A stretch of DNA of 64,000 nucleotides, taken from an uncultured Gammaproteobacteria bacterium. GTDB lineage: Bacteria > Pseudomonadota > Gammaproteobacteria > SZUA-229. How positions within the stretch are numbered: the first letter of the stretch is position 1; each line of letters starts with the position of its first letter. The translations under genes and the position numbers were made by a program. Of the stretch, positions 1 through 64,000 are shown piece after piece. The notes under the pieces are model-generated. The model had not been told where the DNA came from. It made no database searches and saw nothing but the letters and a program-made list of their open reading frames with translations. The DNA lies in the NCBI GenBank assembly GCA_965602855.1, contig CBFCZV010000002.1, forward strand, positions 25,659 through 89,658. Reading direction: 5' to 3'.

Positions 1-540
1 GCTTCTGCAATTTTACGTGCTTCGATGTTGGCTTCTTTGGCGCAGGGTGAGGTCACCAGGTAGCCTTCCATATAACAGTATTCAGATGAGGCGATGTGCT
101 CTTTGTGCAATTCAGCCACAGACAACTCTGAAGATATACCGAGGAAGGAATGCATGGTACGTTCCGCATCGGGTGTTACCATAACCAGACACTTGCCAGT
201 GATGCCATCGGGGTGTGTGCCGTTCATATTGGTATCAACACCGGCATCTTTTAAATCGTTGAGATAAAACTGGCCGAGGTCATCATCGGCTACTTTACAG
301 GTGTAATACGATGAACCACCCATGGCAGCCACAGCAATCAAAGTGTTTGCAGCAGAACCACCGCTGGCCTTGTTGCCTTCAAAAGCATCGAGATGTGACA
401 TAAGACGATGTTGTTCTTCCTCATCAACCAGTGTCATGACGCCTTTATCAACTTTCATGAGTTCAAGAAAGTTGTCCTCAACCTCAAATTCCATATCGAC
501 CAGTGCGTTGCCCAAACCGTAAACATCGTATCTTTTCATG
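1..540 (-). CDS. PfkB-family carbohydrate/adenosine kinase (3' end outside window)
   Basis: Minus-strand translation from ATG at 538-540 gives MKRYDVYGLGNALVDMEFEV...GSAANT, a ribokinase/PfkB N-terminal signature; reading frame stays open to the window edge. Confidence 0.6.
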
Positions 541-584
541 TGTGTATTCCGAATAAATTATTTGTGGTGAATTGTAGAGCTTAA

Positions 585-1727
585 TTATAGTTTTGTCAGT
601 GCTTCAATTAGCTGATCAATTTGTTGTTTTGTGTGTGCCGCCGACAACGTCACTCTCAATCGTGCTGTTCCTTTTGGCACTGTTGGTGGCCGTATAGCAG
701 TTACCAGCAAACCTTTTTCAAGTAGCTGCTCACTCATCGATACCACTTGCTCTTCATCACCGATGATAATGGGCTGGATTGCAGTCTGGCTTTCGCTCAA
801 TTTTATATCGCTGTGTTTTGCGCAGTTTCTAAAATAATTTATATTACTATTTAATTGCTCACGCAATTCTGGCTGTGTTTGTATCAGCTTTAAACTGGCA
901 CGTGTAGCTTCGGCAACCGCTGGTGGTGTGGCTGTGGTGTAGATGTAAGGTCGCGCTTTTTGTATCAGGGTTTCAATTAGCGCTTCACTGCCAGCGATGA
1001 ACGCACCGGAAGTACCAAGTGCTTTTCCGAGCGTCGCCATATAAATAGGCACTTCTTTTTGTGAAAGCTGAAAATGTTCGAGACTGCCTTTGCCGTGTTC
1101 GCCGAGCACGCCAAAACCGTGAGCGTCGTCCACCATCAACCACGCTTCATGTTTTTTGCACGAGCGTGCAATATTTGGAATGTTGGCGATGTCGCCATCC
1201 ATGCTGAACACGCCATCGGTGAGTACCAATGTTTCACCTTTCGCGTTTGCCAATTTTTGTTCGAGTTGCGCAACATTGTTGTGTGCGTAACGCTGGAAAC
1301 GTGCGCCACTCAATAAACCGCCATCAATCAGTGAGGCGTGGTTGAGACGATCTCCCAGCACGGTATCTCCTTTGCCGATTAATGCCTGTGCCAGACCAAG
1401 GTTGGCCATGTAACCGGTAGAAAATAATAAGGCACGTGGATAGCCAGTGAATTCAGCGAGCTCTTCTTCGAGTGCGTGGTGCGCTTTTGCATGGCCGTTG
1501 ACCAGATGAGCCGCACCGCTGCCAGCGCCGTAAGTTTTTATACCCTCGATAAAAGCCTGTTTAACGGCTTCGTGATTGGCGAGGCCGAGATAATCATTGC
1601 TGCAAAAATTGGTGACCGATTTTCCATCGATCACCATTTCAGGTTGTTGTGCGCCCTCGCTAATTCGACGGCTGCGATAAAGATGCTGCGCCTTGCGTTC
1701 GTCGAGTTCCTTTTGCAGATCTTTCAA
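585..1727 (-). CDS. bioF: 8-amino-7-oxononanoate synthase
   Basis: 380 aa PLP-dependent aminotransferase class II; adjacent to bioB. Confidence 0.9.
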   Translation of the reverse strand: MKDLQKELDERKAQHLYRSRRISEGAQQPEMVIDGKSVTNFCSNDYLGLANHEAVKQAFIEGIKTYGAGSGAAHLVNGHAKAHHALEEELAEFTGYPRALLFSTGYMANLGLAQALIGKGDTVLGDRLNHASLIDGGLLSGARFQRYAHNNVAQLEQKLANAKGETLVLTDGVFSMDGDIANIPNIARSCKKHEAWLMVDDAHGFGVLGEHGKGSLEHFQLSQKEVPIYMATLGKALGTSGAFIAGSEALIETLIQKARPYIYTTATPPAVAEATRASLKLIQTQPELREQLNSNINYFRNCAKHSDIKLSESQTAIQPIIIGDEEQVVSMSEQLLEKGLLVTAIRPPTVPKGTARLRVTLSAAHTKQQIDQLIEALTKL

Positions 1728-1745
1728 AACTTGAATGCGTGACTG

Positions 1746-2726
1746 CTAAACAGTCACGGGTGCATCGCTAGCAACTTCAGTTTTTAGAAACTCAATGCCG
1801 AGTTTTTTGAATAATTGCTGATCGTGATTCTCGTCGGGGTTGTCGGTGGTCAGTAATTTTTCACCGTAGAACATCGAATTGGCACCGGCAAAAAAGCACA
1901 GTGCCTGAGTTTCATCATTCATTTCAGCACGACCCGCAGACAGGCGCACGTAAGATTCGGGCATCATGATGCGAGCCACCGCCACGGTGCGGACAAATTC
2001 CAGTGGTTCGAGTTTTTCCGTGCCTTCCAGCGGTGTGCCTTCGATGGCGACCAGCATATTGATCGGTACACTGTCGGGGTGCTTGGGCAAATTGGCCAGT
2101 TGCTGTAATAAAGAAGCGCGATCATTGCGCGACTCGCCCATGCCCAGAATGCCGCCGCTACAGGTATTGATGCCTGCATCACGTACGCGCTCCAGCGTAT
2201 CGAGGCGATCCTGATAAGTGCGTGTAGTGATGACGTCGCCGTAGAACTCGGGCGAGGTATCCAGATTGTGGTTGTAATAATCCAGCCCTGCGTCTTTTAG
2301 CTGCTCGGTCTGTTTATCGCTGAGCATGCCCAGAGTGACACAGGTTTCCATGCCCAGTGATTTAACGCCCGAAATCATGTCGATAACACGATCCAGATTG
2401 GTGTCAGTCGGGTTGCGCCAGGCCGCGCCCATGCAGAAACGCGTCGCGCCGTTGTCCTTGGCTTCCTGCGCTTTTTCCAGCACCTCGTTCAGCGGCAGCA
2501 GGCGTTCGCGTTCAATTTTTGCCTTGTTACGAGCGCTTTGTGAACAGTAAGAACAATCCTCAGGGCAGGCACCAGTTTTGATACTGAGCAGGGTGCTGAC
2601 CTGAACGTGGTTAGGGTCAAAGTTCTTGCGATGCAGGCTATGCGCCTGAAACAGCAGGTCATTGAAGGGTAAATCGAATAATGCGGTAATTTCCTGCATC
2701 GTCCAGTCGTGTCGTAAGTTACTCAT
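1746..2726 (-). CDS. bioB: biotin synthase (radical SAM)
   Basis: 326 aa; [11 protein letters not shown] radical-SAM cysteine motif; C-terminal [12 protein letters not shown] region. Confidence 0.95.
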
Positions 2727-2826
2727 GTGTTTATCTGCTATCTATAATAGGTGTAATATCAAGGGCGCTATTATGCCACGACAGGGAGTCTTCGATAAAA
2801 CAGATATTCAGGGATATTTAAACGGA

Positions 2827-3381
2827 TTATTGAATATAACGACCATTAAAAGAAATATTGGACTCTTCAGTGCATGGTGCAGAAGCGATTGTTATTTTTT
2901 TGCTTAGTAGTAAATTGGTATCGCATTTCCATGTGAAGCCACCAGGGTCATCGTACAGACGCACGATTTTATTGGCTCCATACTTTTCTGTTAGAAAGGC
3001 ATAGATTTCACCGTTATCTATTTTTATGCTTTGTATGTATTTGCCATCAGCCGCCTTTTCAGAGTTCAGGCCCAGATCGGTCATGTCTTCTGGCCAGGTA
3101 TCGTGTTTTCTCTCATATTGAAGGACAGAATTCCTGATTCGTGATAAAGGTCTCTCTAATCGTGTTATTAGATGATGGCGTTCCCGTTGTGCGCGAAGGT
3201 CATTTGATTCTTTCCGTTTTGCTAACCTGAGTTGTTGTACTCGTTCATTATATTGTTGCTGTACTTTTGCTGCTTCATTTTGTTGAGTCTGTTTTTCAAC
3301 GGTTGTTTTTGCGGTGAATTGCATGAAGCCTAAAATGATGAGTAATACGAAGACGACTTTAGCTGATGTTGATCTGAACAT
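2827..3381 (-). CDS. hypothetical secreted protein
   Basis: 184 aa; N-terminal hydrophobic signal segment followed by a Q/R-rich coiled region; no family recognised. Confidence 0.45.
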   Translation of the reverse strand: MFRSTSAKVVFVLLIILGFMQFTAKTTVEKQTQQNEAAKVQQQYNERVQQLRLAKRKESNDLRAQRERHHLITRLERPLSRIRNSVLQYERKHDTWPEDMTDLGLNSEKAADGKYIQSIKIDNGEIYAFLTEKYGANKIVRLYDDPGGFTWKCDTNLLLSKKITIASAPCTEESNISFNGRYIQ

Positions 3382-3486
3382 GCGACATCCCTTTATTGTT
3401 TGTGGTTATACTGTAGTTTAGTTATAAGCGGGCAGTTTGACAAGAAATGTATGTGGTTGGTGTTAGCTAGATAAGGATTTAAGAAA

Positions 3487-4230
3487 ATGGATATTGAAAG
3501 GTTATTAAAATCAGTCATTCATTCAGGCGTGAAATTATTGTATCCACCCCGATGCCTGATGTGCGGAAGCGAAGGTCGCGATGGCATGGATTTGTGTGAG
3601 CATTGCTACCAGCTTCTACCCTTCAATCAAACCGCCTGTATTGCCTGTGCATTGCCGCTGCCGCCTAATACCTCCGAAGGTGCTGTCTGTGGTCGTTGCC
3701 AGAAAAAACCTCCTTATTACGATGAAGCCTTTAGCGTGTTCAGTTACCAGCAACCGGTAGTCTGGCTGATTCAGCAACTCAAATTTAACGAAAAGCTGGC
3801 ACAGGCACGTTTGTTGGGTGAGTTGCTGGCGGTTTCAGGCGGCATTGAAAGAATCGAGGTTGATGAGAATGTCTGTATCCTGCCCGTACCTCTGTTCAAA
3901 AAAAGATTAGGCCAGCGCGGCTTCAATCAGTCAATCGAACTGGTCAGGGCGCTATCTAAAAAAACCGGCTGGCCGATGGAGTTGCAGCGAATTCAGCGAG
4001 TGCGCGAGACTAGTGCACAGACTGGACTGGATGCCAAAGCGCGCAGAAAAAATATTCGTGGTGCGTTTGCAGTGGTTGAACCGTTGCTGCAGAAGCATGT
4101 GGTGATTGTTGATGATGTTGTTACCACAGGTTCGACGGTGAATGAATTAGCACGGGTATTAAAAAAAACAGGTGTTAAGAAAATAACCGTGCTGAGTCTG
4201 GCGCGTGCGCCTTTGGGTAAAAAATTATAA
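3487..4230 (+). CDS. ComF-family protein (phosphoribosyltransferase domain, GntX/ComFC-like)
   Basis: N-terminal Cys4 zinc-finger-like CLMCG...CEHC...CIAC; C-terminal PRTase motif VVIVDDVVTTGST. Confidence 0.8.
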   Translation: MDIERLLKSVIHSGVKLLYPPRCLMCGSEGRDGMDLCEHCYQLLPFNQTACIACALPLPPNTSEGAVCGRCQKKPPYYDEAFSVFSYQQPVVWLIQQLKFNEKLAQARLLGELLAVSGGIERIEVDENVCILPVPLFKKRLGQRGFNQSIELVRALSKKTGWPMELQRIQRVRETSAQTGLDAKARRKNIRGAFAVVEPLLQKHVVIVDDVVTTGSTVNELARVLKKTGVKKITVLSLARAPLGKKL

Positions 4231-4341
4231 TGTCGGGAAAGTTGTAAGTTGGACTTTATGTCTCAACCAAATCTTCTTACTGGCATGTAAAAGACAAGGC
4301 TTTACCCTTATTGGTTACGGTAACTCTGCAATTCGTTAGCG

Positions 4342-5058
4342 TTATATTCTCTCAAGAAATTTCTGCCCTAATCTTTTTATGCCTTCTGCAATCGCGCCAT
4401 TGGTTGTTTTAAACTGAACAATACCACTTTCAGGCAAAATGGCTTTACTTTCTGCTTCTGCGGTAACAGATTCATTTGATAAAATAATATTATCTTTTAT
4501 ATCGATTAGAGAATATTCAATCTTGGCAAAAACCCTAATAGTTTGGGTTTCCAGGAAAAAATAGGGGATGCCCAGTCCTAAAACTGTTGGCACCGTCCAA
4601 CCATTATGATATCGGTACACATTCGAGAATGAGTTAAGAATCAATACATAATTGGCTCGCTGCCGGGCGCCCATCAAACGAAGAGTAGATAAATTAGGTA
4701 ATGATGAGACAGCAATGATTTCCACGTCAGTGATATTAGAAGTCTTTTCTAAAATTTCTTCTTTAAAGTTGTCGAAAAAATGGGTATCTACCCCTGTTAA
4801 ATTATTGATGATTAATAGTTTTCCATTCTCTGGAATAAGTGCCTTTTTTGTAAGGGTGACGGGAGAAGTTCCAGTGACTTGTCCAGCAAGTAGTTCTTCT
4901 AGTTTTTTTTCAAATTCTGGATCACTCTTTTTTTCCCTGTCTGAAGGAAAAAGCGTAGACGTAATGGTTTGTTTCTCTGGAAAAAATTTTGGTTCTAAAG
5001 CGCCGCAGGCTGAAAGTGTCATTATCAGTATGGGGATTGTTGTGTTAATGCATTTCAT
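4342..5058 (-). CDS. hypothetical lipoprotein
   Basis: 238 aa; signal peptide with lipobox LSAC; AT-rich gene. Confidence 0.5.
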   Translation of the reverse strand: MKCINTTIPILIMTLSACGALEPKFFPEKQTITSTLFPSDREKKSDPEFEKKLEELLAGQVTGTSPVTLTKKALIPENGKLLIINNLTGVDTHFFDNFKEEILEKTSNITDVEIIAVSSLPNLSTLRLMGARQRANYVLILNSFSNVYRYHNGWTVPTVLGLGIPYFFLETQTIRVFAKIEYSLIDIKDNIILSNESVTAEAESKAILPESGIVQFKTTNGAIAEGIKRLGQKFLERI

Positions 5059-5131
5059 AATGAGCTCCTTAATATTCTAAACTTCTACGCTATTTTGGAT
5101 AGTTAATGCGCTAATAATAATGCTTTTATAT

Positions 5132-5905
5132 TTATTGATCCAATCGTCCCATCCAGTCAGCTACCCATCTAATCAACTCATCTTCTTTGCCTTCAAAAAA
5201 ATGATCGGCATTTTTTATGGCTAGCTGGCTGTAGCGTTGGTTGCCGGCTTCTTTTCCTGCTGCCATGCGTTTGTCGTTGTTGTCGAGTACGCTTTTCAGG
5301 TCGTCGCTGCCGTAGATGTCGAGTACGGGGGTGGTGATTTTTTTCAGGCTTTCGGTGTTCATCATGCGGGTATCAGCAAAGAGATCGGGCATACCTATGC
5401 CGACAAATCCCATTACATCTGTTTTGTTTTTTGACAGGTGGTAGGTGCCCATGGTGCTGCCCTGACTGTGGCCAATTAAAATAATTTTTTTATACTCTTC
5501 TTCTTTTAAGTAATTAATAGCGGCGTTGATGCGAGGGCTGACTTCTTCGTAGAGTGGGGCGTACTCGGTGTATTCTGCACCGTTATGCAGAACGGGCATT
5601 TGAATTGATAGTGTGTGCCAGCCATGTTCGGTGAGGCCGATGCGCAGGGGCCTGATGACCTGTTCCATGTCGGGGTGGATGCCGGTGCCGTGCATGATGA
5701 TGGCGGCGCGTTGCTGGTCTTCGGTGGCTTCAGTGAAGATGCTGAGGAATTCATTTTTGCCCTCGTCGAGCATGACTATTTCACCGTCCATTAAATTGTC
5801 TTCAATGGCTTCGGCCCAGCGTTTTTCTTTAGTGAGGTCAGAGGCGTTCACGTTTAGTGTGAAGCTGAATGCGATGAGGGTAATGATGGTTGAGATGGAT
5901 TTCAT
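5132..5905 (-). CDS. alpha/beta hydrolase, secreted
   Basis: 257 aa; signal peptide; GHSQG nucleophile elbow (GxSxG). Confidence 0.7.
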
Positions 5906-7827
5906 GAAGTTGTGCCTGCTATTTGATATTCGAGGAAAACGCCGGCAAATAAAACCAGCCCAAACCAGTTGTTGTTTAAAAATGCTTTAAAACATTGCGC
6001 AGGATCTCTGTGGCGAATTAAGTGCTGTTGCCAGATAGCGAATCCTGTGGCTAGTAGTACGCCAGTGTAGTAAAAAATACCGAGTCCTGCGTTTAGGCCG
6101 ATCATGATCAGGCAGAGTATGAGTGTACCCTGAATGATGCCGATGATGAGTTTATCTGCATCTTCGAAAAGAATAGCCGTGGATTTTACGCCGATTTTTA
6201 AATCATCTTCACGATCGACCATAGCGTACATGGTGTCATAAGCCGTTGCCCATAAAACGGTGGCGATAAATAACAACCAGGCGACCGGGTTGAGTTCATT
6301 GCTCTGTGCGGCGTAAGCCATGGGTACGGCCCAGCCGAAAGCTGCACCCAGATGCACTTGTGGTAAATAGTGGTGGCGCTTCATGAATGGGTAGCTGGCA
6401 GCGAGTATGAGTCCAACTACGGATAATACTATAGTGAGCGGGTTCATCAGTAGCACCAGACCAAAGGCAGCGAGACAAAGTACAGCAAATACGATTAGCG
6501 CTTCTTTCTCGGAGATTTTGCCCGAGGTCAGCGGGCGGTCTTTGGTGCGAGCGACCTTGCAGTCGATGTCTCTGTCGGCGTAATCGTTGATGGCGCAACC
6601 TGCTGAGCGCATCAGGAAAACTCCGGCGACAAAAACCAGCAATACATCGGTGTCGGGCCAGCCACCAGCGGCAATCCATAAGGCCATGAGTGTTGGCCAG
6701 AGCAGTAATAATATTCCAATGGGTTTGTCTAATCGAATGAGCAGCGCGTACTGTTTAGGTTTGTTAACTAGCTGTGATTTTTTTACTCGTTTGTTAACCT
6801 TGTGCAGGCTTAATTTTTGTTTAAAATAAAATATCTTTACCCGCAATGCGAGTTGCTTCCTGATACCACTTATGAATTTATTAGTGCCGGATAAGGCGTT
6901 TTTGATGACGGCTTTAATTCCGGTAAATATTGCTCTGAAGCCTTCATAGATGGATTGAAGCGCTATCTTGATGAAAGTGAAAAAGGCTTTTGCCGTGCTT
7001 ATAAGGCCAGCAAATATTGCCTTGATGCCTTCATAGATAGATTGAAGTACTACCTTGATGAAAGTGAAAAAGGCTCTGGCAGCAGCTTTAATTTCGGCAA
7101 CTAGTACTATTAAGCCTTTATAAATAGATCGAAGTACTGTCTTGATGAATGCGTAAAAAATTTTCGAAGCGGCTTTAATTCTGGCGACTAGTGTTTTAAT
7201 GCCTCTGCTGAGTGCGCGGAGAGCTGCCTTAATGAGTTCGTAAAAAGACTTAGCTACTGTTTTTATTTCAGCAAGTAGTGCATTAATGCCTTTGCCAAGT
7301 ACGTGGAGAACTGTCTTGATGAACTGGTAAATGGCTTTCGCAGCCGATTTTATTCCAGCCAGTATTGCCTTAATGCCTCTGCCGAGTACGCGGAGAGCTG
7401 TTCTGATGAGAGCATAAAAGACTTTTGTGGCGGCACTAACTTTGGCGAATATCGCTCTTGCTATTAAGAATAATAAGAAGAGACCAAACCTGATTAGGGC
7501 AAAAATAACTCTGGTCGTTAATATAATGCCGGCAGTCAGGGAGTAGAGCGCGGCTTTGCTAAAGGCAAAAAAGGCCTTAATACCGGCTTTAATTTTGCCG
7601 GGCAGTGGCTTCAGACTTAAGAGCAGTATGAAGAGAGTCATCTCGCCGATGGCAAAAATAACTTTGATGATTAATATAATTCCGTTGGTCAGTCGGGGTG
7701 GAATTATTGTTGTGAACAGCAGGGAGAGATTCAGCCAGACAAGGTCAAAAAGAACATTGGCGATTAATGTGGTGCCACTAATCAGCCGCTTTATAGCCTG
7801 TAAAAATTTGCTGAAAAAAGAAGTCAT
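5902..7827 (-). CDS. ubiA: 4-hydroxybenzoate polyprenyltransferase (UbiA) fused to a repeat-rich N-terminal extension
   Basis: The C-terminal ~290 aa aligns over its full length with E. coli UbiA ([18 protein letters not shown]...NDYADRxxD...YDTxYAMVDRxDD). The N-terminal ~350 aa is membrane-like plus six 29-aa basic amphipathic repeats. No canonical internal start codon lies between the repeat domain and the UbiA domain. Confidence 0.75.
6880..7460 (-). repeat. in-frame 87-bp tandem repeat array (at least 6 copies) inside the 5' half of ubiA
   Basis: A CTTGATGAA-type anchor recurs at 6967, 7054, 7141, 7228, 7315 and 7402 with an exact 87-nt period; it encodes xAKxFYxFIKTVLRxLxxGIKxLxAxIK units. 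Confidence 0.85.
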
Positions 7828-7958
7828 TTCTTTGTGTAAACCTGATATTGAGGTTTGGTTCGGCTTTTAATTACAGTTTTCGATGACATAGGGTGCTAAT
7901 GATACCTGAGCGACGGGCGGACGTGTACGTGAACAGGAATTTGTAATATTGTAGTGCT

Positions 7959-8486
7959 ATGACTATACGAAAATTTGAGAATTATACACCGGAGATCGCT
8001 GAAACCGCCTATGTTGATGAGGCTGCGGTGGTGACTGGTGATGTGAAAATGGGGGCAGATAGCTCGATTTGGCCAATGTGCTCGGTGCGTGGCGATATTA
8101 ATTCGATCGGCATTGGTGAGCGCACCAATATTCAGGATGGCTGTGTTCTGCACGTCACGCATGACAGTGAATATGCGCCAGGTGGGGCAGCGCTGGATGT
8201 GGGGGATGATGTGACGGTGGGGCACAATGTGGTTTTGCATGCCTGTACGGTTGAAAATGAATGTCTGATCGGCATGGGTGCTGTGGTGCTGGATGGTGTC
8301 GTTGTTCAGGCCGGTGCCATGGTGGGTGCAGGTAGTCTGGTGCCACCGGGTAAGGTGCTGGAAGGCGGCTATCTCTGGTTGGGTTCGCCCGTCAAACGAG
8401 CACGTGAGCTTAGTGAGAAAGAAAAAGCCTTCTTTAAATATTCTGCGCAGCATTATGTGGCGCTTAAAGAGAGGCATAAGTTATAA
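7959..8486 (+). CDS. gamma-class carbonic anhydrase family / hexapeptide-repeat protein (YrdA/PaaY-like)
   Basis: 175 aa left-handed beta-helix hexapeptide repeats with conserved His residues typical of gamma-carbonic-anhydrase-like proteins. Confidence 0.8.
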   Translation: MTIRKFENYTPEIAETAYVDEAAVVTGDVKMGADSSIWPMCSVRGDINSIGIGERTNIQDGCVLHVTHDSEYAPGGAALDVGDDVTVGHNVVLHACTVENECLIGMGAVVLDGVVVQAGAMVGAGSLVPPGKVLEGGYLWLGSPVKRARELSEKEKAFFKYSAQHYVALKERHKL

Positions 8487-8601
8487 ACGGAGCTTTTTTT
8501 ATATTTTTCAGATAAACCGTACTTTTTTTAAAGTCAATTTGTACTAGACTGGCTAAATTGTTTACATGGATGTTGTTAGCATCATGTGAGAATGAGTCTA
8601 A

Positions 8602-10515
8602 GTGATTGAAGAGCAACATAAAAAATCGAATGTAGTAAATTTGAATCAAAGCCTCAAAGATAGAGAGGTAGAGATAGATCTTTTACAGAAAACCTTTGCT
8701 GAGATCGGTGGTGAGCTCGATCTTGATAAGGTTTTTCAGATCGTTTCTGAGCGTGCTCGCTCTTTAGTGCGTGCAGAAACAATATTGATCCCCCTTCTTG
8801 ATGATAACTGTGAAACCTACACCTATCGTGGTGGTTCGGGTGAAAATACGGATGAAATCGTTGGTGAGTCGCTGCCACTGGAATTTGGTATTTGCGGCTG
8901 GGTCTGGAAGCACAAACGCCCCTGGTGGCGAGGTATGCTTGATGAGCTGGATGATGATGAAAGAAACCGTTGGGAAGAAGAAGCAGGCACGATGATTCTG
9001 GTGCCCTTGCAGGGACGGCGGCATTTTCTGGGTGGCATTGCTGGTATCAATAAAGTCGGTGGTGGTGAATTTACCCGCAGGGATTTAAATTTATTGCAGA
9101 TGTTTGCCAGTATCGTATCGATTGCCATCGAAAATGCCATGTCTGTGGACAGCATGGAGAAAGCCAGAAAGGTTAACGATGATTATCGGATGCGTCTGGA
9201 AGTTCTCAACAAGCAGTTGCTAGAGAGCACCAAGGAACTGGAGTACCTGTCGTTGTACGATACGGTAACCGGCCTGCCCAATCGCTCGTTATTTCATGAT
9301 CGCCTATCACGCAATATTTCTCAGGCAATCTTATCAGACGAACATATTGGTCTCCTGATAGTTGATCTTGATCGATTTAAGGAAATCAATGAGGCATTGG
9401 GCCATGAGCGGGGAGATTTACTGCTGAAGAAAATTGCACAGCGTTTTGAGCGGAATATGAAGTCCAGTGAAACACTGGCACGTTTAGGTGGTGATGAATT
9501 TATTATTGTGATGCCGGATTGCAATGAAGAAAAATCGATGCAGAGGGCAAAAGAATTTATAGCGATGTTTGATGAGGAGTTTAATATCGTCAATATGAAA
9601 ATACCCGTCAGCGCCAGTTTTGGCTTGTCCATATTTCCGACCCAGGGTGATGATGCTGGTAGTTTGTTGAGTCATGCGGATTCGGCTATGTATGAGGCAA
9701 AGACCAACTCTGTAAAACTATGCATGTATGACCCTGAGCGTGATTATATGACTAGAGGTCGTCTGGTGATGGAAGCTGGCATACGTCGTGCGCTGGAAGA
9801 AAAACAATTTGAGCTATATTACCAGCCAAAGATTTCTATTAAGGATGGTAAGTTAACTTCAGCAGAAGCATTGGGTCGTTGGGTAACAGAAGAACGGGGT
9901 GTTGTTTTACCTGATAGCTTTATAAAAGTGCTTGAGCAAAATGGTCTGCTTGATGATTATACTTATTGGGCTATTGAAACTGCGTTAAAGCAGGCAAAAG
10001 CCTGGGCTAGTGAGTATTCGTTACGTGTCGCAGTAAATTTGTCACCGCATACTTTGATAGATCCTAATTTTATAAAAAAAATGGATGAAATTATTGGTGA
10101 TAAAGAAAGTGGTAAACATCTCATTTTTGAAATTACTGAGAACCTGTTTTTGTCAGAATATAAATTATTGAGTGAAGTGCTTGAATATGTATGTAAGTTA
10201 GGTGTTCATTTATCTATTGATGATTATGGTACCGGCTATTCATCATTAAGTCGCTTAATCAAGCTACCGGTTAATGAGTTAAAGATTGATAAATCATTTG
10301 TTAAAAATGTGAATACTAATAAAGATGATGAGATAGTGGTGCGATCCACGATCGAGCTGGCTCACAATCTTGGTTTAACGGTAGTGGCTGAAGGCATAGA
10401 AGATGAAGAAGTTATGTGCTTCCTGAAAAAATACAATTGTGATATTGCTCAGGGTTTTTTGATCAGCAAGCCGCTACCGCTTGATGAGTTTGACAAGTTT
10501 TTAAAGGAATATTGA
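8602..10515 (+). CDS. GAF-GGDEF-EAL c-di-GMP signalling protein
   Basis: 637 aa; N-terminal GAF-like region; GGDEF active-site motif RLGGDEFIIV; EAL motif EALGRW with downstream DDYGTGYSS; GTG start. Confidence 0.85.
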   Translation: MIEEQHKKSNVVNLNQSLKDREVEIDLLQKTFAEIGGELDLDKVFQIVSERARSLVRAETILIPLLDDNCETYTYRGGSGENTDEIVGESLPLEFGICGWVWKHKRPWWRGMLDELDDDERNRWEEEAGTMILVPLQGRRHFLGGIAGINKVGGGEFTRRDLNLLQMFASIVSIAIENAMSVDSMEKARKVNDDYRMRLEVLNKQLLESTKELEYLSLYDTVTGLPNRSLFHDRLSRNISQAILSDEHIGLLIVDLDRFKEINEALGHERGDLLLKKIAQRFERNMKSSETLARLGGDEFIIVMPDCNEEKSMQRAKEFIAMFDEEFNIVNMKIPVSASFGLSIFPTQGDDAGSLLSHADSAMYEAKTNSVKLCMYDPERDYMTRGRLVMEAGIRRALEEKQFELYYQPKISIKDGKLTSAEALGRWVTEERGVVLPDSFIKVLEQNGLLDDYTYWAIETALKQAKAWASEYSLRVAVNLSPHTLIDPNFIKKMDEIIGDKESGKHLIFEITENLFLSEYKLLSEVLEYVCKLGVHLSIDDYGTGYSSLSRLIKLPVNELKIDKSFVKNVNTNKDDEIVVRSTIELAHNLGLTVVAEGIEDEEVMCFLKKYNCDIAQGFLISKPLPLDEFDKFLKEY

Positions 10516-10521
10516 GTTTTA

Positions 10522-11919
10522 TCAAATCCTGGGGAAGTTGATAGTTACTACCAGCCCTGAACCGGTTTCTGGTTCTCCCATTTGCAGCGTTGCGTTATGT
10601 AATTCAACAACACGCATAACAATAGACAGGCCTATGCCGCATCCCGGGTTGTCATGATTTTCCATTCTGAAAAATCGCTCGAATACACGTTCACGCTGCT
10701 CGGCAGGAATACCCGGACCGTTATCCTCAATGATTAAGTCGATAGATTCTTTGCCAGGAATTATTGCAGCTTTAACTTTGCCGCCTTCCTGCGTGTAGCA
10801 TATAGCATTATTTATAAGGTTTCGTATTAACAAACTTAGAGATGTGTTGTCTGCTTTTATATCAACGTCTTCACATTCATCGACAGAAAGCTCGATATTT
10901 TTTTTATCTGCGATGGGCGTGAGTAGTGCAACCTCGTCAATGACGGCATTTTTGAGATTGAGTGTCTCAAGGTTTTTTGAGAAGGATTCTGGTTCCAGCT
11001 TTGCCAGTGCCAGTAGTTGATCGACCAGATGAGTCGTTCGATCTATGCCGTGAAGAATATTTTCCAGTGCGATTTCTCTATCATCATCATTGCTGGCTTT
11101 TTGGGCTAATTCGGTGTGCAGTCTAACCGCTGCCAGAGGTGTTCTAAGTTCATGGGCAGCATCGGAAGTAATTCTTTTCTCTCTGTCCAGGGCGTGTTTT
11201 AAGCGTGACAATAAACTGTTTAATGCGCCGGCAATGGTTTTTATTTCGGTGGGCACATGGGTTTCTGAAACAGCATCAAGCTTAGAGGCGTCGCGTCGTC
11301 CAATTTGTGAAGCAAGGTTTTGCAAAGGTGATAATCCCTGACTGATGGCAAACCACATAACAATCGATAGCACAGGTGTTAGAACGATAAATAATAGAAA
11401 AAGATCTGAACTTAATTTTTTTATTAAATCATTGCGTACATCGATGCGCTCCGCGGTTATACATTGATAGTGAGGTTTGTAACTGTGCAAACTAAATACC
11501 CGCCATTCCTGACCAAGGAAAGACTGGTTATCAAAACCCTCTTCTTTATCGGACATGGGTTTGATCGGGGCATTTTTCGATTTCAGGATTAGATTGCCGA
11601 GGTCGTCCCACACCTGAAAGGCAAGTTTATTTTCATAGACATGGCCAGAGATTAGTTCGTGAGCGGCTTCATCATCGTGTTCCTGTTCGTCTGACATCAT
11701 GGCATTTTCATCGAGATATTTCTGAATGCTTGAGAAGTCACTGCGTCCTTGATCTGCCTGAACCATGCTCAGCATCAAGCGAGCAGAACGTGATAGCTGG
11801 GCATCGAATAGTTCTCTGGTTTCGTGCTGTGTGTCTTCGTAACCAAACCAGGTGCCACCGCCCACTATGAGTAGTGAAACTATAAACAGGCGCAGCATGA
11901 GGTGGTATCTAATAGACAT
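10522..11919 (-). CDS. two-component sensor histidine kinase (QseC/PmrB-like)
   Basis: 465 aa; two TM segments flanking a periplasmic domain; H-box HELRTPLAAV; C-terminal HATPase with G-boxes; start overlaps the regulator stop (TAATG). Confidence 0.85.
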   Translation of the reverse strand: MSIRYHLMLRLFIVSLLIVGGGTWFGYEDTQHETRELFDAQLSRSARLMLSMVQADQGRSDFSSIQKYLDENAMMSDEQEHDDEAAHELISGHVYENKLAFQVWDDLGNLILKSKNAPIKPMSDKEEGFDNQSFLGQEWRVFSLHSYKPHYQCITAERIDVRNDLIKKLSSDLFLLFIVLTPVLSIVMWFAISQGLSPLQNLASQIGRRDASKLDAVSETHVPTEIKTIAGALNSLLSRLKHALDREKRITSDAAHELRTPLAAVRLHTELAQKASNDDDREIALENILHGIDRTTHLVDQLLALAKLEPESFSKNLETLNLKNAVIDEVALLTPIADKKNIELSVDECEDVDIKADNTSLSLLIRNLINNAICYTQEGGKVKAAIIPGKESIDLIIEDNGPGIPAEQRERVFERFFRMENHDNPGCGIGLSIVMRVVELHNATLQMGEPETGSGLVVTINFPRI

Positions 11920-12578
11920 TATTCTTTAGCTACGGTGTAACCGACGCCGCGTACTGTTTTTATCAGGTCAGCGCCGAATTTTTTTCGAAGGTGATGGATG
12001 TAGACTTCGATGGTGTTGCTTTCAATTTCGTTACCCCAGCTATAGAGTTTTTCTTCAAGATAGGGTCGAGACAGAACGCGCCCGGCACTTGAGATAAGTT
12101 CCTCTAACAGAGCCAGTTCACGTCTGGAAATTTCTATATTTTCATTGTCGTATGAGATCGTGTGGGCAGATGAATCGATAATGATATTTTTATACTTAAT
12201 GGTTTGCTGGGATAGCCCGCGTGAGCGCCGGGTGAGGGCGCGGAGTCTGGCGCAAAGCTCGTCAAGTTCGAAGGGTTTTGTCAGGTAATCATCAGCACCT
12301 GCATCCAGTCCGCCAACCCGATCAGATACAGCATCCTGTGCGGTTAGTATGAGAACGGGTGTGGTTACCTCCTGTTTACGGGCATTGCCCAGTACTTCCA
12401 GGCCGTTCATTTTTGGCAGGCCGATATCCAGAATGATGGCGTCATAAGGAATGCTGGTGATTGCAGATAAGGCGGCTTCACCATCTTTGACCCAGTCGAT
12501 GGAATAACCATCATTTTGTAATCCGGTCTGTAAGCCACTGCCGAGCAGTGAGTCGTCTTCGACCAATAAAATACGCAA
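11919..12578 (-). CDS. OmpR-family response regulator
   Basis: 219 aa; receiver domain MRILLVEDD...ILDIGLP; C-terminal winged-helix trans_reg_C. Confidence 0.9.
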   Translation of the reverse strand: MRILLVEDDSLLGSGLQTGLQNDGYSIDWVKDGEAALSAITSIPYDAIILDIGLPKMNGLEVLGNARKQEVTTPVLILTAQDAVSDRVGGLDAGADDYLTKPFELDELCARLRALTRRSRGLSQQTIKYKNIIIDSSAHTISYDNENIEISRRELALLEELISSAGRVLSRPYLEEKLYSWGNEIESNTIEVYIHHLRKKFGADLIKTVRGVGYTVAKE

Positions 12579-12624
12579 GTCTTTTTCCTGTTTGGTTTAA
12601 TATGGTGAATCTTCAACGATTAAG

Positions 12625-12641
12625 CTTAAGTCAGGCTTAAA
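12625..12641. promoter_or_regulatory. direct repeat CTTAAG-N5-CTTAAA (PmrA/QseB-type box-like) in the divergent promoter region
   Basis: Two CTTAA half-sites 11 bp apart between the response-regulator gene and the TlpA-like gene; the palindrome GTCTTAAGAC lies nearby at 12667-12676. Confidence 0.3.
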
Positions 12642-12712
12642 TGTATTTATCTGGATATTTAAGGTTGTCTTAAGACTCAGTCCATAATCTTAGTCCATCT
12701 AAATTTAATAGT

Positions 12713-13207
12713 GTGTATAAGAATATGAGACTAGCTCAGTATACCTTCCTTTTGTTGATGCTAACTTTTAGCCATATCAGCCTTGCGGCCGTTCAGGACG
12801 CGCCTTCGATCAAGCTGCCGACGGCCGATGGTCAGGTAGATCTGGCTACACTGAAGGGCAAAGTGGTTTATCTTGATTTCTGGGCATCCTGGTGTGAGCC
12901 GTGCAAGAAATCATTTCCCTGGATGCATAAGATGAAAAAGACTTATCAGGATAAAGGTTTCGAAGTGCTGGCGATTAGCCTTGATAAGGAAAGAAAACTG
13001 GCGGATGCATTTCTAAAAGGCATGGATATTAATTTTGTGGTTGCTTTTGATGATGCGGGGAATACCGCCAAAGAATATAAACTGCGCGGTATGCCGAGCA
13101 GTTACCTGATTGGACGTGATGGCAAACTCTATGCATCACATATTGGTTTTCGTGAGAAAGACAAAGCGAAAATGGAAAAAGCGATTAAGCAATTGTTAGC
13201 GCAGTAG
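12713..13207 (+). CDS. TlpA/ResA-like periplasmic thiol:disulfide oxidoreductase
   Basis: 164 aa; signal peptide; thioredoxin fold with WASWCEPCKK (CxxC). Confidence 0.8.
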   Translation: MYKNMRLAQYTFLLLMLTFSHISLAAVQDAPSIKLPTADGQVDLATLKGKVVYLDFWASWCEPCKKSFPWMHKMKKTYQDKGFEVLAISLDKERKLADAFLKGMDINFVVAFDDAGNTAKEYKLRGMPSSYLIGRDGKLYASHIGFREKDKAKMEKAIKQLLAQ

Positions 13208-13222
13208 TCACGGCAATAACCA

Positions 13223-13459
13223 TTGATTTTGATTATGAGGAGTATTATGAAACGCACAGCAACAATTATTTTATTAATGGCGCTTGCAGGTTGTTCCAGC
13301 ATGGGCGTAGAACCATGGGAGCGCGATCTGCTAGCCAAAGATTCGATGCAATTATCGCCTGATTATTTCGATAATTTTTACGATGAGCACATTTATTTCA
13401 GTAAAGAGGCCTCCAGTGGTGGTCAGGGCGTCGGCGGCGGAGGTTGCGGATGCAATTAA
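13223..13459 (+). CDS. DUF4266-type small lipoprotein
   Basis: 78 aa; lipobox LAGCSS; C-terminal GGGGCGCN tail that I recall as characteristic of DUF4266. Confidence 0.65.
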   Translation: MILIMRSIMKRTATIILLMALAGCSSMGVEPWERDLLAKDSMQLSPDYFDNFYDEHIYFSKEASSGGQGVGGGGCGCN

Positions 13460-14742
13460 AGAAGATAAAAGGCCAGATGGCCGTAGCGACCTGTGCCCTG
13501 TTACAGGTTGCCTCACCCGCTGTTAATGCAGTGGAAGCCGAAACTGAATGGGATGTTGATACCGCATTTCTTTATTACAGTGAAGCAGATGGTCGGGTGT
13601 CCGCATTTGAACCTGCCATCTATGCAGGTCGTGATCTGGGTGATGATGAGCGAGTAGATTTTCGAGTTGTTTTCGATGCCCTGACAGGTGCAACGCCCAA
13701 TGGTGGTTACGCAACTTCAGCACCACAAACCTTTACCACGCCATCAGGTGACAGTTCATACACCACACCTGCGGGAGAATCGCCACTGGATGATACCTTT
13801 AGAGATGCGCGTGTTTCTCTGGGTGCCGACTGGACCATGTCACTGGATCGTATGTCCAGAGTGGTATGGGGTGCGAATCTTTCTGGAGAGATCGATTATA
13901 TTTCCATGGGTGTGACTGCTGCTTATTCTCAGGACTTTAATAATCGAAACACCACGCTAACGACCAGTTTTGGTTTTAATAACGATATGATTAATCCCCA
14001 GGGCGGCACCCCCATTGAGTTTGCGCCAATGCGTGCCGCAAATACGGGCACTAACAGAGATGGTGACAGTGAAACAAAAACCATCACTGACTTTATGATT
14101 GGCGTTACTCAGGTGGTGAGTCGCAAGACACTTATTCAATTGAATATATCGTTAGGCATGGTTGATGGTTACCAGAATGATCCCTATAAGATTTTGACAG
14201 TATCAAATGCTGCAGGTGATCCTATAACCTCATTTTTGACAGCTAATGATTTATCTTATGTTTATGAAAAAAGACCTGACTCACGCCAGAAAAATGTTAT
14301 GTTCTTCAAGGCCGTGCATCATCTAGAAGAAGATGTCATTAACTTCTCGTACCGTTATTACTCAGATGACTGGGGCATTAAATCGCACACACTGGATTGG
14401 AAATATCGTTATGAGCTGGCTAACAGTTATTTGCAGCCACACGTGCGCTACTACACACAGGACGCTGCTGATTTCTATAGTCACAGTCTGGTGCTAGGGA
14501 CTGATATTGATACCGCCGGTAATGCGCTGGTTGATTATGCCAGCAATGATTACCGACTGGCCGAATTGGATACAGTCACACTGGGTCTTAAATATGGCAT
14601 GCTCATGGGCAATGATAGCGAGTTCTCCGTGCGCGGTGAGATCATTTCCCAGTCCGTGAATGACAGTGGTGTGCCTGCTGGTCAGGAAACCCCTGATTTG
14701 GATGCACTGATGTTTCAGGTTAACTATTCTTTCTTGTGGTGA
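13444..14742 (+). CDS. DUF3570-like secreted protein (predicted outer-membrane beta-barrel)
   Basis: 432 aa; signal peptide; alternating-hydrophobic beta-strand character; C-terminal ...YSF(L)W; overlaps the upstream gene. Confidence 0.6.
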   Translation: MRMQLKKIKGQMAVATCALLQVASPAVNAVEAETEWDVDTAFLYYSEADGRVSAFEPAIYAGRDLGDDERVDFRVVFDALTGATPNGGYATSAPQTFTTPSGDSSYTTPAGESPLDDTFRDARVSLGADWTMSLDRMSRVVWGANLSGEIDYISMGVTAAYSQDFNNRNTTLTTSFGFNNDMINPQGGTPIEFAPMRAANTGTNRDGDSETKTITDFMIGVTQVVSRKTLIQLNISLGMVDGYQNDPYKILTVSNAAGDPITSFLTANDLSYVYEKRPDSRQKNVMFFKAVHHLEEDVINFSYRYYSDDWGIKSHTLDWKYRYELANSYLQPHVRYYTQDAADFYSHSLVLGTDIDTAGNALVDYASNDYRLAELDTVTLGLKYGMLMGNDSEFSVRGEIISQSVNDSGVPAGQETPDLDALMFQVNYSFLW

Positions 14743-14796
14743 TAATTGATTATGACGAAACAGGGATTGTTTCTGACATGCTGATCAATTAAGTTT

Positions 14797-14825
14797 AGGG
14801 CTTCTATAAAGAAGCCCTTTTTTTT
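14797..14825 (+). terminator. rho-independent terminator-like hairpin
   Basis: AGGGCTTCT-ATAA-AGAAGCCCT stem-loop followed by T8; it directly abuts the annotated ApbE ATG, which therefore has no SD. Confidence 0.5.
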
Positions 14826-15722
14826 ATGAAAAATTTAAAATCAAAAAATCTAAAGCTGAAACGGGAAGCCGATTACTGGCAGGGCTCATTCTCAGCCATG
14901 GCCAGTCCCTGTGAAGTGCTCATGGAAGTCAAAGACAAGACACTGGCTGCCCGTATCCTCGAGGCGGTAGCTGATGAAGCAAAGCGCATAGAGAAAAAAT
15001 TCAGTCGTTATCGTGATGATAATATTATTCATAAAATAAATAATGCAAAAGGCTCGCCGGTTTCAATCGACGATGAAACAGCAAGGTTGATCGATTTTTC
15101 GTGCCAGCTCCACCAGATGTCCGAAGGCCTGTTTGATATCACCTCCGGTGTACTCAGAAAAGTCTGGAAGTTTGATGGCAGTGATAACGTGCCGGAGTTT
15201 TTAGCGGTGGCCGCTATGCTGGAGAAGATTGGCTGGTCAAAGGTGCAATGGAAATACCAAACGGTAACCATGCCCGAAGGCATGGAAATTGATCTCGGCG
15301 GTGTCGGTAAAGAATACGCCGTTGATTGCTGTGTACAAATAGCACGTTCTTTAACCGATGAAAGCGTGCTGGTTAATTTTGGTGGTGATCTGGCCACCAC
15401 CGGCGAACGCCGAAACAAAAACTGCTGGTCAGTCGGCCGGTTGGTCACCGGCAAGGAAAATGCAGTTGCTCTGTTTAAACTATCCCGTGGTGCCATCGCC
15501 ACCAGTGGTGATGCACATCGTTATTTATTGAAAGATGGTGTGCGTTACAGTCATGTGCTCAATCCTAAAACAGGCTGGTCGGTACCCGATGCACCGCATA
15601 CGGTGAGTGTGGCAGCACCTACCTGTGTTGAAGCGGGGATGATGTCTACATTGGCGATGTTGCAGGGGGAGAAGGCGAGGGAGTTTTTGGGGTTGCAGGA
15701 AGTGGATTTTTGGGTGGATTAG
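14826..15722 (+). CDS. apbE: FAD:protein FMN transferase (ApbE family)
   Basis: 298 aa; F-AM(A/G) N-terminal motif region; ApbE-like C-terminus; no obvious signal peptide and no SD upstream, so the start is uncertain. Confidence 0.7.
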   Translation: MKNLKSKNLKLKREADYWQGSFSAMASPCEVLMEVKDKTLAARILEAVADEAKRIEKKFSRYRDDNIIHKINNAKGSPVSIDDETARLIDFSCQLHQMSEGLFDITSGVLRKVWKFDGSDNVPEFLAVAAMLEKIGWSKVQWKYQTVTMPEGMEIDLGGVGKEYAVDCCVQIARSLTDESVLVNFGGDLATTGERRNKNCWSVGRLVTGKENAVALFKLSRGAIATSGDAHRYLLKDGVRYSHVLNPKTGWSVPDAPHTVSVAAPTCVEAGMMSTLAMLQGEKAREFLGLQEVDFWVD

Positions 15723-15814
15723 GTTTCTGTCGCTAAACAACCTCCGTCATCCCGGTATGTTTTTTAGCCGGGATCCATGTTTGGGAATTTGTAGTAATTC
15801 ATAACTTTGGTGGA

Positions 15815-15832
15815 GTGGGTATTCGCACCCAC
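15815..15832. repeat. REP-like inverted repeat GTGGGTATTCGCACCCAC
   Basis: Perfect hairpin followed by GGGCG; a related element GTGCGAATTCATTCGCAC-GGCGC sits at 45881-45898. Confidence 0.4.
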
Positions 15833-16285
15833 GGGCGAGGCACTTTTTATATTCCGCACATCCATGTGCTCCACCCTACGGGCCGTGTATAAAACACACG
15901 TTTAAATCTGATCCAGTCAGATTTATCTACAGTAAGAAAAAGTACCCAAAAAGTGCCGCCCCAAACAACCTGCCTCAGATTCCAACTTTGCCTACGCGTC
16001 GGCCTGACTCGCAATCCCGCTCGCAGGCCTTGATTTGCCGTCCATGGCAAATTAACCCTACCAAAGCCAAAAGCCTCGGCAAACTGATAGGGGATGGAAA
16101 AACTAAAAACGCTTTTTTATATGGTGCAACGCTCTGCGTTTATTGACTCCTGCGTGCTGGTATATATAAGAAACCTCAATAGCGCGCAATAAAGCGCATC
16201 GAGATAAAAATAGAGATAAAAGGTTGCGCTAAAATATAATAACTGCTATCGTTTACGAAACGTAGTAAATGACAGAGGAAGAATT

Positions 16286-17077
16286 ATGTCTGTGCAAATT
16301 AAAAAAAGAGCAGCACGAAGCCCGAATTACCCAATACAGCCCTTAGAGTGGGCTGTTAGCAATGCTCTTCAACTCCTTGATAAAGAAGGCTTACATGCTG
16401 TGCCGCCAGACATAGTAGCGCGAAATTTAGGATACAAAAACGCTAGTAATGGCAAGGCTGGTCGAGTTTTAGCGAATTTAAAAGCGTTTGGTGTAATTGA
16501 GAAGGCTTCTTCTGGAAAATTAGCTGTCAGCCAAGATGTGCAGCGTTACAAGTTAGCTCCTACAGATAGCGATAGAAAAAGCTATTTAAAACAATGGCTT
16601 AAAACGCCTCTGCTCTACAGTAAGATCATGGGAAAGTATGAAAACGACTTGCCTTCTGATGCTGTGTTGTTATTCGAGTTAGTAGATGAGCATGGCTTTA
16701 ATGAAGATGCTGCTGAAAAAGCTATAAAGGTTTTTCGTGAATCTATCGATTTTGTTAAAAGAGCTACAAATGGTTTAGATAATGAAAGCAGTGAACAAGT
16801 GCCTGAAGGGGATGATTTTGCAACGGATGCAGGCATAGAAGTGCAGCAAATGACTGCACAGAGCAGCACAACTGCTACAGGTGTGGTGCATGAGCGGACT
16901 AAAAAAGCACCACCGCAAACGAATACTGATAATTTTAGATACCCAATTAGACTTGCTGGTGGGCGAATAGCTTGGATCGAGGTGCCAGTGCCCTTTTATG
17001 AGGCTGATAAAAACAAATTAAAAGCACAAATCGAAATTATAGGTACAGATGATGAAGATGGTGACATTAGTATGTAA
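16286..17077 (+). CDS. hypothetical protein in the AT-rich islet
   Basis: 263 aa; no recognisable motif; low GC compared with the flanks. Confidence 0.45.
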   Translation: MSVQIKKRAARSPNYPIQPLEWAVSNALQLLDKEGLHAVPPDIVARNLGYKNASNGKAGRVLANLKAFGVIEKASSGKLAVSQDVQRYKLAPTDSDRKSYLKQWLKTPLLYSKIMGKYENDLPSDAVLLFELVDEHGFNEDAAEKAIKVFRESIDFVKRATNGLDNESSEQVPEGDDFATDAGIEVQQMTAQSSTTATGVVHERTKKAPPQTNTDNFRYPIRLAGGRIAWIEVPVPFYEADKNKLKAQIEIIGTDDEDGDISM

Positions 17078-17230
17078 CGCTAAAACAAAAACACCCGCAT
17101 AAGCGGGTGTTTAGGGGAATGGAAGTCCACTCCTATGTAGCTGACACTTAATAGCATAGTGGATTCCCCTTTTTGAAGCAAATGATTTTCAGTGCTTCCC
17201 TGAAAATCAATTTTTTAGAAAGGTGACTTT

Positions 17231-17389
17231 ATGTCAAAAGTAAACCGCAGCAATGCTGTGTCAAAAAAAAGCTCAAATAAATCTAAAGGATATATTTTCT
17301 GTAGATTTAGGCGGGTGAAAAATAGTAATAGATACCTAGATGCTCATGACTATGGTTATGAAGCTTGGCGAATACCTATAGGTAAATAA
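17231..17389 (+). CDS. small basic hypothetical protein (52 aa)
   Basis: MSKVNRSNAVSKKSSNKSKGYIFCRFRRVKNSNRYLDAHDYGYEAWRIPIGK; good SD (AAAGGTGA) 5 nt upstream; followed by a hairpin plus T-run at 17396-17432; too short to appear in the ORF track. Confidence 0.3.
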   Translation: MSKVNRSNAVSKKSSNKSKGYIFCRFRRVKNSNRYLDAHDYGYEAWRIPIGK

Positions 17390-17395
17390 CTATGA

Positions 17396-17432
17396 CGCTC
17401 GACTCTTTAATGGGTCGGGCGTTTTTTTATAA
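17396..17432 (+). terminator. rho-independent terminator
   Basis: ACGCTCGAC...GTCGGGCGT stem with one mismatch, followed by TTTTTTT. Confidence 0.45.
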
Positions 17433-17508
17433 AGCCAAGCTCGTAGGGTGTGGTAAGGCACGAACCGCATCACTCGCGTAATCTAATCCGCGCCAAAACC
17501 CCAACAAT

Positions 17509-17835
17509 TTAAGCCACCTTAGTCTTCGTAGAAATCGCTTTAGCCAAATCCTTCTGCGAAGCCCCCAACGCGAGCAATGACTTAATAAGAAGATCAATAG
17601 AAACCGAAGCTGATCCCGTTTCCATTTTTGCGACTCTTGACTGGCTTGATTTAATTAATTTTGCAAAGGCGGTTTGACTTAAATGTTTGCGCTGGCGCAT
17701 TTCTTTCAGGCTTTGGGACAGGGACATTTTCATTTCTATAAATGCCTCTTCTTCTGGTGTTAGCTCAAGAAAGTCAGCGGCTGTTCCAATTTTCCAGCCT
17801 TTGGTTTCCAGTTGTTTACGTTTAGTCTGTTTCAT
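17509..17835 (-). CDS. higA: HigA-type antitoxin (XRE-family HTH)
   Basis: 108 aa; HTH RQRKHLSQTAFAKLIKSSQSRVAKMETG; start overlaps the toxin stop (GATAATGAA). Confidence 0.7.
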   Translation of the reverse strand: MKQTKRKQLETKGWKIGTAADFLELTPEEEAFIEMKMSLSQSLKEMRQRKHLSQTAFAKLIKSSQSRVAKMETGSASVSIDLLIKSLLALGASQKDLAKAISTKTKVA

Positions 17836-18160
17836 TATCGTAATCTCTTAATCTAGCTTTGCAGATATCAATGACAATTTTGGGCGTTTTGCTTGTTTTC
17901 TTTTCAAACACTTCAAGAATCACGACTGCATCTTCATCTGTTCTGTATACAATTCGCTAGGTCACGTTGTTATCTGTAATTCGAAGTTCATGACATCGTC
18001 TTCCAATCGTTGGCATTGGCCGTGATTGCGGCATACTTAATTTTTCACCAATCTGCAATCTCCTTAGTAAAAAACCAGCTTCAATGCGGGCAGAGGAGGA
18101 AAATGGTGGTGTTTTCACTTCACCATGAAGCCATACAACTACCTTGTCTTTTGTGTCCAT
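17822..18160 (-). pseudogene. higB: HigB-type (Gp49-like) toxin interrupted by an in-frame TAG
   Basis: The 67-codon ORF ends at a TAG at 17957-17959 on the minus strand. The same frame then continues as RIVYRTDEDAVVILEVFEKKTSKTPKIVIDICKARL...* ending at 17822; this resembles the ILLHGFxKKTQKTP motif I recall for Gp49-like HigB toxins. Confidence 0.6.
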
Positions 18161-18336
18161 GTTGAAAATAATATGTCATATGTGACATATTGTCAATAAG
18201 GGTTATTGGGCCGTCCGAGCATGGTTGGTATGTAGTTTTTAATTTGCCCGCCGTAATTTATTCCTGTAAAACACTATAAAAATGTAAACAAGGCAGTACC
18301 TCATCAAAGGATAGGCACCCAGGGATCGTTCCAGCT

Positions 18337-19080
18337 ATGGATAAAGCAAGAAAACTATACACAAATAAAAAGTGGTATGACTTTTCTGACAAGGTAAAAC
18401 AAAGAGACGGCCATAAATGCCTGCGCTGCAAAAGAGGGGAGTCTGAAGTGGTTCTCCAGGTGCATCATGAAATATATGTAAAAGATAAACCGCCATGGGA
18501 GTATTCGCTGAGTGATTGCAGAACTTTGTGCAAGGGCTGTCATGCAAGAGGGCATAAGCTAATTGCACCTGATCGGGGCTGGACTTTAATTTTGATTGAA
18601 GATCTGGGTGGGGCAGATGGTATTTGTGAACGGGAAAATTGTGGGCATGAGATAAGATATGCGCATGTAACTTATCACCCTGGCTGGGGTTATAAAGTCG
18701 TTGGTAGTACCTGTGTTCAACATCTAACCAAAAAAGACAGATTGCTAAGCAGTCATATTATTACCCTGTATAAAAACATTAGTAAATTTGTTCATGGTTC
18801 AGACTGGGAAAATAGTTTCACTAAAAAAGGAAAGAAATATTTAACCTGTAAATACAAGCATCATTCAATAAGAATATATGGTGAAGAAAATAACTATTCT
18901 TACCAGCTTGTTTTGAAAGAAAAAGGAATACGCTGGCATGAATTTCGAGACATCATTCCTGCCAGGAATATGAGCCTGGAGGAAGTAAAAGAATTGTCTT
19001 ATATCGTGCTGAAAGGAACGGTCAGTAAGAACGAAGAAGAAAAGTCGTTATTGAGAGATGTATACAGAAAAATAAAATAA
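18337..19080 (+). CDS. HNH endonuclease with an uncharacterised C-terminal domain
   Basis: 247 aa; N-terminal HNH motif HKCLRC...VHHEIY...CKGCH; low-GC gene. Confidence 0.7.
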   Translation: MDKARKLYTNKKWYDFSDKVKQRDGHKCLRCKRGESEVVLQVHHEIYVKDKPPWEYSLSDCRTLCKGCHARGHKLIAPDRGWTLILIEDLGGADGICERENCGHEIRYAHVTYHPGWGYKVVGSTCVQHLTKKDRLLSSHIITLYKNISKFVHGSDWENSFTKKGKKYLTCKYKHHSIRIYGEENNYSYQLVLKEKGIRWHEFRDIIPARNMSLEEVKELSYIVLKGTVSKNEEEKSLLRDVYRKIK

Positions 19081-19087
19081 CACAGAT

Positions 19088-19923
19088 TTATTGTAGCGAA
19101 GCCCTTATCGCATCAATCACAGATTTAGTCTCTGGCTGAACACCCCGCCATAAATTAAACGATTCCGCCGCCTGCTCAACTAGCATTCCCAAACCATCAA
19201 ACACTTTTGCTGCACCGTGCTGACTTGCCCATTCCATGAATACCGTCGGTTTGGCTGTGTACATCATGTCGTAAGCACAGGCGTTGTCTTTAAATAATGC
19301 GTCGGGTAAAGGTGGCAGGTCGCCTTGAAGGCTAGCGGAGGTGCCGTTGATGACAATATCAAATGACTGGCCTTCGAGTGCATCAAAACCACAGCCTGAA
19401 ATATTGCCCAGATCAGAAAAATCTTCGGCCAGTTGCAGGGCTTTTTCTACTGTGCGGTTGGCAATCACTAGCTGCACAGGATTTTTTTCCATGATGGGTT
19501 CAATGACACCACGAACCGCGCCGCCTGCGCCCAAAATTAAAATCTTTTTTTGTTTTAATGCTATTTGATGGTTGTTGCTAAGATCGCGAACCAGTCCGAT
19601 GCCATCAGTGTTTTCGCCAAAATAACTGCCATCATCTTTTTTGATAATAGTGTTTACCGCACCGGCTCTTTCGGCGCGTGAGCTTCTTTTGGCAGCCAGT
19701 TGCCAGGCCTGTTGTTTGAATGGCACGGTGATGTTAATGCCTTTGCCATTGTTGGCAACAAAGGTGTTAACGTCTTTTTCAAAATTATCCACATCCGAAA
19801 GTTCAGCGGTGTAAATCAGTATCTGTCCGGTTTGTTGTGCGAACAGGGTGTGAATCTGGGGTGATTTACTGTGGCTGATCGGGTTGCCGAAAACGGCATA
19901 ACGATCAATGGTTGTTTCGGACA

Positions 19924-19924
<1 letters not shown>
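19088..19924 (-). CDS. aroE: shikimate dehydrogenase
   Basis: 278 aa; YAVFGNPISHSKSP N-terminus; GAGGA NADP-binding motif. Confidence 0.9.
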
Positions 19925-21075
<1,151 letters not shown>

Positions 21076-21179
21076 TCAGATATGATAAATTTTTTAATTC
21101 CCCCTGACTGCTGCTATATAAGCGTTTTCTGGTATTTGACCGCATGCTTAGGGGTAATTGTTCCAGAGAGGAAGTGTTG

Positions 21180-25246
<4,067 letters not shown>

Positions 25247-25255
25247 AGTTATGGC

Positions 25256-25420
25256 TTATTTCTTCTTAACGGTTTTCTTTTTAGTTACCGCTTTTTTCTT
25301 TGTTGCTGTTTTCTTTTTTTTGATTTTTTTCTTGGTCGTTTTCTTTTTAGGGGGCTTTTTCTTAGCTGTTTTTTTCTTTGCAGCTTTCTTTTTTCGACCT
25401 TTGCGTTCAGGCGCCTCTGC
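25256..25420. repeat. homopurine/homopyrimidine low-complexity tract (coding)
   Basis: T/C-rich on the plus strand, AAR-rich on the coding strand; encodes the Lys-rich TopA tail. Confidence 0.8.
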
Positions 25421-27697
25421 CAGTAGTTTTTCGCATTCTTCCTGGGTTAGATCCTTTGGTTCTTTGTCCTTGGGTATTTTTGCGTTTTTCTCACCGTTGG
25501 TAATGTACGGGCCATAACGTCCGTTCAATACTTCTATGTCCGTGCCTTCAAAGCTCTTGATGTATTTGTTGGCATCAAATTCTTTTTTCGCAGCGACGAG
25601 TTCCATCGCCTGTTCAAGCGTGATGTTGTAGGGGTCGATGTTCTGATCCTGATACGCCTTGTTGATGGAAACGAATTTACTATCGTATTTAACGTAAGGT
25701 CCGAAGCGACCATAATTGGTTGAGATCTTTTCGCCGTCGGGTGAATCACCCAGTTCACGTGGCAATACGAACAAGCATTCGTAGTTGTCCATAGTGATTT
25801 CGTTCATTTTCATGCCGGGTTTTAGACTGGCAAAAGCCGGTTTTTCTTCGTCGTCTTTATCACCAATCTGCACGAACGGACCATAAGGGCCCATGCGAAC
25901 GCTAATGGGTTTCTGTGTTTTAGGATCGGTGCCGATGTGGCGAGACTGTGCAACATCAGCACGGCTGACATTTTCGTCTATGTCGACACACTGTTCTTTG
26001 AACGGCGTCCAGAAATCTTTCAGTAACGGGATCCAGTCTTTTTCACCACGAGAAACGTTATCGAGTTCATCTTCGAGATTGGCGGTGAATTCGTAATCAA
26101 CATACTGCCTGAAATGTTCGGTCAAAAAACCGTTAACAATGCGGCCGATGTCGGTCGGTGTGAAGCGCCGGCTTTCGAGTTCAACGTAACCACGGTTGAC
26201 CAGTGTTGAAATAATATTGGCGTAAGTTGATGGGCGGCCGATACCAAACTCTTCCAGGGTTTTAACCAGACTGGCTTCAGAGAAGCGTGGTGGTGGCTCA
26301 GTGAAGTGCTGGCCATTTTTGATTTCCAGTAGCTTAACCTTTTCGCCTTCCGTGAGTTCGGGCAATAATTTTTCGTCATCATCCGCTTTGCTGTCATCAG
26401 CACCTTCCATGTATACAGACATGAATCCAGCGTGACGAATGGTAGAACCGTTAGCGCGGAATATATTGCCATCGCCACAGCCTAAATCAACGCGCACGGT
26501 ATCCAGTGTGGCATGAATCATCTGGCAGGCCATAGTGCGTTTCCAAATTAGTTCGTAGAGTGCGAGCTGATCTGGTTTTAAATATTGTTTTAGGTCCTCG
26601 GGTGTATGTTTAACCGAAGTCGGGCGAATTGCCTCATGCGCTTCCTGTGCATTTTTTGATTTGTTTTTGAAAAAACGAGCTTCTTCTGGCAGATTGTCTT
26701 TGCCGTAGCGGTCGTTAATCAAGCCACGAATTTCATCCAGCGCTTCACTAGCGAGCATCAACGAGTCAGTACGCATGTAGGTAATCAAACCAACGGTTTC
26801 ACCGCCGATGTTGATGCCTTCGTATAAGTTTTGCGCGGTACGCATGGTGCGTTGTGTAGTAAAACGAAGTTTACGCGCAGCTTCCTGCTGCATGGTCGAA
26901 GTGGTAAATGGAGGTGAAGGATTACGTTTACGTTGTTTCTTCTCAATCTTATTGATCGAGAGTTCACCATTTGCTGCAGCCAATAATGTATTGCGTGCTT
27001 TGGTTGCGCCTGCTTCATCAGTGATACTGAATTGCTTTATCTTTTCGTTCTCAAGTAGATTTAGTTTGCCCAGAAATTGTTGTTTGCCTTTGGCGACATC
27101 GGCTTCGATGGTCCAGTATTCCTGAGGATCAAATTCTTCTATTTCTATTTGACGTTCAACAATCAGACGCAAGGCGGGACTTTGTACGCGCCCGGCTGAT
27201 AAGCCACGTTGTACTTTTTTCCATAATAAAGGTGACAGGTTGAAACCCACCAGATAATCAAGCGCACGTCTGGCCAGATAAGCATTAACCAGATTTGTTG
27301 ATAATTCTCGTGGTGAAGCGATGGCTTCTTTAATCGCGCGTTTAGTTACCTCGTTAAAGGCAACGCGAGATACATTAATATCATCAAGTAGACCTTTTTC
27401 TTTGAGCAGTTCAAATAAATGCCATGAAATCGCTTCTCCCTCGCGATCCAAATCAGTTGCGAGATAGAGGTTGTCTGCTTTCTTTAAAAACTTGATGATT
27501 TTTTCAACGTGTTTTTCATTACGTTCAATGAGCTGATACTTCATTTCGAAGTCATGCTCAGTATCAACGGCGCCCTCTTTAGGGATGAGATCGCGGACGT
27601 GGCCATAGGAGGCGAGGACTTTAAAATCCTTGCCTAAATATTTTTCTATGGTTTTTGCTTTTGCGGGAGACTCAACAATAACAAGATTTTTGCTCAT
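25256..27697 (-). CDS. topA: DNA topoisomerase I with a lysine-rich C-terminal tail
   Basis: 813 aa; Toprim MSKNLVIVESPAKAKTI; C-terminal RFGPY-type repeats rather than E. coli-type zinc ribbons; ends in a ~50-aa K-rich tail (KKKAAKKKTAKKK...). Confidence 0.95.
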   Translation of the reverse strand: MSKNLVIVESPAKAKTIEKYLGKDFKVLASYGHVRDLIPKEGAVDTEHDFEMKYQLIERNEKHVEKIIKFLKKADNLYLATDLDREGEAISWHLFELLKEKGLLDDINVSRVAFNEVTKRAIKEAIASPRELSTNLVNAYLARRALDYLVGFNLSPLLWKKVQRGLSAGRVQSPALRLIVERQIEIEEFDPQEYWTIEADVAKGKQQFLGKLNLLENEKIKQFSITDEAGATKARNTLLAAANGELSINKIEKKQRKRNPSPPFTTSTMQQEAARKLRFTTQRTMRTAQNLYEGINIGGETVGLITYMRTDSLMLASEALDEIRGLINDRYGKDNLPEEARFFKNKSKNAQEAHEAIRPTSVKHTPEDLKQYLKPDQLALYELIWKRTMACQMIHATLDTVRVDLGCGDGNIFRANGSTIRHAGFMSVYMEGADDSKADDDEKLLPELTEGEKVKLLEIKNGQHFTEPPPRFSEASLVKTLEEFGIGRPSTYANIISTLVNRGYVELESRRFTPTDIGRIVNGFLTEHFRQYVDYEFTANLEDELDNVSRGEKDWIPLLKDFWTPFKEQCVDIDENVSRADVAQSRHIGTDPKTQKPISVRMGPYGPFVQIGDKDDEEKPAFASLKPGMKMNEITMDNYECLFVLPRELGDSPDGEKISTNYGRFGPYVKYDSKFVSINKAYQDQNIDPYNITLEQAMELVAAKKEFDANKYIKSFEGTDIEVLNGRYGPYITNGEKNAKIPKDKEPKDLTQEECEKLLAEAPERKGRKKKAAKKKTAKKKPPKKKTTKKKIKKKKTATKKKAVTKKKTVKKK

Positions 27698-27736
27698 TTG
27701 GGGGGCTACACAGTTGGTTGATTAGAGATGCAGGAA

Positions 27737-28216
27737 TTACTGAATAAAGTCGACAACTTCATTGAAAACTAAACCTTCCATCCAGGCAAAGGCATTTTCT
27801 TCACCGGGGTGAGTATGAAGTACGATCATAACAATCCATTTAAGTTGTTCGATATCCAGTGGGTGTTCAAGCGCCATGATACGGTCTAGCACCAGTTCAC
27901 GAGTTACTGGTGTGAGAATATCGGACTGCTCAAGATACATGAGAAAACCAATAGATTCATCATCAAGAATGTTTTTTTCAAAGTCGCTAAAAATACGAAT
28001 GCTATTCGTATTAGCGGGTATGTGATCCTGACCCTCACGAAGAGTTGCCAGATCTTCCAGCCAGTTAAAGGCCTGATCGATTTCCTGATGCTGAAAACCA
28101 ACCTCTTCCAGTCTGATTTGTATGTCGTTGCGCTCGTCTATATTCTCATTGTCTTCACCGAGATATTCTTCAAAGAGAAACATCAGTACATCGACGACGG
28201 ATTGTTTAATCAACAT
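27737..28216 (-). CDS. smg: Smg protein (DUF494)
   Basis: 159 aa; position between dprA and topA as in E. coli smf-smg. Confidence 0.8.
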   Translation of the reverse strand: MLIKQSVVDVLMFLFEEYLGEDNENIDERNDIQIRLEEVGFQHQEIDQAFNWLEDLATLREGQDHIPANTNSIRIFSDFEKNILDDESIGFLMYLEQSDILTPVTRELVLDRIMALEHPLDIEQLKWIVMIVLHTHPGEENAFAWMEGLVFNEVVDFIQ

Positions 28217-28261
28217 GATTTTCTATATATCCACTTGTTATAGAGTGTGATTCAGCAGGTG

Positions 28262-29362
28262 CTATTGTACACGCGTATACCTGCCGCCTTCATTCACAAC
28301 GCTGCCCTCAAGTTCCATAATTAACAACATGGAAGCGACTTCGGCAGCCGAAAAACCGCTGCAATCGACGAGTTCATCAATGGCAGTGGCTTCATATTGC
28401 AGGCATTTGAGCAGTTTTTGGTGATCGGGGTCAAGTGTCTGCTCATTTTTCTCACTATTTAGTGGTTCTGCCGAGGGTGTAATCTCTGTTGGTAGGTGGG
28501 GTCGCAACTCTTCAATGATGTCTTCAGCGGTCTCGACCAGCTTGGCGCCCTGACGTATCAATTGGTGGCAGCCACGGGATAAGGGGTTGTGGATGGAGCC
28601 GGGGATGGCAAAGACTTCTCGGTTTTGTTCCAGTGCGTGTTTGGCGGTAATCAGGGAGCCGCTTTTGAGAGCGGCCTCAACCACCAGTGTGCCCAGTGAC
28701 AGGCCGCTGATAATGCGATTCCGTCTAGGGAACAGGCCCTTATGAGGTTCGGTGCCAATAGGAACTTCAGAGACCACTGCGCCGTGGTTGGCAATTTCTT
28801 CAGCCAGGGCGCGATGGACGGCAGGGTAGACGATATCCAGTCCATGGGCGACCAGCGCGACTGTGCTGGCAATTCCCTGTAAAGCACCCTGATGACTAGC
28901 GCCATCAATACCGCGTGCCAGCCCGCTGGTAATGGTGATGCCTGAGTTGGAAAGGTGTTTGGCAAAATCGCTGGCGGTTCTTTTTCCAGCGGCGGTAGGG
29001 TTACGGCTACCTACCATGGCTAATTGTGGCTGGCGCAGGTAATCGGGGTCGCCACGCACAAACAGCACGGGCGGTGGCTGGCTGATGGATTTTAGTTGCT
29101 GTGGGTATCGTGGATCGAGCAGGGTAATGATGTGGTGATTATCTGAAGATTCGGCCCATTCGATGTCGGTTTGTACAGCATCGAGGTCGGGTTGCTGAAT
29201 GGCGGTAATCGTTTGTTTATTGAAGCCCAGATCGGACAGCTTTGAGCTGTTGGTGGCCAGAATTTTTTCAGGTAGCCCGAATGTGCTCAGCAGTTTGTGA
29301 ACGCCTGCAACGCCGAGTCCAGTGGCGTGAAGTAAGATAAGCCAGTTTTTGACATTATTCAT
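28262..29362 (-). CDS. dprA: DNA-processing protein A
   Basis: 366 aa; Rossmann-like region GxDxxxHxGAL...IVSGLARGID. Confidence 0.9.
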   Translation of the reverse strand: MNNVKNWLILLHATGLGVAGVHKLLSTFGLPEKILATNSSKLSDLGFNKQTITAIQQPDLDAVQTDIEWAESSDNHHIITLLDPRYPQQLKSISQPPPVLFVRGDPDYLRQPQLAMVGSRNPTAAGKRTASDFAKHLSNSGITITSGLARGIDGASHQGALQGIASTVALVAHGLDIVYPAVHRALAEEIANHGAVVSEVPIGTEPHKGLFPRRNRIISGLSLGTLVVEAALKSGSLITAKHALEQNREVFAIPGSIHNPLSRGCHQLIRQGAKLVETAEDIIEELRPHLPTEITPSAEPLNSEKNEQTLDPDHQKLLKCLQYEATAIDELVDCSGFSAAEVASMLLIMELEGSVVNEGGRYTRVQ

Positions 29363-29392
29363 CCCTGAAAAAATGTTCCGCTATATATCTGG

Positions 29393-30634
29393 CTATTGCG
29401 GTGTGACAACAGTGTCGTGATTATTGATAACGAGGGTCGATTCTAAAATCAGGCCATAACTTACCTTGTCAAAAGTGCGGAAAATCATCATTAAACCACT
29501 GCGTTTTTCTGGTAGCTTAACCTTACCGCGCTTTCTAGGATCAAAGTGATCTTTAACCATTTCTCCTGATGATTGGGTTTCAAGTAAGTGACCGACTTGA
29601 AGGCCATTGCGGTTACCGCGGTTAATAACAGCAATCTGGTATTTAGCAATGCCGAACAGAGCGTCGGATAGAGAAATAATCTGTCCTTTTACATCATGAT
29701 CAGGTGTTCGAGGATAATACAGGTTATTTATCTTACTTTTATCAACAGGCAATAAACGGTCGCCTATTAGTACTTCGCGCTCGGTGAAAGTGAGTTGTGC
29801 AGTAGCTGGGTCGTCATATTTTTTAATATGAGCTTCGCCTGCATAAATAGCCTCAAAGCCAAAAATTTCGTCAGTTTCAGGATCAACGAGTTCATCGCCA
29901 GGGCGGAAGACAGTAAAGCGAACGCGTTCTTTGTCCAGTTCACCACGAACATAAATGGTATTGTCCTGACCCATAATTAAATGATTGTCATCACTAGCTA
30001 TAATATAGGGTGCATTTTCCAGTTCCTCTTTGGTGACTACACGAGGTTTGGTCAGAAATTGACGTATGGCATCGCCTGGAATAGTGACAACACTAGCATC
30101 TAAGCCCTGTTTACGGATGGTAGGGCTGAGTTTTACTATGCGTAAATATTTTTCATCTCTTTCTACGGTGCGTGCAGTGTGAGTTACTTTTTGCTGAGCG
30201 GTTCCCTCAACCACAATTTGTGGCTGTCCATCGATGTAGATAAGTGTCAATACATCACCAGGGTAAATTAGATGTGGATTTTCAACCTGACGGTTTTTGT
30301 GCCAGATTTCGGGCCAGAACCAGGGGTCTCTCAGGAATTGACTGGAAATATCCCATAAAGTATCGCCTTTTTTTACTGTGTATTGGCGTGGATGGCTTTG
30401 TTTTACGCGAATAGTGCTGTGCTTCTGATCGCTATTTTCGGTTTCTTCTGACAAGGGTTCCTGCTGATTTTCTGTAATAATATCAGGATCTTGCTGGGTA
30501 AGATCTTGTTCGGTACTGATCTGAGAGTGATCAGGTTTGCGTTTAGCCGGGAATGAACAGGCAGATACGCCTGCAACCAGTAAACAGGTTACAATTAGAC
30601 GCAGGTATTTGGTAAAGATGGTGGGTGTGTTCAT
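29393..30634 (-). CDS. LysM-domain periplasmic or lipoprotein protein (TsaP-like by synteny)
   Basis: 413 aa; signal peptide with possible lipobox VSAC; LysM motif YTVKKGDTLWDISSQF...YPGDVLTL; sits between dprA and def, as does the LysM protein of Pseudomonas. Confidence 0.6.
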   Translation of the reverse strand: MNTPTIFTKYLRLIVTCLLVAGVSACSFPAKRKPDHSQISTEQDLTQQDPDIITENQQEPLSEETENSDQKHSTIRVKQSHPRQYTVKKGDTLWDISSQFLRDPWFWPEIWHKNRQVENPHLIYPGDVLTLIYIDGQPQIVVEGTAQQKVTHTARTVERDEKYLRIVKLSPTIRKQGLDASVVTIPGDAIRQFLTKPRVVTKEELENAPYIIASDDNHLIMGQDNTIYVRGELDKERVRFTVFRPGDELVDPETDEIFGFEAIYAGEAHIKKYDDPATAQLTFTEREVLIGDRLLPVDKSKINNLYYPRTPDHDVKGQIISLSDALFGIAKYQIAVINRGNRNGLQVGHLLETQSSGEMVKDHFDPRKRGKVKLPEKRSGLMMIFRTFDKVSYGLILESTLVINNHDTVVTPQ

Positions 30635-30773
30635 TGTTGTTTTATGCCCCAGTATTTTCCCTGAAATTATCCGTTGTTATCAACAGTTTAGCTGATAAAC
30701 TTCGATTTATTAAGTAAGTTTGCAAAGATTTTAGCAGAAATCCCGAAACTAGCTCTTATCTGAAGAAATTAAT

Positions 30774-31286
30774 ATGGCACAACTCGAAATATTGCATTAC
30801 CCGGATGACCGTTTGCGTAAGCAGGCGAAACCGGTTGAAAAATTTGATAGTGAAATCCTAAAGCTGGTCGATGATATGTTTGAAACCATGTATGAGGCTC
30901 CGGGTATTGGTCTGGCCGCGACGCAGGTGAATGTTCATCAGCAGGTGATTGTGATTGATATCAGTCCAGAGAAAGATCAGCCGCTGTGCTTGATTAATCC
31001 TGAGATTATAGAAAGCAGTGGTGAAGAGATCTCCGCTGAAGAAGGCTGCCTTTCGGTGCCGGATATTTACGATAAGGTGCAGCGAGACGAGCGTGTTACC
31101 GTTAAAGCCTTCGACCAGCATGGTAAAGAATTCACCTTGCAGGCGGCTGAATTACTGGCGGTTTGTATTCAGCACGAAATGGATCATCTTCAGGGCAAGT
31201 TGTTCGTTGATTATCTGTCGCCGCTCAAGCAGCAAAGATACAGAAAAAAACTTGAGAAGAATCGCCGACTCAATGTGACGGTTTAA
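30774..31286 (+). CDS. def: peptide deformylase
   Basis: 170 aa; motifs GLAATQV, EGCLS, HEMDHL. Confidence 0.95.
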
Positions 31287-31291
31287 TTACT

Positions 31292-32248
31292 GTGACAGGT
31301 TCTATTCGAATTATTTATGCAGGAACACCGGACTTTGCCGTTGCGCCGTTAGTCGCGCTAATTGATGCGGGTTATAACGTAGTTGCGGTTTACACCCAGC
31401 CAGACCGCCCCGCTGGGCGAGGTCGTGAGCCAAGGCCTTCACCGATTAAACAAAAAGCACTTGAGCACACTATTCCTGTATTTCAGCCCGAAACGCTGAA
31501 ATCTGAAGATGACCAAAAAGCGTTAAGTGATTTAAATTCTGATCTGATGATCGTTACCGCCTATGGCCTACTGTTGCCCAAAGCCGTGCTCGATATGCCG
31601 CGTTTGGGTTGTATTAATGTGCATGCTTCCCTGTTGCCGCGATGGCGTGGTGCTGCGCCGATTCAACGGGCAATTCTGGCGGGTGATAAACAGACCGGTA
31701 TTACCATTATGCAAATGGATGAAGGACTGGATACGGGTGACATGCTGGCAGAGCAGATCTGTGATATCCGACATGATGATACTGGTTCAAATCTGCACGA
31801 TCGTCTAATGGCAATGGGAGCAGACATTTTATTAGAAATGCTGCCCGATTTTATCGAAGGTAAAATTACGCCGCAGAAACAGGATGATACGCAGGCGAAC
31901 TACGCCAGCAAGCTGAGTAAACAGGAAGCTGAAATCAACTGGTCATTATCGGCGGAACAAATTCACCGTAGCGTACTTGCCTACAATGCCTGGCCAGTGG
32001 CGTTTACGCACTGGCAGAAAAAGAACAAACAGGATGTATTGCGCGTCTGGCAGTCTAAAGTGCTGGATCAGTCTTCGACAAAAATGGCGGGTACGGTTTT
32101 AAGCTGTGGTAAAGAAGGCGTCGATGTAGCGACTGGTGAAGGTGTGCTGTGTTTATTGCAGGTACAGCCATCAGGTAAGAAAGCTATGGCTGCTTCGGAC
32201 TTTGCCAATGCGCATCATCTTGATGGCCAAGTACTGGGCAGGGAGTAA
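31292..32248 (+). CDS. fmt: methionyl-tRNA formyltransferase
   Basis: 318 aa; IIYAGTPDFAV N-terminus; HASLLPRWRGAAPI. Confidence 0.95.
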   Translation: MTGSIRIIYAGTPDFAVAPLVALIDAGYNVVAVYTQPDRPAGRGREPRPSPIKQKALEHTIPVFQPETLKSEDDQKALSDLNSDLMIVTAYGLLLPKAVLDMPRLGCINVHASLLPRWRGAAPIQRAILAGDKQTGITIMQMDEGLDTGDMLAEQICDIRHDDTGSNLHDRLMAMGADILLEMLPDFIEGKITPQKQDDTQANYASKLSKQEAEINWSLSAEQIHRSVLAYNAWPVAFTHWQKKNKQDVLRVWQSKVLDQSSTKMAGTVLSCGKEGVDVATGEGVLCLLQVQPSGKKAMAASDFANAHHLDGQVLGRE

Positions 32249-32316
32249 GGCGTATCGCCAGACAAAATAAAAAACAACAGAAGCCCGTTTCTGCCAGACA
32301 GGTTGCACTAGAAATA

Positions 32317-33591
32317 TTGCAGCAGGTTTTAATAAAAGGTCGTTCTCTAGTCGTCGCTAAATCAGCAGCAGACGTTTTAGAAAGCCGTGATCGTGGATTG
32401 GCGATGGAATTGGTTAACGGTGTTTTGCGTTGGCACTGGAAACTCAATTTTTTACTCAATCAATTCTTAAAAAAACCGTTACGCAATAAAGATCACGATG
32501 TAAAACTTTTGCTGCTGATGGCTTTGTACGAGCTGGTCGAGCTAAACACGCCGGATTATGCGGTGGTCAATGAAGCGGTCAGTGCGAGCAAGGTGCTGGG
32601 AAAGCAATGGGCGAAAGCCATGATCAACGGCGTGTTGCGTAACTTTATCCGTGACCAGGAAACTGTCCTGAAAAAAATGGAATCGAATCAGGAGGCGTAT
32701 TATTCACATCCTTACTGGTTGATTGCTTTATTAAAGAAAGACTGGCCAGATCGCTGGCAGGCAATTTTGGATGCCAATAATCAACGCCCGCCTTTATGGT
32801 TACGAGTAAATGCGGCACAAAATAAAACCGAAGCTTATAAATCCTTGCTAGAAGAACAGGGCTTACCTTCATCGCAGCATTCTTCTGCATTACAGGCTTT
32901 AAAACTGGAGCAGGGTGTAGATGTAACTTGTTTGCCAGGCTTTGCTCAGGGCACAGTTTCGGTGCAGGATGCCGGTGCTCAGTTTGCAGCAGCATTACTT
33001 GATGTTCAAAAAGGTCAACGTGTGCTGGACTTATGCGCAGCACCGGGTGGTAAAACCTGCCATGTGCTTGAGCTTGAAAAAGAAATTGAAATGATTGCGG
33101 TTGAACTCGAAGAAAAACGTATGTCTCGGGTTAAAGAAAACCTGAGCCGTTTAAATTTAGAAGCAGAGTTAATCGTCGCCGATGCCAGTGAGGACTCATG
33201 GTGGGATGGAAAGCAATTTGATCGCATCATGGTAGATGCGCCCTGTTCTTCTACTGGTGTAATTCGTCGTCATCCAGATATAAAAGTGCTGCGTTGGGAA
33301 GAAGACATAAAATCATTAGCTGAGATTCAGCAGAAAATTCTTCAACAGGCCTGGCAGATGCTGGCACCTGGCGGCAGACTTTTATACGTCACTTGCTCGG
33401 TGCTACGTCAGGAAAATGAAGCACAGATTGCCAACCTGTTAGCAACGCAAAACAATGTTGTTGAGCTGGATCTAATCGAAGAAGGTTCAAGTGAATGGGG
33501 GGTTGCCTGCAAACACGGTCGCCAGTTATTACCGGGTGAGCATGATACCGATGGCTTCTATTTTTGTGCTCTGAGCAAGTCTGAATCTTAA
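32317..33591 (+). CDS. rsmB: 16S rRNA (cytosine967-C5)-methyltransferase
   Basis: NusB-like N-terminal domain plus SAM MTase (DLCAAPGGKT, DAPCSSTG). The ORF track start is TTG 32317, but homology to E. coli RsmB extends upstream to about 32254 where no canonical start codon exists. Confidence 0.85.
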   Translation: MQQVLIKGRSLVVAKSAADVLESRDRGLAMELVNGVLRWHWKLNFLLNQFLKKPLRNKDHDVKLLLLMALYELVELNTPDYAVVNEAVSASKVLGKQWAKAMINGVLRNFIRDQETVLKKMESNQEAYYSHPYWLIALLKKDWPDRWQAILDANNQRPPLWLRVNAAQNKTEAYKSLLEEQGLPSSQHSSALQALKLEQGVDVTCLPGFAQGTVSVQDAGAQFAAALLDVQKGQRVLDLCAAPGGKTCHVLELEKEIEMIAVELEEKRMSRVKENLSRLNLEAELIVADASEDSWWDGKQFDRIMVDAPCSSTGVIRRHPDIKVLRWEEDIKSLAEIQQKILQQAWQMLAPGGRLLYVTCSVLRQENEAQIANLLATQNNVVELDLIEEGSSEWGVACKHGRQLLPGEHDTDGFYFCALSKSES

Positions 33592-33690
33592 TAGGCTGTA
33601 TTTCTGTATGGAAGGGCGTAAACTTCGCGCCATACAGGGCTTGAAGTTTGTTTGAGCATTTAATTCGGTTTTTTTGCGTGAAATAAGATC

Positions 33691-35067
33691 ATGAATATTC
33701 TGATACTGGGAGCAGGGCAGGTTGGTTCATCGGTAGCCGCTAATCTGGCTTCTGAAGCCAACGATATTACGCTGGTTGATTCCAAAACTGAGTTGCTGGA
33801 TGACTTGCGTGATCGTCTGGATATCCAGACCGTTACCGGCCATGCCTCTAATCCACGGGTGCTGGTGCAGGCTGGCATTGAAGATGCTGATATGTTGATC
33901 GCTGTGACCAATAGCGATGAAACTAATATGATGGCCTGTCAGGTTGCTCATACTTTATTCCATACGCCCACAAAAATCGCACGAGTTCGTTCTGCCTCAT
34001 ATTTAAGTCATCGTGAGTTGTTCGGCAATGAGGCGGTGCCGGTGGATGTGCTGATTAGTCCTGAACAAATCATTTCCAGTTACGTACACCGTTTAATTGA
34101 ATACCCTGGTGCTTTGCAGGTACTGAACTTTGCGGATGGCAAGGTGCAGCTAGTGGGTATTAAGGCTTATTATGGTGGCCCTCTTGTTGGTCATGCGATT
34201 AGTACATTGCGTGAGCATGTGCCGAATGTTGATACCCGTGTGGCAGCGATTTATCGGCGTGGCAAGGGAATTGTGCCCAAGGGTGATCGTGTTATTGAAG
34301 CGGATGATGAGGTTTTCTTCATTGCAGCGCGTAAAGACATTCGCACGGTCATGTCTGAATTGCGCAGGATGGAGAATCCTTTCAAAAGAATCATGCTCGC
34401 TGGCGGTGGCAATATTGGCATGCGTCTGGCACAGGCGCTGGAAGGTCAGTATCAGGTTAAATTGCTGGAGCACAGCAAAAATCGTGCACAATTTTTGAGT
34501 CGGGAATTGAACTCATCAATCGTGTTGTTGGGCGATTCTGCGGATAAGGACTTATTGCTGGAAGAAAACATTGATCAGATGGATGTGTTCTGTGCGCTAA
34601 CCAATGATGATGAAGCCAATATACTTTCTTCCATGCTGGCAAAAGAACTAGGCGCGAGAAAAGTGATGTCGTTGATCAATCGTCCTGCTTATGTTGATTT
34701 AATCGAGAACCAGGAATCAATCGATGTAGCAATTTCTCCGCAGCAGGTGACTATTGGTGCATTGCTGACGCACGTGCGTCGTGGTGACGTGGTGGCTGTT
34801 CATGCTTTGCGTCGTGGTGCGGCAGAGGCGATTGAAGCGGTTGCACATGGTGACAGTAAAACTTCAAAAGTGGTTGGTCGTCAGGTTGATCAAATTGAGT
34901 TGCCCGAAGGTGCAACCATTGGTGCAATCGTTCGTGGTGATGAGGTAATAATGGCACACCATGATGTTGTTATTCAGGCTGAAGATCATTTGATCATGTT
35001 TTTGCTGGACAAGAAAAAAATCCATGAAGTTGAAAAACTTTTCCAGGTTGCTGTGACCTTTATCTAA
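33691..35067 (+). CDS. trkA: Trk potassium uptake NAD-binding protein
   Basis: 458 aa; two RCK/TrkA-N domains; [12 protein letters not shown]. Confidence 0.95.
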
Positions 35068-35076
35068 ATAGTTATT

Positions 35077-36528
35077 ATGCATACTGCCGTAATTCAACGC
35101 CTGATTGGTTTATTGTTGATGTTGTTTAGTACAACATTGTTGCCGCCTGTTGTTATCGATTTAATCTATCAGGAAGATGCAGGCCGAGCTTTTTATTTTA
35201 GTTTTATTTTATTATTTGTTGTTGGTTTATTGCTTTTCCTTCCGGTTAGAAATCAGCGCGGTGATCTAAGGTTGCGCGATGGTTTTATGGTGGTGGTTTT
35301 GTTCTGGCTGGTGCTGGGTGTTGCAGGCGCCTTGCCTTTAGTGCTTTATGAATCCTTAGCTATTAGCTTCAGTGATGCAGTGTTTGAATCGATGTCAGGT
35401 TTGACCACGACCGGTGCAACAGTTTTATCGGGTCTGGACAACTTGCCGCATAGCGTTCTTTTTTACAGGCAGGAACTGCAATGGCTCGGCGGTATGGGTA
35501 TCATCGTACTGGCGGTAGCGGTGATGCCAATGCTGGGTATTGGTGGTATGCAATTGTATCGCGCAGAAACACCAGGGCCAGTTAAGGATAATAAATTAAC
35601 GCCACGTATCGCCGAAACAGCCAAAGCACTCTGGTACATCTATCTGGGTTTGACGCTAGCCTGTTTTGCTGGTTACTGGCTGGCGGGTATGTCAGCGTTT
35701 GATGCCATTGGTCATAGTTTTTCCACGGTTTCAATCGGTGGGTTTTCAACACACGATGCTAGTATGGGGTATTTCGATGATCCTATGGTGGAAACTGTTG
35801 CTATCTTTTTCATGTTTCTCGGTGGTATTAATTTCGGATTACATTTTGCTGCCATGCGTAATTTTAATTTGATGAATTATTTACGTGATGCAGAATTTAG
35901 AATGTATGCATCAGGGCTGCTGATTGTTTCAGTAGCAAGTGTGTCTTATCTGTATATAAATTCCGTGGTGCCTGAATTTGCGCAGGCAATACGTCAAGGT
36001 GTTTTTCACGCTGTCTCGATTGCAACCACTTCAGGCTTTACCCTGAGTGAATTTTCACTCTGGCCAGTGTTCGTTCCGGTAATGCTTTTATTCGCCAGCT
36101 TTGTCGGTGGTTGCGCAGGTTCAACCGGTGGTGGTATGAAAGTGATCCGGGTATTGTTATTGATCAAGCAGGGGCAGCGGGAAATGATGCGCCTGATTCA
36201 TCCTAATGCGCAGGTAGTTGTGAAGCTGGGGCAGCAGCCCGTTTCTGATCGCGTTATTAATGCAGTCTGGGGTTTCTTTGCCGCTTATGTGGCTATCTTT
36301 GCAGTGATGATGTTGTTGCTTATGTTAACAGGCAATGATCAGGTGACGGCTTTTTCTGCGGTGGCTGCGACTATAAATAATCTTGGTCCGGGTCTGGGCG
36401 ATGTTAGTGCGAATTACGCAAGTCTGGGTGTGTTCGATAAGTGGGTGTTATGTTTTTCTATGTTGCTGGGTCGCCTTGAAGTATTTACCTTGCTAGTTTT
36501 GTTTATGCCTGCTTTCTGGCGGAAGTAA
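35077..36528 (+). CDS. trkH: Trk potassium transporter membrane subunit
   Basis: 483 aa polytopic membrane protein with TrkH/KtrB-type GxG selectivity-like segments. Confidence 0.9.
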   Translation: MHTAVIQRLIGLLLMLFSTTLLPPVVIDLIYQEDAGRAFYFSFILLFVVGLLLFLPVRNQRGDLRLRDGFMVVVLFWLVLGVAGALPLVLYESLAISFSDAVFESMSGLTTTGATVLSGLDNLPHSVLFYRQELQWLGGMGIIVLAVAVMPMLGIGGMQLYRAETPGPVKDNKLTPRIAETAKALWYIYLGLTLACFAGYWLAGMSAFDAIGHSFSTVSIGGFSTHDASMGYFDDPMVETVAIFFMFLGGINFGLHFAAMRNFNLMNYLRDAEFRMYASGLLIVSVASVSYLYINSVVPEFAQAIRQGVFHAVSIATTSGFTLSEFSLWPVFVPVMLLFASFVGGCAGSTGGGMKVIRVLLLIKQGQREMMRLIHPNAQVVVKLGQQPVSDRVINAVWGFFAAYVAIFAVMMLLLMLTGNDQVTAFSAVAATINNLGPGLGDVSANYASLGVFDKWVLCFSMLLGRLEVFTLLVLFMPAFWRK

Positions 36529-36529
36529 T

Positions 36530-37471
36530 ATGTCAAAAAGCCATTCTATTGTCAGTAATATACCTGCGTTTAGCCTATCTTTACTGCGCCCACGTTATTG
36601 GCTCACATGGTTGGGTGTTATCTTTTTATTCGTCCTCGCCTGGTTGCCGGAATTTGTAACCTCTTTCTTGAGTCGTATTCTAGGCGTGCATGTTTCGGCT
36701 AAAAATAAAAAACGTTACCACATTGCCAAAGTGAATCTGAAACTTTGCTATCCGGGTAAAAGTGAAAAGGAAATCTACGCAATGTTACAGGTTCACTTTA
36801 TTGAGCAAGTTCGCGCCATGTTGTATTACGCAAGATTATGGTTTTATCCTGAATTTATGTTGCGTCAAATGATACTGGTAGAAGGTTTTGAGCAGATTGA
36901 ACGTTTCCGTAAGCAAGATCGCAATATTATTATTTTGTTATCACACAGCGTTGGTCTTGATGTTGCCATTGCATCAATTTCTATGCGCTATGGTGCTAAT
37001 GGTCCTTACAAGCCAATGCGTAATCCTGTGATTGATTGGTTGTTGGCAAATCGGCGAGTGCGTTATGGCGGTATAATTTTTCCTCGGGAAGATGGTTTGC
37101 GTCCTATTGTGCGCGCAACTAGAACGGGTGATCCGCTTGTGTATCTGGCCGATGAAGATCTGGGTAGCGATCGTTCCATTTTTGTGCCGTTATTTGGTGT
37201 GCAAAAAGCAACAATACCTGTATTGGGTCGGTTAGCTAAATCTTGTGATGCTGCCGTGCTGCCGTGCATCTGTTGTTATGATGGACAGTTAAAAAAATAT
37301 AAAACTACCTTGCTGCCTCCTGTTGAAAACATGACGGGTGATGATGCTGGTGATGCGCTCGCGATGAATCAGGCGATAGAAAAAACGATTGCGGTATGTC
37401 CTTCACAATATTTCTGGTCTTTCAGGTTGTTTCAAACACGTCCACCGGGTGAAAAGTCGCCGTATGAATGA
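36530..37471 (+). CDS. lipid A biosynthesis lauroyl/myristoyl acyltransferase family (LpxL/LpxM-like)
   Basis: 313 aa; N-terminal TM anchor; HS(x4)D-like acyltransferase region LSHSVGLD. Confidence 0.75.
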
Positions 37472-38267
37472 TCGTGTTGTTAATGTAGAGCTGCCGTTGA
37501 TGAATGCAGATGTAAAACACCTGAAAAAACGCCTGCGACATAAGGTTGGTGAAGCGATTGTTCAGTATGGAATGATTGAGCACGGCGATCGTGTCATGGT
37601 GTGCATGTCTGGGGGCAAGGATAGCTACACTATGCTCGATATTCTGCTTGAGTTGCAGAAAAAAGCGCCGATTGATTTTGAGTTGATCGCGGTCAATCTT
37701 GATCAGAAGCAGCCGGGGTTTCCCGAGCACATCCTGCCTGATTACTTACGTGAGCTGGGTGTCGAGTTTCATATCATCGAACAGGATACATACAGCATTG
37801 TCAAAGAAAAAATACCCGAGGGCAAAACTACCTGTGGTTTATGCTCACGTTTGCGTCGCGGTATTTTGTATAACTTTGCCGATGAAATTGGTGCGACTAA
37901 AATTGCACTGGGACATCATCGTGATGACATGGTGGAAACGCTGTTTCTGAATATGTTCTTTAACGGGCAGCTTAAGTCGATGCCGCCCAAGTTGTTGAGC
38001 GATGATAAAAAGCATATGGTTATTCGACCGATGGCTTTATGTAAGGAAAGTGATATCGTGCGTTATGCTGATTTGCGACAGTTTCCGATTATTCCTTGCA
38101 ATTTATGTGGATCGCAGGAAAATATGCAGCGTAAAGTGGTCAAGTCGATGATTAAAAACTGGGAGGATGAATACCCGGGTAGAAGTGATATTATTATGCG
38201 GAGTCTGACTGATGTTAAGCCTTCGCATTTAGCAGATGCAGAGTTGTTTAATTTTGCGGGGTTGTGA
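37464..38267 (+). CDS. ttcA: tRNA 2-thiocytidine(32) synthetase
   Basis: Homology to E. coli TtcA starts at [10 protein letters not shown]... (ATG 37464); PP-loop SGGKDS; CxxC pairs. The ORF track extends it to 37389. Confidence 0.9.
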
Positions 38268-38280
38268 TAATCGATAGCAG

Positions 38281-38311
38281 AAATAAAAAGACCCCGGTAA
38301 AAACCGGGGTC
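38281..38311 (-). terminator. rho-independent terminator oriented for a minus-strand transcript
   Basis: GACCCCGG-TAAAAA-CCGGGGTC stem; the U-run (TTTTTATTT) follows only on the minus strand; no minus-strand CDS lies upstream of it. Confidence 0.6.
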
Positions 38312-38474
38312 TAGGGCCTTCCTTGATTGGTGATTGAGTCTCGCACTGTAGCTTGTCCGTCTTTTTCCTTAAGGTTCTTCCTTTAATATCTAACAGTCCC
38401 TTATCCGTATCCTTGATCTAAACATATGCTACGTTATTTCCCTATGTCCTTTGTTGACTCTTTCCCTTTGTCCC
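38281..38474 (-). ncRNA. candidate CsrB/RsmZ-family protein-sequestering sRNA
   Basis: The minus strand of the ttcA/dtd spacer is purine-rich with 11 GGA motifs (several as A-GGA) in ~190 nt. It ends in the terminator above, and a GATAAT -10-like hexamer (plus 38482-38487) sits about 7 nt upstream of the predicted 5' end. Confidence 0.4.
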
Positions 38475-38531
38475 TGTGGGGATTATCTGCGTGTTAGTGA
38501 TTTCATGCTATCAGTGGATTGGGTTACGTTG

Positions 38532-38549
38532 CGTAGGACTATTCCTACG
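38532..38549. promoter_or_regulatory. 18-bp inverted repeat CGTAGGACTATTCCTACG (GacA/UvrY upstream-activating-sequence-like)
   Basis: Perfect 7-N4-7 palindrome resembling TGTAAG-N6-CTTACA; centred about 66 bp upstream of the predicted sRNA 5' end. Confidence 0.35.
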
Positions 38550-38588
38550 TGGTGAATTCTTGCCGCATATTCAGCTGGAGAAGGCATT

Positions 38589-39026
38589 ATGATTGGTTTG
38601 CTTCAGCGTGTGACCCGTGCATCAGTGACGGTTGATGGAGAACGTATCGCACAAATAGGTGCTGGCTTGATGGTGCTGGTGGGTGTGGAAAAAAATGACA
38701 GTCAAGAGCAGGCCGAGCGTCTGGTTAAAAAATTGCTGGAATATCGTGTTTTTGCCGATGATGACGGCAAGATGAACTTGAGTGTGCTAGATATTGAGGG
38801 TGAAGTGTTGTTGGTGCCGCAGTTCACGCTGGCGGTGGATACCGGCAAGGGTAAGCGCCCCAGTTTTTCATCAGCAGCACCACCTGAACAAGGAGCTGAT
38901 TTATTTGTGGCAGTTGTTGATATAATGAGCCGGCAATTACCGCAGGTGCAAATGGGTCGGTTTGGTGCCGATATGGCGGTTGAGCTAATTAATGATGGTC
39001 CTGTGACCTTTTGGTTGCAGGTTTAA
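38589..39026 (+). CDS. dtd: D-aminoacyl-tRNA deacylase
   Basis: 145 aa; MIGLLQRV...; SQFTL motif region (PQFTLA). Confidence 0.9.
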   Translation: MIGLLQRVTRASVTVDGERIAQIGAGLMVLVGVEKNDSQEQAERLVKKLLEYRVFADDDGKMNLSVLDIEGEVLLVPQFTLAVDTGKGKRPSFSSAAPPEQGADLFVAVVDIMSRQLPQVQMGRFGADMAVELINDGPVTFWLQV

Positions 39027-39036
39027 GTAATGAGCG

Positions 39037-39651
39037 ATGGCTCAATTGGAGATAGTAATGACAGATCGTCAGGCAAGTGTTGAGCGAAACACGCTGGAAA
39101 CCCAGATCAAGGTTCAGGTGAATCTTGATGGTACCGGCACATGCAAATTGAATACAGGCGTACCTTTTCTTGAGCACATGCTCGATCAGGTTGCGCGCCA
39201 CGGTTTGATTGATCTGGAAATTGAAGCCAAAGGTGATCTGGAGATCGATGCGCATCACACGGTTGAAGATATTGGTATTACCCTTGGGCAGGCGGTTGCC
39301 AAGGCAGTCGGCGATAAAAAAGGTATCGTTCGATACGGTCATGCTTATGTGCCGCTGGACGAGGCGCTATCACGCGTGGTTATCGACTTTTCCGGTCGCC
39401 CCGGCCTAGAGCATAGGGTGAAATATCCGCGTGCCAGCATTGGCGACTTTGAAACCGATCTGTTGCACGAGTTTTTCCAGGGCTTCGTCAACCACGCCGA
39501 TGTCAGTTTGCACATTGATAATATCAGTGGTGACAACTCGCATCACATTGCGGAGACCGTGTTCAAGGCCTTTGGTCGTGCTGTGCGCATGGCGCTGTCG
39601 GCTGATCCTCGTATGGCAGGTATCATGCCGAGCACCAAGGGAGCGTTATAA
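39037..39651 (+). CDS. hisB: imidazoleglycerol-phosphate dehydratase
   Basis: 204 aa monofunctional IGPD; RNTLET and HHxxE motifs. Confidence 0.9.
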
Positions 39652-39656
39652 AGCCA

Positions 39657-40319
39657 ATGTCGTTGATAGCTGTTGTCGATTACGGCATGGGTAACCTGCG
39701 TTCCGTATCAAAAGCTTTAGAGCACGTGGCGAGTTCGGATCAGAAGGTCAAAGTGACTTCTGATCCGGCAGATATTGCCGCTGCTGACCACGTGGTTTTT
39801 CCCGGTCAGGGTGCGGCGCGTGATTGTATGCTGGAATTAAAACAACGTGGTTTGATTGAGCCGGTGCTTAAGGCCGCTAGAGAAAAGCCATTTTTTGGTA
39901 TTTGTATGGGCATGCAGGTCCTGCTGGCGCACAGTAAAGAAAACGAAGGTGTTGATTGCATGGGGCTGTACGATGGCGAAGTGCGTTTTTTCGGTACCGC
40001 CTTTGATGACAATAATATTGATGCAAAAAAAGAAGGGCTAAAAATTCCACACATGGGCTGGAATCAAGTTCATCAGACTCAGGCACACCCTTTATGGAAT
40101 GGTGTTGAGCAGGATAGCCGTTTCTATTTTGTGCATAGTTATTATGTGTCACCAGAAGATGAAGCCATTGCCGCTGGAAAAACTGATTTTGGTATCAACT
40201 TTGTTTCGGCGGTTGCGCGAGACAATGTTTTTGCCACTCAGTTTCATCCTGAAAAAAGTGCGGCTGATGGTTTGCAGTTGTTAGAGAATTTTACTCGCTG
40301 GAATGGCAGCGTAAGTTAA
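39657..40319 (+). CDS. hisH: imidazole glycerol phosphate synthase glutaminase subunit
   Basis: 220 aa class-I GATase; GICMGMQ catalytic Cys. Confidence 0.9.
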   Translation: MSLIAVVDYGMGNLRSVSKALEHVASSDQKVKVTSDPADIAAADHVVFPGQGAARDCMLELKQRGLIEPVLKAAREKPFFGICMGMQVLLAHSKENEGVDCMGLYDGEVRFFGTAFDDNNIDAKKEGLKIPHMGWNQVHQTQAHPLWNGVEQDSRFYFVHSYYVSPEDEAIAAGKTDFGINFVSAVARDNVFATQFHPEKSAADGLQLLENFTRWNGSVS

Positions 40320-40339
40320 CAAAGAAAGGTTAAATACTC

Positions 40340-41074
40340 ATGTTACTAATCCCCGCGATTGATTTAAAAGATGGCCAATGCGTACGTTTACGTCAGGGCA
40401 AAATGGAAGACAGCACGGTTTTTTCTGATGACCCCGTTGCCATGGCTGGGCGTTGGGTAGAAGCAGGCACCAAACGTTTGCACATTGTTGATCTCGATGG
40501 TGCCTTTGCTGGCAAACCAAAAAATGCCGGCGTGATCAACGAAATCGCCAGTGCTTATCCTGAAATTGATATTCAGATTGGTGGTGGTATTCGTGATGAT
40601 GAGACTATTTCGGCTTATCTCGATGCTGGTGTGCGTTACGTGATTATTGGTACTAAAGCCGTAAATGAACCCCATTTTATTGGTGAGGTTTGTGCCGAGT
40701 TTACCAACCACATTATTGTTGGCCTGGATGCCAAAGATGGTAAAGTCGCGGTTGATGGCTGGTCAAAATTATCCAAACACGATGTTATCGATATGGCTCA
40801 GCGTTTTGAAGATGATGGTGTTGCTGCCATTGTTTATACCGATATTTCACGCGATGGCATGATGCAGGGTGTTAATGTTGAAGCTACAGTGAAACTCGCG
40901 CAGGCGGTTAATATTCCCGTGATTGCCTCCGGTGGAATCACCAATATGGACGACATCAAGGCACTGAGTGCGGTTGAAGATGAAGGAATTATGGGTGCGA
41001 TTACTGGTCGTGCGATCTATGATGGTTCGATTGATTTAGCCGAATGCCAGGCTTGGCTGGATGCGCAGAACTAA
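40340..41074 (+). CDS. hisA: ProFAR isomerase
   Basis: 244 aa; [15 protein letters not shown]. Confidence 0.9.
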
Positions 41075-41076
41075 TC

Positions 41077-41850
41077 ATGCCACTTGCTAAAAGAATTATT
41101 CCCTGCCTCGACGTTAGAGACGGTCGCGTTGTAAAAGGCGTGCAGTTTGTCGATATTCGAGATGCTGGTGATCCGGTCGAAGTCGCCCGTCGTTACGACA
41201 AGGAAGGCGCAGATGAAATCACTTTTCTGGATATCACCGCCAGCTCTGACAACCGCGAAACCATTGTGCATGTGGTCGAGCGTGTTGCCGAAGAAGTTTT
41301 TATTCCGTTGACCGTAGGTGGTGGTATTCGCTACGTCGAAGACGTACAGCGCATGTTGAATGCCGGTGCCGATAAAGTAGCGATTAACACCGCCGCTGTT
41401 TTTAATCCTGAATTTGTCAAAGAAGCCTCAGATCGCGTTGGCTCGCAATGCATCGTCGTTGCGATTGATGCCAAGAAGGTCAGTAGCGAGGGCGAGCCAA
41501 ATCGCTGGGAAATATTTACCCACGGTGGTCGCAAGAAAACCGGGCTGGATGCCATCGAATGGGCGGTAAAAATGGCTGACTTCGGTGCCGGTGAGATTTT
41601 ATTGACCAGCATGGATAGAGACGGTACTAAGATTGGTTTTGATCTGGAACTAACTCGTGCCATTGCCGAGGCTGTACCCGTGCCGGTGATTGCATCCGGC
41701 GGTGTCGGCAACCTCGACCATCTGGCCGAAGGCGTGCTGGAAGGCAAGGCCGATGCCGTACTGGCCGCCAGTATTTTTCATTTTGCAGAATACACTGTTG
41801 GCGAGGCCAAGCAGAAAATGGCTGATCGCGGTATCGAGGTGCGCCTGTAA
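41077..41850 (+). CDS. hisF: imidazole glycerol phosphate synthase cyclase subunit
   Basis: Homology to HisF starts at [13 protein letters not shown] (ATG 41077, directly after the hisA stop). The ORF track extends it to 41044 in the overlap. Confidence 0.9.
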
Positions 41851-41863
41851 AAGGCGGTGAACT

Positions 41864-42253
41864 ATGTCAGAAGTATGGCTGGATGAAATTCGATTTAATG
41901 ATGATGGCTTGATCCCTGTCATCGCACAGGATGCTGAATCGGGCAAAGTGCTGATGTTCGCCTGGATGAGTCGCGAGTCACTGAAGCTGACCGCCGAGAA
42001 AAAAGAAGCGGTTTACTGGTCGCGTTCGCGCCAGAAGCTCTGGCACAAGGGTGAAGAATCCGGTCACGTTCAGCGGGTTGAGCAGATGTATTTCGACTGT
42101 GATGAGGACGTGATCCTGCTAAAAGTGAGGCAGGCCGGTGGTATTGCATGCCATACTGGCCGTGAAAGCTGCTTTTATCGCCAGTTACAGGGCGATGAGT
42201 GGGTCGAAGTTGAGAATGTAATCAAAGACCCGAAAGATATATATGGTAAATGA
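41864..42253 (+). CDS. hisI: phosphoribosyl-AMP cyclohydrolase
   Basis: 129 aa. Confidence 0.9.
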
Positions 42254-42570
42254 TAATGAGTGATCAAACCCTTCAACAGCTGGCAGAAATCCTTGAGCAG
42301 CGTAAAACGGCAGAGGCTGATTCGTCCTACGTGGCCAGTCTCTATCATAAGGGTTTGGATGCTATACTCAAAAAGGTAGGCGAAGAAGCCACCGAGACGG
42401 TGATGGCGGCAAAGGATGGTGATAAAGACAAGCTGGTTTATGAAGTTGCCGATCTCTGGTTTCACACGATGGTGCTGTTGGCGAACGAAGGTTTGAAGCC
42501 CGATGATGTTTTGCAGGAACTGGCCAGACGCTTTGGTGTTTCTGGGCTGGATGAGAAAGCTTCACGCTAA
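42250..42570 (+). CDS. hisE: phosphoribosyl-ATP pyrophosphatase
   Basis: 106 aa; start overlaps the hisI stop. Confidence 0.9.
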
Positions 42571-42599
42571 ATTTTAATTTAAGTCGAGAGAGAAAAGAA

Positions 42600-42821
42600 A
42601 TGGGTATTAGTATTTGGCAGTTATTGATTGTTCTGGGTATCGTCGTTTTATTATTCGGTACAAAAAAATTGCGTAATCTGGGCGGTGATATTGGCTCTGC
42701 GGTAAAGGGTTTTAAATCGGCCGTTAAAGAAGGCACCGATAGCGCAAACGAGCAGATTGAAGAAAATGAAAGCAAAGTCGTTGATTCTGAAGTAGAAACC
42801 AAAGACAAGGATAAAGTTTAA
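42600..42821 (+). CDS. tatA: Sec-independent translocase TatA
   Basis: 73 aa; [24 protein letters not shown]. Confidence 0.9.
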
Positions 42822-42868
42822 TTCTCCTGATTTAATTATTCAGGGTCTGTACGCAGGCAAAAAATATT

Positions 42869-43219
42869 ATGTTTGACGTTGGTTTTTGGGAAATATTTTT
42901 AATCATGATTTTGGCGCTGGTTGTGATCGGCCCGGAACGCCTACCCGGTGCAGCGCGTACTCTGGGTTTATGGATAGGTAAGGGGCGTCGATACGTCGAA
43001 GGCGTAAAAAGTGAAGTCGAACAGCAATTTGATATTTCCGAGTTCAAGCGCGTCATTCACAATCAAGAGATCCAGCTCAATGAATTACAGCAGAAAGTTA
43101 ACCAGTCAGTCAACGTGAGCGCCGATGACCTGCTGGATTCAAATGAGCAAGTTCATGATATTGAGGAAGAAACGCCTGCTGCTGAAGAAAGCGCTAAACC
43201 GACGAAATCTCCTGAATAA
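42869..43219 (+). CDS. tatB: Sec-independent translocase TatB
   Basis: 116 aa; MFDVGFWEIFLI...GPERLP. Confidence 0.85.
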   Translation: MFDVGFWEIFLIMILALVVIGPERLPGAARTLGLWIGKGRRYVEGVKSEVEQQFDISEFKRVIHNQEIQLNELQQKVNQSVNVSADDLLDSNEQVHDIEEETPAAEESAKPTKSPE

Positions 43220-43312
43220 AATATTTCAAGCTTATTAAATTTCAATACTCAATTTCTGATCATGACATTATGGCCATCTCCGACCACTCCAAACTTTAAG
43301 ATATTGAAATAA

Positions 43313-44194
43313 GTGGAAGATCAAAACCAGGAAAATAATGCCCCCGAACAGGGCCTGATGGAACATCTGGCTGAGTTGCGCGATCGCCTGATGTGGATCG
43401 TGCTGGTCATTCTTGTTGCTTTTCTGATTTTATTTGTCTTTTCAGAAGATATTTTCAGTTTTGCCGCGGGCCCTTTGCTGGCACAAATGCCCGAAGGCAC
43501 TTCGATGATTGCCACCGGTGTGACTTCGCCGTTTCTGGTGCCACTTAAATTAGCCCTGTTATTGTCGGTTCTATTGACTATCCCGCACACCCTGCACCAG
43601 ATGTGGGGGTTCATTGCCCCCGGTTTATACATACACGAAAAACGCCTGGCGGTGCCCTTGTTAACCTCCAGCGTATTGCTGTTTTATTGCGGCATTGCTT
43701 TTGCGCATTTTATTATCCTGCCTATTTTGTTCAAATTTTTTCTCGGAGTGACACCAGCTGGTGTTGAGGTGATGACTGACATTGGTCAGTATCTGGATTT
43801 TGTCATTGCCATATTTTTTGCTTTTGGTTTGGCTTTTGAAATTCCAGTAGCCACTTTTTTACTGATTGCCGCTGGCGCTACTACGCCCGCACGACTGGGT
43901 GAAAAACGTCCGTATATTGTGGTCGGTGCTTTTGTTGTCGGTATGATGATCACACCCCCCGATGTGATTTCACAAACACTGCTGGCTGTCCCCATGCTGC
44001 TTCTATTTGAAGCCGGTTTGATTATGGCGCGTATTTTCCTCAAGGAAAGAATTGCCCAAACAGAAGCAGATGCCGAAGAGGCAGATTACGATATTGTTGA
44101 AGAAGAATCTGGCTATCAAAGCCAGGATGAAGTGGACAAGATGTTCGATGAGATGGATCAGATAGAAGCTGAAAATGACAGCGATAAGGATTAA
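43313..44194 (+). CDS. tatC: Sec-independent translocase TatC
   Basis: 293 aa; six TM helices; HLAELRDRL region; acidic C-terminal tail. Confidence 0.9.
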   Translation: MEDQNQENNAPEQGLMEHLAELRDRLMWIVLVILVAFLILFVFSEDIFSFAAGPLLAQMPEGTSMIATGVTSPFLVPLKLALLLSVLLTIPHTLHQMWGFIAPGLYIHEKRLAVPLLTSSVLLFYCGIAFAHFIILPILFKFFLGVTPAGVEVMTDIGQYLDFVIAIFFAFGLAFEIPVATFLLIAAGATTPARLGEKRPYIVVGAFVVGMMITPPDVISQTLLAVPMLLLFEAGLIMARIFLKERIAQTEADAEEADYDIVEEESGYQSQDEVDKMFDEMDQIEAENDSDKD

Positions 44195-44280
44195 TTCTCG
44201 CCGATACCTTCATGTGCACAGCGCGATAGTGTAAAATTTGCCGCAATGAAAAAAGACACAAAACGACAGGAAAAAGCATA

Positions 44281-45819
44281 GTGGCCGAAACAAGAATTGT
44301 ACCTCGCAGGCCGACCGTCCTGATCATCCTTGACGGCTTTGGTGTTAACCCCAGCCGCATCAATAATGCGGTTCAGGAGGCCAATACCCCAAGGCTGGAC
44401 GAATATTTTTCCAAAAATCCGCATACCACGCTGGATGCCTGTGGCGAAGCCGTGGGCTTGCCCGATGGTCAAATGGGCAACTCCGAAGTAGGTCATATGA
44501 CACTGGGCTGTGGTGCGGTGATGCGTCAGGATCTAGTTCGCATCAATGACGAAATCGAAAGTGGTGAATTTTTTGAGAATGCGGCACTGGTTGCAGCAAT
44601 CGAAGATGCCAGCGCTCGCGAACGTCCAGTGCATCTGGTCGGTCTGGTTTCCGATGGTGGTGTACACAGTCATATCGGACACTTATTAGCATTGATCAAA
44701 ATGTGCATGGATCGTAAAGCGAAGCCCGTGGTACACATGATCACCGATGGCCGTGATACTGCACAAATGTCCGCCATGGTTTATTTGAATGATCTGGAAT
44801 GTGCACTGGAAGATGCTGGTGGATGTATTGCTACCGTATCTGGTCGCTACTATGCCATGGATAGAGATAATCGATGGGATCGAACCGAGATGGCATGGAA
44901 GGCGATGGTAGAGGGTGAAGGCATACACGCTGAAAATGCGCGCTATGCGATTGAAACCGCCTATGCACACAATGAAACAGATGAGTTCATCAAGCCCACT
45001 GTACTCGCAGATGCAGAGCAGATTGAGTCGGGTGATAGCGTTATCTTCTTCAACTTCCGCAATGACCGTCCACGTCAATTGGCAGCTGCATTAAGTCAGG
45101 CTGATTTTGATTCCTTTAAATTAGGCGGTTATGTCGGCGCAACCGTTACCTGTTTAACAGAATACGACCCCGAGTTTTTGCTGCCGATTGGTTATGCACC
45201 AGAGCGTCCACAATCGACAGTGGCCTCGGTAGTGAGTCGTGCCGGTTACAAACAACTGCACTGCGCTGAAACTGAAAAGTATGCGCACGTTACTTACTTC
45301 TTCAATGGTGGTAAGAAAAAACCTTTCGCTGGTGAAGATCACATCATGATCAATTCACCCGATGTGCCCACTTACGATAAACAGCCAGAAATGAGCGCAG
45401 CGGAAGTCGCCGATACGATTATCGATGCCATAGAAAAACGCGAACACAGTTTCATTATGGTCAACTTCGCTAACGGTGATATGGTTGGTCACACCGCCGT
45501 ACGTGATGCGGTTATCATGGCAGTAGAAGCGTTGGACAAAGAAGTCGGTCGTGTACTCGATGCTGCGGTTGAACATGAATATTCAGTCGTACTCACCGCC
45601 GATCATGGTAATTGTGATGAGATGGTTGATCCGGTAACACAGGAGCCACACACACAACATACTTTGTATCCTGTTCCCTGTTTGGTTATTGATGAAAAGA
45701 ACTGGCACTTGAGGCCAGGTGCTTCTTTGAGTTCGATTGCACCCACAGTGTTGCAGTTAATGGGTTTGCAACAAGCGCCAACGATGACTGGGAAGTCGTT
45801 GTTGATGAGAGAGTATTAG
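44281..45819 (+). CDS. gpmI: 2,3-bisphosphoglycerate-independent phosphoglycerate mutase
   Basis: 512 aa; LIILDGFG N-terminus; GTG start. Confidence 0.9.
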   Translation: MAETRIVPRRPTVLIILDGFGVNPSRINNAVQEANTPRLDEYFSKNPHTTLDACGEAVGLPDGQMGNSEVGHMTLGCGAVMRQDLVRINDEIESGEFFENAALVAAIEDASARERPVHLVGLVSDGGVHSHIGHLLALIKMCMDRKAKPVVHMITDGRDTAQMSAMVYLNDLECALEDAGGCIATVSGRYYAMDRDNRWDRTEMAWKAMVEGEGIHAENARYAIETAYAHNETDEFIKPTVLADAEQIESGDSVIFFNFRNDRPRQLAAALSQADFDSFKLGGYVGATVTCLTEYDPEFLLPIGYAPERPQSTVASVVSRAGYKQLHCAETEKYAHVTYFFNGGKKKPFAGEDHIMINSPDVPTYDKQPEMSAAEVADTIIDAIEKREHSFIMVNFANGDMVGHTAVRDAVIMAVEALDKEVGRVLDAAVEHEYSVVLTADHGNCDEMVDPVTQEPHTQHTLYPVPCLVIDEKNWHLRPGASLSSIAPTVLQLMGLQQAPTMTGKSLLMREY

Positions 45820-45880
45820 ACTCTTCTCATTATTTGTCATCTCGAACGCATGTGAGAGATCTAGTTTTTTGAACTTGTAG

Positions 45881-45898
45881 GTGCGAATTCATTCGCAC
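45881..45898. repeat. REP-like inverted repeat GTGCGAATTCATTCGCAC
   Basis: Perfect 18-bp palindrome immediately after a hairpin plus T-run (45850-45870) downstream of gpmI; related to the element at 15815. Confidence 0.4.
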
Positions 45899-45970
45899 GG
45901 CGCAGTTTAAAACAGCAACCATGTTCGAATAAATTTGAACCTATAGGTTAACAGTGCTTACTGACTTGCC

Positions 45971-46903
45971 GTGCCATCCATCTCATCACTAATAGATTTC
46001 AAATCAAATAATCTCAATGGTGTCGAACAATGCCGCCGACTCTTCCATGGTCGTGGCCATGCCTACAAAGGCCTCGAACACATTAGCATCGACTGGCTAC
46101 CACCCGTTGCATTAATCACTCTCTACAAAGAAGAAGATAAAAGCAATTTAGAATCAATTGCTGAATTATTAAAATCAAAACTACCCGATTGCCGTTCTGT
46201 GCAAGTTCAATACCGTTGCCGCCATATGTCACCTTTTGAAATATTATGGGGTGATGAAATCACTGAACTGGTGGTAGAAGAATCGGGTTTAAAATACCAG
46301 CTCCGTTTGGGTGCGACACAAAATACCGGTTTTTTTCTTGATATGGTCAACGGACATGACTGGGTGCGGCAACATGCGCAGGGTAAACGTGTGCTTAATT
46401 TGTTTGCTTACACCTGTGCTTTTTCTGTGGGGGCGCTAGCGGGCGGCGCTGAGCATGTGTTGAATATTGATATTAGCAAAGCGGCGCTGAGTCGGGGGCG
46501 GGATAATCATCGGCTCAATGTGCAGGATACTAAGCGGGTGGCTTTTGAAGGTGTCGATATTTTTAAATCATTCTCACGGATAAAAAAACGTGGACCTTAT
46601 GATTTGTTGATTTGTGATCCACCTAGTTTGCAAAAAGGTAGTGTTGATATTGAGCGCGATTACAAAAAGATTATTCGCCGTATTCCTGAGTTTATGAATT
46701 CTGGTAGTCTATTAATGCTTTGTCTCAATTCGCCAGATCTGAGCGAAAGCTTTCTTTTTGATACAGTTGCCGATGAATGCCCTGATTGTGTTTTTAAAGA
46801 AAGGATCGCTGCGCCTGATGTGTTTCGAGAAGCGGTTCCTGGTAAGGGTTTGAAAGTGCTCGTGTTTGAATATTTCTTAAAGAGTGATAAAAACAATGCT
46901 TGA
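45971..46903 (+). CDS. class I SAM-dependent methyltransferase (RlmI/YccW-like, lacking a PUA domain)
   Basis: 310 aa; conserved N-terminal FHGRGH-like motif; LICDPPS methyltransferase motif IV. Confidence 0.65.
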   Translation: MPSISSLIDFKSNNLNGVEQCRRLFHGRGHAYKGLEHISIDWLPPVALITLYKEEDKSNLESIAELLKSKLPDCRSVQVQYRCRHMSPFEILWGDEITELVVEESGLKYQLRLGATQNTGFFLDMVNGHDWVRQHAQGKRVLNLFAYTCAFSVGALAGGAEHVLNIDISKAALSRGRDNHRLNVQDTKRVAFEGVDIFKSFSRIKKRGPYDLLICDPPSLQKGSVDIERDYKKIIRRIPEFMNSGSLLMLCLNSPDLSESFLFDTVADECPDCVFKERIAAPDVFREAVPGKGLKVLVFEYFLKSDKNNA

Positions 46904-47318
46904 ATATGTCCTGTTCCATGAAGAGTTATTTAAGTCTTTCGTTGACTGGTTGAAATCGAAAGGTGTTTCAACTGAGACAAGGTCAGATAATGAAGATGAA
47001 TCTTATGTAATAAAAATCCCTGAAGATCTGGATGATGATTTGCTAGATGAGATAGATGAAAAATATGATGCTTTGATGGATATGAATCAACAAATGGTTA
47101 ACGATGAGGAAAAGGAAAGCCAGCAGGGCCACCACATGGCTGGGATTGTTGTGGCATTGAAAGATGGTTCGATTTCCTATGCCGATGTTGATCCGGATTT
47201 ATTGGGGCGAGTTATGAGTGCGATTTCACCAGAAGAGCTTGGAGAGATTGTTGCTGCGATTGCTGATGCAGTGGAAAACCCTAAAGATAAAGCTTATTGT
47301 CAGCGAGTAAGAGAATAG
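46884..47318 (+). CDS. acidic hypothetical protein
   Basis: 144 aa, D/E-rich; 20-nt overlap with the upstream methyltransferase. Confidence 0.45.
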   Translation: MIKTMLEYVLFHEELFKSFVDWLKSKGVSTETRSDNEDESYVIKIPEDLDDDLLDEIDEKYDALMDMNQQMVNDEEKESQQGHHMAGIVVALKDGSISYADVDPDLLGRVMSAISPEELGEIVAAIADAVENPKDKAYCQRVRE

Positions 47319-47357
47319 GTGATAACCAAGTTGTAAGGATAAGAATATGGATAGCCA

Positions 47358-47693
47358 ATGAATAAAGAGGATATTAAAAAAATAAAAGAAAACCTTCTTC
47401 GCTTAAGGGCAGAGTTGCAGGAAATAGAAGAAACACTTCAGGAAACCAGCGAACCCGTTGAGCTGGATCAGACCAGAGTCGGCAGGCTTTCCCGCATGGA
47501 TGCTATGCAATCACAGCAAATGGCACTGGAAACGGTCAGGCGACGTAAAGAAAACCTAGTAAAGATTGAAGGCGCATTACATCGTATAGAATCAGATGAT
47601 TATGGCTGTTGTTTTGTATGCGGTGAAGAGATCGATGTTCATCGTCTTATGGCGGATCCAACCAGTACGCGTTGTATGGAATGCGTAGAGTAA
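47358..47693 (+). CDS. DksA/TraR-family C4 zinc-finger protein
   Basis: 111 aa; coiled-coil N-terminus; CCFVCG...CMEC zinc finger. Confidence 0.75.
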   Translation: MNKEDIKKIKENLLRLRAELQEIEETLQETSEPVELDQTRVGRLSRMDAMQSQQMALETVRRRKENLVKIEGALHRIESDDYGCCFVCGEEIDVHRLMADPTSTRCMECVE

Positions 47694-47760
47694 TGAATTC
47701 AGTGGCTAGAAAATCGGCGCGATAGTCCTATCTTTAGAGCCAAATGTGATTACCTATTGA

Positions 47761-48555
47761 TCAGGGTTCAGTGGTTTTATTTGTATTTGCCAATGCAATA
47801 CTTTTCCTGTCCAGTGCCAGTGTTATTGATGCGTTTACCGACATCTCTCTTATCAGAAGAAGAAACGTACATAACCAGCTAACCCCGCCTAGAACAACCA
47901 TTAAATCATGATATGGTTTGAGGTTGCCAATAAATGGCAGAGCTGGAAGATCAACTGTTTTGGTATAGCTTATGTATTCGGTAAACCCAAACGACTGGAT
48001 CAGGTACGGCAACCAGAATGCGAGTATCGATACAAAGACCATGACGCCTAGTAATCTTATGATTAGTGTCGCTGGATAATGGTGTGCAGGAAGCAGTGCA
48101 TTTTTCAGGCCTGAAAAAAGTGCTGTAAATATATTAATGAAAGGCAGAATAAGAAAAGCAGCTAGCAGTGCCAATATGGGATAGCCAATTACAATTGCTC
48201 CAATTCTGTCCTTCATGCCCCTTATTTTGTCTTTGTAATTAATTTTCCAGTAATACTCTGTTGAGGGGTTGATTACACGCATGAGCTGATTGGTTTTGCG
48301 ACTGTATATCAGTGCAATGCTGTGTCCCTGTCGAAACTCAACATTACGATTATATAGTCGAACAGAATCTTCTTTTCCGCTATCAGTTTTGTACCAGATT
48401 ACCTGATCCTGATGGTGGTCTACTCTGGATTGCACGTGATAATTATTATCAGTCGATACGCTAGTGCTCGAGTAATTGCTTTCCTTTTCATCTATCACCG
48501 TGCCTGTAATGACATAGGAATATTCATCAACAACTTTATTGATATTGAATAGCAT
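47761..48555 (-). CDS. hypothetical membrane protein (AT-rich orphan)
   Basis: 264 aa; soluble N-terminal domain plus about four TM helices; a markedly AT-rich gene with AT-rich flanks. Confidence 0.45.
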   Translation of the reverse strand: MLFNINKVVDEYSYVITGTVIDEKESNYSSTSVSTDNNYHVQSRVDHHQDQVIWYKTDSGKEDSVRLYNRNVEFRQGHSIALIYSRKTNQLMRVINPSTEYYWKINYKDKIRGMKDRIGAIVIGYPILALLAAFLILPFINIFTALFSGLKNALLPAHHYPATLIIRLLGVMVFVSILAFWLPYLIQSFGFTEYISYTKTVDLPALPFIGNLKPYHDLMVVLGGVSWLCTFLLLIREMSVNASITLALDRKSIALANTNKTTEP

Positions 48556-48786
48556 TTATTTTATACCTCAACAAAGATTATTATTTTTATAGTGTTTAAG
48601 ACGCTATGTTCGTTTTATGCCAAATAACAGCAATTCTTAATTGCCAGAGCGTAATATGTACAGGTAAAACAAAGTGACATTCTATAAATAACTTTTGAAT
48701 AAATATTGATTCGTGTCATAGATTGTAGTTTTTATGAGCTGTATATGAGTTTTACTGGGTGATCATTTATAGATTACACTAGTGAC

Positions 48787-50232
48787 ATGGGCGAAGAAAT
48801 ACAATATAGCCATTTTAAGAAATCAGATTACCAGCAATTTGTTTCTCGACTTAAAGATGAAACGGCGTTGGTAAGGGACTGGTTCGATAGTGGTCATTTT
48901 TCATCAGCGCCATTGATGGCGGGCTATGAGCTGGAAGCCTGGTTGATTGATAATGAAGGCTCTCCTGCCCCGATTAACAAGGAGTTTCTTGATCTTGCTA
49001 ATAACGCCATGCTCAGTCCTGAGCTGGCCAGATTTAATATCGAACTGAACGTAGAGCCAGAAGTGTTGAGTGGCAGTGTACTGTCCAGTTTTGAGAATAA
49101 GCTGAATACGCTCTGGCAACAGTGTGTGCAAACTGCGCAGTCGCTGGATAGTCAGTTCGTGGGTATTGGTATTCTGCCGACCCTGATGGATGATGACCTT
49201 ATTCTGGAAAATATTTCTTTGCTTGATCGTTATAAGGCGCTCAATGAGCAGGTACTGCGATTGCGTAAGGGTCTGGGTATTAAACTTGATATTAATGGCA
49301 CTGAGCACTTACAGGTCATGCATAAGGATGTGATGCTGGAAGCTGCCGCGACATCGTTGCAGATTCACATACAGGTGCCATTAGGGCAGGCGGTACGTTA
49401 TTACAATGCGTCGATATTGCTGTCGGCACCGATGGTGGCAGTGAGCACCAATTCACCCTGTCTGTTTGGAAAAAAACTGTGGCAGGAAACGCGTATTCCA
49501 GTTTTTGAACAGGCTGTGCCAGCGGGTGGTTATGGTGGTGCGATTAGTGGGCCGGTGCAGCGAGTTGGTTTTGGAACGGGCTATGCGCGTGAGTCTCTGT
49601 CTGAATGCTTTCAGGAAAACCTCGAGCATTTCCCCGTATTGTTGCCCGTGCATTATGAGTCGGATATTGCCGAGTTAAAACATCTGCGTTTACAGAATGG
49701 TACGATCTGGCGATGGAACCGGCCTTTGATTGGTTTTGATGATGATGGAACACCGCATCTGCGTATCGAGCACCGTGTTTGTGCCACTAATCCTTCGATG
49801 CTAGACAACATCGCCAATACGGCTTTCTTCTATGGTCTGGTGCATTACTATGCGAGTGCGGACGTGCCGCCTGAAAACGTCATGCCGTTTACCGATGCCA
49901 GGGATAATTTTTATCGTGCTGCACAGCTTGGTATGAAGCATAAAATTAGCTGGATGGGTGAGCACACAGATTCGCTGCAGAATATTGTTTTAAACAGGTT
50001 GCTCAATGAAGCTGAAACGGGCTTGTATAAACTGGGTATTGAACAATCTGATGTGCAGCGTTATTTGTCAGTTATCCAACAACGTGTCGAGCAGAATAAA
50101 ACAGGGAGTCAGTGGCAACTCGATTTTCTTAATGCACATCAGGATGACAGGAAACTATTGACGTTAAACTATTTGAAGAATCAGGCTTCTGGTCAGCCTG
50201 TGCACGAGTGGGATCTTGAGACGATATGTTAA
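48787..50232 (+). CDS. glutamate-cysteine ligase family 2 (YbdK-like carboxylate-amine ligase), long form
   Basis: 481 aa; GYELEAWLID and RIEHRVCATNPS segments align with the GCS2 conserved blocks. Confidence 0.6.
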   Translation: MGEEIQYSHFKKSDYQQFVSRLKDETALVRDWFDSGHFSSAPLMAGYELEAWLIDNEGSPAPINKEFLDLANNAMLSPELARFNIELNVEPEVLSGSVLSSFENKLNTLWQQCVQTAQSLDSQFVGIGILPTLMDDDLILENISLLDRYKALNEQVLRLRKGLGIKLDINGTEHLQVMHKDVMLEAAATSLQIHIQVPLGQAVRYYNASILLSAPMVAVSTNSPCLFGKKLWQETRIPVFEQAVPAGGYGGAISGPVQRVGFGTGYARESLSECFQENLEHFPVLLPVHYESDIAELKHLRLQNGTIWRWNRPLIGFDDDGTPHLRIEHRVCATNPSMLDNIANTAFFYGLVHYYASADVPPENVMPFTDARDNFYRAAQLGMKHKISWMGEHTDSLQNIVLNRLLNEAETGLYKLGIEQSDVQRYLSVIQQRVEQNKTGSQWQLDFLNAHQDDRKLLTLNYLKNQASGQPVHEWDLETIC

Positions 50233-51233
50233 ATGAGATTAATTTTGTACCTGAAGGTTTTTTAACGGCAACGGTCGAAGAGCTTGAGGATTTATTAAAA
50301 ACGCCAACCTTGATTCATTTGTCGGGTGTTAATCCGCAGCCATTATTTGTTTCAACATTATTGCATGGTAATGAAACCACGGGTTTTTATGCCATTCAGC
50401 GATTGCTGAAAAAACACACCGAGCAGCCTCTGCCAAGAGCAGTATCTATATTCATCGGCAATATCGCAGCAGCAAAAGAAAATCAGCGTCATTTGGATGA
50501 TCAGGATGATTACAATCGTATCTGGCCGGGCAGTCACCACGGTGATTCGTCAGAAAAAGATATGATGCAGTCGGTGACTTATATCATGCGTAAAAAAAAG
50601 CCGTTTGCCAGTATTGATATACACAACAACACGGGCAAGAATCCACATTATGCCTGCATTAATATACTTAACCCACACGGCCTGGTGCTGGCTTCAAAGT
50701 TCAGTGATATAGCGGTTTACTTCACTAGCCCCAAAGGCGTGCAATCGTCGGCATTTTCAGATTTTTGCCCATCAGCGGTACTCGAATGTGGTCAGTCCAG
50801 TGACAGCTCAGGTGTTGATCATGCGCTGGCCTATCTCGAAACTGTTCTTGCTATGGATGACTTGTCGTCACATAACAGCAAAAGCCTGAAGCTATACCAC
50901 ACCGTGGCGCGCGTCACGATTCCAAAAACAGTCACAATGGGTGAGGACATTGGTAGTGGCTGCCATGATATATGTTTAAGTGAGCAACTGGATGATAGGA
51001 ATTTTCATCATATTCAGGCAGGCACTGAATTTGCGACAGCGAATCAGGAAAAAGAAAAACTGGTTATTGTTAGCAGTGAGAGTGATGAGGATGTAACGGA
51101 TGAATATATTGAAATGAAAAATAACCGACTGTTGTTTAAAAAACCGATTACCTTATCAATGTTCACCAGATGTGAAAAAGCAATCAGGCAGGATTGTGTT
51201 TGCTATTTTATGGAAGAGTTACATATTGGTTAA
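50226..51233 (+). CDS. succinylglutamate desuccinylase/aspartoacylase (AstE/AspA) family zinc deacylase
   Basis: 335 aa; LLHGNETTG zinc-binding motif; 7-nt overlap with the upstream ligase. Confidence 0.6.
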   Translation: MLNEINFVPEGFLTATVEELEDLLKTPTLIHLSGVNPQPLFVSTLLHGNETTGFYAIQRLLKKHTEQPLPRAVSIFIGNIAAAKENQRHLDDQDDYNRIWPGSHHGDSSEKDMMQSVTYIMRKKKPFASIDIHNNTGKNPHYACINILNPHGLVLASKFSDIAVYFTSPKGVQSSAFSDFCPSAVLECGQSSDSSGVDHALAYLETVLAMDDLSSHNSKSLKLYHTVARVTIPKTVTMGEDIGSGCHDICLSEQLDDRNFHHIQAGTEFATANQEKEKLVIVSSESDEDVTDEYIEMKNNRLLFKKPITLSMFTRCEKAIRQDCVCYFMEELHIG

Positions 51234-51365
51234 TGGTCTATAGTCAGCTCATAGCGTGACAGATAATTTCTTGTGTTACAGTAGGTTTACCTGATACGGA
51301 TCAATATGGTTTTCGTATGTTTGGGTAAATATGGCGTTGAACAATGTAGAGAGGAGATTTGTTAG

Positions 51366-53117
51366 TTGGCTACAGAAATCCGTTTCGGAAAATACCTCAA
51401 AGAAGCTGCCGCTCATCACGACACTGTCTCTTATAATGATCTGATTCCAAAAGTCGAGCTGGATGAAGAAGGGCGTGAGAAGGCCGCCGAAGTCACCGAT
51501 ATCAAACTTCGTACTATCGATGTCTATCGTCTGTTGCAACCCTATGTCACCAGCAGAACCATGGAGCAGGTTAAGGCCGTAGTGCCGCTGGCGCTGTATC
51601 TTATGTTGTTCCAGATGATTATTCTGCGTCAGGGTGTCAATGATGTGATGATTATCACTGGCGGTCTTTTTGCCGTCATCATCGGCCTGATGTTTTTCAT
51701 GGAAGGTTTGAAAGTGGGTCTGATGCCCTTTGGTTCCTCGCTCGGTACTACGCTGCCAGCAAAATCCTCCCTGCCAGTCGTGCTCACCATTGCTTTTATA
51801 CTGGGTATTGGTGTGACCTTTGCCGAACCTGCGATAGGTGCGCTGAAAGCAGCGGGGCAGGTGGTGAAAGTCGAAACCGCCCCTTATTTATATACCTTGC
51901 TCAATGACTGGTCAGAACAATTAGTGCTGGTGGTTGGCATGGGTGTTGGGCTTGCGGTTGTTTTAGGTACGGTGCGCCTGTTATATGGCTGGAGTCTGAA
52001 GCCATTTATCTATGCCATCTTATCGCCCACGATATTGCTGACGATTTATATTCAGCAGAATGATGAATTATCTAAAATGCTGGGGCTGGCCTGGGATTGT
52101 GGTGCCGTCACCACCGGTCCAGTGACTGTGCCACTGGTGCTGGCGCTAGGTATCGGTATCGCATCGGCAGCGGGTAAGGGTAGTTCCTCCTTATCAGGTT
52201 TTGGTATCGTCACCATGGCTTCCTTATTCCCCATTATGGGCGTCGAGCTATTAGCCATTTATGTGTTCCATGCCACCACACCGGAAGCCATTATTGCTGC
52301 AGCCAGTGTTAGTAGTGAAGAGATTGCAGCCTGGTACACCATGACACCGTATGCCGAAGTCATTGGTGGCATACGTGCAATTGTGCCGCTGGTTATTTTT
52401 CTGGTTATCGTGATGAAAGTGGTATTGCGGGAAAAAATTCGTAACTCCGGCATTATTACCTATGGCATTGCACTGGCGGTGATTGGCATGATTATTTTTA
52501 GTTTAGGTTTAACTTACGGCCTGGCTAAACTGGGTGGTCAATCCGGTGGTTTTATCCCTGCGGCCTTTTCTCAGGTAAGCAGTGTTGAAGGTTCGCCTCT
52601 GTATTTCTATTCGCTGGGGATTTTAATCGCATTATTTTTTGCGTGGGCACTGGGCTTTGGTGCAACTCTGGCAGAACCGGCTTTGAATGCGCTGGGTATC
52701 ACCGTTGAACAACTTACCAATGGTGCCTTTAAGAAATCGACTCTGATGTATGCGGTTTCATTTGGTGTTGGTTTTGGCATCGCGATAGGCGTGGCGAAAA
52801 TAGTTTTCGATATACAAATCGCCTACCTGTTAATCGCTTTTTATGCGGTCGCCATAGTATTAACCTATTTATCATCTGAGGAATTTGTCAATATCGCATG
52901 GGATAGCGCTGGCGTCACCACCGGTCCGGTAACCGTGCCACTGGTATTAGCCATGGGCTTAGGTTTTGCCAATAGTGCCAATGCCATCGAAGGTTTTGGT
53001 ATTTTATCCATGGCATCCATCGGCCCCATTATTGCGGTGCAGGCGACAGGTCTATGGATCAATATGAAAGTTAATCTTAAACGTAAAAAATTACAGCCAG
53101 TTGCAGCGGAGATATAA
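51366..53117 (+). CDS. DUF1538-type polytopic membrane protein with internal duplication
   Basis: 583 aa; the two halves share AWDxxxVTTGPVTVPLVLAxGxG; TTG start with GAGGAG SD. Confidence 0.65.
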   Translation: MATEIRFGKYLKEAAAHHDTVSYNDLIPKVELDEEGREKAAEVTDIKLRTIDVYRLLQPYVTSRTMEQVKAVVPLALYLMLFQMIILRQGVNDVMIITGGLFAVIIGLMFFMEGLKVGLMPFGSSLGTTLPAKSSLPVVLTIAFILGIGVTFAEPAIGALKAAGQVVKVETAPYLYTLLNDWSEQLVLVVGMGVGLAVVLGTVRLLYGWSLKPFIYAILSPTILLTIYIQQNDELSKMLGLAWDCGAVTTGPVTVPLVLALGIGIASAAGKGSSSLSGFGIVTMASLFPIMGVELLAIYVFHATTPEAIIAAASVSSEEIAAWYTMTPYAEVIGGIRAIVPLVIFLVIVMKVVLREKIRNSGIITYGIALAVIGMIIFSLGLTYGLAKLGGQSGGFIPAAFSQVSSVEGSPLYFYSLGILIALFFAWALGFGATLAEPALNALGITVEQLTNGAFKKSTLMYAVSFGVGFGIAIGVAKIVFDIQIAYLLIAFYAVAIVLTYLSSEEFVNIAWDSAGVTTGPVTVPLVLAMGLGFANSANAIEGFGILSMASIGPIIAVQATGLWINMKVNLKRKKLQPVAAEI

Positions 53118-53119
53118 AA

Positions 53120-53482
53120 ATGCCACAAAGAGAAATGGTTATTCTGACTGATGCTTCATTGATTACCTGCGTGGTGCAGAAAGGCCTGGCAGATGAAGTA
53201 GTAAAAGCCGCACAGGAAGGTGGTGCACAGGGTGCGACTATCTATTACGGCCGTGGTACCGGCGTACGTGAACGTCTGGGCATTCTTGGTTTAACCATCG
53301 AAGCCGAAAAAGAAGTTATCACTATTATGGTCGCCAATGACCAGATGGATCGTATCTTTGAAAAAATGTATATGGCTGGACAAATGGATACTCCAGGCAA
53401 GGGATTTATGTATGTTGCTCAGCTGGAAAAAGCAGCGACCTATGTGCCCGAAGAAATGCTTGAGAAACTGGTGAGCGAATGA
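53120..53482 (+). CDS. PII-like signal transduction protein
   Basis: 120 aa; GATIYYGRGTG loop region reminiscent of GlnB-family T-loop proteins; abuts the upstream stop. Confidence 0.55.
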   Translation: MPQREMVILTDASLITCVVQKGLADEVVKAAQEGGAQGATIYYGRGTGVRERLGILGLTIEAEKEVITIMVANDQMDRIFEKMYMAGQMDTPGKGFMYVAQLEKAATYVPEEMLEKLVSE

Positions 53483-53820
53483 CCGCCCTTAAAACAACAA
53501 AATTAATTACTGCAATACTGCCAAAAGGCACGTCACTAGATGTGGTCGATAAACTAAAGCATGAAAAATCATTGACCACGGCTAACTTTAACTATGCACG
53601 TGGCATGGGCAAATTAACGCCCGCAAAATATCGTGGTGTTGGTGAGCAAAGTGAAAAAGAAGTTTTTACAGTCGTTGTTGATGAATCACGCGCCGATGAG
53701 ATTTTTGAATATATCTATAATCTTGCTGAGATAAATCGCCCACACGGCGGTTTGATTTATATGCAGAAGTTAATGCAGAGTACAGATTTTGTTTTGCCGG
53801 ATGTGACTGAGGAACATTAA
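53479..53820 (+). CDS. PII-like signal transduction protein (second paralog)
   Basis: 113 aa; ATGA overlap with the upstream gene. Confidence 0.5.
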   Translation: MTALKTTKLITAILPKGTSLDVVDKLKHEKSLTTANFNYARGMGKLTPAKYRGVGEQSEKEVFTVVVDESRADEIFEYIYNLAEINRPHGGLIYMQKLMQSTDFVLPDVTEEH

Positions 53821-53848
53821 TTGTCATTTTATTTTTTAGAGATTAGTT

Positions 53849-54046
53849 ATGGACAAAAAAGATCCTAAAAAGAATTTTATCAATTCATACATAGAACGTG
53901 TGCTTGCAATTAAGGCATTGCGAAAAATTAGAGGTACACTGGATGAATTTGAGCAAGAAGATTTAAAGCATAAAAAGGTCGCAAAGAATGCTTTAATGTT
54001 TATTGTTGTGATTTTAGTGCTGTACTATTTTTATGTGCGCTTCTGA
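53849..54046 (+). CDS. small hypothetical membrane protein
   Basis: 65 aa; C-terminal TM segment. Confidence 0.3.
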   Translation: MDKKDPKKNFINSYIERVLAIKALRKIRGTLDEFEQEDLKHKKVAKNALMFIVVILVLYYFYVRF

Positions 54047-54074
54047 TTGATGCCCACTCAAGGGATTGGAAGAG

Positions 54075-55067
54075 TTAATCCCAAACAAGTGGAGGCTCAT
54101 TCAACAAAGCCGCCTGTTCCCTCAAAGCCAAAACATGATCTTCCCAATAGCGCGTGGTATCAAACCACGGAAACGCTCTCGGAAATGCGGGGTCATGCCA
54201 GCGTGAGGCTATCCACGATGTGTAATGAATAATGCGTAGAGTTCTCAGGGCTTCCGCCAGATGTAATTCGCTGGGATTAAAATCATAAAACTGCGTATAA
54301 CCTTCGAGCAGGTCGGCGAGTCTTTCGGTCATGTAGGCTCTATCACCAGAAAGAAACATCCATAAATCCTGAATTGCGGGGCCGGTTCGTGCATCATCAA
54401 AATCGACGATGTGCGGGCCGTCGTCGGTCCATAAAATATTGCTGGGGTGGCAGTCGCCGTGCAGGCGAATGATTTTTACATCACCGGCTCGTTCAAAACT
54501 GCGTTCGATCTGACGGATGAGGTCGGTGGTGACTGAAGTGTAGGCTTCGAGTAGATATTCGGGGATGAAATTGTTGTCCAATAAAAAAGCGCGTGGTTTA
54601 ATTGCCAGAGTTTCGATATTTAGCGTGGTTCTATGTTCGAATTTTTTGGTGGCACCGAGGGCGTGAATGCGACCGATAAAACGCCCGAGCTGTTCGAGAT
54701 GTTCGGGATTATCGAGTTCGGGTGAGCGACCACCGCGGCGGGGGTAAAGCGCAAAGCTGTGATGGCCGTGCTTGAGCAGGGTTTTTCCCTGAGCGTTGAC
54801 GATGGGTGCAATCACCGGAATTTCCTGCTCGGCTAAATCTAGGGTGAACTGGTGCTCTTCTATAATGGCTTCATCGCTCCAGCGGTGCGGGCGGTAAAAC
54901 TTGGCGACCAATGGTTTGTCATCCTCAACGCCAATTTGATAAACACGATTTTCATAACTGTTCAACGCCAGAAAACGACCGTCACATTGAATGCCGGTGG
55001 CTTCGATAGCATCGAGAATGTGGTCGGGTGTCAGGTCGGCAAAGGCCTGGCTTAGAGAATCGGTCAT
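54075..55067 (-). CDS. srkA: stress response serine/threonine kinase (YihE/SrkA)
   Basis: Homology starts at MTDSLSQAFADLTPDHILDAIE (ATG 55065-55067); HGDCHPSN catalytic loop. Confidence 0.85.
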   Translation of the reverse strand: MTDSLSQAFADLTPDHILDAIEATGIQCDGRFLALNSYENRVYQIGVEDDKPLVAKFYRPHRWSDEAIIEEHQFTLDLAEQEIPVIAPIVNAQGKTLLKHGHHSFALYPRRGGRSPELDNPEHLEQLGRFIGRIHALGATKKFEHRTTLNIETLAIKPRAFLLDNNFIPEYLLEAYTSVTTDLIRQIERSFERAGDVKIIRLHGDCHPSNILWTDDGPHIVDFDDARTGPAIQDLWMFLSGDRAYMTERLADLLEGYTQFYDFNPSELHLAEALRTLRIIHYTSWIASRWHDPAFPRAFPWFDTTRYWEDHVLALREQAALLNEPPLVWD

Positions 55068-55179
55068 AATTATTGAGATTGTGTCAAAGGATAGTCGAAT
55101 ACTATAACAGGGCAGTTCACAGTTGTGCTTCAAAATATGAGATAATGGCCGGCTCTCAGAATATCACCGGTACAGACAC

Positions 55180-56796
55180 TTGATCACTACAGCAAACATC
55201 ACCATGCAGTTCGGCGCCAAGCCGCTGTTCGAAAACATTTCCGTAAAATTTGGCGGTGGTAATCGCTACGGCCTGATCGGTGCCAACGGTTGCGGCAAAT
55301 CCACCTTCATAAAAATCCTCGGCGGCGATTTAGAGCCAACCGCCGGTAGCGTTTCCGTGGACATAAACCAACGCGTCGGTAAATTGCGTCAGGATCAATT
55401 CGCTTACGAAGATTTCAGCGTTATTGATACCGTGATCATGGGTCACGAAGAACTCTGGGAAGTGAAACAGGAACGCGATCGCATTTACGGTCTGCCTGAA
55501 ATGACCGAAGAGGAAGGCATGAAAGTCGCCGACCTTGAAGTGCATTTTGCCGAGATGGATGGCTACACCGCCGAATCTCGCGCCGGTGAATTGCTGCTGG
55601 GTCTGGATATTCCACTGGAGCAGCACAACGGCCCGATGAGCGCGGTTGCCCCTGGCTGGAAACTGCGCGTATTGCTGGCGCAGGCCCTGTTCTCCGATCC
55701 TGATATTCTGCTGCTCGACGAGCCGACCAATAACCTCGACATCAATACCATTCGCTGGCTGGAAGATGTTATCAACCAGCGCAAGAGCACCATGATCATC
55801 ATCTCGCATGACCGTCACTTCCTGAACAGTGTCTGTACACACATGGCTGATCTGGATTACGGCGAGCTGCGTCTGTTCCCCGGTAATTATGATGAATATA
55901 TGATCGCCGCCACGCAGACGCGCGAAAAAATGCAAAATGAAAATGCCAAGAAGAAAGTCAAAATTGCTGAACTACAGAATTTTGTCAGTCGCTTCTCAGC
56001 GAATGCGTCAAAAGCCAAGCAGGCGACTTCCCGTGCCAAACAGCTAGACAAGATTGAGCTGACCGTGATCAAGCCATCGAGTCGTGTCAATCCTTTCATT
56101 CGTTTCGAGCAGGACAAAAAACTGTTCCGCCTGGCGCTGGAAGTTGAAGGCCTTAAAAAACACTACGATGACGAACTGCCTTTATTTGAAAACCTTAACA
56201 TGATGGTTGAAGTCGGCGAACGCGTTGCTATCATCGGTCCCAACGGTATCGGTAAAACCACTTTGTTGCGTACCTTGCTCGGTGATATCGAAGCCGATGC
56301 CGGTGAAGTTAAATGGTCAGAGAATTCATTACTAGGTAGTTACGCGCAGGACCACTCCGCCGATTTTGAAACCGACCTGACCCTGTTCGACTGGATGAGC
56401 CAGTGGAAACAGCCCAGCGATGACGAGCAGGCAGTGCGTAGTGTTCTTGGTCGTTTGCTGTTCTCGCAGGATGACATTAAAAAATCCGTCAAAATTATTT
56501 CCGGTGGTGAACAGGGGCGCATGTTGTTTGGCAAATTAATGATGAGTAAACCGAACATTTTATTAATGGACGAGCCAACCAATCACCTTGATATGGAATC
56601 GATTGAATCGCTCAACCTGGCGCTGGAGAATTATGAAGGCACATTATTCTTCGTCAGTCACGACCGTGAGTTTGTCTCATCATTGGCAACGCGTGTTATC
56701 GAAATGACACCGACGGGTATAGTGAACTTCGCTGGCACTTATGAAGAATATCTGGGCAGTCAGGGTATTGAACAAATGGGTGCGAAAGCTTCCTGA
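55180..56796 (+). CDS. ABC-F family ATPase (YbiT-like)
   Basis: 538 aa; two ABC cassettes (GANGCGKST and GPNGIGKTT) with a linker; no TM domains. Confidence 0.9.
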
Positions 56797-56824
56797 TAAA
56801 GGATGTTTTTAACGCAGTATAGAT

Positions 56825-57385
56825 ATGAAAAATGATCAAGCCATAATCGCTCAAACCCAGTGCTGGGTTAAGACGGTTATCATTGGCCACAACTTCTGCC
56901 CCTTCGCTAAACGCGAACTGGAACGTGAAAGCATTCGCTTCAGCGTAGACCGTTCAACAGATCTTGCATCGGCATTGCAGATGGTCATCGATGAGTGCGT
57001 TCATCTCGATAATAACGATGCAACTGAAACCACGCTGTTAATCTTTACAGAAGCTTTTGAAAGTTTTGACGATTATCTGGAACTGGTCGAGTTGGCTCAG
57101 GAATTATTAGCCGATCAGGATTACGAAGGTACTTATCAGCTCGCCAGTTTTCATCCGCAATATTGCTTCGCTGACGCAGATCAGAATGATGCCGCCAACT
57201 ACACCAATCGTTCACCTTATCCCATGCTGCATTTAATTCGAGAAGCCAGTCTGGCGCAGGCATTAGAAAGTTATCCTGAGTCAGAGAAAATCCCTAAGCG
57301 TAATGTTGAATATGCAAGAGAGCTTGGTCTGGAAGAAATGAAGCGACAGCTTGATGCCTGTTGTAAGCTCGGTAAGCATGAATGA
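56825..57385 (+). CDS. DUF1415-family protein
   Basis: 186 aa; N-terminal CWVKTVIIGHNFCPFA motif as I recall it for this family. Confidence 0.5.
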   Translation: MKNDQAIIAQTQCWVKTVIIGHNFCPFAKRELERESIRFSVDRSTDLASALQMVIDECVHLDNNDATETTLLIFTEAFESFDDYLELVELAQELLADQDYEGTYQLASFHPQYCFADADQNDAANYTNRSPYPMLHLIREASLAQALESYPESEKIPKRNVEYARELGLEEMKRQLDACCKLGKHE

Positions 57386-58184
57386 GCTAATAATATCCGA
57401 ACTCGCTATCTACCCCGTAAAATCCATGCGGCAGATTCAGCTAAAAAAATCATCGCTGCAATTCGGTGGTTTAAAACATGATCGCCGCTGGATGGTAATC
57501 GACACCGATGGTGTCATGATTACCCAGCGAGAAAAATCCCGCCTGTGTTTAATCCAGCCTGAATTATTAAATCCGAAGCACGACTGCAGTTTAAAGCTAA
57601 CAGCAGAAAACATGCCGGATATAAATATTAGCATTCCCGTCGGCGAGAAAACTTGCAAAGCCAAAGTCTGGGAAGATGAATGTAATGCCTACGATGCTGG
57701 CGATAAAATCGCTAGTTGGTTAAGCCAGTTTCTTGATATGGAATGCCGTCTGGTTTATTTTCCTGAAAATGAAGTCAGAGTTGTCGATCAGAATTATGCG
57801 ATGCCTAATGATCAAACCGCATTCAGCGACGGCTTCCCAATTTTATTAACCTCACAAGCCTCACTGGACGATTTGAATTCCCGCATGGATGAAAATGTCC
57901 CCATGGCGCGTTTCCGCCCTAATGTGGTGGTCAGTGGCTGTGAAGCCTTTGCCGAAGATGACTGGCAGCAACTAACAGTCGGCAAGATTACTTTGCGAAT
58001 TGTAAAATCCTGTAGTCGCTGTATCATTCCCAATATTGATGTTGATAGCGCAGAGCGTTGTAAAGATCCAGTGAAAACGCTGGCTACGTTTCGTAAATGC
58101 AATAACGAAATATTTTTTGGGCAGAACGTGGTTGCTGATGGGCAAGGGGAAATTGAAGTAGGCATGGAAGTTGTTGTTAGATAA
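57378..58184 (+). CDS. MOSC domain protein (YcbX-like)
   Basis: N-terminal beta-barrel LAIYPVKS; C-terminal MOSC with conserved Cys (SCSRC). Start is placed at ATG 57378 with an 8-nt overlap; the ORF track shows 57351. Confidence 0.8.
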   Translation: MNELIISELAIYPVKSMRQIQLKKSSLQFGGLKHDRRWMVIDTDGVMITQREKSRLCLIQPELLNPKHDCSLKLTAENMPDINISIPVGEKTCKAKVWEDECNAYDAGDKIASWLSQFLDMECRLVYFPENEVRVVDQNYAMPNDQTAFSDGFPILLTSQASLDDLNSRMDENVPMARFRPNVVVSGCEAFAEDDWQQLTVGKITLRIVKSCSRCIIPNIDVDSAERCKDPVKTLATFRKCNNEIFFGQNVVADGQGEIEVGMEVVVR

Positions 58185-58220
58185 TCACCGGCACTCTGAA
58201 TAAATTGATATATTGTCTTT

Positions 58221-59306
58221 ATGAAAAAACACACATCACTATCTAAATCTTCTTTATCGGCCGCAATCCTCTATTGCTGTTTTTTGCCTTATGCACATGC
58301 GGTGCAGGTCATTAGTGAGAAAATTATTTTTCTCAATGATGATGGTAAGGCTTACGTCCGTTATGACACCACAAGAACCAGCAGCCCCAGCTATGAAATC
58401 TGGTTTAAAAAAGAAAATAGCTTAAATCCTGAGCAATACCTCAAAGACTATTTATATATTTATCCCGATGATTATAAATGGGATATCTCTTCGCAGACTG
58501 ATTACGATTTGATGAAAATCGACTCTGGTAGTTATGCAACGCTGATACAGGGCGAACTTCAAAATAAAACGGAAATAAATATCGGCAAAGATGGCGTCTA
58601 CACCTACAGCAATTGGGATGGGAAAACCCGAATGGCTGATAATCACTATGGCATCTGGAATAAACCCGATGAGTTCACGCAGTTGGTCTATGCATGGGTG
58701 TTCCCACAGAACTTTAATATTATTAGTTACGAATCGAACCGAAAAGGCAAATGGGTTAAGCGTAATAACACGGTTACTTATTATGGTGAAAATGTAAACG
58801 ATTTGGTCTTTACCATTAAATACCAGCCGCGCACTAATTCTATGTATAAAGAATTGCTTGAAGCGATAGATGAAAAAGATCAGGAAAAGGAGCAGATTCA
58901 GCTGCAGCAGGACAGCAGAGGTGTGAAAATAACGCTGGCAGCAACCGTGTTATTTTCATCTGGTAGCAGTGATCTTAGTGATAGAGGCGCAGTTATTCTA
59001 CGTCGATTGTCTGATGCGCTGTCCAGGCAGGATGATATTAATATTGTTATCGAAGGTCATACCGATAATGTATCTATTAAAGGTGAGCTGGCTAAAAAAT
59101 ATAAAACAAACTGGGAGCTGTCCTCAGCGAGATCGTTAACGGTGTTGCATTATATGGCTGACAATAATGTGCTTGAGTCTCATCTTGAATCACGTGCTCT
59201 TGGTTCGTTGAAGCCTATTGCTTCCAATAATACCCAGAAAGGCCGGTCGAAAAATCGTCGTATTGAGATTTTGATTGTCGGAGTAAAGAATAAACTCTAT
59301 GAATAA
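58221..59306 (+). CDS. OmpA/MotB-domain protein with an unknown N-terminal domain
   Basis: 361 aa; signal peptide; C-terminal OmpA-like peptidoglycan-binding domain (TDxxGxxxYNxxLSxxRA-like: NWELSSARS). Confidence 0.75.
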   Translation: MKKHTSLSKSSLSAAILYCCFLPYAHAVQVISEKIIFLNDDGKAYVRYDTTRTSSPSYEIWFKKENSLNPEQYLKDYLYIYPDDYKWDISSQTDYDLMKIDSGSYATLIQGELQNKTEINIGKDGVYTYSNWDGKTRMADNHYGIWNKPDEFTQLVYAWVFPQNFNIISYESNRKGKWVKRNNTVTYYGENVNDLVFTIKYQPRTNSMYKELLEAIDEKDQEKEQIQLQQDSRGVKITLAATVLFSSGSSDLSDRGAVILRRLSDALSRQDDINIVIEGHTDNVSIKGELAKKYKTNWELSSARSLTVLHYMADNNVLESHLESRALGSLKPIASNNTQKGRSKNRRIEILIVGVKNKLYE

Positions 59307-59610
59307 TATATTTGATTCAATTCCAGAGAATCTCGACAAAGAATTTTTTGAAAATATCATTGAAAGCAAAAATGTGCGAATCGAGCGTATAGTCTCCAAG
59401 GGCCATGCTTCACCCGATTCGGGCTGGTACGATCAGGATCAGAATGAGTGGGTGATTGTTGTTAAAGGAGAGGCGGTCATTGCTTTTGAAAAAGATGAAC
59501 AGGTTCGGCTCAAAGAAGGTGACCATATTAATATTCCAGCTCACAAAAAACACACGGTTGCATGGACTGATCCGGAAGTTGAAACGATATGGCTGGCTGT
59601 GTTCTATTAA
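59299..59610 (+). CDS. cupin-domain protein
   Basis: 103 aa; small beta-barrel; overlaps the upstream stop. Confidence 0.55.
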   Translation: MNNIFDSIPENLDKEFFENIIESKNVRIERIVSKGHASPDSGWYDQDQNEWVIVVKGEAVIAFEKDEQVRLKEGDHINIPAHKKHTVAWTDPEVETIWLAVFY

Positions 59611-59729
59611 AAACCGTGCCTAGCCTACTTGGCTGTCACAATAAATAGCTGTTAATCACTAAGTTTGTTGTTTCATCATTCTTCTGTTCTCGGTATATTC
59701 ACCGCAAGATTTTTATTTCGGGAAACCGC

Positions 59730-60830
59730 GTGTTTATAACTATCATCCTTCTTATTGTCAGTCTGATGCACGGCTATCTGTTCTGGCGTATTGCTTCACT
59801 GCCATGGTTTGCTGTTCCGTTACGACGTAAACAACTCTGGATTGTGGCCTTGTTTATCTGGGTGCTGTTTCTGGTGGGTAGTGTGCTGGGTCACGAAAGC
59901 CAGGCCGTGTTTGTCAGTGTGCTGGAGCGACTGGCGATGGACTGGCTGGGCATGTTGTTTATTGCGGCTACTGTGATGCTGGCTGTTGATTTGCTAACGG
60001 GTTTTGGTTTTTTGGTAAAACATTATCTGATGTGGTTTCGAAGTGCAGGCCTGTTGCTTGCGGGTGTTTTAATTATGCTGGCCATGGTGCAGGGTCTGCG
60101 GTCGCCAGTGGTGGTGAGACATGATGTGATGTTGCCTGAATTGCCGAAAGCGCTAGATGGTATGACCATCGTGGCGCTGTCTGATCTGCATCTCGGTTCA
60201 CAGCTAGGGGCTGACTGGCTGGCAGAGCGGGTGGCACAGGTGCAGGTTTTGCAGCCGGATATCATTGTGTTGTTGGGTGATAATTTTGAGGGCCACGGTG
60301 AGCCTGATTCCGCTTTGCTGCCCGTGTTATCAGAGTTTAAAGCTCCGCTGGGTGTTTATGCCGTGACCGGTAATCATGAGCATTTTAGCGACACGCTTTC
60401 TGCTATTGATCTGACCGAACGTGCAGGCATTCAGTGGTTACGTGATCGTTGCTTGCAGATACACCCCGGCCTGATTCTGGTTGGTGTGGATGATCTGACT
60501 ATGCATCTAAGAAATGGGCAGCAGCAGGATTTTATAACGCCTGTACTCGCTGGATGTCCGGAAGGAGCTACGGTGTTATTTTCTCATTCGCCCCTGCAGG
60601 TTGCACAGGCGGCAGGGGCAGGCGCCGATTTGATGTTGTCCGGGCATACGCACGGTGGCCAGATCTGGCCTTTTGGCTATCTGGTGGAGCAGGTCTATCC
60701 ATATTTGATTGGTCGCCATGAGATTGATGGCATGAGCCTTATTATTAGCCGAGGTGCGGGACTGTGGGGGCCTCGAATGAGGTTGTGGCATCCGGCCGAG
60801 ATTATTCTTATTAAACTGCAAAGCAGATAA
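59730..60830 (+). CDS. membrane-anchored metallophosphoesterase
   Basis: 366 aa; ~4 N-terminal TM helices, then calcineurin-like LSDLHLG...GDNFE...GNHE...GHTH motifs. Confidence 0.8.
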   Translation: MFITIILLIVSLMHGYLFWRIASLPWFAVPLRRKQLWIVALFIWVLFLVGSVLGHESQAVFVSVLERLAMDWLGMLFIAATVMLAVDLLTGFGFLVKHYLMWFRSAGLLLAGVLIMLAMVQGLRSPVVVRHDVMLPELPKALDGMTIVALSDLHLGSQLGADWLAERVAQVQVLQPDIIVLLGDNFEGHGEPDSALLPVLSEFKAPLGVYAVTGNHEHFSDTLSAIDLTERAGIQWLRDRCLQIHPGLILVGVDDLTMHLRNGQQQDFITPVLAGCPEGATVLFSHSPLQVAQAAGAGADLMLSGHTHGGQIWPFGYLVEQVYPYLIGRHEIDGMSLIISRGAGLWGPRMRLWHPAEIILIKLQSR

Positions 60831-60856
60831 AATCATACGAGGACTAAGGAGATTTT

Positions 60857-60931
60857 ATGAGTGCAGAGGCTTGTAACGTACTGAATTGTAGTGATCTGAG
60901 TAGATGCTCATTCCTGAAAATCTATTCTTAG
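60857..60931 (+). CDS. possible Cys-containing 24-aa peptide
   Basis: MSAEACNVLNCSDLSRCSFLKIYS; strong SD TAAGGAG 5 nt upstream; could also be a chance ORF. Confidence 0.2.
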   Translation: MSAEACNVLNCSDLSRCSFLKIYS

Positions 60932-60968
60932 TGTATTATCTGCGCATTCGAATTTTGTAGAAGATAGT

Positions 60969-61988
60969 TTGTATTATTTATTGGGAGATATAAGGGTGAT
61001 TGATTTATTTAGCTTGGTCACAAACAGGTCGTATTTAAAAGGATTGAATGCCTTATTGCTTACTTTTGTACTAATTTCGTGTAGTGATGCTGATGGTGAT
61101 CCTGAGGATATTGTTGGTGTGGCTGCAGCAGGTGAGGCAACGCAAGGAACGGTATATGTTATTGATGCAGAGGGTGTCGAACTTAGTAAACCTCTTAATG
61201 CTGATGGTTATTTTCGATTTGATGTTCGAGGAATGACGGCACCCTTTATGCTGAAATCTGTGGATAGCAATGGGATTGATATTGATTTATTTTCTTATGC
61301 ATTAGAAGCGAACCTAACAGCAAATATAACACCACTAACAAACCTGACTCTGTATATGGCAACCGGCGAGCCTAACCCAAGTGTTTTGTACGATAGCTGG
61401 GCAAGCTCTTTCGTTAATGTAGATGATGCTGATATTAAAAATGCACAGGCTGTGGTGAATGCGAATCTGAGCTTGCAGTACACGGCTTTTAGTTTAGACC
61501 CGCTAACGTATGATTTTTTTGCATCTATTTTTTACACTGATGGTACTAGTTTTGATGGTCTATTAGATGTATTGACTGTGGATCTATTGCCTGTCATTGA
61601 TATTTCTGTAATGGGTATTGCTGATCTACCTGCATTTGATCCTAATGTTGATGTTGCTGGTTTTGATATTGGTGGAGAGAGTGTTGTTGAAATAGGTGCT
61701 TATTCACTGAGTTTAGAAGTTACGGTAGATGGTGAATATTTAAATGCACTGGTGCTTTCCGTTAATTGGCCAGCTGATTCAGTGCCTGTTGTTGGAGGAG
61801 ACACGCAAGTCATTGAAGAAATGTTTATTACTTATCATGCTGTAGTTGGTGATATTGTTATTAATTCTGTGAGCGTAACAGTTGATGAATGGATGCAAAC
61901 GACTGTAGTAGTTGATTCAATAATATCTACTACAGATTATGGTGATTTGAATTATGTTGGTTATTATGTTTTTGTAGAAAATATATAG
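60969..61988 (+). CDS. hypothetical lipoprotein (AT-rich)
   Basis: 339 aa; lipobox LISCS; acidic D/V/T-rich beta-rich sequence; low GC. Confidence 0.5.
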   Translation: MYYLLGDIRVIDLFSLVTNRSYLKGLNALLLTFVLISCSDADGDPEDIVGVAAAGEATQGTVYVIDAEGVELSKPLNADGYFRFDVRGMTAPFMLKSVDSNGIDIDLFSYALEANLTANITPLTNLTLYMATGEPNPSVLYDSWASSFVNVDDADIKNAQAVVNANLSLQYTAFSLDPLTYDFFASIFYTDGTSFDGLLDVLTVDLLPVIDISVMGIADLPAFDPNVDVAGFDIGGESVVEIGAYSLSLEVTVDGEYLNALVLSVNWPADSVPVVGGDTQVIEEMFITYHAVVGDIVINSVSVTVDEWMQTTVVVDSIISTTDYGDLNYVGYYVFVENI

Positions 61989-62046
61989 TTAACCTCATAA
62001 AACAAAAAAAAGCCGCATTAATGGGGGTTTTTTGTTTTAAATTTTC

Positions 62047-62685
62047 TTATTGTGTTTGAAAAAGCATTCCCCAGTTCCAGACTTTTATCGGTTCTTTGTT
62101 GGACAGTGCATAGTGTGTCACCTGCATATCAGGCAGGCTGAGTATTGAACAGTTGTGGTTGAAAACCGTGCTGCCGGGGTTCACCAATAGAATGTCACCT
62201 AGTTGCTCGCAAAGAATTTGATGCGTGTGTCCAGCGATTAAAATATCGGCATTTAAATCTTTTAATTCATTAGCCCAGAGCTCTTTCCTGTCCTGATAAA
62301 CCTCGCCTTCAGGGTCGAGTAATTTAATGCCGCCGTGTTCCAGATCGGGAGGGCTGGCGTGAACCACGTAAATACGTTTGCCTTCTATCTCCAGTTCAAG
62401 ATGAGACGGTAGGCTATCAAAAAAAGAGATGACCCGGTCTTTGTTTTCACTGGCGTATTCAGCTGACCAGTGATCATGGTTGCCGGATATCGTCAGGCAG
62501 TCGTGCTCTTCAAGAATATCGATTAAAGGCGCAACATCGTGCAGTATTTTTTTTTCGCCATAGCCTGCAATATCGCCCGCACAGATGATGGTATCAACCC
62601 GTTCGCGTTTGAAAATTTCCAGCGCCTCTTGAAGCGGTGCTAGCGTTGAATGGGTGTCACTGATGAGGCCAATTTTCGTGGGCAT
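62047..62685 (-). CDS. metallophosphoesterase (YfcE-like)
   Basis: 212 aa; DTH...GDIAG...GNHD...GHTH. Confidence 0.8.
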   Translation of the reverse strand: MPTKIGLISDTHSTLAPLQEALEIFKRERVDTIICAGDIAGYGEKKILHDVAPLIDILEEHDCLTISGNHDHWSAEYASENKDRVISFFDSLPSHLELEIEGKRIYVVHASPPDLEHGGIKLLDPEGEVYQDRKELWANELKDLNADILIAGHTHQILCEQLGDILLVNPGSTVFNHNCSILSLPDMQVTHYALSNKEPIKVWNWGMLFQTQ

Positions 62686-62690
62686 GACTT

Positions 62691-63425
62691 TTATATATTG
62701 AGCGATCTGCCGCCGTCTACCGGGACAATATGTCCGGTGATGTAATCGGCATCACGTACCAGAAATAAAATAGCTTTGGCGATGTCTTTGGGTTCACCGT
62801 GGCGTTTCAGTGCGGTGCGTTCGATGATGTGCTGTTTGGTAGTTTCGCTGATGTCGTTGTCCGGCCACAAAATGGCACCGGGGCCGATACCGTTGACGCG
62901 AATTTCCGGCCCCAGATCTTTGGCTAGTGATTGTGTGAGCATGGCAAGTCCAGCTTTGGCCGCGCAATAAACAGGGTGTTCTTTCATTGGGCGGAAGGCG
63001 TGGATATCTACCATATTGATGATGCAGCCACGGGTTTCCTTCAAAAATGGCGTGGCGGCCTGCGACAAAAAAAGCGGTGCCTTGAGGTTGCTGTTCATTA
63101 GATTATGCCAGTGGCCGAGCGTGATGCTGCCAACCGGTGTCGGGAAAAAACTGGAGGCGTTGTTCACCAGTACATCCAGATGCCCCCAGATTTCAATGGT
63201 ATCTTCTATCAGTCTGCCGTAAGTATGGTCATCATCCAGGTCAGCCTGCACCACCGAGGCTGAATTATCGCGTATAAGGTTGAGTTCCGCACTCAGCTCA
63301 TCGGCTTCCTGTTGTGAGGATCGATAATGAATTGCGATGTTCATGCCCGCTGTGTGCAGGGTACGTGCCGTTTCTGCACCAATGCGCTTAGCGCCGCCGG
63401 TGATCAGGGCAACTTTTTCATTCAT
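62691..63425 (-). CDS. SDR-family pteridine reductase (FolM-like)
   Basis: TGGAKRIG Rossmann motif; YxxxK catalytic pair. The likely start is MNEKVALITGG (ATG 63423-63425); the ORF track extends to a GTG at 63452. Confidence 0.75.
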   Translation of the reverse strand: MNEKVALITGGAKRIGAETARTLHTAGMNIAIHYRSSQQEADELSAELNLIRDNSASVVQADLDDDHTYGRLIEDTIEIWGHLDVLVNNASSFFPTPVGSITLGHWHNLMNSNLKAPLFLSQAATPFLKETRGCIINMVDIHAFRPMKEHPVYCAAKAGLAMLTQSLAKDLGPEIRVNGIGPGAILWPDNDISETTKQHIIERTALKRHGEPKDIAKAILFLVRDADYITGHIVPVDGGRSLNI

Positions 63426-63497
63426 AGTGCTATCTGGGGTAGAATCCATCACTGCTTCTCCAACATGAATTTAGATCTTAATAATCGCATATAACGC

Positions 63498-64000
63498 ATG
63501 AATGAACCACACTCCAGAACGCAATCTGTCGATGTATTGCCCGAGCCGGACGCTGCTGCCAAAAATGTGAGTCTGGCATTGTGTGTGCAGATTGAGCAGC
63601 AGTGTGATCACTCGAAGGGCTGGCTTCCATTCAGCGAGTTCATGCAAATGGCGCTGTATGCGCCGGGGCTGGGCTATTACAGCGGTGATCTGAGAAAGTT
63701 TGGCGCTGAAGGCGACTTCATCACCGCACCTGAAGTCTCGCCGCTGTTTGCCCAGTGTATTGCGCGGCAGATGATGAATGTGCTGGCCGCCATGGATGAA
63801 CCCAGGGTACTGGAATTCGGTGCCGGTTCCGGAGTCATGGCGGCGGATATGCTGCTGGAGCTTGAACGGCTCAATGCCTTGCCCGAGCAATATCTCATTC
63901 TTGAACTCAGTGCCAGTTTGGAGCAGCGCCAGCAGGAAACCATAAAGAATAAGGCTTCGCATTTATTTGACCGCGTTGTCTGGCTGGATGCTTTGCCCGA
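63498..64000 (+). CDS. SAM-dependent methyltransferase, MidA/DUF185 family (3' end outside window)
   Basis: Plus-strand translation MNEPHSRTQS...LGYYSGDLRKFGAEGDFITAPEVSPLFAQCIARQ...EFGAGSG matches the DUF185 N-terminal region; open to the window edge. Confidence 0.65.
   Translation, partial: MNEPHSRTQSVDVLPEPDAAAKNVSLALCVQIEQQCDHSKGWLPFSEFMQMALYAPGLGYYSGDLRKFGAEGDFITAPEVSPLFAQCIARQMMNVLAAMDEPRVLEFGAGSGVMAADMLLELERLNALPEQYLILELSASLEQRQQETIKNKASHLFDRVVWLDALP

Follow-up and report, generated by a model that had tools for sequence, protein, structure and literature searches.

An N-terminal extension of cationic 29-residue repeats, a putative membrane-surface helix, on UbiA of uncultured Gammaproteobacteria

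Within the window, the 64,000-nucleotide stretch of DNA that was analyzed as a whole, one gene encodes a complete UbiA preceded in frame by an N-terminal extension of 358 amino acids, which contains 29-residue units in tandem. UbiA catalyzes the first membrane-bound step in ubiquinone synthesis. Our explanation, to which we assign a probability of about 55%, is that the extension would be a cationic amphipathic helix fused to the enzyme and resting on the cytoplasmic leaflet, that selection would act on its physical properties, and that it would give UbiA a larger membrane footprint. The gene and its parts are the following:

5902–7827, minus strand: complete open reading frame of the N-extended 4-hydroxybenzoate polyprenyltransferase (ATG start, 641 aa plus stop)
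7447–7827, minus strand: N-terminal module, aa 1–127, degenerate units of higher hydrophobicity that keep the 29-aa register (from register and hydropathy)
6925–7446, minus strand: six canonical cationic amphipathic units of 29 aa (87 nt), aa 128–301 (from Tandem Repeats Finder, register, hydrophobicity spectrum, and helical wheel)
6754–6924, minus strand: partial seventh unit and basic linker, aa 302–358 (from the alignment of relatives)
5905–6753, minus strand: UbiA catalytic domain, aa 359–641 (from TIGR01474, PF01040, and Asp-rich motifs)

Membership in the UbiA family was judged by a score above the curated equivalog cutoff together with end-to-end coverage of the model, and by the motifs NDxxDxxxD after TM2 and DxxxD after TM6. 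TIGR01474 (ubiA_proteo) matched aa 359–634 with 349.8 bits (cutoff 275.45), covering model positions 3–281 of 282, and PF01040 matched aa 375–617 (E=5e-75). In the translation, the Asp-rich motifs read NDYADRDID (aa 414–422) and DREDD (aa 538–542), and both are invariant in relatives. By these features, the C-terminal part is assigned to the UbiA, 4-hydroxybenzoate polyprenyltransferase family. Compared with the canonical proteobacterial enzyme (~290 aa, TIGR01474), the C-terminal 283 aa correspond to the model end to end with both motifs, whereas the 358 additional N-terminal residues have no counterpart. By homology, this domain should have nine transmembrane helices and its N-terminus in the cytoplasm (PMC4106721).

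Extension and UbiA form one polypeptide. The initial annotation had proposed an in-frame fusion of a full-length UbiA with a repeat-built N-terminal part, and the end-to-end TIGR01474 match in a single frame bears this out. It had also named a stop or frameshift between the two parts as the finding that would speak against fusion. No stop was found there in any of nine related sequences of 480–641 aa, and the frame is intact and under purifying selection in all relatives. The dN/dS ratio was 0.36–0.56 for the extension (160–330 codons) vs 0.07–0.12 for UbiA; the former is four to five times the latter, yet clearly below 1, indicating constraint that is relaxed relative to UbiA. By simple arithmetic, an open frame of ~350 codons would arise by chance in DNA of 45% GC with a probability of roughly 5e-8. 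Furthermore, all five loci compared as DNA have conserved the ATG at 7827 and the 25 nt that precede it.

All sources are short-read metagenome assemblies, which might favor a repeat assembled wrongly or read-through from a decaying upstream gene into ubiA. Such an origin is highly improbable, given the intact selected frame and the recurrence of identical lengths. The 641-aa protein of the window has an identical copy on two public contigs and a variant of the same length (P0157) on another, and the lengths recurring across independent assemblies are 641 aa, on three contigs and in two sequence variants, and 614 and 487 aa, each seen twice. In addition, the units of the array are only 53–78% identical in DNA, with a longest exact string in common of 22 nt, so the collapsed-repeat artefact that had been feared is very unlikely. 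The same divergence disposes of an expansion and contraction hotspot in the sense of slippage: the near-identical tandem units of slippage-prone contingency (phase-variable) loci are missing here, and the differences in copy number are between relatives at the species level and not inside any one assembly.

Tandem Repeats Finder detected a period of 87 nt over positions 6911–7409 (76–77% matches). This is the period given in the initial annotation, whose anchors from 6967 to 7402 fall inside the array. Set in rows of 29, the extension keeps its register from aa 12 to aa 330 and comprises six clear units and part of a seventh; toward the N-terminus, the six are preceded by about four units that are degenerate and more hydrophobic. 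Each unit reads as 11+11+7 residues with F or Y at fixed positions. The earlier description of at least six basic, amphipathic units was accurate: aa 128–330 contain 35 K/R vs 5 D/E. The net charge is +30 for the array, +10 for aa 331–360, and +40 for array plus linker. Insertions and deletions in the array among relatives amount to 29, 29, and 29 aa, 127 aa (= 4x29+11), and 7 aa, sizes that preserve the helix phase.

The hydrophobicity spectrum of the array has a single peak at 99 degrees (z=15.4 vs shuffled sequences). On the helical wheel, evaluated per position, hydrophobic residues occupy the arc of 112–286 degrees, K/R that of 298–25 degrees, and small residues that of 37–99 degrees. The hydrophobic moment, a sequence proxy for binding to a lipid surface, is 0.5–0.7 at a mean hydrophobicity of 0.2–0.4. 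As 29 residues correspond to 8 helical turns, the faces stay in phase from unit to unit. Judged by its periodicity, the array should be a phase-coherent cationic amphipathic helix. The extension would be almost wholly alpha-helical, with three faces in phase, one hydrophobic, one a narrow stripe of Lys/Arg, and one of Ala/Ser/Thr, and the array would span roughly 200 residues (about 30 nm). The AlphaFold run suggested in the initial annotation agreed on helicity but did not provide a usable fold. For two units, AF2 predicted a single uninterrupted helix (pLDDT 70); the full-length protein, with a five-sequence alignment, was all-helical at a pLDDT of 39, and this unusable fold is a point against the membrane-helix reading.

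According to the initial annotation, no canonical start codon existed at the UbiA boundary. This is correct for ATG and GTG, but not for TTG:

6844–6861, minus strand: candidate internal start from sequence reading, AGGAAG (6861–6856) followed by TTG (6846–6844, codon 328)

The AGGAAG is Shine-Dalgarno-like and located 9 nt 5' of the TTG, from which a short UbiA could also be made in the window. Moreover, the NCBI pipeline derives relatives of 287–290 aa from internal non-ATG starts, and other gene callers obtain 392–446 aa from the same contigs. Start-codon calls for ubiA are systematically inconsistent in this clade, and the NCBI pipeline trims the extension off. Two separate products, a canonical-length UbiA from codon 328 and an upstream part with a separate function or only occasionally fused, are nevertheless unlikely. 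Among the five loci compared as DNA, this TTG occurs in the window only and no internal start codon is conserved; P0002 lacks ATG, GTG, and TTG throughout the 70 codons that precede DKPIG. In P0157, the close variant of 641 aa compared as protein, Leu is kept at codon 328. Linker residues 5' of the TTG (NKFISGIR..L) are conserved as protein, NKFIS and DKPIG are 51 residues apart in all relatives, and a stop never separates the two parts. A scan for promoters and terminators found no promoter-like site inside the ubiA gene, nor upstream of the gene either.

The surroundings of the gene include three further features:

7824–7889, minus strand: leader uORF of 21 codons (from the ATG position and the ATGA overlap with the main start)
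5132–5905, minus strand: DUF3530 gene downstream of ubiA; its start and the ubiA stop share 4 nt (ATGA); syntenic in relatives
7959–8486, plus strand: hexapeptide-repeat gene (gamma-carbonic-anhydrase-like) in upstream position, divergently transcribed

The hexapeptide-repeat gene is located where most Gammaproteobacteria have ubiC, and no ubiC lies upstream of ubiA in the window. The other neighbors are bioB, bioF, a GGDEF/EAL protein, and housekeeping genes. A phage origin of the region was rejected on gene context, and Rfam gave no match in the window. The TGA stop of the uORF overlaps the main ubiA ATG (ATGA), and the uORF is open in all loci of the 29-mer type (21 or 65 codons). Conservation of the encoded peptide was rejected (pN 0.18 > pS 0.07); only openness and the ATGA overlap are conserved.

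A cationic N-extension shorter than that of the window is the rule in the clade, with 104 of the 120 best matches reaching at least 336 aa. In most of 80 related genome loci, the distance from the start to NDYADR is 60–70 aa, vs 413 aa in the window. The nearest named relatives in the scan of genome contigs were Thiotrichaceae MAGs (UbiA identity 67–76%), and a scan of metagenome contigs with the extension profile gave no match. In Pfam and NCBIfam, neither the repeat extension nor the non-repeat ones matched a family, and the same was true of the extensions with an 'HP..D' motif in the next-closest relatives. Similarly, no account of a UbiA with such a repeat extension was found in the literature, in agreement with the initial annotation, which had considered it undescribed.

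The suspicion that ubiA length varies with repeat copy number proved right: close relatives have about 1 to 6 units, and their lengths are 480–641 aa. Residues of the N-terminal module are conserved in all five relatives (e.g., KPLP at 73–76). P0003 and P0004 possess only about one unit each, and the UbiA domain of P0004 is 97.8% identical to that of P0173, which carries a non-repeat extension. The N-extended alleles P0161, P0171, and P0173 (354–461 aa) occupy the same locus with the same synteny; their UbiA domain is 84–90% identical and their linker is homologous to that of the window. Their extensions of 73–180 aa are less hydrophobic and without repeats, but likewise cationic and helical (net +10 to +29). 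In the window allele, the middle part is replaced by the 29-mer array, and a new ATG is coupled to the leader uORF, the ATG of which is the positional ortholog of the non-repeat alleles' start codon. The 29-mer array is one interchangeable allele class, and loci that are otherwise near-identical differ in it as a whole cassette. Derivation of the array from the ancestral extension in another frame was rejected, as tblastn homology was found in the same frame only and in the linker only.

A second lineage, termed clade 2 and consisting of L045 (JAENIZ010000006.1, 601 aa) and P0155 (MBI4005445.1, 446 aa), also carries N-terminal 29-aa (87-nt) units in variable copy number. Its extension resembles that of the window in the 99-degree peak (z 7.6–12.9) and in its net charge of +27 to +35, whereas W, C, and F are abundant in its units. 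The UbiA domain of clade 2 is 61% identical to that of the window and ranks 63rd of 83 among the neighbors of the latter. In contrast to the window, ubiC is located directly upstream in clade 2 and overlaps the ubiA start. The two repeat types are not considered homologous (hhalign probability 0.6%, BLASTP E=1.7), and each repeat HMM matched its own clade only.

These comparisons bear on whether the extension is simply a tolerated, nearly neutral tail, i.e., an ancestral N-terminal helix amplified by unequal recombination and without a function of its own. The copy-number range in close relatives, the repeat-less alleles on nearly identical UbiA domains, the dN/dS ratio of four to five times that of UbiA, and the lack of a known domain in the extension are in line with this explanation. 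We regard it as possible but rather doubtful, since the dN/dS ratio stays clearly below 1 over 160–330 codons, the amphipathic phase and charge are maintained at z 10–15, the indel sizes preserve the helix phase, some N-extension is present in 104 of the 120 closest homologues, and an unrelated sequence in a second lineage arrived at the same 29-aa period.

The only sequence matches of the array were repeat regions of phage tape-measure proteins (best E-value 1.1e-14 among 1.84 billion representatives; phrog_4200, 1.9e-9). Tape-measure repeats (11-aa, W/F-marked) are hendecad-based amphipathic helical repeats with a GIK motif, as those of the window also appear to be; their copy number likewise shifts in unit steps, and mixed 11-11-18 periods are known (PMC3271669), comparable to the 11+11+7 substructure. 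Together with the Ala-rich face beside the hydrophobic face and weak PDB profile matches, which were to designed helical repeats only (E about 6e-4), this resemblance might suggest a coiled-coil or helical-bundle stalk that oligomerizes UbiA or projects into the cytoplasm. However, the window extension differs from tape-measure proteins in its much higher net positive charge, its 29-aa super-unit, and the lack of phage context; no tape-measure N-terminal domain (PF10145 or PF20155) was matched by Pfam in the window protein, and no tail genes are in its neighborhood. The profile matches are weak (1e-14 to 1e-5) with compositionally biased sequences, and the clade-2 repeat has no tape-measure match. 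Moreover, at +30 per chain and with almost no acidic residues, self-association would be unfavorable without an anionic partner. A stalk is therefore improbable, and the resemblance is most likely convergent or compositional.

The apolipoprotein-like or phasin-like character ascribed to the repeat earlier holds as an analogy only: models PF01442, PF07464, perilipin, and phasin gave no match at E<=1 in the window protein, and Baculo_PEP_C scored 21.8 bits, under its cutoff of 38. In functional terms, the giant helix of perilipin 4 and the 11-mers of apolipoproteins and alpha-synuclein are analogous, and 11-mer-based periodicity is common to them and the window. Perilipin 4 has a very long repetitive amphipathic helix, for which length and physico-chemistry outweigh the exact sequence (PMC5889406). 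Unlike perilipin 4 and the apolipoproteins, the window extension is from a bacterium, combines a strong positive charge with a broad hydrophobic face, and is joined covalently to an integral membrane enzyme. For an N-terminal module on a UbiA-family protein, the IspH-UbiA 'Rosetta stone' fusions are a known precedent (PMC4746011); in those fusions, the protein is joined to a globular enzyme from its own pathway, in the window to a family-less repeat helix.

Our best guess is that the extension is an in-plane membrane-binding domain. The initial annotation had considered a membrane-surface or lipid-binding role, and on sequence properties this is the best-supported physical model. N-termini and Asp-rich motifs of the UbiA family are on the cytoplasmic side (PMC4106721); with N-terminus and active site there, the tail should lie close to the active site, on the inner face of the membrane. 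It may rest in the plane of the cytoplasmic leaflet, with its hydrophobic face buried and its lysines reaching the headgroups of anionic lipids by snorkelling. The charge of +40 fits the established positive-inside rule and counts for the cytoplasmic side. The more hydrophobic N-terminal units would reside deeper in the membrane or form a hairpin. Two segments of the N-terminal module with transmembrane-like hydropathy (aa 46–75 and 96–134) are a point against the in-plane reading. The near-identical UbiA domains with about one unit or a non-repeat extension imply that the long array is dispensable, which also argues against the membrane-helix reading.

For an in-plane helix, selection would act on helicity, phase, and charge rather than on the exact sequence. 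This would explain the fast divergence, the gain and loss of units, and the differing types of N-extension in near-identical loci. The cationic, helical nature of the non-repeat extensions and the shared 99-degree peak of clade 2 count for such selection. Speculatively, the tail would enlarge the membrane footprint of UbiA, with the copy number tuning its size, and it might hold UbiA in anionic-lipid regions, concentrate the anionic polyprenyl diphosphate electrostatically, or help with product hand-over. A more far-reaching version is tentative and on balance doubtful: two separate lineages would each have built a 29-residue (8-turn) cationic helix as an in-plane 'raft' on UbiA, a strain-exchanged cassette whose copy number would set the capture of polyprenyl diphosphate or the product hand-over to downstream enzymes. 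If true, it would be a bacterial, enzyme-attached counterpart of the perilipin 4 giant helix.

Throughout a clade of uncultured Gammaproteobacteria, UbiA bears an N-terminal domain that is cationic, helical, and unannotated; in one allele class, this domain is expanded to a predicted helix of roughly 30 nm. Should it bind membranes, it would be a rare bacterial giant amphipathic helix, a case of convergence on the 29/8 helical period, and a natural copy-number-graded system for the effects of helix length and charge on the placement or activity of a membrane enzyme.

The initial annotation placed a gene with a full-length, C-terminal UbiA at 5902-7827, and the frame was read as follows:

5902..7827, minus strand, open reading frame of ubiA, 641 aa

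Residues 359-634 cover positions 3-281 of the 282 in TIGR01474, the equivalog model of proteobacterial 4-hydroxybenzoate octaprenyltransferase (349.8 bits, cutoff 275.45), PF01040 matched with E=5e-75, and both Asp-rich motifs were found. The 358-residue extension matched no family in Pfam or NCBIfam. The window protein is a known enzyme, UbiA, bearing a family-less domain.

Set in rows of 29 residues, the extension keeps a single register from residue 12 to residue 330. Six clear units were counted (residues 128-301), in agreement with the at least six 29-aa units of 87-bp period described initially. They are preceded by about four degenerate, more hydrophobic units and followed by a partial seventh that merges into the basic linker before the DKPIG motif of UbiA. 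Tandem Repeats Finder reported an 87-nt period across 6911-7409 (76-77% identity). In DNA the array units are 53-78% identical and share an exact repeat of 22 nt at most, so that collapse of the array in assembly is no concern.

Relatives were sought with the extension alone as query against 5.8 billion proteins. Four were returned (P0001-P0004, 480-614 aa), all of them with UbiA and with the same N-terminal motif, MT(P/S)(F/L)F. Cluster look-up added one further protein each of 641 aa (P0157, a variant on a separate contig), 614 aa (P0158) and 487 aa (P0160), and the NCBI entry MCK4706811.1 (P0159, 414 aa), which is annotated from the internal Met73. Since the window protein itself was found on two public contigs and further 641-, 614- and 487-aa members exist, the lengths of repeat-extended UbiA are reproducible. 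The comparison of ubiA length and copy number suggested at the outset gave lengths of 480-641 aa and a varying copy number.

Between orthologues, dN/dS of the extension was 0.36-0.56, against 0.07-0.12 for UbiA; judged by codon changes, the extension is translated in the same frame as UbiA and is less constrained. In all five loci whose DNA was read, the ATG at 7827 is kept together with the preceding 25 nt. The initial statement that no canonical start lies at the UbiA boundary stood in so far as no ATG, GTG or TTG between array and DKPIG is conserved across these five loci, and P0002 has no such codon in the 70 codons next to DKPIG. It did not stand for the window alone, where codon 328 is a TTG with AGGAAG upstream, without counterpart in the other four loci. 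The main ATG has no good Shine-Dalgarno motif. A minor product from an internal start may be made in the window strain alongside the fusion protein. From these comparisons we conclude that the fusion protein is real, encoded by a single, conserved frame under purifying selection.

With the UbiA domain alone as query, 104 of the 120 closest homologues considered were at least 336 aa long, usually 361-386 or 440-461 aa. Most versions of 287-290 aa came from the NCBI pipeline, which had called them from internal starts other than ATG, and the contigs carrying them gave 392-446 aa with other gene callers. An N-extension is, on this survey, the normal state of UbiA in the window's clade, and NCBI annotation systematically under-calls the ubiA N-terminus there. 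Paired start calls differ for P0169 and P0167 (153,425-bp contig), P0172 and P0171 (48,197-bp contig), and P0159 and P0160: in the NCBI versions the starts are internal, in part non-ATG, and the proteins 289 or 414 aa long, where other callers together with protein-level conservation indicate 392-487 aa.

Extensions without 29-mers are likewise cationic (+10 to +29) and helical, and have the linker and extreme N-terminus in common with that of the window protein; no Pfam family matched them. The start codon of these non-repeat alleles is kept in 29-mer alleles, where it opens a short uORF whose TGA stop overlaps the main ubiA ATG (ATGA):

7824-7889 of the window, minus strand, leader uORF of 21 codons, in the frame from the start codon of non-repeat alleles
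1362-1427 of locus L082, leader uORF of 21 codons
5807-6004 of locus L083, leader uORF of 65 codons
4424-4621 of locus L084, leader uORF of 65 codons

The 21-codon uORF equals the 65-codon uORF minus 44 in-frame codons. The uORF peptide is not conserved across the 29-mer loci; if the uORF matters, it would act via translational coupling.

In the more distant Thiotrichaceae MAGs, extensions measure 55-100 aa and carry an invariant HP..D motif. Loci with H-P-x-x-D (HPLLDKLE) extensions were L002, L004-L007, L009, L010 and L071 (Thiotrichaceae and other Gammaproteobacteria MAGs), with the motif some 100 aa ahead of the UbiA core; these extensions had no Pfam match, and the motif is missing from the window's clade. 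A divergent hexapeptide-repeat gene, not ubiC, lies upstream in all extended relatives of the window's clade and the Thiotrichaceae MAGs.

Sequence comparison shows the 29-mer array to be an allele class and not a marker of lineage. P0004 and the non-repeat P0173 have UbiA domains of 97.8% identity; compared with the window protein or P0002, the P0004 domain reaches only 83-84%. The nearest to the window's UbiA domain is that of the non-repeat P0161 (90.2%). Sample ERZ25073487 contains several extension types (P0001, P0004, P0161). The loci of P0003 (L084) and P0173 (L086) are 90-94% identical in DNA on either flank, with zero nucleotide homology from near the start codon through the linker end; from one genome to a close relative, the extension therefore differs as one entire cassette. 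Among the relatives compared, unit copy number varies, and near-identical loci differ in extension type by whole cassettes. Both this pair and the window against L087 (locus of P0161) are mosaic, with flanks and UbiA core at 90-94% and N-extensions non-homologous in DNA. Conversely, between L083 and L084 the extensions of P0002 and P0003 are 89-96% identical and the UbiA cores 66-88%, with a dS of 0.165 (extension) against 1.18 (core). Recombination breakpoints appear to lie in the start region and the linker.

The hydrophobicity spectrum of residues 128-330 is dominated by a single peak, at 99 degrees per residue (360x8/29), with an amplitude of 0.47 versus 0.185 +/- 0.019 for shuffled sequences (z=15.4). 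This stretch holds 35 K/R and 5 D/E, and the linker contributes +10 more; a 29/8 amphipathic, cationic pattern is, at sequence level, present in the extension. On a per-position helical wheel of 16 units, a hydrophobic arc spans 112-286 degrees, a Lys/Arg stripe 298-25 degrees and an Ala/Ser/Thr/Gly face 37-99 degrees. Each unit divides into 11+11+7 residues with IK in every piece. As 8 turns take 29 residues, the faces of successive units line up, something that one helix lying unbroken along a flat surface requires and that separate helices joined by loops do not. For two units, given an alignment of 12 unit pairs, AlphaFold2 returned a single unbroken helix (pLDDT 70); the full-length model was all-helical yet unreliable (pLDDT 39). 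Array indels among relatives measured 29, 29, 29, 127 (= 4x29+11) and 7 aa, sizes that each roughly keep the helical phase.

Transmembrane-like hydropathy was reached at residues 46-75 and 96-134. By the positive-inside rule, positive charge favours the cytoplasmic side. In the UbiA family the N-terminus and active site are cytoplasmic (PMC4106721), and the extension is by this topology joined to the cytoplasm-facing end of UbiA. On both grounds, the +40 of array and linker would lie at the cytoplasmic membrane face, by the active site.

Among 1.84 billion representatives, a profile search gave weak matches only (best 1.1e-14); all those examined were phage tape-measure proteins, matched in their 11-aa 'WNGIKS' repeat region, and PHROGs was consistent (phrog_4200, 1.9e-9). 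Tape-measure repeats are 11-aa units, at times of mixed period (PMC3271669). As the tape-measure N-terminal domains are missing from the window protein and its locus has a housekeeping context (bioB, bioF, aroE, hemB, hemF, topA, dprA, def, fmt, trkA, trkH, tatC), the resemblance was treated as analogy or compositional convergence. The apolipoprotein- or phasin-like character proposed initially found no backing, with no match to apolipoprotein, perilipin or phasin models. The closest functional analogy is the giant amphipathic helix of perilipin-4 (PMC5889406). IspH-UbiA fusions are an established precedent for fusing UbiA (PMC4746011); a full-text literature search found no paper on an amphipathic or repeat N-extension of UbiA.

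Further housekeeping genes of the window are tsaC, smg and rsmB, and HemF, being oxygen-dependent, suggests that the organism lives aerobically or microaerobically. An ATGA overlap couples a DUF3530 gene (5132-5905, minus; alpha/beta-hydrolase-like, signal-peptide-like N-terminus) translationally to ubiA; the gene is syntenic in the window clade, L002, L004 and L071. A His/Thr/Pro-rich 193-aa ORF (7896-8477, minus), antisense to the hexapeptide-repeat gene (7959-8486, plus), is most likely a shadow ORF and spurious. Almost all 1-kb bins of 1-64000 show positive GC skew, and the cumulative skew climbs steadily to 7.5; the whole window probably belongs to a single replichore whose leading strand is the plus strand, so that ubiA is lagging-strand. 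At the thresholds used, Pfam and NCBIfam gave no match for ORFs 4342-5058 (minus; lipoprotein-like N-terminus), 2827-3381 (minus), 16286-17077 (plus) and 18337-19080 (plus), or for further ORFs in 47761-51233 and 59730-61988; these family-less ORFs span 180-480 aa.

A second lineage, comprising L045 and P0155 (MBI4005445.1, 446 aa), has an extension of 29-aa / 87-nt units of other sequence (WIAVQIKRFAQGCLAFSKILWHAFIKFCG):

3542-5347 of locus L045 (JAENIZ010000006.1), repeat-extended ubiA, 601 aa

Its start runs 16 nt into the upstream ubiC. The repeats are rich in W, C and F, with the same 99-degree peak (z 7.6-12.9) and a net charge of +27 to +35. The UbiA domain is 61% identical to the window's and takes a separate place in the neighbour-joining tree, and comparison of the two repeats detected no similarity. 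The two types would reflect convergence on a period of 29 residues, or else a kinship too old to detect.

The main rival reading takes the extension for a tolerated, near-neutral tail. It loses weight through the phase-preserving array indels, the retention of some extension throughout the clade and the identical 29-aa period in the second lineage. We infer instead a long in-plane helix lying on the cytoplasmic leaflet, with selection acting on its physico-chemical properties and not on its exact sequence. Speculatively, such a helix might anchor UbiA in anionic-lipid regions, or else concentrate polyprenyl diphosphate or help product hand-over, and unit copy number might tune the footprint of the extension.

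Follow-up and report, generated by a model that had tools for sequence, protein, structure and literature searches.

Several described systems resemble parts of the locus reported here. The mRNAs of type I toxins (e.g., hok and tisB) keep translation tightly occluded, small basic proteins adjoining int are typical of excisionases, an XRE repressor with an ImmA/IrrE protease is a classic mobile-element switch, and higBA pairs together with palindromes recall the Vibrio superintegrons. AbiE consists of a winged-helix antitoxin and a nucleotidyltransferase toxin (PMC3985639). We analysed a window of 64 kb (the whole stretch of 64,000 nucleotides), in which a low-GC islet (15723-19087) lies between apbE and aroE. 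Judged by sequence comparison, this islet is best read as a mosaic of four independent accessory pieces and not as a single defence module: an HNH gene, REP-like hairpins, a decayed higBA pair, and a cassette (16201-17423), the last being the only intact part of an unfamiliar kind. The mosaic would have accumulated between the stop codons of the convergent core genes apbE and aroE, a permissive slot, and has the following features.

14826-15722, plus strand: apbE, core flank and left border of the variable slot (Pfam ApbE, E 3e-61)
15723-16200, no strand: REP-like hairpin cluster, non-coding, with units at, e.g., 15745-15778, 15811-15828, and 15873-15927
16201-16252, plus strand: cassette promoter, with two GAGATAAAA repeats (16201-16209 and 16213-16221), -35 TTGCGC (16224-16229), a 17-nt spacer, and -10 TATCGT (16247-16252)
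16286-17077, plus strand: 263-aa protein, with an RSPNYP tail, winged helix, acidic linker, and C-terminal motif
17086-17230, plus strand: structured RNA of ~145 nt, putative leader, with P1-P4 and a pseudoknot
17089-17098/17103-17112, plus strand: RNA helix P1
17113-17120/17163-17170, plus strand: RNA helix P2, with an inner helix 17127-17131/17158-17162
17184-17192/17201-17209, plus strand: RNA helix P3
17121-17126 (GGAAGU) with 17194-17199 (GCUUCC), plus strand: RNA pseudoknot
17168-17178 with 17213-17223, plus strand: RNA helix P4, covering the Shine-Dalgarno (SD) sequence at 17220-17226
17231-17389, plus strand: 52-aa basic protein with the motif GYIFCRYRRVKNSxRYLDAHxYGYxAWRIPI (phrog_33859, E 1e-8)
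17394-17423, plus strand: intrinsic terminator ending the cassette, with a 12-bp stem, seven G-C pairs, and a T7 tail
17509-17835, minus strand: higA-type antitoxin, XRE helix-turn-helix, 108 aa (Pfam HTH_3, E 3e-10; HTH_31; HTH_37)
17820-18160, minus strand: higB-type toxin pseudogene of the Gp49/HigB family, with an in-frame TAG at 17957-17959
18168-18196, minus strand: higBA promoter TTGACA-17-TATTAT (11/12 promoter match)
18337-19080, plus strand: solitary HNH endonuclease, 247 aa, with an HNH/Cys4 domain (residues ~10-75) and a conserved C-terminal region
19088-19924, minus strand: aroE, core flank and right border (Pfam shikimate dehydrogenase domains)

All reading frames named in the earlier note are present at their positions. 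The islet has a GC content of 40.6%, compared with 45.1% window-wide, and is the minimum among windows of the same size (mean 44.9, sd 1.7; lowest 1%). That the segment is AT-rich and lower in GC than its flanks is right overall, but the non-coding stretch 15723-16200 is not itself AT-rich (46.9% GC). Synteny of apbE is kept in 26 related loci, and the content of the slot varies among relatives: it is empty in L004, where the apbE and aroE stops are separated by 4-7 nt, and in L020; it holds the HNH gene only in L001, L002, and L005, and an HxlR regulator with a truncated globin in L003. The empty junctions, which the earlier note had suggested looking for by alignment with relatives, bear out the accessory nature of the segment. 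The segment is not one unit, however, since the HNH gene occupies the same position in L001, L002, and L005, and only a 2.6-kb block (~15727-18317) is genome-specific.

No tRNA was found in the 64-kb window, no integrase in the ORF list, and no remnant of integrases or other genes by blastx of the islet against the neighbour ORFs of 83 related loci, in agreement with the absence of integrase and tRNA noted before. There were no att-like flanking direct repeats, the repeats at the borders being short and at chance level. A heuristic scan of 15601-19200 for attC sites (RYYYAAC ... GTTRRRY imperfect palindromes) returned 0 candidates, which speaks against an integron cassette array (CALIN). A type III toxin-antitoxin system was rejected because there are no tandem RNA repeats upstream of a toxin gene (tandem repeats: none in 15600-19200). 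We found no DNA similarity of the islet to phages, and similarity to plasmids was confined to the small ORF, on Alteromonas plasmids. The islet proteins, searched with the PADLOC-DB 2.0 models as the earlier note had proposed, include no established anti-phage defence system; matches were limited to generic helix-turn-helix domains, a weak ZorE HNH match (E 5e-4), and a weak NsnC match. The islet itself is ordinary, an example of accessory genes without relation to one another collecting between convergent core genes, and it cautions against inferring function from adjacency.

The cassette (1.2 kb) contains a promoter, the 263-aa gene, the ~145-nt RNA, the 52-aa gene, and a terminator, and its importance is that of a conserved three-part unit: a winged-helix protein, a structured RNA, and a small phage-family protein. 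Homology with an 85%-identical relative, L120, begins exactly at 16201, and L120 and L121 (85% identical) have only 16201-17389 in common with the window, the flanks being unrelated. The cassette is self-contained and widely dispersed. Its promoter is of the sigma-70 type and is conserved, with GAGTTAAA-type repeats. The layout (-35 TTGCG[CT], 17 nt, -10 TATAGT-like) is common to the type-A loci having upstream sequence (L120, L034, L035, L031, L039, L027, L029, and L038); (G/A)AGTTAAA-like words precede these promoters and are iterated in about half of them, but are not evident in L035 or L038.

The 263-aa protein has, as stated before, no recognisable family (no match in Pfam, NCBIfam, PHROG, or PADLOC). 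It starts with an invariant RSPNYP tail, followed by a winged-helix and helical region (residues 10-165), a disordered acidic linker (165-212), and a beta-beta-alpha motif (216-252). A fold search matched a generic winged helix, and searching the PDB by sequence, with a profile for each of the two protein families, returned nothing useful. The family of the 263-aa protein is large (5,453 clusters, with no Pfam model) and is absent from 50,697 phage genomes. In 46 loci, relatives with 33-43% identity lie divergently beside an AbiE-like pair matching PDC-M21A and PDC-M21B (E 2e-36 and 1e-60), and the N-terminal winged helix is as in AbiEi. In contrast to AbiE and PDC-M21, the window has no nucleotidyltransferase gene, and the 263-aa protein fails the AbiEi and PDC-M21A models, being a third, unmodelled gene beside the pair. 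Our literature search on PDC-M21 found no paper. Through its linkage to this PADLOC candidate, among other things, the very large uncharacterised family becomes accessible from genomic context for the first time; its three architectures (RNA-A, RNA-BC, and M21) are mutually exclusive. RNA motifs A and BC are two candidates with good covariation, neither of them in Rfam.

The genuine partners of the 263-aa gene are the 52-aa gene and the intervening structured RNA. In every type-A locus, the 263-aa homologue is followed, 150-175 nt downstream, by a homologue of the small ORF, and the pair occurs in Pusillimonas, Pseudomonas chengduensis, and metagenomic loci. The 52-codon ORF has the good SD (AAGGTGA) and the terminator of its own (12-bp stem, 17394-17423) that had been described. 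Compared with L120 it has 15 synonymous and seven non-synonymous codon differences, only one of the latter in the conserved C-terminal half, a pattern that marks it as coding. Gene callers mostly miss the cassette, and the small ORF is seldom annotated.

The DNA of the RNA element is conserved at 74-84% where the proteins are only 52-62% identical, and it is 95.2% identical to L120, compared with 85-86% for the CDSs. In the alignment, 94.5% of cells are paired and compensatory changes occur in 19 of 37 pairs, with no shuffled alignment as good (0/500); sliding the pairing partners abolishes pairing, and L103 is an independent match (53 bits). The pseudoknot is found in 10/10 sequences, with compensatory changes in L035 and L103 (0/2000 shuffles), and the pairing of P4 with the SD in 11/11 (0/2000 shuffles), although composition alone would lead one to expect some pairing between a CU-rich segment and an SD, which the shuffle control covers only partly. 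The predicted probability of an unpaired SD is 0.05 in the window and 0.05-0.65 across relatives. What the comparison of related loci shows, in short, is the RNA structure and its covariation, the SD complementarity, the gene linkage, and the mosaic history. P4 overlaps the final 1-3 pairs of P2, and the two helices may be alternatives. Searches with Rfam covariance models gave no plus-strand match in 17086-17230 at E<=1, and none in 12 related loci; the only match, rsmX, is on the opposite strand (24.6 bits, compared with a gathering score of 56) and was taken as chance.

Among known SD-sequestering leaders (type I toxin mRNAs such as hok and tisB, and ribosomal-protein leaders), the cassette leader is alike in that a helix covers the SD of a very short ORF and in that the leader is better conserved than the coding sequence. 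It differs in its conserved pseudoknot, in following a presumably co-transcribed winged-helix gene, and in matching no Rfam family. The likeness to type I toxin mRNAs is further limited, in that no antisense RNA gene was detected and the product is a basic, hydrophilic protein instead of a membrane peptide.

We favour, with moderate confidence, a four-part mosaic carrying an autonomous cassette with an RNA-gated small protein and a winged-helix regulator. We infer who binds what, and the role of the small protein, as follows. The winged-helix protein would bind the GAGATAAAA repeats and control the cassette promoter; the RNA would be the 5' leader of the small gene, in which P4, with P3 and the pseudoknot as braces, would conceal the ribosome-binding site; and the small protein would be produced only once the fold is opened by a protein, by RNA processing, or by another signal. 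Its membership of a phage protein family and frequent adjacency to integrase genes suggest that the small protein may be a nucleic-acid-binding effector of mobile elements, and a tRNA 880 nt upstream in L080 adds to the association with such elements. Alteromonas plasmids, however, have the small ORF without the RNA or the 263-aa gene. The RNA could also be a separate sRNA, or a binding site of either cassette protein, and not a plain SD lock.

A refinement compatible with this explanation is that the cassette is of the toxin-antitoxin or abortive-infection type, with a small basic toxin silenced by the leader RNA and the winged-helix protein acting as antitoxin, sensor, or regulator. A tiny gene whose translation is tightly occluded recalls type I toxin mRNAs, another toxin-antitoxin pair adjoins the cassette in the window, and the divergent PDC-M21 pair of the 46 loci, with the exclusive architectures, looks as if effectors were interchangeable. 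However, neither the 263-aa nor the 52-aa protein has a PADLOC match, the small protein, being basic and hydrophilic, does not resemble most type I toxins, searches revealed no antisense promoter or repeats, and the M21 linkage could be mere neighbourhood in related soil bacteria. We regard this refinement as doubtful. A wider proposal, which we consider unlikely and offer as speculation, is that the 263-aa family supplies the shared regulator or sensor for small modules of a new class, acting in defence or addiction and having interchangeable effectors, either an AbiE-like nucleotidyltransferase pair or a tiny basic protein gated by a pseudoknotted RNA (the unrelated motifs A and BC).

The contexts of the small ORF bear on another explanation, namely that an integrative element or prophage which lost its integrase left the 2.6-kb block (hairpins, cassette, and higBA) as its decayed end, the cassette being a regulatory or excision-control module, e.g., a directionality factor with its regulator. 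The small ORF directly adjoins a tyrosine integrase gene, at its 3' end, in L027, L036, and L038 (integrase ~350 nt downstream) and in E. coli prophages (in a lambdoid prophage it adjoins int), a position like that of excisionases, and E. coli has an XRE repressor and an ImmA/IrrE protease where the 263-aa gene would be. Against this, the islet has neither integrase or neighbour-gene remnants by blastx nor att-like direct repeats, in neither L029 nor L031 does an integrase occur within 10 kb, known excisionases are longer than the small proteins (32-57 aa), which also lack a helix-turn-helix match, and the 263-aa family is missing from the phage genomes searched. We give this explanation only a minor chance. 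Should the small protein turn out to act as an excision factor or as a gated toxin, this would account for a feature that many integrative elements and prophages, some in E. coli, share at their integrase end.

It is very improbable that the element between the two genes works as DNA (a recombination site, single-strand origin, or protein-binding site) and not as an RNA leader. Hairpins with G-T pairs form in single-stranded DNA too, the element occurs in mobile contexts near integrases, and P1 is a better terminator on the minus strand; yet the helices, the loop-loop pseudoknot, and the SD pairing directly upstream of the start codon fit an mRNA leader, G-U pairs are in excess on the coding strand, and the element without exception has a co-oriented gene on either side and lies within a single promoter-terminator unit. 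The pairs include 24 G-U and nine A-C, which indicates that the plus strand is the RNA and disfavours a minus-strand RNA, for which the resemblance of P1 to a minus-strand terminator had made a case.

The other three pieces are of more familiar kinds. The islet was said to start with ~560 bp of non-coding DNA containing REP-like palindromes, and this start is indeed rich in hairpins (fold z -3.7 for 15723-16200) and has no ORF with a family match (two ORFs in 15723-16285 lack a Pfam match). The cluster includes a long inverted repeat (15834-15848/15948-15962). As with REP and BIME elements, short hairpin units are clustered between convergent genes, and related units occur in relatives, in the same slot in L003 and at an unrelated place in L007, there in permuted order and with compensatory stem changes. 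REP and BIME elements have many dispersed copies of their palindromic unit in a genome; within the 64-kb window, no second copy of the units is present. The hairpins would represent a unit cluster typical of the lineage. A TwoAYGGAY (Rfam) match at 15950-16102 on the minus strand (27 bits, compared with 43) is below threshold and was taken as chance, and pseudogene remnants were sought in the non-coding parts by blastx against the neighbour ORFs of the 83 loci, with none found.

The higBA pair has the type II toxin-first order, a 16-nt gene overlap, an XRE antitoxin directly downstream of the toxin, a putatively autoregulated promoter with a palindrome, and family matches for both genes, in keeping with the earlier note's reading of a higB-higA pair. 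The part of that reading which fails is the toxin: unlike that of HigBA systems, its frame is broken by a TAG at codon 68, where a Trp codon is expected, and the identical stop is found in two further independent assemblies (L118 and L119; three in all). With the TAG read as Trp, the product matches Pfam Gp49 (PF05973, 46.8 bits, cut-off 23.9) and phrog_2523 (E 1e-16). The nonsense mutation in the toxin indicates that the pair is decayed, probably to an orphan antitoxin or repressor. A palindrome (~18170-18191, a self-complementary 22-mer) overlaps the higBA promoter and is likely to be its operator.

The HNH endonuclease with an uncharacterised C-terminal domain is as had been described. Its Cys4/His motif is intact, with the His-His and two CxxC pairs of the HNH (PF01844) beta-beta-alpha-metal fold; a fold search matched only the HNH core, and the C-terminal ~170 aa, with invariant C97, C102, C126, H110, and H114, have no sequence or fold match. 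The proposal that this nuclease and the 263-aa protein act together in a single defence or addiction module, accompanied by higBA as is typical of defence islands, is scarcely credible. In its favour, the two genes are adjacent in a low-GC segment and the HNH protein has a weak ZorE-like match (E 5e-4). That match, however, extends over no more than the generic HNH motif, the genes are kept apart by a toxin-antitoxin pair that is convergent and decayed, the HNH gene stands alone at the same site in relatives, and the suggested co-occurrence check contradicts the proposal, with the HNH gene absent from 83/83 loci encoding a 263-aa homologue and the 263-aa gene absent from 6/6 loci having the HNH gene alone (both genes in 0/83 and 0/6).

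Like free-standing HNH homing endonuclease genes, the solitary HNH gene lies precisely within a spacer of a few nucleotides between conserved genes and is present or absent at one precise site (the window, L001, L002, and L005 have it; L004 and L020 do not). In two respects it is unlike them: for its C-terminal 170 aa there is no match among known DNA-binding modules, and within the clade its divergence is in step with that of its neighbours. The identities of the HNH gene among L001, L002, and L005 parallel those of the flanking genes, which is consistent with vertical descent within the clade; the gene was already in place when the lineages of this genome and several relatives diverged, and it is older than the remaining islet. 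A further likeness to homing endonuclease genes is the 57-89% similarity of the HNH protein across distant phyla, which points to horizontal spread.

Every ORF named in the earlier note was found in the window, and the segment between apbE and aroE (15723-19087, hereafter the islet) is low in GC (40.6% vs. 45.1% for the window), being the GC minimum among all same-size windows (mean 44.9, SD 1.7). The description of the islet as AT-rich holds for the whole, but not for its leading noncoding part (15723-16200; 46.9% GC). No tRNA was found in the window, as already noted from the sequence, and no tandem repeats or attC-like sites were found in the islet. The features are:

14826-15722, +, apbE (Pfam ApbE)
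16201-16209 and 16213-16221, GAGATAAAA repeats, the window form of (G/A)AGTTAAA-like words
16224-16229 and 16247-16252, -35 and -10 of the cassette promoter
16286-17077, +, 263-aa ORF (ORF list)
17231-17389, +, 52-aa ORF (ORF list)
17509-17835, -, XRE-type gene (Pfam HTH_3)
17820-18160, -, HigB-like ORF (translation)
18337-19080, +, 247-aa HNH ORF (Pfam HNH, weak)
19088-19924, -, aroE (Pfam shikimate dehydrogenase)

The islet is accessory but composite, and in itself ordinary. We scanned species-representative genomes with ApbE, which returned 26 loci, and mapped the window proteins on them. The apbE-aroE slot is empty in L004 (ApbE identity 82%), where the two stop codons are separated by 4-7 nt, and in L020 (70%), which provides the empty sites that the earlier note had proposed to look for. 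It holds nothing but the HNH gene in L001 and L002 (ApbE identity 92% and 90%), and an HxlR-type regulator with a truncated globin in L003 (80%). In L005 (79%), the HNH gene lies immediately 3′ of apbE and the contig ends inside it. The HNH proteins of L001 and L002 are 92% and 89% identical to that of the window, matching the flanking-gene identities, and that of L005 is 76% identical (vs. 79% for ApbE). Within this mosaic, the HNH gene forms the earliest layer, and alignments to the relatives place the insertion specific to the window at ∼15727-18317, with no direct repeats found flanking it.

The HNH gene is independent of the rest of the islet. The first reading had joined the 263-aa protein and the nuclease in a possible defense or addiction module, and this functional guess was largely wrong: the HNH protein occurs in none of the 83 loci with a 263-aa homologue. 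It has 206 homologues of its own, from bacteria as diverse as Methylobacter, Sedimenticola, Contendobacter, a Desulfobacterota MAG, Picosynechococcus, and Thalassolituus; among the best 120, almost every one is full length (227-274 aa), and identities are 57-89%. The three contexts examined have no neighbor in common. Conservation is complete at the catalytic His residues and in two CxxC pairs. AlphaFold models the protein with confidence (pLDDT 86), and the C-terminal part, previously called uncharacterized, comprises 167 aa without a Pfam match. PADLOC matches (ZorE, 5e-4; DpdF) involve the generic HNH motif only. Judged from sequence and position, this solitary, horizontally spread HNH gene, placed precisely between a pair of conserved genes, is consistent with a free-standing endonuclease of the homing type.

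The 263-aa gene, the structured RNA that follows it (RNA-A), and the 52-aa ORF are linked in an autonomous cassette. L120/L121, the nearest relative at 85% protein identity, has only 16201-17389 in common with the window, a stretch that starts shortly before the promoter and ends with the small-ORF stop codon; the flanks are unrelated and the terminator is its own, different from that of the window, and the cassette is therefore a discrete unit. The pairing recurs in metagenomic contigs and in Pusillimonas and Pseudomonas chengduensis, where a relative of the 52-aa protein is encoded 150-175 nt 3′ of a 263-aa homologue on the same strand. Type-A loci (those with RNA-A and its small ORF) that include upstream sequence share a promoter (-35 TTGCG[CT], 17 nt, -10 TATAGT-like) preceded by (G/A)AGTTAAA-like words, which are iterated in about half of those loci.

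RNA-A is conserved beyond the genes around it: the spacer DNA is 74-84% identical in loci with 52-62% protein identity, and is 95.2% identical to that of L120 (86.0% and 84.9% in the two coding regions). We modeled it from nine sequences, with RNAalifold and with a covariance model; a search with the latter yielded a tenth, independent example at 53 bits in L103, whose protein is just 32% identical. The RNA folds into a hairpin (P1), a long bipartite stem (P2, GGGGAAU...AUUCCCC with inner CCACU...AGUGG), and a second hairpin (P3) with a variable stem and a conserved loop, GCUUCCC. In the ten-sequence alignment, 94.5% of cells are paired and 19 of 37 pairs have compensatory changes, values reached in none of 500 shuffles; pairing falls to 40-51% when partners are slid one to three columns. 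G-U pairs outnumber A-C (24 vs. 9), and the plus strand is therefore the folded one. The internal loop of P2 (GGGAAGC) and the loop of P3 are complementary in all 10 sequences, a pseudoknot that joins 17121-17126 to 17194-17199 in the window and has compensatory changes in L035 and L103 (0/2000 loop shuffles equal). Furthermore, a CCUUCAAAG-like segment just 3′ of P2 pairs with the SD region of the small ORF in 11/11 sequences (4-11 contiguous pairs; 0/2000 shuffles). In the window this helix, P4, pairs 17168-17178 with 17213-17223, and the predicted unpaired probability of the SD is 0.05. No Rfam 15 family matches RNA-A on the plus strand.

On its codon pattern, the 52-aa ORF is a real gene: compared with L120, it has 15 synonymous and 7 nonsynonymous differences, only one of the latter in the conserved C-terminal 32 codons. 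Its product matches the phage family phrog_33859, whose best member found is an unannotated 49-aa ORF of E. coli lambdoid prophages (E 1.5e-26). In this locus (L122:1357-3782/L123, ECONIH4 4998-5000 kb), the ORF lies between an XRE repressor with an ImmA/IrrE protease and the integrase 3′ end; of 5,426 complete genomes of E. coli, 13 contain matching DNA. A ∼155-nt spacer that opens with a P1-like hairpin precedes it. An integrase also lies ∼350 nt 3′ of the small ORF in three related loci (L027, L036, and L038). A lone 48-aa homologue, WP_203229274.1 (L117:4968-5114, Alteromonas macleodii plasmid pAM1A3), is found on nine Alteromonas plasmids, with neither a 263-aa gene nor RNA-A upstream.

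Homologues of the 263-aa protein number 51, none of them named, and 50 are near full length (38-85% identity). In the AlphaFold prediction, residues 10-165 form a winged-helix plus helical domain with high confidence (pLDDT ∼90), followed by a linker that is disordered and acidic and by a C-terminal beta-beta-alpha motif; an N-terminal RSPNYP tail and a C-terminal RYPIRLAGGR...IIGT motif are near-invariant. Searching 1.84 billion representatives with a profile gave 5,453 clusters (E ≤ 1e-3), ten of whose more distant, longer matches were scanned without a Pfam match, and no homologue was found in 50,697 phage genomes.

Across the 83 loci, the family occurs in three mutually exclusive layouts. 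Layout A, that of the window, has RNA-A and small ORF A. Layout B/C has another conserved spacer (RNA-BC), which separates distant 263-aa homologues from tiny basic ORFs of other types (type B, phrog_33859; type C, phrog_21154). RNA-BC (AUCUCCC-hairpin-GGGAGGCCGG...CCGGUGUCAAG; L050:1298-1470, L051:6769-6919, L080:6778-6935, and nine more loci in alignment A9) has compensatory changes in 19 of 26 predicted pairs and no match in Rfam, and is a candidate second conserved RNA. In P. chengduensis (L029:11167-11319/L030), a type-C small basic ORF directly follows a type-A one, so that a single 263-aa homologue can be followed by two distinct small basic genes. The third layout (46 loci, e.g., L033:4593-5836) has no downstream RNA or small ORF; here the genes of distant 263-aa relatives are divergently oriented to two genes that match PADLOC candidates, one PDC-M21A (E 2e-36) and the other PDC-M21B (E 1e-60, weakly AbiEii-like). 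The family gene may be an unrecognized third component of candidate system PDC-M21.

We propose that the winged-helix protein would regulate the cassette promoter through the upstream GAGATAAAA repeats, and that RNA-A would hide the small-ORF SD, leaving the ORF untranslated until a signal opens the fold. The small protein would then be a nucleic-acid-binding effector of mobile elements. The alternation of RNA/small-ORF layouts with the AbiE-like pair and the tight translational lock suggest a toxin or abortive-infection factor; the adjoining integrases suggest an excision or regulatory factor. In design, the cassette resembles known arrangements in which a structured leader governs a small gene subject to a DNA-binding regulator; its parts are a protein family that lacks a model, an RNA motif that Rfam does not contain, and a family of small phage proteins without assigned function.

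The higB-higA pair was correctly assigned by family, both genes having matches, but the higB frame is broken. An in-frame TAG follows codon 67 (NNVT*RIVYR); with TAG read as Trp, the product matches Pfam Gp49/HigB (46.8 bits) and also phrog_2523. The decay of higB is genuine, because the identical stop is present in L118 and L119, independent assemblies from other samples that are 99.97-100% identical to the window. The higBA promoter (TTGACA-17-TATTAT) is kept, with an overlapping palindrome.

The leading noncoding stretch (15723-16200) folds much better than shuffles (z -3.7), and the claim of REP-like palindromes is supported by unit recurrence and compensatory stems. Three hairpin units are found again in L007, where their order differs and the position is unrelated, with stem changes from ATCCCGG/CCGGGAT to ATTCCGG/CCGGAAT and from AAATCTGA/TCAGATTT to AAATTCGA/TCGAATTT; one unit recurs in the same slot of L003. 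No second copy was found within the 64-kb window. A match to the Rfam TwoAYGGAY RNA (15950-16102, minus strand), in which one hairpin loop is AUGGAC, is subthreshold (27.4 bits vs. a gathering score of 43) and probably due to chance within the REP-like cluster. The otherwise empty spacer of L020 contains a ∼140-nt near-perfect palindrome (10868-11009, CCACAGAGGCACAGAGAACAC...), which could be a bidirectional terminator or other REP-type element. In the window, apbE closes a conserved cluster (12713-15722), in which it is preceded by genes for a TlpA-like thioredoxin, a 78-aa DUF4266 lipoprotein, and a 432-aa DUF3570 outer-membrane protein; both DUF labels are taken from the identical contig L118.

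What the first reader, a model, noticed from the sequence alone, without database searches (positions are those of the whole stretch)
32249..32330. rsmB lacks a canonical start codon where its conserved N-terminus begins
Homology to E. coli RsmB (KKQ...SARQVALEIL) runs in frame from about 32254, directly after the fmt stop. That stretch has no ATG, GTG or TTG. The first canonical start is TTG at 32317, which would delete about 20 conserved residues. An ATC codon at 32254 is preceded by GGGAG at appropriate spacing. The explanation is a non-AUG start (AUC or AUA), coupling/reinitiation, or a sequencing error.
Basis: seen in the sequence. Interest (0 to 1): 0.25.

Follow-up and report, generated by a model that had tools for sequence, protein, structure and literature searches.

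The report
rsmB starts at a conserved AUC codon
In this uncultured marine-sediment bacterium and all its sampled close relatives, the ribosomal RNA methylase gene rsmB most likely begins at a weak isoleucine-type codon (ATC) behind a good ribosome-binding site. This is a rare but known kind of start codon, and it makes gene finders cut off the protein's first 21 to 50 residues.

Summary
After the fmt stop (TAA 32246-48), the rsmB frame has no ATG, GTG or TTG before TTG 32317. RsmB homology nevertheless starts about 15-18 codons upstream of that TTG.

ATC 32254 lies 8 nt after GGAG. In 14 distinct lineages of the same genus-level clade, an in-frame ATC (13) or ATT (1) sits 6-8 nt after a GGAG. 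That GGAG is kept at the nucleotide level although the Fmt residue it encodes varies. The codons after it show a coding pattern: synonymous Arg/Ala/Leu changes and a 15-nt in-frame insertion. The TTG is TTA in one species.

The stop-to-ATY spacer is 3, 4 or 5 nt. This rules out a conserved frameshift or read-through fusion, and 14 independent assemblies rule out sequencing error. The sister genus has GTG at the same place.

The same genome also starts infC and cysE at ATC, a nucleotidyltransferase at ATT, and probably murJ at CTG.

Across 117 judgeable other gammaproteobacterial genomes, rsmB lacked a canonical start in only one clear case (ATA). The trait is therefore lineage-specific.

First readers of this scan noted rsmB or fmt without canonical starts in other genomes.

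Verdict: a genuine non-canonical start, a new member of a known kind. Direct proof of initiation is lacking.

The parts
30774..31286 (+). def (peptide deformylase), first gene of the def-fmt-rsmB-trkA row
   Evidence: ORF list. TIGR00079 at 214 bits against a cut-off of 104.
31292..32248 (+). fmt (methionyl-tRNA formyltransferase), GTG start, TAA stop
   Evidence: TIGR00460 at 318 bits against a cut-off of 201.
32242..32245 (+). Shine-Dalgarno GGAG (GGGAG from 32241), inside the last two sense codons of fmt
   Evidence: Sequence. In 14 lineages the penultimate fmt codon encodes R, A, M, E, T or K but always ends in G, and Ala is always GCG. GGAG is therefore kept as nucleotides, not as protein.
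32246..32248 (+). fmt stop codon TAA
32249..32253 (+). 5-nt non-coding spacer between the fmt stop and the rsmB start
   Evidence: Its sequence is not conserved, and its length is 3, 4 or 5 nt in relatives.
32254..32256 (+). Proposed rsmB start codon ATC (AUC)
   Evidence: It is the only conserved near-cognate codon. Relatives have ATC in 13 lineages and ATT in 1, placed 6-8 nt after GGAG. The sister genus has GTG at this place.
32257..32316 (+). Codons 2-21 of RsmB: a variable basic tail (2-12) and the start of helix 1 of the NusB-like domain (13-21)
   Evidence: Codon alignment shows synonymous changes (AGA/CGA/CGG, GCC/GCT, CTA/CTG) and a 15-nt in-frame insertion in one species. Profile and PDB alignments support it.
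32317..32319 (+). First canonical start codon (TTG), judged an internal Leu codon
   Evidence: No GGAG, GAGG or AGGA lies upstream. It is TTA in L007. Starting here would remove profile positions 1-19.
32404..32406 (+). ATG (Met51) used by the automatic gene call for this very gene (395-aa product)
   Evidence: P0003 is 395 aa and begins MELVNG.
32254..33591 (+). rsmB coding sequence as proposed (445 aa plus stop)
   Evidence: PRK10901 at 532.9 bits against a cut-off of 375. 1sqf matches at E 1e-105.
33691..35067 (+). trkA, the downstream neighbour
   Evidence: NF007032 at 753 bits.

Best explanation
rsmB of this genus is translated from the AUC codon at 32254-56. The 30S subunit is positioned by the GGAG embedded in the last codons of fmt, 8 nt upstream. 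Initiator fMet-tRNA pairs with AUC despite a third-position mismatch, so the product would begin fMet-Ala-Arg-Gln. This gives a full-length 445-aa RsmB with an intact first helix of its NusB-like domain.

AUC is a poor start codon that IF3 discriminates against. The expected result is low, IF3-sensitive output of RsmB. The strong, selectively maintained SD, the A-rich codons after the start, and the closeness of the fmt stop (ribosomes terminating 5 nt upstream) probably offset this partly.

Shown here: the anatomy, its conservation, the coding signature, and the exclusion of error and recoding. Inferred: that AUC is the codon actually used, that it is read by initiator tRNA, and that the consequence is low or IF3-dependent expression.
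For: 1. No canonical start lies between the in-frame stop (32221-23) and the conserved N-terminus.

2. All 7 species genomes of the genus that hold the gene's 5' end, plus 7 further metagenomic lineages, have an in-frame ATC (13) or ATT (1). It sits 6-8 nt after GGAG and directly after the fmt stop.

3. The Ile codon is invariant, whereas the next 11 codons vary freely.

4. GGAG is kept although the Fmt residue it overlaps varies (R, A, M, E, T, K; Ala always GCG).

5. Codons 13-21 change synonymously, and one species carries a 15-nt in-frame insertion.

6. The TTG is TTA in L007 and has no SD.

7. Sister-genus G010 and the proteins at 63-65% identity start with GTG or ATG at the equivalent place.

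8. The same genome starts infC at GGAGG-N8-ATC-GCT, and this holds across the whole family. It also starts cysE at ATC. AUC starts therefore probably function in this lineage.

9. Automatic gene calls for the clade start at mutually inconsistent places (395-439 aa). This is the usual symptom of a missed start.

10. AUC supports about 5-8% of AUG activity with native initiator tRNA in E. coli reporters (PMC3643588). An ATC start of dnaA was proven by N-terminal proteomics in Deinococcus (PMC2830850).
Against: There is no direct evidence of initiation. The organisms are uncultured, and the tool for finding sequencing runs was unavailable.

The C of ATC is not more conserved than third positions of other invariant Ile codons in the gene: 7 of 12 such columns have the same codon in at least 6 of 7 species. 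Codon identity alone therefore does not prove start function.

Two lineages have a canonical codon further in (ATG at codon 8 in L127, GTG at codon 12 in L135) and might use it.

NCBI's record for one relative (P0027) places the start at a different ATT, at codon 12. That choice rests on homology, not experiment.
Confidence: 0.8

Rival explanations
1. Pure termination-reinitiation. Ribosomes that finish fmt at TAA 32246-48 stay on the mRNA and restart at the nearby AUC. Free 30S subunits essentially never start there, so RsmB is made only in proportion to Fmt translation. This is a variant of the best explanation (same start codon), not an opposite.
For: The fmt stop lies 3-5 nt before the ATY in all 14 lineages, and the SD lies inside fmt. 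infC in this genome has the same layout after thrS: GGAGG, TAA, 3 nt, ATC. There is no separate promoter-sized gap.
Against: GGAG is maintained at the nucleotide level, which suggests SD-dependent positioning matters. The ATT-start nucleotidyltransferase and the ATC-start cysE have SDs of their own. Whether an upstream gene ends next to them was not determined. The question cannot be decided from sequence.
Confidence: 0.1
2. The true start is the first canonical codon, TTG 32317 (or ATG 32404 as the gene caller chose). RsmB here lacks the first part of helix 1, and the upstream similarity is a relic.
For: TTG is the first ATG/GTG/TTG in frame. Dropping the 21 codons costs only 5 bits of the family score.
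Against: A relic would not keep the frame open. It would not show synonymous-type substitutions or accept only an in-frame 15-nt insertion across species that are 77-86% identical. The TTG is TTA in L007. No SD lies before TTG. The ATG 32404 start would delete 50 residues of the NusB-like domain.
Confidence: 0.05
3. Recoding: a frameshift or stop read-through at the end of fmt makes an Fmt-RsmB fusion, so rsmB needs no start codon of its own.
For: The rsmB frame is open for 10 codons upstream of ATC, overlapping the fmt end. In one lineage (L133/L085) rsmB is in the same frame as fmt, 3 nt after TAA.
Against: The stop-to-ATY spacer is 5 nt in most lineages, 4 nt in L003, L004 and their relatives, and 3 nt in L133. 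The required shift would differ between close relatives. No conserved slippery heptamer is present in the last fmt codons. The upstream open stretch varies from 1 to 50 codons.
Confidence: 0.02
4. Sequencing or assembly error has destroyed an ATG in this metagenome-assembled genome.
For: The genome is a 115-contig MAG. Reads could not be checked.
Against: The same ATY, with no canonical start, occurs in 14 distinct sequences from independent samples and assemblers (NCBI, ENA, JGI, Logan).
Confidence: 0.01

Closest known systems
infC (IF3) AUU start codon of E. coli and many bacteria, the cis element of IF3 autoregulation (Sacerdot et al. 1996, cited as ref. 2 in PMC3643588)
   Same: An Ile-type near-cognate codon replaces AUG. 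A strong SD lies in the last codons of the upstream gene, and the upstream stop lies a few nt before the start. In this very genome infC reads GGAGG-N8-ATC-GCT, and rsmB reads GGAG-N8-ATC-GCC.
   Different: The gene is rsmB, not infC. The codon is AUC rather than AUU. No regulatory role has been shown. The trait is confined to one genus, whereas the infC trait is very widespread.
dnaA ATC start in Deinococcus, shown by N-terminal proteomics (PMC2830850)
   Same: A conserved housekeeping gene has a lineage-wide ATC start, mis-annotated by gene finders and recognised through conservation of the N-terminus.
   Different: That case has peptide evidence, and this one has none. The gene and the phylum both differ.
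pcnB AUU start of E. coli (discussed in PMC2830850)
   Same: A weak Ile-type start keeps expression of a non-abundant RNA-modifying or RNA-processing enzyme low.
   Different: The codon is AUU, the gene is different, and that case was shown experimentally.
Ordinary fmt-rsmB junction of other Gammaproteobacteria (for example sister genus G010, where GTG overlaps the fmt stop as TAGTG)
   Same: Same operon, same position of the start relative to the fmt stop, and the same protein N-terminus.
   Different: The start codon is canonical. 116 of 117 judgeable class-level genomes have ATG, GTG or TTG before or at the conserved Arg.

Membership tests
Genes with a non-canonical (AUU/AUC/AUA/CUG) bacterial start codon | No ATG, GTG or TTG lies between the upstream in-frame stop and the conserved N-terminus of the protein family | tested here: met
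   Profile and PDB alignments begin 11-15 codons before the first canonical codon.
Genes with a non-canonical (AUU/AUC/AUA/CUG) bacterial start codon | An in-frame near-cognate codon is preceded by a Shine-Dalgarno motif at 5-10 nt | tested here: met
   GGAG 32242-45, an 8-nt gap, then ATC 32254. The gap is 6-8 nt in relatives.
Genes with a non-canonical (AUU/AUC/AUA/CUG) bacterial start codon | The near-cognate codon is conserved in relatives while flanking positions vary | tested here: met
   14 of 14 lineages have ATC or ATT. The spacer and codons 2-12 vary. The third base alone is not significantly more conserved than in other Ile codons.
Genes with a non-canonical (AUU/AUC/AUA/CUG) bacterial start codon | Direct evidence that translation starts there (N-terminal peptide, start-site ribosome profiling, toeprint) | not testable with these tools
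infC-type IF3-controlled genes | Expression rises when IF3 is limiting and falls when IF3 is in excess, depending on the non-AUG codon | not testable with these tools
   Only the cis anatomy matches.
RsmB, 16S rRNA (cytosine967-C5)-methyltransferase | The score exceeds the curated cut-off of the equivalog models | tested here: met
   PRK10901 at 532.9 bits (cut-off 375). TIGR00563 at 401.7 bits (cut-off 269).
RsmB, 16S rRNA (cytosine967-C5)-methyltransferase | NusB-like N-domain, ferredoxin-like linker and RsmB/F methyltransferase domain, with the two catalytic Cys motifs (PCS and TCS; the identity of these motifs is from my own knowledge of E. coli RsmB) | tested here: met
   Pfam PF01029, PF22458 and PF01189 all match. 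DAPCS and TCS align with those of 1sqf.
Programmed frameshift or read-through fusion | A fixed frame relation between the two ORFs and a conserved slippery or read-through context | tested here: not met
   The spacer is 3, 4 or 5 nt in close relatives, and no shared slippery site exists.
Translational coupling by termination-reinitiation | The stop of the upstream gene lies within a few nt of the downstream start | tested here: met
   The distance is 3-5 nt in all lineages.
Translational coupling by termination-reinitiation | Downstream translation depends on upstream translation | not testable with these tools
   This needs a reporter experiment.

The most novel reading that the evidence does not exclude
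The AUC start may be a sensor rather than merely a weak start.

IF3 rejects AUC, and immature or assembly-defective 30S subunits bind IF3 poorly and initiate more readily at non-cognate codons (E. coli rbfA and ksgA mutants, PMC6868393). An AUC-started rsmB would therefore be translated more when IF3 is scarce relative to 30S, or when immature 30S subunits accumulate.

That would create a feedback supplying more RsmB, which both methylates C967 and chaperones 30S assembly (abstract of PMC13674486, listed, not read in full). The logic parallels infC, which carries the same ATC-GCY start in this genome.

The simpler version, in which ribosomes lacking m5C967 read AUC better, is not supported. 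Deleting rsmB did not change AUC, AUU or AUA initiation in E. coli (PMC3643588).
Probability: 0.12. Interest if true: 0.6.

Novelty: new member of a known kind. Interest (0 to 1): 0.3.

Why it matters
Practically, every automatic annotation of this clade's RsmB is N-terminally truncated by 6 to 50 residues and starts at inconsistent places. The same is probably true for cysE, a nucleotidyltransferase and murJ in this genome. Gene finders restricted to ATG/GTG/TTG miss such genes systematically.

Biologically, the case adds a genus-wide, long-maintained AUC start in a ribosome-biogenesis gene to a short list of well-supported non-canonical starts. It also shows a lineage in which at least four or five genes use such codons, with infC using AUC rather than AUU. 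That makes the lineage a useful natural test bed for how far IF3 discrimination can be bent. If the AUC start links RsmB supply to IF3 or 30S status, it would be a second infC-like circuit.

Tried and rejected
1. Autoregulation through m5C967 itself. E. coli data show no effect of rsmB deletion on AUC, AUU or AUA initiation, so this was dropped to a low-probability variant.

2. Special conservation of the third base of ATC. It is not distinguishable from other invariant Ile codons (7 of 12 have the same codon in at least 6 of 7 species).

3. An RNA structure masking or exposing the start. The 100-nt fold is no more stable than shuffles (z = 0.13).

4. The out-of-frame ATG at 32223 (a 15-codon ORF ending at TAA 32268-70) as a leader or a frameshift entry. 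In L002 it stops after 4 codons, so it is not conserved.

5. rsmB as a class-wide hot spot for non-canonical starts, an idea prompted by earlier scan notes. Among 119 surveyed gammaproteobacterial genomes (117 judgeable), one clear further case appeared (ATA in G167). One other has TTG right after the Arg, and one is cut by a contig end. fmt was flagged in 0 of 109. The trait is rare and lineage-specific.

6. An unusual initiator tRNA. aragorn finds three CAT-anticodon tRNAs and nothing odd, but only counts were inspected.

7. Read-level check of the assembly.

8. A crude genome-wide scan for further cases. It is noisy: rsmB and infC ranked only 65th and 77th by coding score. Of the candidates followed up, trpB and cysQ have normal ATG starts, and four small ORFs gave no informative match upstream of their first canonical start.

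Full report
**Observation**

The window carries the usual gammaproteobacterial row def (30774-31286), fmt (31292-32248), rsmB and trkA (33691-35067) on the + strand. fmt ends with GAG TAA at 32243-48.

The rsmB reading frame is open from 32224, after TGA 32221-23. It contains no ATG, GTG or TTG until TTG 32317. ATC lies at 32254-56, 8 nt after GGAG (32242-45).

A stretch of 31 codons without a canonical start is not improbable by chance (about 0.2). The point is that family homology begins well before the TTG:
- The NCBIfam RsmB model PRK10901 aligns from residue 7 of the ATC-started protein (profile position 4). It aligns only from profile position 20 if the protein starts at TTG.
- Pfam NusB aligns from residue 13.
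- E. coli RsmB (PDB 1sqf) residue 4 aligns with residue 11.

**Relatives**

The window belongs to a 2.63-Mb metagenome-assembled genome. Its named relatives are only called 'MAG: Gammaproteobacteria bacterium'. The genus has ten species genomes in the collection, and seven hold the 5' end of rsmB. Seven further distinct lineages were recovered from metagenome contigs.

All 14 sequences share the same anatomy:
- fmt ends in G-GAG-stop.
- A spacer of 3, 4 or 5 unconserved nucleotides follows.
- An in-frame ATC (13 lineages) or ATT (1 lineage) comes next.
- Eleven poorly conserved Lys/Arg/Gln/Ser-rich codons follow.
- The conserved SARQVALxIL helix comes after that.

In 11 of the 14 lineages there is no canonical start codon before the helix. 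The exceptions are an ATG at codon 8 (L127), a GTG at codon 12 (L135), and one GTG inside the fmt overlap of L003.

The sister genus (G010) has GTG at the place of the ATY, overlapping the fmt stop as TAGTG. The proteins at 63-65% identity begin with M or V followed by K(R/Q/H)S.

**Why the upstream codons are translated**

Across the seven species, codons 13-21 keep their amino acids while changing synonymously: Arg AGA/CGA/CGG, Ala GCC/GCT, Ala GCA/GCG, Leu CTA/CTG. One species has a 15-nt in-frame insertion in the tail. Of 20 aligned codons, 13, 9 and 19 vary at positions 1, 2 and 3.

The TTG that would be the first canonical start is TTA in L007 and has no SD in front. Automatic gene calls for the clade begin at a scatter of places and give 395-439 residues. 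This window's own call starts at Met51 (ATG 32404) and gives 395 aa.

**Why the ATY is the start**

It is the only near-cognate codon conserved in all lineages. It is invariant as Ile, whereas the following eleven residues drift. It keeps a 6-8-nt distance from GGAG.

That GGAG is conserved as nucleotides, not as protein. The penultimate fmt codon is AGG, GCG, ATG, GAG, ACG or AAG (six different amino acids, always ending in G). Where it is Ala it is always GCG, in a 44% G+C genome.

The spacer length of 3, 4 or 5 nt means that rsmB stands in all three possible frames relative to fmt among close relatives. A conserved frameshift or read-through fusion is therefore excluded, and translation must begin at or after the spacer. 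Fourteen independent assemblies exclude a sequencing error.

**Support from the same genome**

infC of this genome reads GGAGG-AATAAAAG-ATC-GCT, with no canonical start before codon 20. The ATC is conserved in all genomes of the family that hold the gene, and in several neighbouring families. This lineage therefore uses AUC where E. coli uses AUU.

A crude scan of the genome, followed by profile checks, found further genes whose conserved N-terminus precedes the first canonical codon:
- cysE: TAGGAG-N6-ATC. The TIGR01172 profile (positions 2-162) aligns to residues 4-164. Genera g1 and g2 have ATC or ATT, while other genera have ATG or GTG.
- A sugar-nucleotidyltransferase: AAGGAG-N5-ATT-ATT. 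The GxGxRL motif lies 30 codons before the first TTG. Three congeners have TTG one codon upstream, where this genome has TTT.
- Probably murJ: AAAGGAG-N7-CTG, with profile position 1 at residue 4.

rsmB is therefore one of at least four or five such genes in this genome.

**How general it is**

Earlier first-reader notes of this scan mention rsmB or fmt without canonical starts in other genomes. I therefore surveyed the def-fmt-rsmB junction in 119 other gammaproteobacterial genomes, mostly one per genus.
- rsmB has a canonical start at or before the conserved Arg in all but three.
- One of the three is cut by a contig end.
- One has TTG directly after the Arg.
- One (G167, L202) has ATA overlapping the fmt stop (TCATAAAC), three codons before the Arg, which is the modal position of the start. 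This is a probable independent case.
- fmt was flagged in 0 of 109.

The trait is rare and lineage-specific, not a property of rsmB in general.

**Mechanism**

The best-supported reading (0.8) is initiation at AUC by initiator tRNA with a third-position mismatch, positioned by the SD. In E. coli reporters, AUC with the native initiator tRNA gives about 5-8% of AUG activity (PMC3643588). An ATC start of dnaA was proven by N-terminal proteomics in Deinococcus (PMC2830850).

The fmt stop 3-5 nt upstream makes a contribution of termination-reinitiation likely, but sequence alone cannot measure it. No particular RNA structure surrounds the start.

Low, IF3-sensitive expression is the expected consequence. 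Whether that is used for regulation is unknown. The attractive idea that unmethylated ribosomes read AUC better is contradicted by the E. coli data. A variant through IF3 level or 30S immaturity (PMC6868393) remains possible but untested.

**Comparison and verdict**

In anatomy this matches the infC, pcnB and Deinococcus dnaA class of non-canonical starts. It meets every sequence-level criterion of that class but lacks the experimental one. The protein is a normal RsmB, above the equivalog cut-offs, with all three domains and both Cys motifs.

It is a new member of a known kind. It is of modest interest in itself, somewhat raised by its clade-wide maintenance, by the parallel with infC in the same genome, and by the annotation errors it causes.

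Noticed in passing
G000:C36:23221 (L136:1489): infC of this genome starts at ATC (GGAGG, 8 nt, ATC GCT), 3 nt after the thrS stop. There is no canonical start before codon 20. The ATC (not ATT as in E. coli) is conserved in every family member searched and in several neighbouring families.
   Followed up: yes
G000:C13:180 (L164:180-965): cysE (serine O-acetyltransferase) has no canonical start before its conserved N-terminus. TAGGAG, 6 nt, then ATC is the likely start. Genera g1 and g2 have ATC or ATT, and other genera have ATG or GTG.
   Followed up: yes
G000:C13:36309 (L163:510-1343): A sugar-nucleotidyltransferase has its GxGxRL motif 30 codons upstream of the first canonical codon. AAGGAG, 5 nt, then ATT ATT is the likely start. 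Three congeners have TTG one codon upstream, where this genome and G009 have TTT. This looks like a recently lost canonical start.
   Followed up: yes
G000:C85:1592, minus strand (L316:10-1563:-): murJ probably starts at CTG, 7 nt after AAAGGAG. TIGR01695 profile position 1 aligns with residue 4, and the first canonical codon is residue 12.
   Followed up: partly
L202 (G167:C6:500309-502709), rsmB start near locus position 2100: An unrelated gammaproteobacterial genome also has no canonical rsmB start. ATA overlaps the fmt stop (TCATAAAC), three codons before the conserved Arg. This is a probable independent non-canonical start.
   Followed up: partly
P0027 (NCBI record of the L006/G003 type): NCBI's annotation of one congener starts RsmB at an ATT read as Met (MSARQ...). 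That is codon 12 of the frame, not the conserved ATT at codon 1. The other listed clade proteins in public collections (395-439 aa) start downstream of the conserved ATY, at inconsistent places.
   Followed up: partly
window 32223-32270: An out-of-frame ATG opens a 15-codon ORF across the fmt stop and the rsmB start. It is not conserved, because it stops after 4 codons in the closest relative.
   Followed up: yes
window 31286-31292: fmt itself starts with GTG, 5 nt after the def stop. In the class sample, the canonical codon nearest upstream of the conserved Fmt N-terminus was ATG in 62, GTG in 27 and TTG in 20 of 109 genomes.
   Followed up: partly

Follow-up and report, generated by a model that had tools for sequence, protein, structure and literature searches.

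The ttcA/dtd spacer and its genomic setting

The window analysed here is a stretch of 64,000 nucleotides from an uncultured gammaproteobacterium. Within it, two plus-strand genes are separated by a spacer of 321 nt (38268-38588), where the upstream gene ends with a stop codon at 38265-38267 and encodes TtcA (NCBIfam equivalog, 466 bits), and the downstream gene starts at 38589 and encodes the D-aminoacyl-tRNA deacylase Dtd (TIGR00256, 183 bits). An earlier note on this DNA had drawn attention to the strong CT-richness of the plus strand of this spacer, which is borne out by a GC skew of -0.28 and an AT skew of -0.44 across the region, and had read the opposite strand as the gene of a protein-sponge small RNA (sRNA) of the Csr/Rsm type. 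We place the predicted sRNA, of approximately 195 nt, at 38281-38475 on the minus strand, where a covariance model of the family (model R1) matches 38281-38477 with a score of 224 bits. Its 5′ end is put at A38475, 7 nt past the -10 hexamer from whose position we infer it, and its 3′ end falls in a U-tract. The candidate is intergenic, lying inside the ttcA/dtd spacer, which is one of the features that Kulkarni et al. (2006) use to recognize sRNAs that regulate CsrA. The minus strand of the RNA body contains no open reading frame (ORF) of at least 20 amino acids, and a small protein as its product was rejected on this basis.

On the plus strand, a terminator and promoter scan finds no U-tract terminator belonging to ttcA and no promoter-like site between ttcA and dtd. 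The genes lpxL-ttcA-dtd-hisBHAF form an apparent transcription unit without a plus-strand terminator, with the RNA gene lying inside it on the opposite strand. The candidate UAS of the RNA gene, described below, is approximately 40 bp from the dtd start codon, and these 40 nt are unconserved except for the ribosome-binding site.

The earlier note had also remarked that the window holds neither csrA nor gacA, and we reach the same result. A tblastn search with E. coli CsrA as the query returns no csrA in the window or in any of the fetched loci. Likewise, no gacA/uvrY gene is present in the window, where the sole response regulator checked among the ORFs is of the OmpR type, a 219-aa ORF adjoining a QseC-like kinase. 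Among Gammaproteobacteria, good conservation of the BarA/UvrY system has been described (PMC3171408).

Promoter and upstream inverted repeat

As the earlier note had described, the predicted promoter combines a GATAAT -10 hexamer (38487-38482, minus strand) with a poor -35 region, whose best match to TTGACA is 3/6. In homologues of the element, 18 of which could be aligned, the hexamer reads CATAAT or CATACT, with A2, T3, A4, and T6 invariant in all 18 promoters. A poor -35 is as expected of an activator-dependent promoter. Spanning the -35 region is a conserved block, CCCAATCCACTGATAGC (38507-38523, minus strand), which has the family form CcCAAtCcaCTGATAGC and in which C.GATAG, at 38514-38508 or about -39 to -33, is invariant. 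The reverse complement of this block resembles an IHF site. At the csrB and csrC genes, a second UvrY cross-link is found near the -35 region (Zere et al., PMC4682653).

Upstream of this block is the inverted repeat CGTAGGA-CTAT-TCCTACG (38532-38549, in plus-strand reading), a candidate UAS of the GacA/UvrY type centred at -65.5. The earlier note had presented it as a perfect 18-bp palindrome centred approximately 66 bp upstream of the 5′ end. The position agrees, with the centre 65.5 nt upstream of the predicted start at A38475, but the symmetry was overstated, as the repeat is made up of 7-bp arms, CGTAGGA and TCCTACG, around a 4-bp centre, CTAT, that is not self-complementary. The box recognized by GacA/UvrY is TGTAAGN6CTTACA (PMC3171408, PMC8523701), and UvrY binds an 18-nt inverted repeat at csrB and csrC, with TGTAGGAGA acting as an accessory half-site that is conserved at csrB in E. 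coli and Salmonella (PMC4682653). The family consensus of the repeat, TGTAGG-N6-CCTACA, in which GTAGG and CCTAC are invariant across the 18 promoters, agrees with this box at 10 of 12 positions and departs from it through a symmetric A-to-G/T-to-C change. In the window copy, the outer T and A of the box are replaced by C and G.

The placement of the repeat is as constant as its sequence. In all 18 promoters the alignment from the repeat to the -10 hexamer is free of gaps, and in each of the nine close homologues measured, the centre of the repeat is exactly 58.5 nt before the last base of the -10, so that the gap-free alignment implies the same spacing in the remaining homologues. GTAGG-N6-CCTAC occurs once in every locus that bears the sRNA, and the 85 loci that lack the sRNA contain no copy of it. 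A degenerate GacA-box pattern, with two mismatches allowed, is not rare by chance in 64 kb, and the significance of the repeat comes from its conservation across homologues rather than from the single copy in the window. The proposal of a GacA/UvrY-type UAS is supported by the conserved consensus of the family, the window copy taken alone being statistically unremarkable. A conserved upstream box of the UvrY/GacA type, here found at fixed spacing in 18 promoters, is a further feature of CsrA-regulating sRNAs according to Kulkarni et al. (2006). As the half-site of the UAS departs from the canonical sequence, it could be bound by some other regulator.

A conserved array of A(N)GGA motifs

The predicted RNA contains an array of 11 A(N)GGA motifs (38320-38473, minus strand), with the first G of each motif at 38473, 38465, 38449, 38441, 38412, 38406, 38399, 38381, 38368, 38358, and 38322. 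These positions come from a count of GGA triplets. The minus strand of 38281-38480 holds 11 GGA triplets, the number given in the earlier note, and every one of them, rather than several as it had reported, is in the context AGGA or A[CGT]GGA. Sliding 200-nt segments along the minus strand contain a mean of 1.63 GGA (sd 1.35), the next best segment contains 7, and the plus-strand maximum is 9. We also counted AGGA/ARGGA, for which CSRNA_FIND searches (Kulkarni et al., 2006; PMC1488887). Here, the density is 11 per 180 nt versus a maximum of 6 elsewhere in the window, with a background maximum of 7 in 1.19 million counting windows from 76 loci of other taxa, giving the concentration of motifs separated from genomic background that Kulkarni et al. 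describe. Homologues carry 9-15 AGGA/ARGGA motifs, and their A(N)GGA motifs number 10-18 compared with 11 in the window copy. The RNA is 59-65% purine. In one homologue, L107, an insertion of approximately 40 nt adds GGA motifs, bringing the total to 18 in 235 nt, and insertion of this type is the expected mode of growth for such arrays.

Nine GGA sites are positionally conserved across the alignment of the 18 homologues. At these sites the column entropy is 0.17 bit for the A at -2 and 0.15 bit for GGA, whereas N reaches 1.38 bit and X reaches 1.09 bit. The other columns of the RNA body average 0.81 bit, compared with the 0.15 bit of the GGA columns (Mann-Whitney p = 7e-7). In structures of RsmE with RNA, the protein reads the A and the GGA, and the looped-out N and X are free to be any base (PMC4005645). 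The homologues follow this A(N)GGAX recognition rule of CsrA/RsmE at all nine sites, holding A and GGA fixed and leaving N and X free. We regard this pattern of conservation as the strongest single evidence for reading the element as a CsrA sponge, and it is hard to reconcile with a base-pairing function, with coding, or with an element on the plus strand.

RNA structure, terminator, and strand

Two helices are conserved in the family. The first is a long-range helix of 5 bp identified by RNAalifold, with its 5′ arm, GAGUC, at 38456-38460 and its 3′ arm, GACUC, at 38336-38340 (minus strand), which encloses most of the motif array. All of its cells (100%) are paired in the 18 sequences, three of which have C-G in place of U-A and three G-U in place of A-U. 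The second is an intrinsic terminator, AGACCCCGGU / ACCGGGGUCU with a UUUU loop, located by the terminator scan at 38312-38289 on the minus strand. It is the one site that the scan finds in the region, with a stem of 10 pairs (7 G-C), and TTTTATTT comes after the stem when the minus strand is read but not when the plus strand is, in agreement with the earlier note, which had reported a hairpin with a U-run on the minus strand alone. The U-tract itself, UUUUAUUU (38281-38288, minus strand only), is conserved in the homologues, and together with the 10-bp stem it provides the Rho-independent terminator that Kulkarni et al. (2006) list among the features of such RNAs. Across the 18 sequences, 95% of the terminator cells are paired, and G-C is changed to A-U in eight of them. 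The conserved structure exceeds both of its controls: when the pairing partners are slid, pairing drops from 90% to 26-48%, and none of 500 shuffles reaches the observed covariation score. G-U pairs in both the terminator, which has several, and the long-range helix would be A-C mismatches if read on the plus strand. The one-sided U-tract and these G-U pairs fix the strand as minus, and so uphold the earlier note's choice of a minus-strand RNA over a 5′ UTR of dtd.

Partition-function folding gives the GGA triplets a mean unpaired probability of 0.59, compared with 0.49 in shuffles that preserve dinucleotides, and accessibility is above the sequence's own shuffle mean in 17 of the 18 sequences. 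The mean per site ranges from 0.40 to 0.69, and among the nine close homologues, 7-9 of the 11-13 motifs per sequence have an unpaired probability above 0.5. In these predicted folds, the GGA motifs thus appear accessible rather than buried, with a modest excess over the shuffles. The earlier note had asked whether the motifs would fall in loops or single strands, and the predictions favour this, mostly in the form of free regions with few short hairpin loops; unpaired GGA is another of the features described by Kulkarni et al. (2006). Apart from these two helices, local structure that is conserved is scarce in the RNAalifold prediction, which gives no conserved local hairpins that present GGA. 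A GGA-presenting hairpin before the terminator (alignment columns 192-195 with 206-209) was rejected, being paired in only 69% of cells, as was a GAUC/GAUY stem around three motifs, for which no consistent alignment was obtained.

Homologues and taxonomic distribution

We collected 18 distinct homologous sequences from metagenome-assembled genomes (MAGs) and metagenomes, in which the element is always found just upstream of dtd on the opposite strand, about 40 bp from the start of that gene. MAGs bearing it include GenBank JAOUKV01, JAGLQT01, JAQICG01, JAOUPA01, GCA_032251315.1, and GCA_041590795.1, and the window itself is part of a 104-kb contig. The mean column identity of their alignment is 65%, and covariance-model scores of the homologues range from 72 to 242 bits. 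A TtcA scan of species-representative genomes yields four Gammaproteobacteria MAGs with TtcA identities of 80-90%, in each of which the element is complete and unchanged in position and orientation. When metagenomes were scanned with a pattern taken from the 3′ portion of the RNA, 14 loci were returned, of which six have the element (four new homologues and two copies of known contigs); the other eight are chance matches within unrelated DNA. A protein search with Dtd listed 120 clusters with identities down to 68%, and in nine of the ten clusters looked up, the element is present directly before dtd and opposite to it in strand. The covariance-model score declines along with Dtd identity, from 207 bits at 84% to 72 bits at 69%. 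In four homologous loci (L103, L105, L107, and L109) ttcA is absent or replaced, showing that it is dtd that the element accompanies. At one dtd locus of 69% identity, labelled Kaarinaea lacus (a cyanobacterium), the synteny is different and there is no sRNA, and the ttcA locus of MAG SZUA-116 is also without the element.

No second copy was detected with model R1 or the broader model R2 in the window or in approximately 700 kb of other loci, including 76 TtcA loci of other taxa. Weak R1 matches in the window at 13155-13276, 14752-14825, and 21038-21107 (E 0.1-0.2) correspond to AT-rich spacers and vanish with R2.

The element was also compared with Rfam. At gathering score, the whole window has no match, and the models for CsrB, CsrC, RsmY, PrrB_RsmZ, and rsmX, a search that the earlier note had recommended, are absent at E <= 10 on 38150-38700. 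Eight homologous loci likewise have no match to CsrB, CsrC, or RsmX/Y/Z at E <= 1. Permissive matches on 38150-38700, among them BSnc120 and sroD, are weak, driven by the terminator, and far below gathering score. The element is therefore outside the Rfam Csr/Rsm sequence families, and as Csr/Rsm sRNAs are not conserved between lineages, the lack of an Rfam match is normal for the class (PMC8523701). We describe it as a new sequence family belonging to an uncultured gammaproteobacterial lineage of sediments and hydrothermal sites, with contigs that come from San Francisco Bay sediment and from hydrothermal samples.

Comparison with known Csr/Rsm systems

Pseudomonas RsmY, RsmZ, and RsmX are GacA-dependent sponges of RsmA/RsmE. 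Like these small RNAs, the predicted RNA is rich in A(N)GGA motifs and ends in a Rho-independent terminator, and its promoter, too, combines a weak -35 with a palindromic UAS of the TGTAAGN6CTTACA type further upstream. The number of motifs, 11 in approximately 195 nt, is comparable with that of P. fluorescens RsmZ, which has 8 GGA in 127 nt (PMC4005645). In contrast to these RNAs, the one described here is longer, has no detectable homology to them in sequence or structure (no Rfam match), is located upstream of dtd, and has TGTAGG instead of TGTAAG as the half-site of its UAS. Furthermore, while RsmZ and CsrB display motifs in short hairpin loops, the motifs here are predicted to be mostly in a purine-rich, largely unpaired stretch closed by the 5-bp helix.

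With CsrB and CsrC of E. coli and Salmonella, which are CsrA sponges dependent on BarA-UvrY, the element shares the same functional architecture, as predicted here from sequence. CsrC, at about 245 nt, is close in size to the candidate, whereas CsrB is about twice the candidate's length and presents more of its motifs in hairpin loops. Neither is homologous to the element in sequence. The position of the UAS also differs, as the inverted repeat in E. coli is centred at about -183, with csrB additionally needing IHF (PMC4682653), and the repeat here is centred at about -65.

A further parallel is to lineage-specific Csr sRNAs found through motif density and a GacA box, which include the CSRNA_FIND predictions, Shewanella CsrB1/2, Marinomonas mediterranea CsrB/CsrC, and Pseudoalteromonas Pf1-3 (PMC1488887, PMC3171408, PMC8523701). 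Such RNAs are identified by five criteria, namely an intergenic location, a high density of AGGA/ARGGA, a terminator, unpaired GGA, and a conserved upstream box (PMC1488887, PMC3171408, PMC8523701), and the element is identifiable by the same five. Its sequence conservation is confined to its own lineage, as theirs is. It differs from them in that its lineage is uncultured and known from MAGs and metagenomes only, and in being single copy in the DNA examined.

Interpretation and alternative explanations

Comparison of the homologues establishes, in sequence terms, a conserved non-coding unit on the minus strand with its own promoter-like elements and terminator, together with an array of motifs that evolves under the CsrA/RsmE recognition rule. 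All five of the sequence criteria that define CsrA-regulating sRNAs (Kulkarni et al., 2006; PMC1488887) apply to it. The observation made in the earlier note is confirmed and its Csr/Rsm-sponge reading supported, and we conclude that the ttcA/dtd spacer very probably holds the gene for a Csr/Rsm protein-sponge sRNA of approximately 195 nt that is activated by a GacA/UvrY-type regulator.

From what is known of the Gac/Csr pathway, the gene would operate as follows. A response regulator of the GacA/UvrY type would bind the TGTAGG-N6-CCTACA repeat centred at about -65 and activate a promoter with a good -10 (CATAAT) but lacking a canonical -35. Transcription would then proceed along the minus strand from approximately 38475 to the intrinsic terminator at 38312-38281. 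In the resulting RNA, the motifs are predicted to be mostly unpaired, and most of them would be presented inside the loop closed by the 5-bp long-range helix. Each CsrA/RsmA dimer would bind two motifs, and one RNA would hence hold several dimers. Dimers sponged in this manner would be kept off the ribosome-binding sites of their target mRNAs, such that a higher level of the RNA would relieve CsrA-mediated control.

Several alternatives to this mechanism were considered. A minus-strand sRNA may be real and yet bind or titrate a protein other than CsrA, for example Hfq via A-R-N repeats in the manner of CrcZ, or else base-pair with CU-rich targets. The purine content of 59-65%, the largely single-stranded predicted fold, and the failure of the Rfam Csr/Rsm models to match are all compatible with this. 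Pseudomonas CrcZ and CrcY, which are sponges for Hfq/Crc, do resemble the element in having repeated purine-rich motifs and, by prediction here, in being of the protein-sponge type. CrcZ, however, has A-rich AANAANAA motifs and, as is usual for CrcZ-type genes, a CbrB/RpoN promoter, whereas the repeat unit here is A(N)GGA, the -10 is of the sigma-70 type, and the upstream inverted repeat is of the GacA/UvrY type. What also speaks against another protein or a base-pairing role is that A and GGA are fixed with N and X free at nine sites, which is the CsrA/RsmE rule and is unlike either an A-rich Hfq/Crc motif or a contiguous base-pairing seed. We consider this alternative quite unlikely.

The location of the gene raises a different explanation, in which its main role is that of a cis-antisense RNA or a source of transcriptional interference, with read-through from ttcA into dtd-hisBHAF colliding or pairing with it to gate dtd-his expression. 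The setting is suited to such a role, given that the terminator is confined to the minus strand, the scan detects nothing promoter-like on the plus strand in the ttcA/dtd interval, the UAS is only approximately 40 bp from the dtd start codon, and the RNA gene stays with dtd in 18 of 18 homologues despite changes in the upstream gene. However, neither antisense pairing nor interference would need or preserve nine A(N)GGA motifs whose N and X are free, a long-range helix, or a GacA-type box, making it very unlikely that this is the main role; such effects could instead accompany sponge activity as a by-product of where the gene lies, without replacing it. That the functional element is on the plus strand, as a CU-rich 5′ UTR or leader of dtd with coincidental minus-strand features, is highly implausible despite the strong CT-richness of that strand and its position directly upstream of dtd, as the U-tract is on the minus strand only, the G-U pairs of both conserved helices become A-C mismatches, the -10 and UAS are placed at fixed spacing for minus-strand transcription, and the 40 nt between the UAS and the dtd start are unconserved apart from the ribosome-binding site.

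Two extensions of the CsrA-sponge reading can also be envisaged. Beyond sponging, Gac-type signalling might be coupled directly to the expression of dtd and the histidine biosynthesis genes, through a shared bidirectional UAS or through antisense or transcriptional interference; alternatively, C.GATAG might mark a second regulator or sigma factor specific to this sRNA family. Even taken together, these two possibilities appear unlikely.

Significance

In Gammaproteobacteria, CsrA exerts global control over carbon metabolism, motility, biofilm formation, and secondary metabolism, and its activity is set by the Csr/Rsm sponge RNAs that form the output of the Gac/BarA-UvrY pathway. As these sRNAs are not conserved in sequence between lineages, each clade must be solved separately, and uncultured clades usually have no Csr/Rsm sponge RNA annotated. 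The analysis yields an alignment and a covariance model for a family of 18 sequences defined with high confidence, the family's variant GacA box, and comparative data in which natural variation cleanly illustrates the A(N)GGAX rule. Systems of this kind, and how they work, are already well understood, and so the finding will not surprise a specialist; it is a solid and useful annotation of a previously unannotated gene. The family could enter Rfam and serve the annotation of MAGs from marine and estuarine sediments.

Genomic linkage of the sRNA gene

The gene for the predicted minus-strand CsrA-sponge sRNA is linked to dtd, not to ttcA. Homologues of it lie directly upstream of dtd at four homologous dtd loci, L103 (981-1177), L105 (1688-1886), L107 (1653-1887) and L109 (1695-1891). 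At L103, a TylF-type methyltransferase gene stands in place of ttcA, while at the other three ttcA is absent and lpxL is the neighbour; at each, the sRNA gene still adjoins dtd. Because this position upstream of dtd is kept despite the loss or replacement of ttcA, dtd is the linkage partner. Public gene calls are found on the strand opposite the sRNA at L105 (1589-1744, 51 aa) and L107 (1531-1812, 93 aa), where neither ORF has a Pfam match, and both have probably been called in error across the gene of a non-coding RNA.

The sRNA is absent from dtd locus L096, whose Dtd shares 69% identity with the gammaproteobacterial Dtd of the window, and whose neighbouring genes, BipA and SirB, are typical of Proteobacteria. 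This locus is on contig CDLCYU010000057.1 of GCA_975852575.1, an assembly labelled Kaarinaea lacus (cyanobacterium, Nostocales), in which the contig may be contamination. At the ttcA locus of MAG SZUA-116 (L005), which is without the sRNA, the DNA past ttcA differs. A long inverted repeat, GTAGGTCGGGTTACG...CGTAACCCGACCTAC, is located there ~300-540 nt downstream of ttcA (~5090-5330), and resembles a REP or MITE element.

Predicted promoter and spacer transcription

The -35 position of the sRNA promoter is covered by a conserved block, CCCAATCCACTGATAGC (38507-38523, minus strand), within which C.GATAG is invariant in 18/18 sRNA promoters. This block bears no likeness to TTGACA, the canonical -35 hexamer; its reverse complement, TATCAGnnnnTTG, is similar to an IHF site. 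On the plus strand, ttcA lacks its own U-tract terminator (38265-38320), since the hairpin past its stop codon terminates minus-strand transcripts only, and no promoter-like site was found ahead of dtd. Any plus-strand transcript that read through the spacer would run antisense to the sRNA.

Other genes in the window

CsrD is the RNase E specificity factor for decay of CsrB/C, the E. coli CsrA-sponge RNAs. Two plus-strand genes encode GGDEF-EAL proteins (8602-10515 and 21144-23768) that match the CsrD model at 114-125 bits, far under its cut-off of 663; by this test they are ordinary c-di-GMP enzymes rather than CsrD. In a 641-aa minus-strand ORF (5902-7827), the match to UbiA (4-hydroxybenzoate polyprenyltransferase) is confined to residues 359-634, leaving the N-terminal ~350 residues with no assignment. 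Either a gene fusion or over-extension of the ORF across two genes (ubiC and ubiA, for example) could account for this.

Apparent growth of the motif array

The L107 homologue reaches 235 nt and carries 18 GGA motifs because an insertion of ~40 nt brings extra GGA motifs. Insertion or duplication appears to be the route by which the motif array of the sRNA grows.

Follow-up and report, generated by a model that had tools for sequence, protein, structure and literature searches.

The stretch of DNA analysed here (the window, 64,000 nucleotides) contains a gene for a 583-residue membrane protein with two DUF1538 domains, followed by two small genes whose products, P1 and P2, are PII-like. The first-pass annotation had placed three ORFs here, and the ORF list gives the same positions. 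The features of this cassette are as follows.

51350-51356, forward strand: Shine-Dalgarno-like AGAGGAG, 9 nt 5' of the TTG start of the DUF1538 gene (sequence reading)
51366-53117, forward strand: ORF of the membrane protein with two DUF1538 domains, 583 aa, TTG start
51366-51557, forward strand: N-terminal soluble extension, residues 1-64, K/R-rich, conserved in homologues
51558-52265, forward strand: DUF1538 half-domain 1, residues 65-300, UmpA-like (hmmsearch envelope and alignment of the halves)
51825-51827, forward strand: Glu154 of the AEP motif in half 1 (half-2 counterpart Glu437, 52674-52676)
52089-52145, forward strand: motif AWDCGAVTTGPVTVPLVLA of half 1, residues 242-260, with invariant Asp244, Thr250 and Gly251
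52359-53060, forward strand: DUF1538 half-domain 2, residues 332-565, UmpB-like (hmmsearch envelope)
52896-52952, forward strand: motif AWDSAGVTTGPVTVPLVLA of half 2, residues 511-529, with invariant Asp513, Thr519 and Gly520
53120-53482, forward strand: P1, PII-like ORF, 120 aa
53255-53293, forward strand: T-loop region of P1, residues 46-58, GTGVRERLGILGL, about 5 residues shorter than that of GlnB
53479-53482, forward strand: ATGA stop/start overlap of P1 and P2 (sequence reading)
53479-53820, forward strand: P2, PII-like ORF, 113 aa

Stop/start overlaps had been claimed for both junctions. The one between P1 and P2 (53479/53482) is indeed an ATGA, which implies translational coupling, while the one between the DUF1538 gene and P1 (53117/53120) is a 2-nt spacer, the first gene ending in TAA (53115-53117) and the second starting with ATG at 53120. 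In relatives, a 4-nt overlap was the commonest form of this junction (45 of 56), and overlaps of 4 nt or 1 nt prevailed at the junctions of the cassette. The TTG start of the DUF1538 gene is supported because the N-terminal 64 residues are conserved in homologues. Scans for promoters and terminators gave counts at or near the shuffle expectation, with no convincing candidates in the intergenic regions, and an Rfam search of the window returned no match. The ORF at 53849-54046 and the upstream GCS2-like/AstE-like pair were considered as further members of the cassette and rejected, as their synteny was shared with the closest relative only. The DUF1538 protein of the window is identical to protein P0121.

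Loci with at least 800 nt of downstream DNA were taken as informative, and in all 123 of them a PII-like gene was located 3' of the DUF1538 gene. Both P1 and P2 were present in 105 loci, strictly in that order, while 11 loci had triple-PII fusions and 7 had P1 only. The 166 surveyed loci belonged to Gamma-, Alpha-, Beta- and Zetaproteobacteria as well as to Nitrospinota, Nitrospirota, Campylobacterota, SAR324, Gemmatimonadota, Planctomycetota, Myxococcota and Bdellovibrionota, and the same linkage was also found in Bacillota (L166), Verrucomicrobiota, Bacteroidota, Cloacimonadota and Ozemobacter. In the case of a Methylocystis plasmid, a split pair in the style of UmpA/UmpB is linked to a single PII gene. 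Isolate genomes with the cassette include those of Thiorhodococcus minor and Sulfurovum sp. CS9. In sister clades two (PIIx2) or three (PIIx3) PII domains are fused in one chain; the PIIx3 chain combines three different PII domains and is encoded directly 3' of the transporter gene. No third conserved gene was found in the flanks of the cassette among the loci compared, and the neighbours were otherwise unrelated. The pairing of DUF1538 with PII, for which conservation of gene order had been proposed as a check, is real and family-wide, extending far beyond the source genome into more than 10 phyla. In the literature on DUF1538, UmpAB, PF07556 and PII (subscription-only papers being outside the scope), no paper linking DUF1538 to PII was found, and a preprint on PII "valve plugs" (10.1101/2023.08.10.552651) does not mention DUF1538. 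A "PII-like" lead from Borrelia, BB0017, was rejected, as it is an unrelated DUF2179/YitT protein.

The possibility that the adjacency is fortuitous, or that the small ORFs are annotation artefacts rather than functional PII-like genes, is negligible. The sub-threshold Pfam score of P2 alone and the want of a clear promoter or terminator would fit it, but it is refuted by the comparative data: the linkage in 123 of 123 loci across phyla and the protein-level motifs conserved in 123 P1 and 110 P2 sequences, to which the confident PII-fold model of P1 can be added.

P1 passes the Pfam P-II threshold (PF00543, 32.1 bits for a cutoff of 25) and has more than 1500 homologues. Its AF2 model (pLDDT 83.3) has the beta-alpha-beta-beta-alpha-beta ferredoxin-like topology, and its top 50 Foldseek matches were GlnB/GlnK throughout (probability 1.0, TM 0.6-0.7). 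P2 as a single sequence stays under the Pfam cutoff (21.8 bits for 25), and no Pfam match is recorded for it in public records at the loci examined, yet it is a paralogue of P1 by BLASTP (31% identity, E=5e-16), by hhalign against the P1 family (99.2%) and by its family profile, which matches solved PII proteins in the PDB (E=5.5e-5). The best of these matches was chain H of 9p1x, a 105-aa P-II protein from a NifDK-NifI1,2 entry. P2 is a divergent PII according to profile comparison, and the PII-like nature ascribed to both small proteins held, through model and Foldseek matches for P1 and through homology to P1 for P2.

The canonical PII T-loop has about 19 residues and bears the Y51 modification site. 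Compared with GlnB/GlnK as the reference, the P1 family (n=123) keeps G27, G35, G37, K58, G87 and G89 at 95% or more, and its T-loop is among the most conserved P1 stretches, as is the glycine/K58 framework. It departs from canonical PII by Q39 to R (95%), K90 to I/F, R101 to T (88%) and R103 to I/V. At position 51, 91% of P1 sequences have Gly in place of the Y51 modification site, and 5 residues of the T-loop are deleted. In the P2 family (n=110), most canonical cleft positions have degenerated, and the sequence is weakly conserved and evolves fast. The canonical Mg-ATP/2-oxoglutarate site, defined by Q39, K58, G87, G89, K90, R101 and R103, is retained in neither P1 nor P2. The inspection of T-loop and ligand residues suggested at first reading therefore went against canonical PII proteins: residues for ATP-phosphate, 2-oxoglutarate and modification are missing. 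Ligand binding by P1/P2 is putative because K90, R101, R103, Q39 and Y51 are absent. The labels "P-II family nitrogen regulator" and "nitrogen regulatory protein P-II", carried by P1-type and fused proteins in public records, are probably misleading.

The 583-residue protein was matched twice by Pfam DUF1538 (PF07556, 362.6 bits for a cutoff of 22.6), and its halves align with 31% identity (E=1e-33), each bearing one copy of the motif (AWDCGAVTTGPVTVPLVLA and AWDSAGVTTGPVTVPLVLA), in agreement with the duplication noticed initially. The AF2 model is all-helical (pLDDT 76.6, pTM 0.77), and its comparison with PDB folds returned no matching solved structure. The Glu of the AEP motif was invariant in 18 of 18 diverse half-domains, over which E154/E437 and D244/D513 are the sole invariant charged residues. 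They are found at helix breaks in the model: Glu154 between helices 136-152 and 155-164, and AWDCGAVTTGPVTVPLVLA as a helix-break-helix (235-248 and 254-268). Identity of the protein across phyla is about 70%. Pfam found no extra signalling domains in longer DUF1538 relatives (640-1330 aa). The N-terminal extension, which has a conserved motif IRFG..(V/I)SYN.L.P, a mean of 9.5 K+R (132 sequences) and a model pLDDT of about 60, is predicted to be cytoplasmic and is a candidate docking element. According to the K/R bias, the two halves probably have opposite orientations in the membrane, but this bias is a weak guide to topology because it is only 8.9 versus 7.4 K+R once both tails are excluded.

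The substrate of the membrane protein had been called unknown. The family does include a characterized member, UmpAB of Halomonas zhaodongensis, a two-component DUF1538 Na+(Li+,K+)/H+ antiporter of which both subunits are needed (PMC5484666). Its activity was shown in one study, by heterologous complementation and vesicles, in E. coli and without a PII protein; PII is not mentioned there (PMC5484666), and activity without PII implies that PII is not required for transport. The protein of the window is a distant fused relative. It belongs to the same Pfam family, its N-terminal half is matched best by UmpA and its C-terminal half by UmpB, it is likewise built of two homologous units of about 7 spans, which are required jointly in UmpAB, and the AEP and WD..TGP motifs are common to both. 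In contrast to the UmpAB heterodimer of separate subunits, it is a single fused chain with a 64-residue N-terminal extension, and fusion is the norm among 160 related loci. With the NCBIfam equivalog models of UmpA and UmpB (NF041627/NF041628, cutoffs 490 and 500 bits), which were its best models, it scored 216.9 and 164.2 bits, so far below the cutoffs that its substrate could differ. Among 10 short DUF1538 representatives there was no true UmpA either, all scoring at most 148 bits for the cutoff of 490. DUF1538 also ranks in the top 20 of the Pfam features from which optimal growth pH is predicted, which is a correlation only (PMC13255231). Homology to UmpAB and the carboxylates indicate that the 583-residue protein is most likely an exchanger of protons and monovalent cations (Na+/K+/Li+).

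At 10 loci, representing about 7 independent arrangements, the cassette has a CPA-type Na+/H+ exchanger next to it, and at 8 loci a CPA exchanger fused to a cNMP-binding domain. In 25 marine loci, a CHASE2-cyclase and one or two cNMP-binding proteins are encoded in the same tight array, and in locus L169 a cyclase is located upstream. A single marine lineage (median 81% identity) accounts for much of this cNMP signal, and the ORFs and Pfam matches at the locus in the window include neither a cyclase nor a cNMP-binding or CPA neighbour. The recurrent neighbours make an adenine or cyclic nucleotide the foremost candidate for the effector.

An alternative is that the transporter carries another cargo, such as bicarbonate/DIC, ammonium or some other ion, UmpAB antiport being a side activity or clade-specific. 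The PII family classically gates carbon and nitrogen transporters (10.1101/2023.08.10.552651), the 583-residue protein is far under the UmpA/UmpB cutoffs, and the DUF1538 fold is unlike any solved antiporter. Moreover, chemolithoautotrophs are frequent among the hosts (Zetaproteobacteria, Nitrospina, Nitrospirales, Nitrosomonadaceae, sulfur oxidisers and purple sulfur bacteria), although the host list mirrors which MAGs were sampled. However, the recurrent neighbours in the 166 loci are Na+/H+ exchangers and cNMP components and include no RuBisCO, carboxysome, carbonic anhydrase, amt, gln or nif genes, and the invariant charged residues are all carboxylates, which suit cations and protons but not anions. 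We therefore consider a different cargo unlikely. Neither the flanks in the window nor the recurrent neighbours of the 166 loci contained amtB or nitrogen-assimilation genes, and no neighbour there supported a bicarbonate/CCM function.

The first-pass annotation had likened the cassette to AmtB-GlnK and SbtA-SbtB. The likeness stands for the mechanism and not for family membership, since the canonical PII residues are missing. As in AmtB-GlnK, a transporter gene and a PII-family gene share one operon, and like GlnK the regulator would be cytoplasmic, with a PII fold and a T-loop containing Arg; AmtB-GlnK is, by analogy, probably the model of how the cassette works. Unlike AmtB, the DUF1538 partner is not an Amt protein, has a fold without a solved match, and would be a pseudo-dimer rather than a C3 trimer. 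Unlike GlnK, there are two paralogues instead of one, Q39, K90, R101, R103 and Y51 are absent, and no nitrogen genes are nearby. [quoted passage not shown] The cassette resembles this pair in that a PII-like protein serves one secondary transporter and departs from canonical effector use, and the neighbour genes suggest an SbtB-like link to cyclic nucleotides. It differs in that the DUF1538 protein has no homology to SbtA and no CCM genes are nearby; SbtB was absent from the sequence and profile matches of P1/P2 in the PDB and from the Foldseek top 50. PstA/DarA, CutA and CPII also belong to the ferredoxin-like PII superfamily with altered loops and ligands. None of them appeared among the sequence, profile or structure matches of P1/P2, which in sequence and fold are nearer to canonical GlnB/GlnK.

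NifI1/NifI2 form a 2:1 heterotrimeric PII that blocks nitrogenase (PMC12439982, 10.64898/2025.12.07.692841; PDB 9p1x). They share with P1/P2 the arrangement of two adjacent divergent PII paralogues (here with 31% identity, an ATGA overlap and 105 loci) and provide a precedent for a mixed trimer. Unlike P1/P2, NifI1,2 act on a soluble enzyme and not on a membrane protein, and bind ATP/ADP and 2-oxoglutarate; no nif genes were present at any locus examined, and a P1/P2 heteromer is a proposal drawn from comparison. The degeneracy of P2 and the PIIx2/PIIx3 fusions suggest an asymmetric trimer, which is probably heteromeric. P1 and P2 could instead form separate homotrimers, each serving one half-domain, say, or sensing a signal of its own, as the characterized PII proteins are homotrimers in all cases but NifI1,2 (PMC12439982). 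Loci with a single PII gene (7 with P1 only, and Methylocystis) indicate that a homotrimer can suffice, and ATGA coupling suggests expression at about 1:1, a poor fit to a single 2:1 trimer. Against this, P2 has the degenerate cleft and fast evolution of a non-sensing partner subunit, the PIIx3 chain after the transporter gene amounts to one pseudo-trimer per transporter gene, with PIIx2 in another clade, and the order of P1 and P2 is strict in 105 loci. Separate homotrimers are possible, although the balance is against them.

Membrane sequestration of PII is a known mechanism (AmtB-GlnK-DraG), and the DUF1538 protein might accordingly be a membrane sensor or anchor that captures and releases the PII-like proteins, which would control an unlinked target. 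Besides the precedent of AmtB-bound GlnK and DraG, the function of UmpAB in E. coli without PII and the location of the cassette inside cyclic-nucleotide signalling arrays in several lineages agree with such a module. Its chances are nevertheless slim: no third gene is conserved alongside the cassette, and the strong conservation of the membrane protein, about 70% identical between phyla and with invariant carboxylates where helices break, is typical of a functioning transporter.

Taken together, these features are best explained by a PII-like-gated cation/proton transporter with a non-canonical effector, an explanation that we believe slightly more than we doubt. The ligand-gated transport or sensing module proposed earlier thus persists as the best hypothesis after the checks of PII fold and gene order, with its details amended. 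The cassette would be a self-contained, widely transferred trio in which an ion transporter of the DUF1538/UmpAB family comes with its own cytoplasmic regulator. The transporter would consist of two homologous half-domains of about 7 membrane spans each, probably mutually inverted and with both termini in the cytoplasm, and each half would supply one invariant Glu (AEP) and one invariant Asp ((W/F)D..TG) at helix breaks. P1 and P2 would be co-translated with the transporter and probably form a trimer, plausibly a mixed one. We infer that this trimer binds the cytoplasmic face of the transporter, where the conserved T-loop of P1 (G-x-G-V-R-E-R-L-G) may open or block transport on a small-molecule signal sensed otherwise than in the canonical Mg-ATP/2-oxoglutarate way. 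A more specific version combines an obligate mixed P1/P2 trimer, acting as an asymmetric plug on a pseudo-two-fold inverted-repeat transporter, with a cyclic or adenine nucleotide as effector. The nucleotide would then be read by a cleft without the canonical triphosphate clamp, and the sister clades would have hard-wired the asymmetry as one polypeptide with three PII domains. As a whole, this combination is tentative and stands below an even chance.

Few signal processors are as widespread as PII proteins, whose transporter partners (AmtB, SbtA, NrtBCD) all concern, to our knowledge, nitrogen or carbon. If the proposed gating is true, PII control would reach cation/pH homeostasis through DUF1538/UmpAB transporters. 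The coupling was present at every informative locus, in more than 10 phyla, whether the form was split, fused, PIIx2 or PIIx3. It would give access to the physiology of transporters that one heterologous study alone has described. Nature also supplies versions with one gene, with two genes and with a fusion of three domains, from which it might be learned how a regulator built as a trimer accommodates a partner that is not one, and the cassette offers both a PII cleft with a new ligand logic and a membrane fold without a similar solved structure. A mixed trimer, if true, would add only a second known case of heteromeric PII to NifI1,2, and the first one to have a membrane transporter as its partner. 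It would also depart from the rule, followed by AmtB-GlnK and SbtA-SbtB, that a C3 regulator sits on a C3 partner. If the effector is a nucleotide, cation/pH homeostasis would be tied to cNMP signalling in more than 10 phyla.

The DUF1538 cassette comprises three ORFs on one strand, and ORF calling bore out the positions proposed in the first-pass annotation:

51350-51356, forward strand: AGAGGAG, preceding the TTG start of the DUF1538 gene
51366-53117, forward strand: DUF1538x2, two-half membrane protein, 583 aa, TTG start
53120-53482, forward strand: P1, PII-like protein, 120 aa
53479-53820, forward strand: P2, PII-like protein, 113 aa

Stop/start overlaps had been described at both junctions. 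That between P1 and P2 is a genuine ATGA overlap, but the DUF1538 gene and P1 are separated by a 2-nt spacer (TAA at 53115-53117, ATG at 53120); across the surveyed loci this junction is most often a 4-nt overlap. DUF1538x2 has two Pfam DUF1538 matches (362.6 bits). Its halves are indeed homologous (31% identity, E=1e-33), and the common motif AWDxxxVTTGPVTVPLVLA was found at residues 242-260 and 511-529. P1 scored above the Pfam P-II cutoff (32.1 vs 25), while the single P2 sequence fell below it (21.8 vs 25). Even so, P2 and P1 are paralogues (E=5e-16; hhalign 99.2%), and the P2 family profile matches solved PII proteins, the best being 9p1x (E=5.5e-5). The nearest relatives belong to uncultured Gammaproteobacteria, part of them labelled Methylococcales.

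Several other genes surround the cassette. A 65-aa ORF with a hydrophobic C-terminus (MDKKDPKK..., 53849-54046, forward strand) starts 28 nt 3' of P2. It is a gene call in locus L001, has 71% identity in L005 and was not found in any other locus; it is lineage-specific. Upstream, two overlapping genes (48787-51233, forward strand) encode a 481-aa protein, whose sole match is a weak one to GCS2/carboxylate-amine-ligase (18.6 bits, under the cutoff), and a 335-aa AstE/AspA-type deacylase. The two are possibly an uncharacterised pair of ligase and deacylase, and their synteny is kept in L005 only. A predicted membrane protein of 264 aa without Pfam match is encoded at 47761-48555 (reverse strand).

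Conservation was surveyed by searching a single genome of each species with an alignment of DUF1538 half-domains (80 loci), by a metagenome scan (80 further, more divergent loci) and by targeted look-ups of additional loci. In all 123 scanned loci with at least 800 nt 3' of the DUF1538 gene, a PII-like gene followed it directly, so the gene order is kept well outside the source genome. P1 and P2 were both present in 105 of these loci, one protein with several PII domains in 11, and P1 only in 7. Hosts in the genome scan were Gamma-, Alpha-, Beta- and Zetaproteobacteria, Nitrospinota, Nitrospirota, Campylobacterota, SAR324, Gemmatimonadota, Planctomycetota, Myxococcota and Bdellovibrionota; other loci added Bacillota, Verrucomicrobiota, Bacteroidota, Cloacimonadota and Ozemobacter. 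No conserved flanking genes were found outside the cassette across the surveyed loci. On Methylocystis rosea plasmid pGW6_2 (L165:4261-6052), a split DUF1538 pair (230 + 242 aa) and a single annotated P-II gene are bracketed by IS66 elements, a mobile cassette in the style of UmpAB. Because the flanks are unconserved and this plasmid copy lies between IS66 copies, the cassette is self-contained and mobile. One contig (L132:1604-6305) carries two tandem cassettes, of which the first has one PII-like gene, the second both P1 and P2. No description of the DUF1538-PII pairing was found in the searchable literature, a search that covered sources other than subscription-only reviews.

The membrane protein had been presented as having an unknown substrate. 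Its N-half is nearest to NCBIfam UmpA (216.9 bits vs 490) and its C-half to UmpB (164.2 vs 500), which together make up UmpAB, a Na+(Li+,K+)/H+ antiporter from Halomonas. These scores lie far below the cutoffs and, judged by them, DUF1538x2 is not an UmpAB equivalog, but the kinship narrows the earlier description. In UmpAB both subunits are needed, form a heterodimer and are predicted to have 7 spans each; the same paper makes no mention of PII (PMC5484666). The AF2 model of DUF1538x2 is all-helical (pLDDT 76.6, pTM 0.77), with two helix-break-helix elements per half that coincide with the AEP and (W/F)D..TGP motifs. Comparison of 18 half-domains drawn from seven phyla left just two invariant charged residues per half, a Glu (E154/E437) and an Asp (D244/D513), a pattern typical of cation or proton sites. 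Predicted inside loops of 132 full-length homologues contain 22.6 K+R vs 7.4 in outside loops. We infer a topology of 7+7 spans in which the halves are inverted and both termini lie inside; the signal is weak without the two tails.

The AF2 model of P1 (pLDDT 83.3) shows the PII topology, beta-alpha-beta-beta-alpha-beta, plus an additional N-terminal strand and a C-terminal helix, so the expected ferredoxin-like fold is predicted for P1 and, by homology, for P2. The best 50 structural matches of P1 were all GlnB/GlnK, and SbtB, PstA/DarA, CPII and CutA were absent both from these 50 and from the sequence and profile searches with P1 or P2. For residue comparison, 123 P1-type and 110 P2-type sequences were set against E. 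coli GlnB and GlnK as reference sequences. P1 retains K58 and the framework glycines (G27, G35, G37, K58, G87 and G89 at ≥95%). Q39 is replaced by R (95%), K90 by I/F, R101 by T and R103 by I/V, and Y51 is missing. Relative to GlnB, P1 lacks about 5 residues in the T-loop, yet this loop is among the best-conserved P1 stretches (RGTGVRERLGLLG). In P2 most cleft positions are degenerate and conservation is poor overall. Owing to these losses, there is no support for T-loop uridylylation or for sensing of Mg-ATP/2-oxoglutarate in the canonical way. P1 and P2 are not canonical GlnB/GlnK, nor SbtB or NifI. The sensing and contacting role would seem to fall to P1, with P2 as a structural partner.

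How the two proteins assemble is suggested by fused variants. In a sister clade, the fused DUF1538 gene is followed by one for a 370-425-aa protein with three different tandem PII domains (PIIx3; L107:5869-7008, L119:5915-7135, L168:5001-6173, L169:5001-6110 and others). This family (~80 clusters; Bacteroidota, Verrucomicrobiota, Bacteriovoracales, Margulisbacteria, Cloacimonadota and Ozemobacter) lies directly 3' of the DUF1538 gene in every case examined, including 4/4 distant members, and is named in public records merely 'P-II family nitrogen regulator' or 'hypothetical'. In Acetoanaerobium noterae (L166:6467-7120), the gene for a 217-aa protein with two PII domains, a degenerate N-terminal and a P1-like C-terminal one, overlaps the stop codon of the fused DUF1538 gene (498 aa); neighbouring genes encode a CbiM transporter and an HD-domain protein. 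The three-domain chain argues for one pseudo-trimer of non-equivalent PII subunits per transporter gene and, by extension, for a mixed P1/P2 trimer in the window cassette. That P1 and P2, encoded here as separate proteins, instead form separate homotrimers is a less favoured alternative. The one heteromeric PII on record to date, NifI1,2, is a 2:1 trimer (PMC12439982; 10.64898/2025.12.07.692841).

Among 166 loci, no carbon-fixation or nitrogen-assimilation genes recurred near the cassette. A CPA-type Na+/H+ exchanger adjoins it in 10 of them (L006, L018, L021, L030, L034, L036, L047, L057, L142 and L169), in ~7 independent arrangements and several orientations; eight of these exchangers are fused to a cNMP-binding domain (~826 aa). 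In L021 the exchanger stop overlaps the DUF1538 start, and in L169 (a Sphingobacteriaceae MAG) the order is cyclase-HD, DUF1538x2, PIIx3, Na+/H+ exchanger. In 25 marine loci, DUF1538x2, P1 and a short P2 are preceded by cNMP-binding proteins (one or two) in a tight same-strand array, and in 11 of these loci a CHASE2 adenylate/guanylate cyclase lies 5' of the array. In the marine metagenome clade L085-L120 (e.g. L087:579-6266, L104:566-6270) the cNMP-binding proteins have 155 aa and the short P2 98 aa; convergent HlyD and ABC genes follow the array. The window's own locus has no CPA exchanger, cNMP-binding or cyclase neighbours.

Other neighbours were noted in a few loci. Three related loci (L122, L123, L160; e.g. 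L123:3316-4248) carry the gene of an Ion_trans-type cation channel, placed a few genes 3' of the cassette. In Zetaproteobacteria, SpoIIE/PP2C phosphatase and fumarase genes lie 3' of it (L012:6572-8341, L026:3774-5426, L046:3299-4984, L078:7264-8907); in L012 no separate P1 or P2 was seen and the 589-aa PP2C protein has a weak P1-like match. As PP2C phosphatases dephosphorylate the cyanobacterial PII T-loop, this proximity could hint at phospho-control. An RDD-family membrane protein is convergent to the cassette in L003:5456-5905 and L004:4895-5344, probably by coincidence; Na+(Li+,K+)/H+ antiport by this family was reported by the laboratory behind UmpAB (PMC5996927).

A machine-learning study placed DUF1538 with the 20 Pfam families that best predict optimal growth pH, a purely correlative result (PMC13255231). 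Together with this listing, the exchanger, cNMP-binding and cyclase neighbours are hints in favour of a role in cation/pH homeostasis; the candidate effector would be a cyclic or adenine nucleotide. The original idea of a ligand-gated transport or sensing module with two PII paralogues is partly supported: neither of the outcomes named as refuting it was seen, and it gains from the family-wide pairing (123/123) and the modelled PII fold of P1, but not in the form of canonical PII sensing. On balance, and with moderate confidence, the cassette would encode a transporter of the UmpAB/DUF1538 family that is gated by PII-like proteins. It is most likely an exchanger of monovalent cations for protons and would respond to a non-canonical effector through a probably heteromeric regulator.
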